Below, piece after piece: positions 1 to 15,726 of a DNA stretch of 15,726 bases (position 1 is its first letter; each line of letters starts with the position of its first letter). Source of the DNA: a virus; IMG/VR virus record IMGVR_UViG_3300045988_107423; one strand, given 5' to 3'. The translations under genes were made by a program, and so were the position numbers. The notes beneath the pieces were generated by a model. That model made no database searches, was not told where the DNA came from, and saw nothing but the letters and a program-made list of their open reading frames with translations.

Positions 1-50
1 AGGGCTTTCGTTATTCCCAATGAGACCACGACCCCCTTTTGATTAAAAAA
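1..50. repeat. Left inverted terminal repeat (ITR)
   Basis: Positions 1-50 (AGGGCTTTCGTTATTCCCAATGAGACCACGACCCCCTTTTGATTAAAAAA) are the exact reverse complement of 15677-15726. Similarity continues weakly (GCA) after a 2-nt difference in A-run length. Confidence 0.95.
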
Positions 51-88
51 AAGCATGAAATAACCCCATCAATATGATGAGGTTATTT
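45..88 (-). terminator. Candidate intrinsic terminator after the last structural gene
   Basis: Hairpin pairs 58-65 (AAATAACC) with 81-88 (GGTTATTT) and 67-71 (CATCA) with 75-79 (TGATG), loop ATA. On the minus strand a U8 run (plus-strand A45-52) follows after 5 nt. On the plus strand a T-run follows directly, so it could act bidirectionally. Confidence 0.4.
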
Positions 89-106
89 TTTATATTATTT
101 ATTTGT

Positions 107-811
107 TTATTTTGGAATACCATATACACCGATAGCGCTACTCGCGTCAAGACTTGGGTGTGTGCTAATAAAAGTGTGCTCCATACTGCTAGTATTAATT
201 AAGATATGCGTATCATCAGTAACACTAATTTTTATTGAAGTTGTTTTCACGGACTGTGTACCATTAATTAAAGTCTGCTGACAAGCTGTGTATAATTTTT
301 TATCAATTCTATACGCAAATATTGGAGATACACCCTCTGTTGTTTCAATATAGAAGAATCTGTAGTTACTCAAACTATCATTTAGTGTAATACTCTGGTT
401 TTTAATGCTACCTGTCCACAACGTCACATCTTTATTGATGTTATCAACTTTTGAATTTGCGTTATTGGCTCTTAAAAGTGCGCTATTAGCTGTCTGCTGT
501 GCGCTGTCAGCTTTGTTACTTGCCGACGTTGCTGTTTCCTGCGCTGTTTTTACACTCTCTTTCAAACCTGTAACATCTGTCTGTAATGTTGTAATAGCGC
601 TTGTATGCGACTGCACAGTTTTTTCAATTTCTCCTACTCTAGCAAGTGCGCTACCTGCATTTTGTGAAGCTGTGGTTGCTTTATCTTCTGCCCCATGAAT
701 TCCTGCATCAATTTTACTCATGTCGGAGTTGTAATCTCCTAAATACGTTGGTTTGTCAGTTCCAATGTACTGGCTTAAATCATAGTAATTTGTTTTGTTT
801 GTTGAACTCAT
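107..811 (-). CDS. Tail fibre / receptor-binding protein (234 aa)
   Basis: ATG at 811 is preceded by AAAGGAGGA (821-829). The N-terminal YYDLSQYIGTDKPTYLGDYNSDMSKID motif resembles Firmicute phage fibre N-termini. A long Ala/Ser/Thr/Gln-rich coiled-coil-like segment precedes a roughly 100-aa C-terminal globular part. It is the last gene of the structural operon. Confidence 0.5.
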   Translation of the reverse strand: MSSTNKTNYYDLSQYIGTDKPTYLGDYNSDMSKIDAGIHGAEDKATTASQNAGSALARVGEIEKTVQSHTSAITTLQTDVTGLKESVKTAQETATSASNKADSAQQTANSALLRANNANSKVDNINKDVTLWTGSIKNQSITLNDSLSNYRFFYIETTEGVSPIFAYRIDKKLYTACQQTLINGTQSVKTTSIKISVTDDTHILINTSSMEHTFISTHPSLDASSAIGVYGIPK

Positions 812-832
812 AGTTTAAAATCCTCCTTTAAT

Positions 833-1672
833 TTATAATTTTAACGCTGTTTTTGCGTTACTGTCAAATGTGTAAGCGCTTAAAGCTTTAGATTGGAATG
901 CTGTTACCGTCAATAATAAAGCGTCAAACTCGCTAGCTGTAATTGGGTTATTAAAATGCAACTCTGCAAGCTTGTAAATCACATCTTGATAAAAAACATA
1001 CTCACCTGTAAATGGGTCATGCATATATAAGTTGCTATCTACTCTGAATCTTTTTGCACCGTACAAGTCAAACTCTGTACAGTTAATTGATAACCCGTCA
1101 AATTCTGTACAACTTAAGCCCAAAGAATCAAACTCGTTGCATGTCAAAGCATAATAGCGTAGATTGTCATACATATCTGCTAGCGCTTGGTTCAAACTTG
1201 TACGATATCCCCTAACAGGGTTAAGCACTTCCATATTATTTGGTACATAATCATTGATATAATCATAGAGTTTTTTAACTTCTGTGTCAATATGCGCTCT
1301 TGTCTCAGCGTTTAGGTCATAAATCAGAATGTTTAACGCACTGATTTTATCAAGTAAATTTGTCTGTACTTTATTGATTTTTTCGTCAAGCTCATTATCC
1401 CTAGTGTCCATATCATGACGGATATTTGCTTCCACTTCCGTGATATGGTTGTAGATATCACGGTTAAGTCCGTCAATATACGTTTTCAACTCTGAAACTT
1501 TTTCGTCAGTGTACTGTTTGTACGCGTCAGTAAATCCGTTGATAGCGTCTATACACTCATTGACTTTATATCCGATATAACACAAGCATTCATAATAACT
1601 TTGCTTATTACTGTACACGCTAGGAACGTCACAGCAAAGTAAAGGAACTAAAGGCTTTAATTCATTTGCCAT
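833..1672 (-). CDS. Tail appendage or fibre-associated structural protein (279 aa) with Cys-rich N-terminus, coiled coil and xC(N/T)EFD repeats
   Basis: The likely start is ATG 1672 (MANELKPL...), preceded by AAGGTGGTGA (1680-1689). The longer TTG start at 1720 in the ORF track has no RBS and overlaps the upstream gene. The position after the lower collar corresponds to phi29 gene 12. Function is inferred from position only. Confidence 0.4.
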   Translation of the reverse strand: MANELKPLVPLLCCDVPSVYSNKQSYYECLCYIGYKVNECIDAINGFTDAYKQYTDEKVSELKTYIDGLNRDIYNHITEVEANIRHDMDTRDNELDEKINKVQTNLLDKISALNILIYDLNAETRAHIDTEVKKLYDYINDYVPNNMEVLNPVRGYRTSLNQALADMYDNLRYYALTCNEFDSLGLSCTEFDGLSINCTEFDLYGAKRFRVDSNLYMHDPFTGEYVFYQDVIYKLAELHFNNPITASEFDALLLTVTAFQSKALSAYTFDSNAKTALKL

Positions 1673-1689
1673 ACATCTCACCACCTTTT

Positions 1690-2391
1690 TTACCAAACTT
1701 TCATGAATAAATCGCGACAAGCTTCTACAAGTTCTCGATTAATGTTCTGAATTTGTTCGCGATATTCTGCTATTGCTTCGCTTGTTGATTTTCCTCTCAA
1801 TCCTATCTCTTTTGTGTCTCTGTCTCTTTTGCTGTCTTTGTTGTCGTTTCCTGCATGGTTATTGTTTGCCGTTGTTGTAGTGTTATTGATGGTTTCTCCT
1901 CTGCTCATAGCACTTGCATAATCTTGTGTTGCTACGGTAACTTGTGGGTTATCACTATCAATATTTTGGTAATTTTGGTTGTTTTTTACTTCGCTTTGTC
2001 CTGCATCTGTTGAGTTAGTCGTTGTTTTTTCGTTTCCTTTTTCTGCTTCTGTGATTGTTATATTGACATTTGTAAAAGGGTTATCGTTTTGAATTGCTTT
2101 ATACAATTTTGTATAATATGGCGTCAATTCATGCATTTTTGCCATAAAAGCTGTTTTCCACATTCCTAGAGTTTCAAAGCCTATATAATTATTCCAATAC
2201 CTAAGTAAAAAGTATGTTTTAAAAGTATACAGGTCTTTTCTATCCTCTGAGTAAAAAGGAAAATCAAAGTCAAAAAATTTTCCCTGTGTTTTGTCAATGA
2301 TTCTTTGTATGGATAAGTCCATGCTCCATAGTTCTTGGGTCGGGATAAAGCTTTCACAAATATCTTTGATTGTTGTAGTGTATTTACTCAA
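1690..2391 (-). CDS. Lower collar (gp11-like) protein
   Basis: It lies immediately downstream of the portal gene, as in phi29. It carries an FDFDFPFY...YFLLRYWNNYIGFETLGMW segment. The start is uncertain. ATG 2442 lacks an RBS and overlaps the portal gene by 59 nt. TTG 2391 (overlapping the portal stop as ATTGAGTAA, with a GAGG 9 nt upstream), GTG 2400 and ATG 2322 are alternatives. Confidence 0.55.
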   Translation of the reverse strand: MSKYTTTIKDICESFIPTQELWSMDLSIQRIIDKTQGKFFDFDFPFYSEDRKDLYTFKTYFLLRYWNNYIGFETLGMWKTAFMAKMHELTPYYTKLYKAIQNDNPFTNVNITITEAEKGNEKTTTNSTDAGQSEVKNNQNYQNIDSDNPQVTVATQDYASAMSRGETINNTTTTANNNHAGNDNKDSKRDRDTKEIGLRGKSTSEAIAEYREQIQNINRELVEACRDLFMKVW

Positions 2392-3283
2392 TCTCGTCAC
2401 CCTCTTTCCCTTTTTGCATATACTTATCGGGTATATATCCATTAATCATGGTAGGAAGCTCACTGTTAAAGTCAACTGTCACATTTAGTCCCCATAGTTC
2501 ATTGATAGCGTTTGCGCATCTTCTTCTTAATGTCAGTCCTACATTTCTATTAGCTTCAATCTGACCGTTGTTTCCTGCCGTTTCACCTGTAACAAGGCGT
2601 TCGCCTTTTTCTACTGGGTTACTTTCATAACCTAAAGATGTCAATACTTGTGACCATAAATCTCTTAATTCTTGTTCGCATTTATCTACGATATAAGGAG
2701 CGCCCACATCCAGAGCTTTAATATCTTTCAAGTTTAATGAATCGGAAACTTTTAGAACAGGTAAATAATTATCGTACATTTCTCCCAGTATTTCAAAGCT
2801 CATTTTTTCGTTGTCAGAAGAAGAAAGAGCAACAGGCGTACGCTGTGCATACATATTAATATCCTTTGTTTTCCAAGTATTCGCCATTGCATCTGCATAC
2901 ATTAACGCCTTATAGTAATACGGCATAGTCGAATAATTATTCCATAAGATACAACTGTTTTCTTTGCCATATTCTTCGATATATCCGTTTGCAGTATAAG
3001 CTATTCTGTCTTGAGGAATATTATAAATATCTGGTAGACCAGATAATGAAACATTCATAAAAGCATACCCTGCAACATCGTCTTTGATGAATACACCCAA
3101 ACCACGCCAAAATAATGTTTGTTCAATGTACATTGGTAAAACTTCTTTAGGTAGATTATGCCATTGATACCTGTTTACAAATATATCGAAAATATCATAA
3201 AAAAAGATAGATTTTATTGTTTCAAAATCACTGTTTTTCTTTTTATTGACATTTCGTTCAAAAATTCGTAACGGATTTCTCAC
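2384..3283 (-). CDS. Portal / upper collar connector protein (gp10-like, 299 aa)
   Basis: GTG start at 3283 lies 9 nt after GGAGG (3293-3297). Recalled phi29 gp10 blocks align: YQWHNLPKEV (phi29 FEWENLPPTI), AQRTPVAL (AQKTPVLI), DVGAPYIVDK (TDAPYVVDK), KGERLVTGE (KKERMVTDE) and INELWGLNVTVDF (INELYGLNVKVKF). Confidence 0.9.
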   Translation of the reverse strand: MRNPLRIFERNVNKKKNSDFETIKSIFFYDIFDIFVNRYQWHNLPKEVLPMYIEQTLFWRGLGVFIKDDVAGYAFMNVSLSGLPDIYNIPQDRIAYTANGYIEEYGKENSCILWNNYSTMPYYYKALMYADAMANTWKTKDINMYAQRTPVALSSSDNEKMSFEILGEMYDNYLPVLKVSDSLNLKDIKALDVGAPYIVDKCEQELRDLWSQVLTSLGYESNPVEKGERLVTGETAGNNGQIEANRNVGLTLRRRCANAINELWGLNVTVDFNSELPTMINGYIPDKYMQKGKEGDEIE

Positions 3284-3298
3284 TTATATACACCTCCT

Positions 3299-4915
3299 TT
3301 AGTTATTTGATAGACCGTAGTTCCCTATATCATCAGTATGCCACAAAGTCACTCCGTTGTCGAATATATTTCGCAATTTCTTTAACTGGTCTAAATCAAT
3401 GTCACCCGTAAAACCGCAATGTGAGGTTTTTACATAATTCCAATACGCTCTTGAACGTAAATAAGGTGTTGTGATTTTGTTGATTGGATATCCAAATTGC
3501 TCGAAAAAACTATCTGCCATTTCTGCAAATTGTCTTTTGCATGACATTTCATAGAAATCAACACCACACTCTTTGATTCCTGTCAACACGTTTTCTGACA
3601 ATGCTTTTCCATGCGTCACTCCTGCATTTCTCGCTCTGTCTGTTTGATTTGCTAACATTCCAAGAGCGTCCCAAAAAGCGTTTGTTGTTTTACCTAGTCC
3701 GTTAAGACCTCCTTGTAAGCTTCCTCCTGCTAATCCTGCTATCGCTGTTCCTGTTCCTATGGTAGCGTCGACAGCTGTGTGAACTTGAGATAAGGCTATA
3801 GAGCTTTTGTTCTGTGCTAACCATGCCCGATAAGTGTCAGAGGAAAAGGAACACATCGGAAATGAAGAGTTAATAAGAGCTTCATTCATCAAACCGTGTT
3901 CTAAAGCTTCTCTTGTTTTATAATTTTTAGGAGCTGTTAGAACTTGTGGAAGTGTTGCGATTGTTCCGTAGCTGTCGAACTCAATAGAGTTATCGCGATT
4001 ATAGCTGTACTCGTATCTATAAATATGTGTATTTCCCTGATTGTTGTCAGCTAGACAGAATAACCACGGATAAGAATACAACTTTTTGTTTTTTGGTTTA
4101 TAACCCTCAAAAGCATTGTCAGAAATTTGCATACTTGTAATTTTAGGCTTTATTTCTTTCCCTCCTAAAGCAAGTGTACATAATTTAGGGGACATAAACA
4201 GACCGATAACTGCATCTTGTGCGCCTTGGTTGTTGTAATCTTCCAATAATGTGTTGATTCCTTTCAGACCATCTTCTGTGGTCACATCATAATGTCCAAT
4301 ACTGCCCCAGCAATATACACCATTTTCCACACGTCCCTCGAACCAACTTTGTTCCGTTGACCCTCTTGTGACAAAAGCACAACAATCTGTCGGTGTTAAA
4401 TCCAATTTTTTATGTCGTGAAACAATCGTTTCACCTGTCTCTAAATTTACAGGAATTAAATTTGCTCCGATAGAGTCAGCACTTCGTGGTATATGATGAT
4501 ATTCTACAAAGCAAGGCTTGATATTTGCACTATAAAAATTATTTTGAAAAACATCAAGCGAAAAGTTGATTCTAGTTGTTTTTTCTGATAGCCATTCGAT
4601 GGAGTCAATAAAGCAAAAAACCCATTCACTTGAAAGACCTGTGTTTTGAAATGCTAAATAATTTAACTCTAAACATTCCATTTCGGTATAAGGAATTTTT
4701 ACATCCAAATTTCCTACACGAATAGGCGCTAAATGCGATAAATCAACCCCATTAAAGTTGACTCTCCATTTTTCAAGGTGTTCTAGCAAGTCTGCTTTTG
4801 AGTTGTATAGTCTGACATGCTCGTATTCGTCAGACCATGGTACACCACTATACAATCTTAATTTTGTTTCGGGGTTGCGTGGTGCAACCCCTCCTTGAAC
4901 TGGTAAATTTATCAT
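3299..4915 (-). CDS. Tail knob / distal tail tube protein (gp9-like, 538 aa)
   Basis: ATG 4915 overlaps the upstream stop (ATGA), with GGGAGG at 4927-4932. The C-terminus FFEQFGYPINKITTPYLRSRAYWNYVKTSHCGFTGDIDLDQLKKLRNIFDNGVTLWHTDDIGNY closely parallels the recalled phi29 gp9 C-terminus ([64 protein letters not shown]). A Gly/Ala-rich hydrophobic loop (TGTAIAGLAGGSLQGGLNGLG) sits where gp9 has its membrane-active loop. Confidence 0.9.
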   Translation of the reverse strand: MINLPVQGGVAPRNPETKLRLYSGVPWSDEYEHVRLYNSKADLLEHLEKWRVNFNGVDLSHLAPIRVGNLDVKIPYTEMECLELNYLAFQNTGLSSEWVFCFIDSIEWLSEKTTRINFSLDVFQNNFYSANIKPCFVEYHHIPRSADSIGANLIPVNLETGETIVSRHKKLDLTPTDCCAFVTRGSTEQSWFEGRVENGVYCWGSIGHYDVTTEDGLKGINTLLEDYNNQGAQDAVIGLFMSPKLCTLALGGKEIKPKITSMQISDNAFEGYKPKNKKLYSYPWLFCLADNNQGNTHIYRYEYSYNRDNSIEFDSYGTIATLPQVLTAPKNYKTREALEHGLMNEALINSSFPMCSFSSDTYRAWLAQNKSSIALSQVHTAVDATIGTGTAIAGLAGGSLQGGLNGLGKTTNAFWDALGMLANQTDRARNAGVTHGKALSENVLTGIKECGVDFYEMSCKRQFAEMADSFFEQFGYPINKITTPYLRSRAYWNYVKTSHCGFTGDIDLDQLKKLRNIFDNGVTLWHTDDIGNYGLSNN

Positions 4916-5256
4916 GCAATTATGACCTCCCTATCGTGGATAGTTATTAATTCTTTACCATTTATTAGCTTAATAAGTATTTTAGTTTTAATAGTTTGTT
5001 TCTTATCACAAGGTTTAAATAATACACCATTTAAACGGTTATCTAAATAGTAATATGATGTATCTCTATCCCAACGTAAATTTGAGCCGTCATTGTTGTA
5101 TATATCGGTAAAGTACAAATCTTTAATTAAATCGTTTGGGATAAACACTTTTGTATTATTATCAATTCCAATCTTATTCTTATTATATTTATTTGATATT
5201 AATGTAATAGATGTAACATAGTCATAATAATCTATAGATTTAATGCTATTAATCAC
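4912..5256 (-). CDS. Hypothetical protein (114 aa), Asn/Lys/Ile-rich, in the head-fibre (gp8.5) position
   Basis: The ORF exactly fills the gap between the capsid and knob genes. Its GTG start overlaps the capsid stop (GTGA) and its stop overlaps the knob ATG (ATGA). There is no SD and no ATG codon in the frame. The region is visibly more AT-rich than its neighbours. Confidence 0.5.
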   Translation of the reverse strand: MINSIKSIDYYDYVTSITLISNKYNKNKIGIDNNTKVFIPNDLIKDLYFTDIYNNDGSNLRWDRDTSYYYLDNRLNGVLFKPCDKKQTIKTKILIKLINGKELITIHDREVIIA

Positions 5257-6524
5257 ATCTGTTTGGTAAAATTTACAGTTTTTGTGATAGTCTCGTCTGG
5301 TCTGTAAATTGCTTTTAAGACAATCGTTCCCGTCTCGTCCGCTCCTGTGTGAAGTAAATGTGTCCCCGGGATAACGTAAGTCTTTGCTGAGGTTGCACCG
5401 CTGTCAACTTCAAGAGTCACCAAATTCTGATGATATGTGCCTGCACCACCTGTCACAGTTACTTCTACTTCCTGTGTCTGCCCTGCTGTGTAAGTTCCTG
5501 CATTGACGCCTAAAGTTGGTTTTTCAACGACAGCATCCGTTGTAAATACACGAATCGGGTAGAACGGGCTCGCGCTCACCATTTCCACCTGTGTATAGAA
5601 ATAATTCCATGATAACACATTTGCCAATCTCTGGTCAGTCATTTCTTTGAACTGGTCGCGCACATTGAAGAATCGCACGTCGCAAAGAACACCCTGTATT
5701 GCACTATTCGCGAATTTATCTACAATCACTGTCTGAACTGCTACGTCTGCCTTATCCATATGGAACGCATACGCTAAAGCATCAACACTAATCTGTGCAT
5801 TGACTTCCGGTGTTGTTATCCAAATTAGATTTGACGGCATTGCATGAGAAGTTGCTCCGGCTGGATTGTTTTCCGGCAATGGGAAGCCAAACTCTCCAAC
5901 TGCTCTTTTGACCTCAATCAATAACTTTTTCGCTGATGCTTCATCTACAATCGCGTCAACAGTCACTGCCGGAAGCACCTCTTTTTCATACCCGACATTA
6001 ATCAAATCACGCATAGCAAGGTATTCGTCCCAGTTCGCTCCTGTGATAGCGCTCTCCATTTTTGCCATAATCATGTCGCGGATTCCATACTCGCTTGTGA
6101 ATGCTTTTCTCAAGTTGTCATAAGTCACTGTGACAGGGTACTGGATTTCAAGATTTACATTATGAAATACGCTCATAATATAGGACTGGTATTGCTGAAA
6201 AGCAAATTTAAAATCTGCCTGTGAATCATAGACACGTCCTTTACACATATTCACGTATGTTTCCTCGTGTGTTTCACCGTAGCGCATCGGCTCTTTCTTG
6301 AATCGTGCTAACGGGTTTCTCCACGCGATACTATCTACCGTCTGCATACCGATACGGTTAATCAATGACGGTACAATTTCATTTCTGACAGGTGCATAAT
6401 TTAAAATGTTGTCATACACTGCCTGTAAATTGTCTGATACCTCTGTTGGTAAATGATTCTGAACCTCAAAAGAAAGTTCCTGTGTAACCGCTTTTAATAT
6501 ATTCGCGTTTGTTGCTTCTGCCAT
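5253..6524 (-). CDS. Major capsid protein (gp8-like, 423 aa) with C-terminal Ig-like (BIG2-type) domain
   Basis: ATG 6524 has a GGAGG RBS (6532-6536). SLINRIGMQTVDSIAWRNPLARFKKEPMRYGETHEETY parallels the recalled phi29 gp8 [38 protein letters not shown]. The C-terminal roughly 85 aa (TLGVNAGTYTAGQTQEVEVTVTGG...) look like a surface Ig-like domain. Confidence 0.9.
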   Translation of the reverse strand: MAEATNANILKAVTQELSFEVQNHLPTEVSDNLQAVYDNILNYAPVRNEIVPSLINRIGMQTVDSIAWRNPLARFKKEPMRYGETHEETYVNMCKGRVYDSQADFKFAFQQYQSYIMSVFHNVNLEIQYPVTVTYDNLRKAFTSEYGIRDMIMAKMESAITGANWDEYLAMRDLINVGYEKEVLPAVTVDAIVDEASAKKLLIEVKRAVGEFGFPLPENNPAGATSHAMPSNLIWITTPEVNAQISVDALAYAFHMDKADVAVQTVIVDKFANSAIQGVLCDVRFFNVRDQFKEMTDQRLANVLSWNYFYTQVEMVSASPFYPIRVFTTDAVVEKPTLGVNAGTYTAGQTQEVEVTVTGGAGTYHQNLVTLEVDSGATSAKTYVIPGTHLLHTGADETGTIVLKAIYRPDETITKTVNFTKQM

Positions 6525-6536
6525 TTTTATACCTCC

Positions 6537-6818
6537 TTATTCTGTCTTACCGTCAAAGTCTAAATCTTCAACGGTGATTTTTTCTTCTTTTTCATCTTTC
6601 TTTTCTTCTCTGTCTGTGTTAGTAGCTGACTCTTTCATGCGGTCTTTAAAGCGTTTTTTGTACTCAGCTTCGAGTTTGATATATTTATCTTTCCATTCGC
6701 TGTCGGCTTCACCGCTTCTTTCTTCGGCGAATGTCTGTAGAACTTCAATCGCGTCTCCATGTTCTTCCACGTCAGCGACCGCGTCAATTAATTCGTTTAA
6801 AGCTTCATTAAAATCCAT
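6537..6818 (-). CDS. Scaffolding protein (gp7-like, 93 aa, acidic and helical)
   Basis: ATG 6818 has an AAAGGAGGA RBS. It is a small, highly charged Glu/Asp/Lys-rich helical protein immediately upstream of the capsid gene. The call rests on position and composition. Confidence 0.6.
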   Translation of the reverse strand: MDFNEALNELIDAVADVEEHGDAIEVLQTFAEERSGEADSEWKDKYIKLEAEYKKRFKDRMKESATNTDREEKKDEKEEKITVEDLDFDGKTE

Positions 6819-6860
6819 GTAAATATCCTCCTTTTTATTTATTACCCTTTTACAGTTTTA

Positions 6861-6889
6861 ATTATATCACCACGGAAAGAAAAAGTAAA
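6861..6889 (-). promoter_or_regulatory. Candidate sigma-A-type promoter for the scaffold-capsid-tail operon
   Basis: On the minus strand: TTTACT (6884-6889), 17-bp spacer, TGaTATAAT (-10 at 6861-6866). The TGA of the extended -10 is the stop codon of the upstream tail-lysin gene (6867-6869). Confidence 0.55.
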
Positions 6890-7874
6890 GAGGCATTTTT
6901 TTCTTTTTTCCATGTGGGTGTACTGGGTATGGCGATAATGTCTGTAAATACGCATACCATTTTAACGCGTTCTTTTTTCTTTCCTCTTCTTTTTCAACTC
7001 CTGCACGCTCAAAATTTTTTAAAAATACAGACGCGAGATAATTGGGTTCTTTTGTGGACTTTCGAAACTCTTCCCATGATATCGGATATTTCGCTGTCTC
7101 AATCCACTGTCCACTACGTACTGTTTCTTCATCAAGCCAAACACATTGGTAGTAACCGTCTGTAATATCATACCCGTGAGCGTTCGCCCAATCTGTATAG
7201 ACTGTAGCTGGTGTCCACTGTACAAGACCATAGCCACCATTATAGTTCCCCTCTTTTAAGGACTGCCATAATTCAGGGTTGATATTAGATTCTATCTCCA
7301 TATTCCCCAACATTCCTGCAATGGCGTTCAAAGTGAAATCTTTGAAAAACATGGTACTATAGAAAACATAAGCATTGTTTTTCATCTCATCTTCTGTAAG
7401 ATAACGGTTTCCATGAATCCATTCAAGGGGCATTCCTGCACTGTCGCCATAACGATATATCTTTGTCCATGCGGACGGTTTGGAAACATATGTATTAATG
7501 CTGACCTGCTCGGGTAATGGATAACGCCCACTGTGCGCTCCCATAGTGACACCGCCACCCCCAACACCGTTCCCACTATACACCATTTCTGTATGACCAC
7601 TACGCCATACAATGTCCCCTGCCTGCCAAGCCTCATTGATACTAATCTCTTTAAATCCTGCCTGTAATAGATATCCCTCCTCTGTTCTTGTGGTGAACCA
7701 TGGATTCACTGAAAAGAACCCACCTTCTGTAAGTGCTTTTGAAATAAAAGAGCTACAGTCATAATAAGTAATACCGTTCACGGTCTGCCCTCTTCGGTAT
7801 TGCTGAGAATATCCAATATTAGGGGCATTGCACGCATTGACCGCCCACTGATAGGCTACATTAATATTTGGCAT
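6867..7874 (-). CDS. Tail-associated peptidoglycan hydrolase (335 aa): N-terminal NlpC/P60- or CHAP-like cysteine peptidase plus C-terminal phage tail lysozyme-like domain (functional analogue of phi29 gp13)
   Basis: ATG 7874 has an AAGGAGGG RBS. YDCSSFISKAL ... GDIVWRSGHTEMV is a Cys...His papain-like peptidase signature. GMLGNMEIESNINPE...GGYGLVQWTP resembles the phage tail lysozyme family motif. Confidence 0.65.
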   Translation of the reverse strand: MPNINVAYQWAVNACNAPNIGYSQQYRRGQTVNGITYYDCSSFISKALTEGGFFSVNPWFTTRTEEGYLLQAGFKEISINEAWQAGDIVWRSGHTEMVYSGNGVGGGGVTMGAHSGRYPLPEQVSINTYVSKPSAWTKIYRYGDSAGMPLEWIHGNRYLTEDEMKNNAYVFYSTMFFKDFTLNAIAGMLGNMEIESNINPELWQSLKEGNYNGGYGLVQWTPATVYTDWANAHGYDITDGYYQCVWLDEETVRSGQWIETAKYPISWEEFRKSTKEPNYLASVFLKNFERAGVEKEEERKKNALKWYAYLQTLSPYPVHPHGKKKKMPLYFFFPW

Positions 7875-7890
7875 TTACTACCCTCCTTAA

Positions 7891-7910
7891 AATGTTTCAC
7901 GTGAAACATT
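7891..7910. promoter_or_regulatory. parS: Perfect parS-consensus palindrome, copy A (AATGTTTCACGTGAAACATT)
   Basis: The inner 16 bp, TGTTTCACGTGAAACA (7893-7908), match TGTTNCACGTGAAACA exactly. The palindrome extends to 24 bp (7889-7912). It lies 2 nt upstream of the tail-lysin RBS on the minus strand. Confidence 0.75.
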
Positions 7911-7911
7911 T

Positions 7912-7927
7912 TGTTCCACGTGAATAA
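7912..7927. promoter_or_regulatory. Degenerate parS-like site A' (TGTTCCACGTGAATAA, 14/16)
   Basis: It abuts copy A, 19 bp centre to centre, between the endolysin stop and the tail-lysin start. Confidence 0.45.
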
Positions 7928-7930
7928 AAA

Positions 7931-8920
7931 TTAAACCATATATAACATATCTTTCGCGTAAACGAATTCAGTTCCACAAGCACGTGCCAGTCCTCCGCCA
8001 AATGTTCCGGGACATTCAACACCGTTCGGGTCTTTTCCCTGTAATAAACATAAGATTTCAAGAGCTGTGACAAGATACTGTGTTTCACCGCGTTTCACAT
8101 AATGCTTACCCGCTTTTTTTCTTGTCTTTTTACCAACTAATCCGTCCTCACCAATGAATGGTTTGCCGTAATCAGCATTCATTGCTCTCTGCACTACACG
8201 AACCGCCATTCTTTTAGTGTTTATTCCAACAATACCGTCAACAGCGATTTGAACGCCCGTAAAATTAATTGCGTGCTGTTGCCCTAAAGCAATCAATTCA
8301 TTTCTTGGGTTTGAGTGACTAGTAGACGGAGGTGGTGTAGTAGGTGTAGCACTTGAAGCTCCATAGTCTTTGTAAACGTGGTTCACATCACATCTTCCAT
8401 TAATACCATCAACAGACCCGTTACTGGTATACTGCCAAATGTCAACATTGTCTACGCCTAACACATTCGAGTATCTAGCTATCCACAAATCATATCCCCA
8501 TGTTTCACCGATATAACTCTCAAACCATGATTTACTAGCGTAGATTCCTGCTTTATATCCATGTGTTAGCATTGCATCACAAAAGCGCTTTGCGTTGTGC
8601 TTTGCTACTCTTTGTGTCCCTTTTTCTTCGCTGTCAAAAAAGACAGGTAGATTAGGTGTGTGTCCTTGTAACAATCTAAGACAATGATTGATTTCACCCT
8701 CGATTCTAGCTGTGGTTTTTGCGTAGGAATAAAAATATACTCCATATGGAATACCCAACCGTTCACATTCACTGACGTTTCGACTCCATTGTTTATCGTC
8801 TTGCGATGCCATGTCTTGCCCGTATCCGCATCGAATAATTACATAATCGACAGCGTTTTTTAATCTCTCAAAATCAATGACACCGTTATGATATGAGATA
8901 TCTACAGCCTTTTTACTCAT
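7931..8920 (-). CDS. Endolysin: GH25 muramidase domain, Pro/Thr/Ser linker and C-terminal peptidoglycan-binding (PG_binding_1-like) repeats (329 aa)
   Basis: ATG 8920 has an AAGGAGG RBS and overlaps the holin stop (ATGAGTAA). AVDISYHNGVIDFERLK...YVIIRCGYG...GIPYGVYFYSY...DIWQYTSNGSVDGI is a GH25 pattern. The linker is ATPTTPPPSTS. DGIVGINTKRMAVRVVQ and DGLVGKKT are PG-binding motifs. Confidence 0.85.
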   Translation of the reverse strand: MSKKAVDISYHNGVIDFERLKNAVDYVIIRCGYGQDMASQDDKQWSRNVSECERLGIPYGVYFYSYAKTTARIEGEINHCLRLLQGHTPNLPVFFDSEEKGTQRVAKHNAKRFCDAMLTHGYKAGIYASKSWFESYIGETWGYDLWIARYSNVLGVDNVDIWQYTSNGSVDGINGRCDVNHVYKDYGASSATPTTPPPSTSHSNPRNELIALGQQHAINFTGVQIAVDGIVGINTKRMAVRVVQRAMNADYGKPFIGEDGLVGKKTRKKAGKHYVKRGETQYLVTALEILCLLQGKDPNGVECPGTFGGGLARACGTEFVYAKDMLYMV

Positions 8921-9149
8921 GTTTCATGTCCTCCTTACTATCAAAAATATCACAGATACGTTGTAGTGCTAACGTATTATTATTTAGCGCATTTGTAATA
9001 TCTGTCATTTCTTCCTTGTGTTCTTCCGTCATCTTTTCAATTTTTTGGTCATTTTTATCCTCCCTGTACTTGACATACCACATGGACGCACACGCAACCA
9101 CGGTCGGAAGTCCTAAACTATTAATTAATGTGATAACTTCATTTGCCAT
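8913..9149 (-). CDS. Holin, BhlA/UviB-like (78 aa, one N-terminal TM helix and a charged coiled C-terminus)
   Basis: ATG 9149 has an AAAGGAGGTG RBS. The TM segment is VITLINSLGLPTVVACASMWYV, followed by KYREDKNDQK... It lies immediately upstream of the endolysin and is translationally coupled to it. Confidence 0.65.
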   Translation of the reverse strand: MANEVITLINSLGLPTVVACASMWYVKYREDKNDQKIEKMTEEHKEEMTDITNALNNNTLALQRICDIFDSKEDMKHE

Positions 9150-9169
9150 GATATCACCTCCTTTTTTCT

Positions 9170-9198
9170 ATCATAACACAAAAGGACTTATTTGTAAA
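9170..9198 (-). promoter_or_regulatory. Candidate sigma-A-type promoter for the holin, endolysin and tail-lysin genes
   Basis: On the minus strand: TTTACA (9193-9198), 17-bp spacer, TGtTATGAT (-10 at 9170-9175). The predicted start is only about 2 nt before the holin SD, which lowers confidence. Confidence 0.4.
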
Positions 9199-9202
9199 TA
9201 AA

Positions 9203-9222
9203 AATGTTTCACGTGAAACATT
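9203..9222. promoter_or_regulatory. parS: Perfect parS-consensus palindrome, copy B
   Basis: AATGTTTCACGTGAAACATT, with the 16-bp core at 9205-9220. It ends 4 nt upstream of the TTTACA -35 at 9193-9198. Confidence 0.75.
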
Positions 9223-9236
9223 GTCCACGTGAAACA
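9221..9236. promoter_or_regulatory. Degenerate parS-like site B' (TTGTCCACGTGAAACA, 14/16)
   Basis: It overlaps the end of copy B, 16 bp centre to centre. One arm, GTGAAACATTTT, is perfect. Confidence 0.45.
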
Positions 9237-9242
9237 TTTTGT

Positions 9243-9352
9243 GTACGTAACAAAATAATCGAATCAAAGGGAACGCAAAACCAAAAATTGATATCAGACT
9301 GCTTGTCTATGTGCGTGTATATCAATTACAATGTTCGTATTATTTTGGGTAC
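9243..9352 (-). ncRNA. Candidate packaging RNA (pRNA-like) or other structured small RNA; the transcript may extend to about 9197
   Basis: There is no ORF. A strong promoter (9359-9387) predicts +1 at about G9352. The 5' GUAC..AAAAUAAU.CG (9352-9336) pairs with CG.AUUAUUUU..GUAC (9261-9243). A perfect 9-bp helix pairs 9319-9327 with 9286-9294. A distal 5-bp helix pairs 9305-9309 with 9295-9299 (one G-U pair). A 9-nt bulge ACACGCACA occupies 9310-9318. Its ACGCA (9312-9316) is complementary to UGCGU (9273-9277). Confidence 0.4.
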
Positions 9353-9358
9353 GATATT

Positions 9359-9387
9359 ATGATATCATATATTATTTAAAATGTCAA
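9359..9387 (-). promoter_or_regulatory. Strong sigma-A-type promoter facing the non-coding gap
   Basis: On the minus strand: TTGACA (9382-9387), 17-bp spacer, TGaTATCAT (-10 at 9359-9364). This is the closest match to consensus in the window. The -35 overlaps the last 2 bp of parS copy C. Confidence 0.65.
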
Positions 9388-9405
9388 TGTTTCACGTGAA
9401 ACATT
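9386..9405. promoter_or_regulatory. parS: Perfect parS-consensus palindrome, copy C
   Basis: AATGTTTCACGTGAAACATT, with the 16-bp core at 9388-9403. It overlaps the ATPase stop codon (9404-9406) on one side and the TTGACA -35 on the other. Confidence 0.75.
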
Positions 9406-10450
9406 AAAAAGATATGACATCAAATATCATGTTCTTACATTCCAAATTTTCAAACAAAAGTAAACCTCTGTTAAAGTATTCCCGTAACATCGTAACGATA
9501 TAATGGGTCGAGTTGACACGAATAGCAGTATTGTCTATAACATCGGTTTTTGTAAAACATATTCGTGTAGGCAAAATATCATCTGCACCTGTTGACACGT
9601 ATAGACACACATCGTATTTTCTTACATTATATAGATTATCATTGTACTTAATTGTACAAATATAACGTGACTGCCCACTTGGTTTACCAATCAGACATTC
9701 ATTGTCATTTAGATATTTATTCTCGCTCGCATACTCATTATAGTCAGCACCCCGAAAAGCTCTTGCAATAGCGCTTTCCTTATACGCTGTTGAAGCGCTT
9801 TCATTATAAGTTCGCTCAAATACCCAACCGTCTCCTCGTAAAAATTTGGTATCTCTCTTTAACATTTTATTGATACCAAACACGCTATAGTAAGGGTTTA
9901 ACAAAGAGACTGTATTCGATGCCATATATAGCATAACTCTCCTATGCTGTTTACCATGTCCCGAACTGATAGTTGTAAGCAACGACAGTAATTTATTTAC
10001 CTCGTTTGGTAAATATATATTATCTTCGTCTTGATATTCATCAAAAAATACAGAACGGATATTGACGAATAACCCACGCATTTTTTTATACTTTCTTGCG
10101 ACAGATAACGATAGGCAATATCCACACGGCTCTTCATTTAGAAATAATTGAACAAGTGAGCCGTTCATTAAACTCTTTTCAGTCATGACATACCCGTCAA
10201 ATTTTTCAGATATATCGCCAAAATATGTATCGGCACAATTCTTCATATCAACTACATTTCTATATAAATAGATAAATTGGTTTTCTGGTCTGTATTTATC
10301 CTTTAAAAAGTCAGATACTTGTCTACACTTGATAGAATAACTTTTCCCTGCCGTTCTATTGCCATCAACTATATAAATATCGGGGATATTCCCGTTTTTA
10401 TCCTTTAAAGTTAGTAATCTATCACAATGATAATAGCCATCATTTTTCAT
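9404..10450 (-). CDS. DNA encapsidation (packaging) ATPase, gp16-like (348 aa)
   Basis: ATG 10450 has an AGGGGGGTG RBS. Walker A is GNRTAGKSY and Walker B is VFFDEY. NQFIYLYRN, YLPNEVNKLLSLLTTI and ASNTVSLLNPYY parallel the recalled phi29 gp16 EQFIYVRRY, YIPNEVSALLNLMDTV and LSNAVSVVNPYF. Confidence 0.9.
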   Translation of the reverse strand: MKNDGYYHCDRLLTLKDKNGNIPDIYIVDGNRTAGKSYSIKCRQVSDFLKDKYRPENQFIYLYRNVVDMKNCADTYFGDISEKFDGYVMTEKSLMNGSLVQLFLNEEPCGYCLSLSVARKYKKMRGLFVNIRSVFFDEYQDEDNIYLPNEVNKLLSLLTTISSGHGKQHRRVMLYMASNTVSLLNPYYSVFGINKMLKRDTKFLRGDGWVFERTYNESASTAYKESAIARAFRGADYNEYASENKYLNDNECLIGKPSGQSRYICTIKYNDNLYNVRKYDVCLYVSTGADDILPTRICFTKTDVIDNTAIRVNSTHYIVTMLREYFNRGLLLFENLECKNMIFDVISF

Positions 10451-10464
10451 TTTAACACCCCCCT

Positions 10465-10484
10465 AATGTTTCACGTGAAACATT
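10465..10484. promoter_or_regulatory. parS: Perfect parS-consensus palindrome, copy D
   Basis: AATGTTTCACGTGAAACATT, with the 16-bp core at 10467-10482. It lies between the terminator (10491-10522) and the ATPase RBS (10455-10463). Confidence 0.75.
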
Positions 10485-10490
10485 TTTTAT

Positions 10491-10522
10491 TTAAAAAAGA
10501 GGGGGTAGCATATTGCCACCCC
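10491..10522 (-). terminator. Intrinsic terminator closing the early (replication) operon
   Basis: In minus-strand RNA, GGGGUGGCA-AUA-UGCUACCCC forms a 9-bp stem with one mismatch (10502-10510 with 10514-10522). CUCUUUUUUAA follows. Confidence 0.65.
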
Positions 10523-10564
10523 ATTAATAAGAAGAGAAATAGAACTGTTTCTCACGTCGTTATA

Positions 10565-10915
10565 TTATAAATTTGACACATCCAAGGTACAATTTATATA
10601 ATCGCGCCCTGCTTTTGTCTTTCCGCTAATTTTAATAATAGAAAATTTTTCACCGTCCATCACGCTTTCAATGTCTTTCAAAGACTGCCTAAATGTTGCA
10701 GACTGTCCAGAATATACTTTCTTATCGGGTGTGATAATGCTCACAATCTCCTGTATATCTCCATTATCTTTAATATCATTAAAGATAATATAACCGTCTA
10801 CAGGAATAGACTCGCCATCTTCAATATTTTTTAATGGTTCAATGTCGGGTGCTGTGGTCATAAGATATTTTTCCACCTTTGTGAACTCTCTACTCATTTC
10901 CTTAATTTCTACCAT
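10565..10915 (-). CDS. Putative ssDNA-binding protein, phi29 p5-like (116 aa)
   Basis: ATG 10915 has an AGGAGGAA RBS. LKNIEDGESI...EIVSIITPDKKVYSGQSATFRQSLKDI...GKTKAGRDYINCTL has the same residue spacing as the recalled phi29 p5 (KNLPDGTII...ETVTTIFAADGSLYSAISKTVAEAASDL...GTSSKGNVFFSLQL). Size and position next to a p6-like gene also fit. Confidence 0.5.
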   Translation of the reverse strand: MVEIKEMSREFTKVEKYLMTTAPDIEPLKNIEDGESIPVDGYIIFNDIKDNGDIQEIVSIITPDKKVYSGQSATFRQSLKDIESVMDGEKFSIIKISGKTKAGRDYINCTLDVSNL

Positions 10916-10940
10916 GTTAATTTCCTCCTATTTTTTCCTT

Positions 10941-11240
10941 TTAATCTTCCTTTTTCATTTCCTGCAACTCTGCTTCAGTAACAATTTTTTCACTCTTAAC
11001 ATCTGAGTTGAGTAAGAACTGCTCATCAGTCATAACACGTTTTTCCAGTTTAAATTTAATATCTAAAATGCAAACAATGTCACCTTTGTACTGCTTTTCA
11101 ATCAAGATTTCTGCTTTTTCTCTTGTCTTACAATTTGCTAGTTTTTCGTCAAAGCAATCTTTCTTGATTTCTCCCGTCTCCTTGTCTTTGTAGATTCTTT
11201 CAACGGATACCTCCGCTGTTACTAATGTCCTTGTAAACAT
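10941..11240 (-). CDS. Putative dsDNA-binding (histone-like) protein, phi29 p6-like (99 aa, acidic C-terminal tail)
   Basis: The likely start is ATG 11240, preceded by AAAGGAGGAA (11246-11255). The upstream TTG extension to 11327 in the ORF track runs through a promoter-like region. EKQYKGDIVCILDI and TDEQFLLNS parallel the recalled p6 KRKYKGEPVQVVSV and PVEKFLEVA. Confidence 0.4.
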   Translation of the reverse strand: MFTRTLVTAEVSVERIYKDKETGEIKKDCFDEKLANCKTREKAEILIEKQYKGDIVCILDIKFKLEKRVMTDEQFLLNSDVKSEKIVTEAELQEMKKED

Positions 11241-11312
11241 CTTTTTTCCTCCTTTTTTCTGCTTTCTTTGAGTGTGAATTGCAATGTAATATGTTTTATT
11301 TATTACACTATT

Positions 11313-11341
11313 ATAATAACATAACAACTAAATATAGTCAA
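11313..11341 (-). promoter_or_regulatory. Candidate sigma-A-type promoter for the p6-like and p5-like gene pair
   Basis: On the minus strand: TTGACT (11336-11341), 17-bp spacer, TATTAT (11313-11318), which is part of TATTATAAT. It sits in the 104-bp gap after the polymerase stop. Confidence 0.5.
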
Positions 11342-11344
11342 GTA

Positions 11345-13234
11345 TTATATCATAATTTTTTTATCTTTTTGTTTGTGTATATTGAAATCTTTATTTCTTA
11401 ATACAATACCACCTTTTACTCGTTCCGCTTTTAAGTTACATGATTTCATCTCAAGTCCCTGTGAAAGTTCTGATATGTCTCTACCCTCTTCGACAAATTT
11501 TCTTTTAGCTTGACTACTCATGCCACATGCTTTTATATCTAGATAGGGTTTCTTAACGGGTTCTCTATCTTTTTCAATAATATGCTCAGCATACGTTTTT
11601 TGCCTTTCATAATAGGCAAAATCAAAAGTCGCCTCGCAACCCCAACAACAAAAATCTGTAGGATGTTCAACTACCATTTTCGCATCTTCCAATCCTAATA
11701 AATGAATAGAATCAGTGTCAGCATAACAAAATCTATCATAATTTGCTATAGCGTGGCGTATTGTAAAGTTCATAGCATATGAAGTAATAGCACTACCAAT
11801 AGGGATATACCCTACTTTCTTTTCATGCTCCTCATGTAAGATAAAACTGATAATACCGTCCTTACTAAGATATGGCTCTTTATATGAGGAGTTATCCGAC
11901 ATAGCAAATTTACCGTAAAGATTATTTAAAAAGAGTTTCGCTTTTTGTCTTTTAAAACCTTTTGAAGTTCTTTTTTCTTCACCATACTTATCTATGTATT
12001 CATCAAAAAAACCTGTACTTGCATAAAACCACACATAATCATATACAGCTAAATCATATATTTCATACGTTTCATTAAATAATTCCCAATCAGTACAAGT
12101 CATGGTTAGCGTAACATTAGTATCATGCATTTGACCGTCAATATCACGATAATATCTATAGTATTCACCTTTATATCTAACATCAGATGTATATAAATTT
12201 TCGTTTGCTTTATACAAGGCACTATGTCTAATGTGAACCCAAGGAAAAAATCCTGCTTTTAATCGAAAACGGCAATTGAATCGTATAAAAAAGTATTTAT
12301 TAGTAGAACTAATAAGTTCTTCTGGCGGTGTACCTCTGTGATATTCACCGTGACCGAATGGATATATATTTCCAGAAACACTATGCATCATAGATGGATA
12401 TAGAGAATTTACATCATATACCAACCCTGCACCAACGGGCATATGCGCGTACCTCGGATTGACATAGCACCACCCTCCGTGATAGGAATTATGAATATAA
12501 TCCCACTGATTCCATGTTCCTGTAATAGATTTATCGAGATAATCATCTCGAATATCAGGAAATAACTTCTCATATTGTTTACCGTCATAAAATCCTTTAA
12601 ATTCTGATAAACAACATGAACCAATAGTCAATTTATCGTGTTTTTCATTAAACATCATTTCAAGAGCCTCTTTTAACACTAACACATCATTTTCAATATA
12701 CTTTTTCTCATTATCTGATATATCACAATAGGCATATCTTTCACCCTCATATTTCATCTCTAATTTTTGATGTTTTGTTTTAAAAGATTCTCCTATATCT
12801 TTCAATGATGAGGGCATAAGCTTCAAAGAGTTCCGAATCTCCAAAAAAGTCTTATTCCATTTTAATTTTAACCAATACCACGCTCCCATATCAGAGATGC
12901 AAGTCTGAAACTCTTTTGACCTCATTTCTTTATCTTTACAGTGAACCCATTGCCAACCCTCTTTTAATAGAAAGTCAACTATAAAAGAACCGTCAAAAGC
13001 TAGGTTATGAAAGTACAATATATTATTTCCTTTCATTGTTAGAAATCTATTTAAAAAATCTCTTATAGAGTGTGTTATTGTTACGGTTTCGGATTCATCA
13101 TATAAAGCCACGTCAGCACCCGACCAGACCTCTGCACTGTCTTGTTTTTTACCTTTTTCCCGTTCTACCTTTTCACCCCAAACAGTTGTTTCAAAATCGC
13201 ACGCCCAAAAAGTAATATTCTTTTCACGTGGCAT
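11345..13234 (-). CDS. Protein-primed family B DNA polymerase (629 aa)
   Basis: The likely start is ATG 13234 (MPREKNITFWACDFETT; phi29 has MPRKMYSCDFETT) after AAGGTGGTGA. The ORF track's GTG at 13246 falls within that RBS. Motifs: ExoI DFETT, ExoII HNLAFDGSFIV, ExoIII YIENDVLVL, motif A DVNSLYPSMM, motif B KLFLNNLYGKF, motif C YADTDSIH, and QKTY...IKACGMS near the C-terminus. Confidence 0.95.
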   Translation of the reverse strand: MPREKNITFWACDFETTVWGEKVEREKGKKQDSAEVWSGADVALYDESETVTITHSIRDFLNRFLTMKGNNILYFHNLAFDGSFIVDFLLKEGWQWVHCKDKEMRSKEFQTCISDMGAWYWLKLKWNKTFLEIRNSLKLMPSSLKDIGESFKTKHQKLEMKYEGERYAYCDISDNEKKYIENDVLVLKEALEMMFNEKHDKLTIGSCCLSEFKGFYDGKQYEKLFPDIRDDYLDKSITGTWNQWDYIHNSYHGGWCYVNPRYAHMPVGAGLVYDVNSLYPSMMHSVSGNIYPFGHGEYHRGTPPEELISSTNKYFFIRFNCRFRLKAGFFPWVHIRHSALYKANENLYTSDVRYKGEYYRYYRDIDGQMHDTNVTLTMTCTDWELFNETYEIYDLAVYDYVWFYASTGFFDEYIDKYGEEKRTSKGFKRQKAKLFLNNLYGKFAMSDNSSYKEPYLSKDGIISFILHEEHEKKVGYIPIGSAITSYAMNFTIRHAIANYDRFCYADTDSIHLLGLEDAKMVVEHPTDFCCWGCEATFDFAYYERQKTYAEHIIEKDREPVKKPYLDIKACGMSSQAKRKFVEEGRDISELSQGLEMKSCNLKAERVKGGIVLRNKDFNIHKQKDKKIMI

Positions 13235-13251
13235 TACACTCACCACCTTTT

Positions 13252-13959
13252 TTATTCTTCTTCAATAACAATATCTTGCTCTTGTAAAAATTCTTGAAAA
13301 TCTTCTGTGGTATTAAGAACACCCATTCTACGTAAAATATTCCAAAAGACAGCATCAACCGTGGCTTTATCCATGTACGGTTCTGTTGGAAATGCTTCGG
13401 GCTCTTTAGAATATGTATACGCAAATAACGCTCTTTCTTTATCTGATGCATTATATAATAAAGCGTCTGTTTTTTCACGTAAATAATCAGCTGTTTTTGG
13501 TGCGAAACTTTCTAAAGAATCATACCACGAATCAATAATAGCTTCATAATCTAATACAGGTGTTGCTATATTTACCCTAATACCTCTCTTTTGTAAGGCT
13601 TTTAATTCCTTTAATCCATATTCATGGATTCTTGCGTACTCCTGTTGTTGTGGTGTTAATTTTATGAAAACTCTATTAATTTCAAGAGCGTGTTTACGTC
13701 CGTACTCTTTAGAACTTATTAACTCACCTGTAATCATATTTACAACAGATGCTTTATCACGTATTTCTTTAGCTCTCTGTTTTTTCAGTCTTTCAATAGA
13801 CGCTTGAGTAGGTTTTTTCACTCGCTTAATTCTATCTACCTGTACACCTTGTTTTTGCTGATTTCTAACACGTGCTAAATACTTATTATATTCTTTATTG
13901 TATTGCTGTTGCAAAATAGAGGCTTTTACGCGTTTCTTTTTTATTTTCTTATTTGACAT
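13252..13959 (-). CDS. Putative terminal protein (235 aa)
   Basis: It lies immediately upstream of the polymerase, as phi29 gene 3 does. Size is similar to the 266-aa phi29 protein. The N-terminal third is strongly basic (KKIKKKRVK...RNQQKQ...KKQRAKE) and the C-terminus is acidic. The genome ends in ITRs. The priming residue was not identified. Confidence 0.6.
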   Translation of the reverse strand: MSNKKIKKKRVKASILQQQYNKEYNKYLARVRNQQKQGVQVDRIKRVKKPTQASIERLKKQRAKEIRDKASVVNMITGELISSKEYGRKHALEINRVFIKLTPQQQEYARIHEYGLKELKALQKRGIRVNIATPVLDYEAIIDSWYDSLESFAPKTADYLREKTDALLYNASDKERALFAYTYSKEPEAFPTEPYMDKATVDAVFWNILRRMGVLNTTEDFQEFLQEQDIVIEEE

Positions 13960-13961
13960 GC

Positions 13962-14156
13962 TTAACTATCCTCTTTTTCAACTTTTCTTAATAATAAACC
14001 ATGTGGAACACGAGTATATTCAATATAATCTCCTGCATGAATGTCTAAATCTTTTACTGCTTCTTTCGGGAGCATGACACGGGCGGTATAACCGCCTGTG
14101 CCACCTTTTGTAAACATTACTTTATAGCGCAATAATTGATTTGTTAATTTTGCCAT
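13962..14156 (-). CDS. AbrB/MazE/SpoVT-type (swapped-hairpin) DNA-binding protein (64 aa), a candidate phage transcription regulator
   Basis: ATG 14156 has an AAGGAGGAA RBS. GGYTARVMLPKEAVKDLDIHAGDYIEYTRVPHGLLLRKV fits the SpoVT-AbrB pattern (x-V-x-[IL]-P-K-x(5)-L-x(4)-G-D-x-[IL/V]-E...L-x-K). Confidence 0.6.
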   Translation of the reverse strand: MAKLTNQLLRYKVMFTKGGTGGYTARVMLPKEAVKDLDIHAGDYIEYTRVPHGLLLRKVEKEDS

Positions 14157-14167
14157 AATTTTCCTCC

Positions 14168-14632
14168 TTATAAAATATTAAATACTTTCCATGTGAAATC
14201 TGAAAAGTGCTCTGCTATGAATGATACAGAAGATAAGAAAAGATATAGTAAAAATGTTGCCATAATTATAACTGATAAGATTCCCAAAAAAGATGATATT
14301 TTTTCTAATTTGGTAAATGACTCTTTTTCTTCTGTAGTTGTATGCCTTGCTATCCATTCTGTAGGAGTTTCATGCAATGTTTCACGTGAAACATTATCTG
14401 AATCGATTTTATGATTTTGAAATGTCTCTATATAGTCTTTATTTCCCTTAGTATCAATGGTATAGGCTTCTCCATCAAAACCCACATAAATGTTTTTATT
14501 AGTATACAAATTTTCTACCCAGTAGGGTTCGTCTACAAATAAGGCTATGTAGTTGTTTAGTGAGTTTTCAGTGTGAAAGTCGTGTATTTCTACACCAAAA
14601 TCTGTGATATTATGTAATCTGTATTTAATCAT
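14168..14632 (-). CDS. Early membrane protein, C-terminally anchored (154 aa)
   Basis: ATG 14632 overlaps the upstream stop (ATGATTAA). There is a single hydrophobic helix near the C-terminus (ISSFLGILSVIIMATFLLYLFLSSVSFIA). The gene contains parS copy E. Function is unknown; a role in membrane localisation of replication, like phi29 p1 or p16.7, is speculation. Confidence 0.5.
   Translation of the reverse strand: MIKYRLHNITDFGVEIHDFHTENSLNNYIALFVDEPYWVENLYTNKNIYVGFDGEAYTIDTKGNKDYIETFQNHKIDSDNVSRETLHETPTEWIARHTTTEEKESFTKLEKISSFLGILSVIIMATFLLYLFLSSVSFIAEHFSDFTWKVFNIL
14376..14395. promoter_or_regulatory. parS: Perfect parS-consensus palindrome, copy E (intragenic)
   Basis: AATGTTTCACGTGAAACATT, with the 16-bp core at 14378-14393. 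It lies inside the membrane-protein CDS and encodes N-V-S-R-E-T-L. Confidence 0.7.
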
Positions 14633-15050
14633 TTTTACCTCTCCTTAAAAATCTTGAATAATATCTTGTTCCCCATATATTGTCTATAGAATTTAAAATA
14701 ACCTCATATTTACTATAGTCTACGTCATTAATTTGTTGACATAATGTTGCTACTCTGCCCCATTGAATATGAAAACTATCTCTAGCATTATCATATAAAC
14801 CCCCTAACACATCTTTAAAAAATTCAATTAATTCTACACTAATACTTGTACTAAATATATATAATTCATCTTTAATATAAAAACAATAACAAGTATTATC
14901 TATTGAAACCGTAACAATAGAATCTTTAGTGCTATACCTCTGCACTATTGTTAATAAGGTTTCGTCTGTGCATAACGCCTCACTTCTAACTATGTGCCCT
15001 GTATTAGAATTAATTACAACGACTTTAACTCTATTAATTTCTTCGTTCAT
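14625..15050 (-). CDS. Hypothetical early protein (141 aa)
   Basis: ATG 15050 has an AAAGGAGGT RBS. The ORF is tightly packed and no motif was recognised. Confidence 0.7.
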   Translation of the reverse strand: MNEEINRVKVVVINSNTGHIVRSEALCTDETLLTIVQRYSTKDSIVTVSIDNTCYCFYIKDELYIFSTSISVELIEFFKDVLGGLYDNARDSFHIQWGRVATLCQQINDVDYSKYEVILNSIDNIWGTRYYSRFLRRGKND

Positions 15051-15065
15051 TTTTATACCTCCTTT

Positions 15066-15365
15066 TTAACATAAATCATCTATACTATTATTAACAAACT
15101 CTAATTTCTCACATACAAATTTCTTACAATATAATCTACCATCACTTGTTACAATAAAAATATCACTAATATGTGTAGACGCATCTTCGATAAAATATAC
15201 AATCACGTCAAATAATTTATCGTCTAATGATAATGTTGTGTGCAATGTCTCATTTGCTTTATCTTTTAAATAATCAATAAAACCATCAACAGTGCTAGAC
15301 TTCATAATATCACAAAGTTCCTTACCAAAGCTATCCCATATTTTTTCGTCATATTTAATCTTCAT
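15066..15365 (-). CDS. Hypothetical early protein (99 aa, acidic)
   Basis: ATG 15365 has an AAAGGAGGAA RBS (15372-15381). No motif was recognised. Confidence 0.7.
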   Translation of the reverse strand: MKIKYDEKIWDSFGKELCDIMKSSTVDGFIDYLKDKANETLHTTLSLDDKLFDVIVYFIEDASTHISDIFIVTSDGRLYCKKFVCEKLEFVNNSIDDLC

Positions 15366-15367
15366 TT

Positions 15368-15586
15368 TTATTCCTCCTTTTCATAGTATCTTTTTTCCCA
15401 ACAAGCATATAATTCACGTAGTCTGTTTTCTTCATTATCTCGCTCTATATCTGTAAAGTCTGATAACTCTAAATAGGCTGATATCCTACCCATTTGCATT
15501 ATGAAAGCTACTAAAGCTTTATCATACTTCCCTAACTCAATGTCTTGTTTAAATGTGTCATAAAATAATTGATACTTTTCATTCAT
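15368..15586 (-). CDS. Hypothetical early protein (72 aa, acidic and helical)
   Basis: ATG 15586 has an AAGGAGGGAA RBS. It is the first gene downstream of the right-end promoter. Confidence 0.7.
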   Translation of the reverse strand: MNEKYQLFYDTFKQDIELGKYDKALVAFIMQMGRISAYLELSDFTDIERDNEENRLRELYACWEKRYYEKEE

Positions 15587-15633
15587 TATTTTTTCCCTCC
15601 TTATATTTACTAGGTTTCCTTGTTTCTATAATT

Positions 15634-15662
15634 ATAATACCACACGCCTGTTCGTTTGTCAA
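15634..15662 (-). promoter_or_regulatory. Right-end early promoter (sigma-A type)
   Basis: On the minus strand: TTGACA (15657-15662), 17-bp spacer, TGgTATTAT (-10 at 15634-15639, part of TATTATAAT). It lies just inside the right ITR and upstream of the first gene. Confidence 0.65.
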
Positions 15663-15676
15663 GTATTTTTTCGTGC

Positions 15677-15726
15677 TTTTTTAATCAAAAGGGGGTCGTG
15701 GTCTCATTGGGAATAACGAAAGCCCT
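15677..15726. repeat. Right inverted terminal repeat (ITR)
   Basis: Exact reverse complement of 1-50. Confidence 0.95.

Follow-up and report, generated by a model that had tools for sequence, protein, structure and literature searches.

Conserved chromosomal-type parS sites in a phi29-like phage genome that encodes no ParB

Why would a small phage genome carry five perfect copies of a bacterial chromosomal parS sequence, and which protein would read them? The window, that is, the whole stretch of DNA analysed here, is a complete phage genome of the phi29-like type (15,726 bp), its completeness and linearity being indicated by 50-bp inverted repeats at both ends. Pfam matches include DNA_pol_B_2, Podovirus_Gp16, Phi29_MCP, Phage_connector and phi29_gp9_C. 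None of the 21 genes has a ParBc or ParA/CbiA domain by Pfam or PHROGs, in agreement with the earlier note on this DNA, which had found neither ParB nor ParA among the encoded proteins. The landmarks used below, with the five perfect sites numbered S1 to S5, are these.

1-50, unstranded: left inverted terminal repeat, 50 bp, with its mate at 15677-15726
9404-10450, minus strand: gene for the Gp16-type DNA encapsidation ATPase (PF05894, E = 1.6e-32), with S4 and S3 at its two sides
11345-13246, minus strand: gene for the protein-primed family-B DNA polymerase (Pfam PF03175, E = 1.5e-47)
13962-14156, minus strand: small DNA-binding protein of the AbrB/MazE fold (SpoVT-AbrB; Pfam PF04014, E = 4.8e-6)

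The nearest cultured phage relatives infect C. symbiosum, Hungatella and C. innocuum, and a near-identical contig sits in a Clostridia MAG bin. The phage host is probably a member of the gut Clostridia, and the hosts of the relatives are spore-forming Clostridia.

The 20-mer AATGTTTCACGTGAAACATT occurs exactly at positions 7891, 9203, 9386, 10465 and 14376, the five identical copies that the earlier note had described, and found no match across 200 dinucleotide-preserving shuffles (0 expected). In all five copies the inner 16 bp equal the parS consensus TGTTNCACGTGAAACA, as had also been proposed, and every core exactly matches TGTTTCACGTGAAACA, the optimal parS of B. subtilis (PMC4333373). 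The flanks of the copies are unrelated, with identity confined to the 20 bp. Gut Clostridia, including Lachnospiraceae and C. innocuum, possess ParABS systems and origin-proximal parS clusters that were detected with the same consensus (PMC10197239). Since the phage core is at once the optimal B. subtilis site and the consensus common to gut Clostridia, host ParB is the likeliest binder. Two further sites matching at 14 of 16 positions abut perfect copies, again as first reported. The sites and their neighbouring elements are arranged as follows.

7891-7910 (core 7893-7908), unstranded: S1, perfect parS between the GH25 lysin stop and the tail-lysozyme RBS
7912-7927, unstranded: degenerate partner of S1, TTATTCACGTGGAACA in gene orientation, 2 mismatches
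9170-9198, minus strand: holin/GH25 lysin promoter (TTTACA, 17-nt spacer, TATGAT, TG)
9203-9222 (core 9205-9220), unstranded: S2, perfect parS lying 5 nt upstream of the holin/lysin promoter's -35 box
9221-9236, unstranded: degenerate partner of S2, 2 mismatches
9237-9352, minus strand: structured small non-coding RNA, a putative pRNA, between S3 and S2 and with its own promoter and terminator
9359-9387, minus strand: putative promoter of the small RNA, sigma-70 type (TTGACA, 17-nt spacer, TATCAT, extended-10 TG)
9386-9405 (core 9388-9403), unstranded: S3, perfect parS starting right after the TAA stop of the packaging ATPase
10465-10484 (core 10467-10482), unstranded: S4, perfect parS between an intrinsic terminator and the packaging-ATPase RBS
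10502-10522, minus strand: intrinsic terminator that closes the replication-gene block, shortly upstream of S4
14376-14395 (core 14378-14393), unstranded: S5, perfect parS inside the early gene 14168-14632, where it encodes N-V-S-R-E-T

S1 to S4 are intergenic and S5 is intragenic. Non-coding DNA makes up 6.0% of the genome, and the probability that at least four of five sites fall there by chance is 6e-5, which bears out the intergenic bias noticed at the outset.

We then compared the sites across 80 relatives with a median nucleotide identity of 83%, which were retrieved via the ATPase rather than via parS. All 78 relatives of at least 9 kb carry two to six perfect sites, mostly five, at five syntenic spots, ruling out the recent neutral duplication, absent from close relatives, that the earlier note had raised as a counter-scenario. 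The site is perfect at S1 in 76 of 80 relatives, at S2 in 74 of 78, at S3 in 71 of 79, at S4 in 53 of 76 and at S5 in 48 of 59, an intact retention of 70-95% per site against a neutral expectation of ~5% (0.83^16). Core identity across relatives is 96-99.6%, compared with 71-91% in the flanks, and within S5 the third codon positions are 98.6% conserved as against 66% in its flanks. The parS sites are thus under strong purifying selection at the DNA level, as had been supposed. Positions 19-20 of the 20-mer, however, vary across the 80 relatives (...ACACC, ...ACATG, ...ACATC), so selection acts on a core of 16-18 bp and the 20-bp identity is not the special feature it had been taken for. Because four of the five sites lie at transcription-unit boundaries and are able to form RNA hairpins, part of this selection could operate at the level of RNA or transcription.

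Five conserved parS sites, the lack of a phage ParB and the phi29 precedent together make the borrowing of a host segregation protein the most likely explanation. Judged from sequence, these seven sites (five perfect, two degenerate partners) are probably parS sites of the chromosomal type, selected because host ParB (Spo0J) binds them. The binding, the spreading and the biological payoff we infer from what is established for ParB and from the precedent of phi29. Dimers of host ParB would nucleate at the phage sites and spread as CTP-dependent clamps across the linear 15.7-kb genome capped by its terminal proteins. The ParB-coated phage DNA would take on the identity of a chromosomal origin region, and the host ParA/Soj and SMC machinery would position and partition it. 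If infection is not immediately lytic, the payoff could be forespore capture in a sporulating Clostridia host or, alternatively, carrier-state inheritance by daughter cells. Two of the sites would also be built into transcription-unit boundaries; with S2 and S3 right beside promoter -35 boxes, ParB might have a secondary effect on late expression.

The basic principle of host-centromere borrowing has been known for phi29 since 2005. After Meijer et al. 2005, phi29 is reported to have five parS sites bound by Spo0J, with a role in prespore segregation and spore entrapment (PMC2731898), so the precedent that the earlier note named is correct. Our search of the phi29 genome found four perfect 16-mers, one of them directly after the gene 16 stop codon. 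Like phi29 (and Nf/B103), the present phage is a protein-primed podovirus of the ~15-19 kb class with a Gp16 ATPase, a phi29-type capsid protein, a connector and a tail knob; both genomes hold several chromosomal-type parS sites without a phage ParB, in similar number (five reported and four perfect found in phi29, five perfect here), and in both one site comes right after the packaging-ATPase stop (S3 here). Contrary to what had been claimed, number and perfection therefore do not go beyond phi29; in the C. perfringens phages phiCP7R and CPS2, moreover, six to seven sites with at most one mismatch are present.

Despite these likenesses, the proteins of the two phages are only ~27-33% identical, and here all genes are on one strand. 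Four of five sites are intergenic in this genome whereas only one of the four perfect sites is so in phi29, two sites have degenerate tandem partners, and the core is the fully symmetric TGTTTCACGTGAAACA where phi29 has TGTTTCACGTGGAACA. This phage, with its putative gut Clostridia host, is known from sequence alone. Its promoters also lack Spo0A boxes: TGTCGAA is not enriched in the genome (3 found, 1.74 expected, a count equalled in 49 of 200 shuffles), and none of the three occurrences, at 3358, 3973 and 11489, is near a predicted promoter. Of the phi29-type strategy, parS without ParB in a phi29-like podovirus is present here, but the Spo0A arm at promoters is not evident. Phage Nf has one consensus Spo0A box and is still trapped in spores (PMC2731898), so these boxes are not strictly required. 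What is new is that a large clade of uncultured phages, probably from gut Clostridia, carries such sites, that most of them are intergenic and lie beside promoters and a terminator, and that the spread is wider still, taking in C. perfringens phages and one inovirus genome.

Plasmid prophages such as P1, P7 and N15, as well as actinobacteriophages, encode their own ParA and ParB and use private centromere sequences. They share with the present phage the centromere-like repeats on a phage genome, which serve episome segregation there; this phage has no parA or parB and carries the chromosomal consensus instead. A related arrangement was reportedly built by Lin and Grossman in 1998: in B. subtilis, host Spo0J and Soj stabilised an unstable plasmid on which a chromosomal parS had been placed. 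There, too, an extrachromosomal replicon supplies only the cis site while host ParA/ParB act in trans, but that plasmid was engineered, whereas here the replicon is a natural, lytic-type linear phage genome with terminal proteins.

The sites extend well beyond the clade, into other phi29-like lineages. A perfect site is found in 12 of 17 CS229P2-like phages and 23 of 47 CH17P1-like phages, and a site with at most one mismatch in 24 of 26 CI644P6-like phages. Among IMG/VR contigs with the 20-mer, 56 of 120 are phi29-like, and one inovirus genome also has parS. A parS within 1 nt of the ATPase stop codon recurs in phi29, CS229P2, L083 and L060. Among isolates, a set that is small and was counted with phylogeny ignored, a site with at most one mismatch is present in 10 of 12 phages of spore-formers versus 1 of 8 phages of non-spore-formers. 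The association with sporulating hosts has exceptions: two perfect tandem sites occur in phage Voltaire of the non-sporulating host Glutamicibacter, and among the isolates compared B. pumilus phage PumA1 and C. perfringens phage susfortuna have no site.

KorB of RK2 and the ParB of P1 are element-encoded transcriptional silencers of the ParB family, with demonstrated repression. Their sites beside promoters resemble S2 and S3; the present phage encodes no ParB of its own, and repression here is only a possibility. We consider it unlikely that the sites serve ParB-dependent gene control, as operators or roadblocks that would let host ParB occupancy gate the packaging ATPase, the pRNA, lysis and structural genes, be it by sensing cell state or by timing copy number, with replication titrating a limited ParB pool so that late genes are de-repressed. 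Such control would suit the position of all four intergenic sites at boundaries within the late part of the unidirectional genome. The S3 core ends at the start of the small-RNA promoter's TTGACA -35 box, whose first 2 nt are the last 2 nt of S3; the holin promoter -35 box lies 5 nt past the end of S2; and S4, but no promoter, stands between the terminator and the ATPase RBS. Spacing from site to promoter is invariant among relatives, and parS pairs precede holin and ATPase genes in the C. perfringens phages too. On the other hand, three of the four perfect phi29 sites lie within genes, as does S5, and intact S4 or S5 is missing from 19-30% of relatives, a pattern that points to redundancy more than to dedicated operators. 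With 94% of the genome coding, moreover, a 16-bp palindrome is cheapest in intergenic gaps. Chromosomal precedent points both ways: in S. pneumoniae, ParB spreading reduces comCDE expression, yet ParB is not a global regulator there and a constitutive promoter preceded by parS is unaffected, so that chromosomal ParB in a Firmicute generally has no effect on promoters beside parS (PMC4488948).

Less probable still is a ParB sponge, in which hundreds of replicating genomes with five to seven sites each sequester host ParB from the chromosome; lytic growth would gain from the resulting disturbance of ParA/Soj, of SMC loading and possibly of sporulation entry. The link to spore-forming hosts fits such a sponge as well as it fits entrapment, and in B. 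subtilis loss of Spo0J blocks sporulation through Soj. Site density is also high, at ~3 per 10 kb in the clade versus 1-10 per whole gut-bacterial chromosome (PMC10197239). Phages with a single site, such as CS229P2 and CH17P1, would however be poor sponges, and the published phi29 phenotype is the opposite, with Spo0J aiding phage entry into spores (PMC2731898).

Some of the palindromes may additionally work in RNA. S1 and its partner, 19 bp apart from centre to centre, are predicted to fold into a 13-bp hairpin (-16.7 kcal/mol), and the partner is kept as TTATTCACGTGGAACA in relatives. Downstream of the small RNA, the S2 pair yields a predicted 17-bp stem (-21 kcal/mol, z = -6.8) that runs into UUUUUAUUU; across relatives the stem arms are kept while the loop varies, and conservation of the S2 partner is limited to the half that pairs with S2. 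With a stable hairpin, a U-run and a place at the end of a transcription unit, the S2 pair looks like an intrinsic terminator in silico and probably also ends transcription of the small pRNA-like RNA. This RNA shows compensatory changes at at least 5 base pairs among 75 unique sequences, and its promoter is ~99% conserved among relatives. It has no Rfam match at E <= 1, the phi29 pRNA model RF00044 included; as the covariation nonetheless supports a structured RNA, it may be a divergent pRNA. That all sites are RNA-level elements only (terminators, stabilisers or processing sites), with an incidental likeness to parS, is very unlikely. The lone 20-mer folds with only -5.9 kcal/mol, and S3, S4 and S5 have no partner. 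A need for hairpins would permit compensatory change, but the exact parS 16-mer is kept in dozens of unrelated phage lineages, among them phi29, where the sites are reported to bind Spo0J (PMC2731898). An arbitrary 16-bp palindrome would match the parS consensus with a probability of ~4^-7.

Operators for a phage-encoded regulator are similarly improbable: the AbrB/MazE-fold protein, the sole recognisable candidate, does co-occur with the sites throughout the clade (69 of 80 relatives, and wherever the region is covered), but phi29, CS229P2, CH17P1 and B103 have the same 16-mer and no homologue detectable by tblastn, the phiCP7R and inovirus annotations list no AbrB-fold protein, and no AbrB-type protein is known to read long perfect palindromes.

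Should host ParB load onto these genomes as the preferred reading proposes, supposedly strictly lytic phi29-like phages of gut Clostridia could be inherited silently and could travel in spores, by which many gut Clostridia are passed from person to person; this would help account for how virulent phages persist in the gut over the long term. A broader and doubtful proposal is that host-centromere borrowing is widespread and has evolved repeatedly in small gut and soil phages (phi29-like phages, inoviruses with 5-7 sites per 6 kb, some microviruses), with ParB occupancy in addition gating the pRNA, packaging and lysis genes in the present clade. If that gating were true, ParB occupancy would reflect cell state or phage copy number, and under ParB control a 'virulent' phage would switch between growing lytically and being inherited silently or hitch-hiking in spores. 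A parS without a ParB would be a simple sequence marker for predicting the host and lifestyle of uncultured phages. Culturable pairs exist in C. symbiosum with CS229P and in C. perfringens with phiCP7R or CPS2.

One weak parS-like sequence lies apart from the five sites.

2579-2594, unstranded: weak parS-like sequence within the connector gene, 2 mismatches, core CAGGTG

At this spot a site with at most two mismatches occurs in only 9 relatives, and in none is it perfect; the sequence is probably a chance match or a decayed site.

The 20-mer AATGTTTCACGTGAAACATT, whose inner 16 bp are TGTTNCACGTGAAACA, occurs in five exact copies in the window, starting at 7891, 9203, 9386, 10465 and 14376. 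No match arises in 200 dinucleotide-preserving shuffles of the window, which upholds the five identical copies described in an earlier note. Copies with two mismatches adjoin the first two perfect sites (S1 and S2) at 7912-7927 and 9221-9236, forming a pair in each case, and an isolated two-mismatch parS-like match lies at 2579-2594. The repeat is confined to 20 bp; the surroundings of the five copies are unrelated, and no larger segment is duplicated. The window is a complete linear genome with exact inverted repeats in the terminal 50 bp at both ends, and all of its genes lie on the minus strand. Non-coding DNA makes up only 6.0% of the genome and contains all but one of the five sites (uniform placement, P = 6e-5), as had been claimed. 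Whole-window megablast against isolated phages gives no match, and relatives are found at the protein level only. The gene products recognized by Pfam are those of a phi29-like phage.

Products of the window (minus strand) with Pfam matches
Protein-primed family-B DNA polymerase
Gp16 packaging ATPase (9404-10450)
phi29-type major capsid protein
Connector protein
Tail knob protein
Tail lysozyme
GH25 lysin
phi29-SSB (weak match)
64-aa AbrB/MazE-fold protein

A PHROGs search adds only a tail-fibre match. Neither Pfam nor PHROGs reveals any likeness to ParB or ParA among the window genes, in agreement with the earlier statement that the phage encodes neither.

To assess conservation, 80 relatives were gathered from IMG/VR via the ATPase protein, and the sample was therefore not picked for parS. 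Their ATPases are 88-96% identical to that of the window, save one outlier at 60%, and at the nucleotide level they share a median 83% identity with the window, at which the neutral expectation for an intact site is ~5% (0.83^16). Perfect sites are present in 78/78 loci of at least 9 kb, two to six in each with a mode of five, and they fall at five positions only.

Perfect parS copies at each position among relatives (core coordinates in the window)
S1, 7893-7908: perfect in 76/80
S2, 9205-9220: perfect in 74/78
S3, 9388-9403: perfect in 71/79
S4, 10467-10482: perfect in 53/76
S5, 14378-14393: perfect in 48/59

The 16-bp cores are 96-99.6% identical, compared with 71-91% in their flanks. Within S5, third codon positions are 98.6% conserved versus 66% in the flanks, indicating selection on the DNA rather than on the protein. 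The parS set is thus real and strongly selected. The outer two bases of the 20-mer differ from one relative to another, which narrows the selected unit to the 16-18-bp parS core and rules out a 20-bp recognition unit. Recent neutral duplication, which the earlier note had tied to absence of the motif from close relatives, is likewise rejected, as is a mobile mini-element, by the unrelated flanks and by syntenic, conserved sites in all 78 relatives. The most divergent sampled relative (L200, the outlier by ATPase identity) carries three parS at 26-bp spacing at 5695-5762, one perfect site between two one-mismatch sites. Only 8 and 10 of the 80 relatives, respectively, have detectable copies of two small genes, 15066-15365 (99 aa) and 4912-5256 (114 aa), which are thus accessory to the clade.

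In B. subtilis, TGTTTCACGTGAAACA is the optimal parS according to PMC4333373, and in S. pneumoniae the same sequence is the parS consensus (PMC4488948). With this consensus, parS clusters near the origin are found in gut Firmicutes, among them Lachnospiraceae and C. innocuum, and these bacteria all have ParABS (PMC10197239). Among cultured phages, the nearest relatives of the window phage have C. symbiosum (DNA polymerase 46% identical), Hungatella and C. innocuum as hosts. Its lysin resembles those of Lachnospiraceae phages, and a near-identical contig is binned in one Clostridia MAG; other occurrences are in metagenomic assemblies only. The host is probably a member of the gut Clostridia. 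Because the consensus is found in gut Firmicutes and the phage is linked to Clostridia, host ParB is the parsimonious candidate binder. The core of the earlier reading, that these are putative parS sites for a host ParB, is well supported by the optimal-parS match, the lack of a phage ParB and the selection. The best explanation, which we consider reasonably probable, is that host ParB would nucleate at the sites and spread along a genome capped by terminal proteins, so that, when infection is not lytic, host segregation machinery could position phage DNA in, or partition it to, the forespore or daughter cells, with the S2 pair also serving as a terminator.

Most of the sites lie at regulatory boundaries. 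The S1 pair follows the lysin stop codon and precedes the tail-lysozyme RBS; S4 has a strong intrinsic terminator (10522-10502) on one side and the ATPase RBS on the other. S3 starts right at the end of the ATPase TAA stop codon, and its final two bases are also the first two of a -35 box, TTGACA, in a near-consensus promoter (9387-9359; 17-nt spacer, TATCAT, with TG), which would drive a non-coding RNA of ~116 nt (9237-9352, minus strand). Conservation of the RNA is high, and in 75 unique sequences at least five of its base pairs have compensatory changes. Rfam gives no match at E <= 1, to pRNA or any other family; a divergent pRNA is plausible. The 3′ end of the small RNA is the S2 pair, degenerate and perfect copy together, which in computed folding forms a 17-bp RNA hairpin (-21 kcal/mol) followed by UUUUUAUUU, as in a terminator. 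In relatives, the pairing arm alone of the degenerate partner is kept, and the S2 pair probably doubles as a predicted terminator. Five nucleotides downstream of S2 begins the -35 box of the holin/lysin promoter. S5 lies within an early membrane-protein gene (14168-14632, minus strand), whose 154-aa product has a C-terminal hydrophobic segment and no family match in Pfam or PHROGs; the upstream half of this gene is strongly variable across relatives. Beside the terminator and S4, a perfect 12/12 consensus promoter (10573-10602, plus strand; TTGACA, 18-nt spacer, TATAAT) on the non-coding strand reads antisense into the SSB and replication genes, and might drive an antisense RNA.

This placement would favour a role of the sites in ParB-gated late transcription or as a copy-number timer; we regard this as unlikely, as promoters are usually indifferent to a neighbouring parS (PMC4488948). 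That the sites act as a ParB sponge appears more doubtful still.

The use of parS by way of host Spo0J is established for phi29, as PMC2731898 sets out, confirming the precedent cited in the earlier note; the same paper describes silencing of phi29 by Spo0A boxes. The phi29 genome contains four perfect parS (10445, 15903, 17243 and 18760) and that of B103 two, so the suggestion that the window surpasses phi29 in number and perfection does not hold. Like S3, the phi29 site at 17243 directly follows the stop codon of the ATPase gene (gene 16), and a post-stop parS is also found in CS229P2, in the compared genome L083 and in a very divergent phi29-like contig, L060. A core lies 0-1 nt past the ATPase stop in at least four phi29-like lineages (L201, which is phi29, 17243; L202, 5780; L083, 9920; L060, 7304), whose ATPases are 27-40% identical to that of the window or undetectable by BLAST. 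In L060, as in the window, a second parS lies upstream of the ATPase gene. The parS at the ATPase stop could reflect ancient retention or convergence. Unlike those of phi29, the window sites are mostly intergenic, at promoter/terminator boundaries, and two have tandem partners. The window shows no enrichment of Spo0A boxes (3 found versus 1.74 expected), and none is at a promoter, a further difference from phi29, as is the origin of the phage in an uncultured lineage, probably of gut Clostridia. The window adds another case to an established type and does not introduce a new principle.

The two other alternatives are weak. A role as RNA hairpins only is very improbable: it does not account for the exact parS sequence kept across so many unrelated lineages, and a lone copy folds at just -5.9 kcal/mol. 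Equally remote is the reading of the sites as operators of a phage regulator such as the AbrB-fold protein, whose gene is never missing from clade members with the region covered, because the same 16-mer recurs in phi29, CS229P2, CH17P1 and B103, which have no homologue detectable by tblastn.

We also sampled other phi29-like clades without selection for parS.

parS sites in other phi29-like clades
CS229P2-like: 12/17 loci with a perfect site
CH17P1-like: 23/47 loci with a perfect site
CI644P6-like: 24/26 loci with a site within one mismatch

The C. symbiosum DA229 phages CS229P1-3 have one site. In the C. perfringens phages phiCP7R (5096-12148) and CPS2 (5788-13635), six to seven sites match parS with at most one mismatch, and most of these form intergenic pairs at 25-bp spacing; in CPS2, the gaps ahead of the holin and packaging-ATPase genes are among those occupied. 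The related susfortuna has no parS site. The 20-mer is carried by at least 120 IMG/VR contigs, and 56 of the 120 listed are phi29-like by capsid or ATPase HMMs. Among isolates, a site within one mismatch is present in 10/12 phages of spore-formers versus 1/8 of non-spore-formers, in a small sample that ignores kinship. Seven of the non-spore-former phages lack a site: Cp-1, P68, Eggerthella LE1-1, Bifidobacterium BD811P2, Curtobacterium Thatch, Arthrobacter Anjali and Microbacterium Evcara. The eighth, Glutamicibacter phage Voltaire, is phi29-like and bears two perfect sites in tandem (8742 and 8761); its actinobacterial host does not sporulate. The bias fits spore hitch-hiking without proving it; Voltaire contradicts a strict tie to spore-forming hosts, shows that parS borrowing is not limited to their phages, and points to a wider partition or carrier-state benefit.

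In a review of phi29-like phages from 2024, parS, Spo0J and spores go unmentioned. Literature searches found nothing on 'host ParB' and 'phage' together and no description of parS in gut phi29-like phages, most subscription-journal papers lying outside the search. The interest lies in the reach of parS borrowing into gut Clostridia phages, the way the sites are built into regulatory boundaries, and how widely host centromeres seem to be borrowed.

Bajarodino virus 6 (PQ006135.1), a 5.9-kb inovirus from rodent faeces, has six perfect parS, mostly 1-2 nt past stop codons, and no ParB in its annotation. Two unclassified IMG/VR contigs of ~6.3-6.4 kb (L095 and L004) have seven and five sites, respectively, and Microviridae records are also among the census matches. 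This suggests that chronically infecting ssDNA phages may also borrow host ParB. In INPHARED, 340 phage records contain a ~18-20-bp parS match, including Lactobacillus plantarum myophages, Bacillus phage vB_BcoS-136, 30 C. sporogenes phages, many Microbacterium, Gordonia and Arthrobacter phages, and the Butyrivibrio phages Arian and Bo-Finn, where the match is annotated 'promoter'.

Follow-up and report, generated by a model that had tools for sequence, protein, structure and literature searches.

A putative prohead-type RNA encoded beside the packaging ATPase gene of a phi29-like phage

The gap that follows the packaging ATPase gene in the viral DNA analysed here (the window, 15,726 nucleotides, IMG/VR record IMGVR_UViG_3300045988_107423) probably holds the gene of a separate small RNA with a sigma-70 promoter of its own. 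The 110-nt core of this RNA would be the functional counterpart of the phi29 prohead RNA (pRNA). Judging from comparative sequence evidence, we give this reading a probability of about 0.78. The RNA element is genuine and strongly selected, and its gene is genetically linked to the ATPase gene. The predicted secondary structure is supported by covariation, and the alignments indicate that a complementarity between a bulge and a loop co-evolves. The RNA is best read as a highly divergent prohead or packaging RNA, a role in packaging that we infer. An earlier sequence-only reading had proposed a pRNA equivalent at this place, and the proposal gains support from the topology, from a bulge and a loop that covary in at least ten lineages, and from the presence of gp10 and gp16 homologues.

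The 15.7-kb window comprises an entire phi29-like genome, bounded by ITRs of 50 nt. Its gene set comprises a protein-primed-type (phi29-type) PolB, the MCP, the gp9 tail knob, the gp10 connector, and a full-length gp16 ATPase. Both protein partners of a phi29-type pRNA are thus encoded in the window, namely a gp10-type connector and a gp16-type nuclease-less ATPase. The connector homologue, which is presumed to be the docking partner of the RNA ring, has a basic N-terminus (MRNPLRIFERNVNKKKN) when translated from a GTG start. The genes and elements that bear on the RNA are the following.

2384-3283, minus strand: head-tail connector, gp10 homologue (PF05352, E = 1.2e-48)
9170-9198, minus strand: second promoter-like site, TTTACA-17 nt-TG-T-TATGAT (10/12 plus TG; kept in the clade-A alignment)
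9194-9241, minus strand: 3' hairpin, one degenerate and one perfect palindrome copy, then UUUUUAUUU (17-bp stem plus U-run)
9243-9352, minus strand: pRNA-like RNA core of 110 nt, a domain with a three-way junction, its 5' and 3' ends paired
9359-9387, minus strand: sigma-70-type promoter of the RNA gene, TTGACA (9387-9382), 17-nt spacer, extended -10 TG-A-TATCAT (9367-9359)
9386-9405, no strand assigned: 20-bp perfect palindrome AATGTTTCACGTGAAACATT, sharing two bases, the first two, with the -35 hexamer and overlapping the stop codon of the ATPase gene
9404-10450, minus strand: packaging ATPase, gp16 homologue (PF05894, E = 1.6e-32, full length; phrog_2150 terminase)

Every sequence feature described in the sequence-only reading is present at the position given there. 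The claim that the gap holds no credible open reading frame also stands. Only two minus-strand frames of at least 20 aa occur in it, both with TTG starts and 37-38 aa long, and relatives carry indels of 1-3 nt there. On these grounds a coding role of the gap was rejected.

The promoter of the RNA gene scores 11/12 plus TG, and the +1 that it predicts, G9352, is the first base of the A helix. No change is seen over 78 sequences in the -35 hexamer, in the TG, or at the T, A...A, and T positions of the -10 element, while the spacer (76.6% identity among relatives) and the discriminator vary. The site lies where it had been placed, but it is not uniquely the closest match to consensus in the window as had been claimed, since a site at 15662-15634 on the same strand ties with it (11/12 plus TG) and another at 10573-10602 on the plus strand reaches 12/12. 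In each of the clades A to D, the promoter predicts a +1 that is the first base of the A helix, and each clade has its own terminator. In the CS229P3 group no clear promoter was found for the RNA, which abuts the ATPase stop codon.

The palindrome at 9386-9405 is a candidate operator or hairpin element. Five perfect copies occur in the window, with eight matches at three or fewer mismatches against 0.12 expected, and the element is also kept in distant relatives. It is likely that the 3' hairpin at 9194-9241 is an intrinsic terminator or a 3' domain, which gives a predicted transcript of about 155-160 nt. Different hairpin-plus-U-run terminators occupy the corresponding place in other clades. 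The second promoter-like site (9170-9198) stands ahead of the holin gene, between the RNA gene and the genes for lysis and late functions.

Folding of 9197-9352 on the minus strand with RNAfold yields the closing helix GUAC/.../GUAC, the CAAAAUAAU and CGAACA helices, the AAUUGAUAU/AUAUCAAUU helix, the bulge, and the hairpin UAGAC-AAGCA-GUCUG, in agreement with the helices, bulge, and hairpin that had earlier been drawn by eye. The elements of the core, all on the minus strand and given from 5' to 3', are listed below.

9332-9352, minus strand: A helix, 5' strand (GUAC, C, CAAAAUAAU, A, CGAACA), from fold and covariation
9319-9327, minus strand: C helix, 5' strand (AAUUGAUAU), pairing with 9286-9294
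9310-9318, minus strand: 9-nt bulge ACACGCACA on the 5' strand, counterpart of the phi29 CE bulge, with the proposed kissing bases ACGCA (9316-9312)
9295-9309, minus strand: E hairpin UAGAC-AAGCA-GUCUG, with compensatory changes at three pairs
9286-9294, minus strand: C helix, 3' strand (AUAUCAAUU), with the UUU junction (9285-9283) next to it on the 3' side, from fold and covariation
9269-9282, minus strand: D hairpin, GG (9282-9281), loop UUUUGCGUU, CCC (9271-9269), with the proposed kissing bases UGCGU (9277-9273)
9243-9266, minus strand: A helix, 3' strand (UGAUUCG, AUUAUUUUG, internal loop UUAC at 9250-9247, GUAC), from fold and covariation

The 156-nt stretch folds at -40.8 kcal/mol (z = -4.4), much of this energy being due to the 3' palindromic hairpin, while the 113-nt core alone gives -19.8 kcal/mol (z = -1.6), a value equalled by 13 of 200 shuffles. 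The folding energy of the core is thus unremarkable, and the significance of the structure comes from comparison rather than from the single sequence. Single-sequence folds of the GC-rich clades (L080, L105, L111) have z of about 0 and give other structures, which is uninformative either way. When RNAalifold was applied to the whole-gap alignment, it paired 9386-9405 with 9203-9222 around the RNA. We regard this pairing of distant copies as an artefact, because the palindrome is repeated.

The RNA was found in all 79 close relatives, and over 76 of them its body is 93.1% identical, as compared with 57.6% at the third codon positions of the ATPase gene. The most conserved stretch lies between the promoter and the palindromes. 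In a MAFFT alignment of clade A made blind to structure, 99.2% of the cells are paired, with seven compensatory pairs and 37 compensatory cells, against 2.4 pairs and 7.9 cells in shuffles and 0-3 pairs when the partners are slid. Across clades, 90.5% of the cells are paired (60.9% in shuffles) and 33 of 39 pairs show compensatory change. Helices A, C, and E covary in the within- and between-clade alignments taken together. In the A helix, U-A is replaced by C-G at pair 2/112 in 9 sequences and G-C by A-U at 17/95 in 18, and in the E hairpin UAGAC/GUCUG becomes, for example, UGAAC/GUUCG. The loop motif of this hairpin, GCAAGUAGC, is shared with clade B. The C helix is near-invariant and free of compensatory change within clade A; across clades all nine of its pairs covary, with 98.8% paired. 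The G-U to A-C ratios are 95:8 and 44:8, and the bias of 95:8 fixes the transcribed strand. The sequence-only reading had looked to related genomes for structure-preserving covariation, and such covariation was found.

Some elements are constant in sequence and others are not. The internal loop on the 3' strand of the A helix, U(U/C/A)AC, recurs in clades A, B, and C and in the CS229P3 group. The D helix of the window has 2-3 G-C pairs and a 9-nt loop. It had been flagged as a weak support for UGCGU, and it is indeed only GG/CC, yet GG and CCC are invariant in all clades. The U-rich junction that had been noted is present as UUU between C and D in the window's clade, but it is not conserved beyond it, being replaced elsewhere by AAC, GGUAU, or nothing.

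The proposed kissing interaction joins ACGCA of the bulge (9316-9312) to the complementary UGCGU of the D loop (9277-9273). This complementarity, pointed out before, is present, but its chance occurrence is about 0.28 by shuffle rather than roughly 10%, and the five nucleotides are not significant in the window alone. CGCAC of the bulge is invariant in 78 sequences, as is UUGCG of the D loop in clade A. Over a wider range the two segments change in sequence yet stay complementary in at least ten lineages, with the following pairs.

Clade A, ACGCA/UGCGU; clade B, GCGUUA/UAACGC; L105, GAAUCAA/UUGAUUC
L107/L108, CCCA/UGGG (or ACCC/GGGU); L110, UCCA/UGGA; L111, GGAUA/UAUCC; L165, GAUA/UAUC
Clade D, AGACAA/UUGUCU; L175, UGCAA/UUGCA; L109, GUACA/UGUAC; CS229P3, CUGUA/UACAG

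With the boundaries of the bulge and D segments drawn by eye, the cognate complementarity sums to 46. Over 100,000 permutations the sum averages 31.2 and never exceeds 44, none reaching the cognate value (Fisher p = 2e-4). The kissing bases sit in the same D-loop columns in all clades, and 5/5 pseudoknot columns covary, though the covariance model leaves them unpaired. Among 56 RNAs of the CS229P3 group, the three central kissing pairs are 100% Watson-Crick, with 2-3 pair types each.

A covariance model trained solely on clade A sequences recovers full-length counterparts (1-110) in clades whose ATPases are only about 50-60% identical. Clade B, L111, L165, and L109 score 30-43 bits, and L105, L107, L108, L110, and L169 score 17-25 bits. 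The match in L175 is weaker (13.8 bits, E of about 1), and the best off-target scores are 15 bits or less. The RNA adjoins the ATPase gene in all clades but one; in that of L109 it is intact though located about 650 nt from the ATPase gene, after a different gene. The gene on the 3' side of the RNA varies by clade (holin, GH25 lysin, CHAP-like), while the upstream ATPase gene is constant. In the cultured Clostridium phage CS229P3, the ATPase gene and the RNA form a lone plus-strand module amid minus-strand genes, and a bidirectional terminator and convergent genes come next after the RNA, both in this phage and in the 80 loci of its group. Only a few loci of this group passed with the model R2, which also gave 25-bit wrong-strand matches in L198-L200. 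We therefore did not rely on it there; this group was assessed by MFE folds and by counting columns in a MAFFT alignment. RNAalifold on the latter recovered the E and D hairpins only, which we attribute to misalignment of the variable helices.

In the more remote phi29-like phages CPS2 and LE1-1 there is no gap on the 3' side of the ATPase gene. LE1-1 has a gap upstream of this gene, which folds as an unrelated hairpin and was set aside. A further possible candidate RNA lies upstream of the ATPase gene in the C. innocuum phage CI130P1. A blastn search of the gap and its flanks against GenBank phages returned one irrelevant short match. The phages are from human gut samples, and their hosts may be Clostridia, not Bacillus. 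The sole match among reference genomes is to one metagenome-assembled "uncultured Clostridia" bin, which is weak evidence on the host.

In comparison with the RF00044 alignment, the order of the elements is the same as in phi29 pRNA, including the strand and size of the bulge. Both RNAs have a core of about 110-120 nt, the two ends of which meet in a long A helix. Beyond this helix a three-way junction leads to a D hairpin and to a C helix, which bears the bulge of 9 nt on the 5' strand and is capped by the E hairpin. To these shared features can be added bulge and D-loop bases that are complementary and covary between relatives, an extra 3' hairpin domain after the core, a strong promoter of its own and, in the window's clade only, the UUU junction between C and D. 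The genomic setting is alike as well, as both RNAs are encoded by a protein-primed phi29-like podovirus with a gp10 connector and a gp16 ATPase or homologues of these.

There are also clear differences, and no similarity in sequence or to a covariance model is detectable in either direction. The phi29 pRNA gene is at the left genome end, nt 147-320 (PMC11476376), where the RF00044 match on phi29 also falls, whereas the RNA gene of the window directly follows the ATPase gene and is co-oriented with every other gene. The kissing stretches of the new RNAs are 4-7 nt long, as compared with 3-4 nt in Bacillus-type pRNAs (PMC12670572), and their D helix of 2-5 bp carries a loop of 7-12 nt, as compared with 6 bp and 5 nt in phi29. 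Between A and C they have 2-4 unpaired nucleotides. The CCA bulge on the 5' strand of the phi29 A helix is replaced by the conserved 3'-strand U(U/C/A)AC internal loop, which may be an analogue of the A-helix bulge that phi29 uses for ATPase docking.

A scan with the Rfam pRNA covariance model had been suggested as a check, and this model does not recognise the RNA. RF00044 gives no match at the gathering threshold (100 bits) in the window, and neither 9100-9450 nor any of 16 representative loci yields one even at E <= 10, while phi29 itself scores 145 bits. Conversely, R2 finds no match in the left-end 700 nt, the site of the pRNA gene, of phi29 or of GA-1. With both models giving no matches, the scans lend no support to common descent with the Bacillus pRNAs (the closest known system being the phi29, M2/NF, B103, SF5, GA-1, and DLc1-type pRNAs of Bacillus-type phages). 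Other Rfam matches (miRNA, Lacto-rpoB) were rejected, as they are weak and reflect the palindromic hairpin only.

We have also considered that this is a real structured small RNA but not a part of the motor, the bulge and the D loop pairing in cis as a compact pseudoknot with another ATPase-linked purpose, such as control of ATPase translation, stabilisation of the mRNA 3' end, or action as a decoy or regulator of a host factor. A D helix as short as GG/CC with a loop of 9-12 nt excludes a cis contact less than the phi29 geometry does, so that with the 9-nt loop of the window an intramolecular pseudoknot may be sterically possible. The position of the CS229P3-group RNA against the ATPase stop, with no clear promoter of its own, is 3'-UTR-like, and no family model ties the RNA to pRNA. 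However, such a reading leaves aside that the topology equals that of pRNA element for element, including bulge strand and size, that the ATPase and connector of this phage lineage are homologues of both pRNA-binding proteins, that the RNA has its own promoter and terminator in clades A to D, and that it stays intact in L109 at about 650 nt from the ATPase gene. We consider it unlikely.

The order of promoter, RNA, hairpin plus U-run, and holin gene in the window and in clade B, together with flanking palindrome copies able to bind a regulator, could instead point to a cis-acting leader of the lysis and late operon, that is, an attenuator or a put-like antitermination element controlling read-through to the holin, lysin, and structural genes. 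The terminator and convergent genes that follow the RNA in CS229P3 and its 80-locus group leave no downstream genes to read into, the downstream gene differs between clades while the upstream ATPase gene is constant, in clades A and B the holin gene is separated from the RNA by a second promoter, the RNA of L109 follows a different gene, and the covarying bulge/loop complementarity would have no role. We consider the leader very improbable. Scarcely credible is the reading in which there is no functional RNA at all and the region acts as DNA, with two promoters and operator palindromes, the fold being a by-product of AT-richness. The core folding energy is indeed within the shuffle range (z = -1.6), the palindromes are clearly a repeated DNA or RNA motif, and the 5-nt complementarity alone is not significant. 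But conservation peaks between the promoter and the palindromes and not around the regulatory motifs, compensatory double substitutions occur in every helix, the C helix being fully turned over and still 98.8% paired, and a strand-specific excess of G-U over A-C would be meaningless for duplex DNA. This reading is strongly disfavoured by what the covariation and the strand bias indicate.

The likeness to the HK022 put RNA and to attenuator leaders is that, in the window's clade, a structured RNA directly follows a strong promoter and has a terminator and late genes behind it. The CS229P3-group RNAs differ in having no same-strand downstream genes, the linkage being to the upstream ATPase gene. 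The HK022 put RNA consists of two stem-loops, whereas the new RNA has a three-way junction and a covarying bulge/loop complementarity. If the loop-loop pairing is intermolecular, the RNA would resemble ROOL, GOLLD, and OLE as a natural self-assembling closed multimer. The latter, which frequently belong to phages or Firmicutes, measure several hundred nucleotides and assemble without a protein scaffold, their functions being unknown (PMC12286853); the new RNA is about 110 nt and would be expected to assemble on the portal vertex.

In the pRNA reading that we prefer, transcription would start at G9352 and end at the palindromic hairpin plus U-run near 9195. The transcript would fold into the long A helix followed by the three-way junction, with the bulged C helix and its E cap as one arm and the short D hairpin as the other. 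If phi29 is taken as a guide, ACGCA in the bulge of each RNA would pair with UGCGU in the D loop of its neighbour, and the molecules would thereby be joined in a ring on the prohead's connector vertex. Contacts with the connector and the capsid would be made by the C/E/D end. The A helix would point away from the head, as a scaffold for the ring of gp16-type ATPase by which the protein-primed genome is pumped inside. We infer the start and end of the transcript, the intermolecular nature of the loop-loop pairing, the prohead binding, and the packaging requirement.

To our knowledge, no RNA other than pRNA is known to be a component of a viral DNA-packaging motor, and pRNA is also a mainstay of RNA nanotechnology. 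In a 2024 review, pRNA is regarded as a feature that only phi29 and its relatives among the Bacillus phages possess (PMC11476376). A structure-based survey of 2025 recovered Bacillus-type examples only (PMC12670572), and no evidence for a pRNA was reported for the phi29-like Lactococcus phage asccphi28 (PMC7823558). Our literature search found pRNA reports from Bacillus-type phages only. We see an even chance that RNA-scaffolded packaging motors are widespread, and possibly ancestral, among the phi29-like phages of gut Firmicutes, and not a peculiarity of Bacillus phages. If so, the RNA gene would usually be carried as part of a two-gene ATPase-pRNA module, the kissing sequences of 4-7 nt would diversify by lineage, perhaps as a code of assembly specificity between co-infecting relatives, and phi29-like phages described without a pRNA may carry unrecognised ones. 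If confirmed, these RNAs would form another pRNA family, unrelated in sequence to the first and present in hundreds of phage contigs, many of them from human gut samples, and would offer dozens of natural variants of a three-way junction with kissing loops of 4-7 bp, with the Clostridium phage CS229P3 on C. symbiosum as a cultured test system. The RNA-dependent motor would then be far more widespread than thought, which bears on why such motors use RNA and on whether this use is ancestral.

The window is bounded by perfect 50-nt inverted terminal repeats (1-50 and 15677-15726 of 15,726 bp), carries all of its credible genes on the minus strand, and encodes several phi29-type proteins. Its genes include:

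2384-3283, minus strand, gp10-type connector (PF05352, E = 1e-48)
9404-10450, minus strand, gp16-type packaging ATPase (PF05894, full length)
10565-10915, minus strand, SSB-like protein
11345-13246, minus strand, phi29-type DNA polymerase
further minus-strand genes: holin, endolysin, scaffold, major head protein and gp9-type tail knob

Together, the repeats and the phi29-type gene set show the window to be the complete linear genome of a small phi29-like podovirus, presumably protein-primed. The nearest GenBank relatives of its ATPase, at 37-40% identity, are human-faecal metagenome contigs and the Clostridium phage CS229P3 (host C. symbiosum; ATPase 37.5% identical), while the phi29 ATPase is ~26% identical. 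A 96%-identical copy is present in one metagenome bin labelled "uncultured Clostridia".

The sequence-only reading had placed an equivalent of the phi29 prohead RNA (pRNA) in the gap after the ATPase gene. All of its coordinates proved correct, and the gap was found to hold no credible ORF. The promoter, TTGACA-17-TG-A-TATCAT (9387-9359, minus strand), is indeed strong, matching 11/12 consensus positions plus the TG, but it is one of two such sites on the coding strand rather than the single strongest. RNAfold returns the proposed closing (A) helix, the AAUUGAUAU/AUAUCAAUU (C) helix, the 9-nt bulge ACACGCACA and the UAGAC/GUCUG (E) hairpin, and also gives a 17-bp 3' hairpin, made of two adjacent copies of a repeated palindrome and followed by a U-run. 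The window sequence alone is statistically not compelling: the folding energy of the 113-nt core has z = -1.6, and the ACGCA/UGCGU complementarity between the bulge and the loop of the D hairpin has a shuffle p of ~0.28. The genome's sole 12/12 match to the sigma-70 consensus is a separate plus-strand site, TTGACA-18-TATAAT (10573-10602), which lies across the start of the SSB-like gene and is directed into that gene in antisense orientation; it could reflect an antisense transcript or chance.

Close relatives (clade A, with the window) were taken as 79 IMG/VR contigs retrieved with the ATPase protein, at 88-96% ATPase identity, and the gap sequence is present in 79/79. Identity to the window, measured at 76 loci, is 93.1% for the RNA body, 76.6% for the promoter spacer and discriminator, and 74.3% for the ATPase gene as a whole, falling to 57.6% at its third codon positions. 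No variation is seen in the -35 hexamer, the TG or the core positions of the -10, and strong conservation sets in exactly at the predicted +1. When 68 distinct RNAs are aligned structure-blind with MAFFT, 99.2% of the cells are paired, and compensatory double changes affect 7 pairs in 37 cells, compared with 2.4 pairs and 7.9 cells in shuffles and 0-3 pairs with slid partners. Examples are GUAC/GUAC to GCAC/GUGC, CGAACA/UGAUUCG to CAAGCA/UGCAUUG, and UAGAC/GUCUG to UGAAC/GUUCG.

Further ATPase searches gave more distant clades, at ~50-60% ATPase identity to the window or among themselves. In almost all of them a promoter of the TTGACA or extended -10 type follows the ATPase stop codon, its predicted +1 being the first base of a helix, and is followed by an RNA of ~110 nt and a clade-specific hairpin-plus-U-run terminator. 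A first covariance model, built from clade A only, finds full-length matches at exactly these places, with 30-43 bits for clade B, L111, L165 and L109, 17-25 bits for L105, L107, L108, L110 and L169, and 13.8 bits (E ~1) for L175; the best off-target match is <= 15 bits. In L109 (IMGVR_UViG_3300045988_141230) the intact RNA gene lies at 3185-3295, ~650 nt downstream of the ATPase gene and after the next gene. In a 19-sequence cross-clade alignment 90.5% of the cells are paired (shuffles 60.9%, slid partners ~40%), 33/39 pairs show compensatory change, and the C helix covaries in 9/9 pairs with 98.8% pairing. Nested pairs in this alignment are biased towards the structure of the model, which is why the structure-blind result matters. 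G-U exceeds A-C by 95:8 and 44:8, and the pairing is therefore on the RNA of the gene strand. A multi-clade model, R2, also gave matches of 16-25 bits in L198-L200 (~2024-2138, minus strand), on the strand opposite the RNA and overlapping both the terminator and the last part of a convergent gene; these are probably spurious, and R2 scores near 25 bits are therefore not decisive.

The decisive feature is the complementarity between the bulge and the D loop. In each lineage some bases of the bulge's 3' half are complementary to D-loop bases, with differing sequences.

Bulge and D-loop sequences by lineage
Clade A (window): ACGCA / UGCGU
Clade B: GCGUUA / UAACGC
L105: GAAUCAA / UUGAUUC
L107, L108: CCCA / UGGG (or ACCC / GGGU)
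L110: UCCA / UGGA
L111: GGAUA / UAUCC
L165: GAUA / UAUC
Clade D: AGACAA / UUGUCU
L175: UGCAA / UUGCA
L109: GUACA / UGUAC

For nine lineages (L109, found later, was left out), the summed complementarity is 46 with own partners, whereas 100,000 permutations of partners average 31.2 and never exceed 44; the per-lineage shuffle tests combine to p = 2e-4. In the model-derived alignment the kissing bases share their columns, apart from a register shift of one column in some lineages, and 5/5 kissing pairs change on both sides. This signal owes nothing to alignment fitting, because the covariance model leaves those columns unpaired.

The CS229P3-like group (80 loci, 66-97% ATPase identity to CS229P3) provides an independent replicate. 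Here an RNA of ~100-115 nt abuts the ATPase stop codon, and MFE folds of several members give the same topology. A plain MAFFT alignment shows Watson-Crick pairing at all three central bulge/loop pairs in 56/56 distinct RNAs (AU 40, UA 10, CG 6; GC 53, AU 3; CG 45, UA 8, GC 3), the bulge and D loop of CS229P3 itself (L161, OP172774.1) being CUGUA/UACAG. In this phage minus-strand genes surround a single plus-strand module (1492-2700), which consists of the ATPase gene and the RNA (2553-2649) and is closed by a bidirectional terminator. The linkage of the RNA is therefore with the ATPase gene rather than with any downstream neighbour, which disfavours a role as a late-operon leader or antiterminator.

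With phi29 in the Rfam RF00044 (pRNA family) alignment as the reference topology, the window RNA reproduces every element in the phi29 order: A helix, C helix, 9-nt 5'-strand bulge, E hairpin, continuous C 3' strand, UUU junction, D hairpin and A 3' strand. However, the window RNA lies beside the ATPase gene and the phi29 pRNA at a genome end; the D hairpin of window-type RNAs has a shorter helix and a longer loop; their kisses are longer (4-7 nt); they lack the CCA bulge of the 5' strand and instead have a conserved loop, U(U/C/A)AC, on the 3' strand; and their junction sequence varies. RF00044 gave no match at any threshold tried in the window, the gap region or 16 representative loci, and R2 none in the 700 nt at the left end of phi29 or of GA-1. 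Judged by sequence, the window RNA would thus work like a pRNA, yet no membership of the curated family is detectable; the likeness may reflect either homology or convergence. One description of the pRNA restricts it to phi29 and its relatives among the Bacillus phages (PMC11476376). In a 2025 survey run with Infernal from phi29, GA1 and DLc1 seeds, all additional examples were of the Bacillus type (PMC12670572). For asccphi28, evidence of a pRNA is reported to be lacking (PMC7823558). Our text searches of the literature found no pRNA-like RNAs outside Bacillus-type phages.

In CI130P1 (L280, OP172761.1), a Clostridium phage of a more remote group, a 150-nt gap upstream of the ATPase gene (1001-1150) has a TGCTATAAT promoter. 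One fold, inspected by eye, has a CAGG-GUAACU-CCUG hairpin, a long closing helix with a U-run after it, and a bulge ACCA complementary to the hairpin-loop UGGU; this gap may hold a further pRNA-like RNA.

The repeated element is a 20-bp perfect palindrome, AATGTTTCACGTGAAACATT, present in five copies in the window, with 8 matches at <= 3 mismatches against 0.12 expected:

7891-7910, perfect copy
7912-7927, degenerate copy
9203-9222, perfect copy
9221-9236, degenerate copy
9386-9405, perfect copy
10465-10484, perfect copy
14376-14395, perfect copy

Copies flank the RNA gene and closely precede the RBS or promoter of three genes (ATPase, holin and gp13-like), and one copy falls within the ORF 14168-14632. 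Phages with an ATPase identity of just 37-60% share the core of the palindrome: ahead of the holin gene, clade B has 2-4 copies in tandem at a spacing of ~27 nt, and in CS229P3 the core directly follows the ATPase stop. The palindrome may serve as an operator for a conserved regulator, or may form a hairpin or terminator in RNA. In L109 the palindrome and an RBS directly follow the ATPase stop. Clade B (e.g., L081, ~2690-2860) has a second consensus promoter between the RNA terminator and the holin gene, its -35 inside the terminator loop, followed by a conserved hairpin UUAACGAUUAAGUGAUUGCUUAAUUGUUUAA and then the palindrome array.

The sequence observation as a whole is confirmed. Structure-preserving covariation in related genomes, the check that the sequence-only reading had itself proposed, is found within clade A and across clades, and supports the interpretation as a pRNA equivalent. 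That a selected, structured RNA exists is nearly certain, and that it is built like a pRNA, with loops that co-evolve, is very likely. The architecture, the gene linkage and the presence of both protein partners, the gp10-type connector and the gp16-type ATPase, argue strongly for a predicted function of the window RNA in packaging, and the cultured phage CS229P3 offers a ready experimental system for the RNA.
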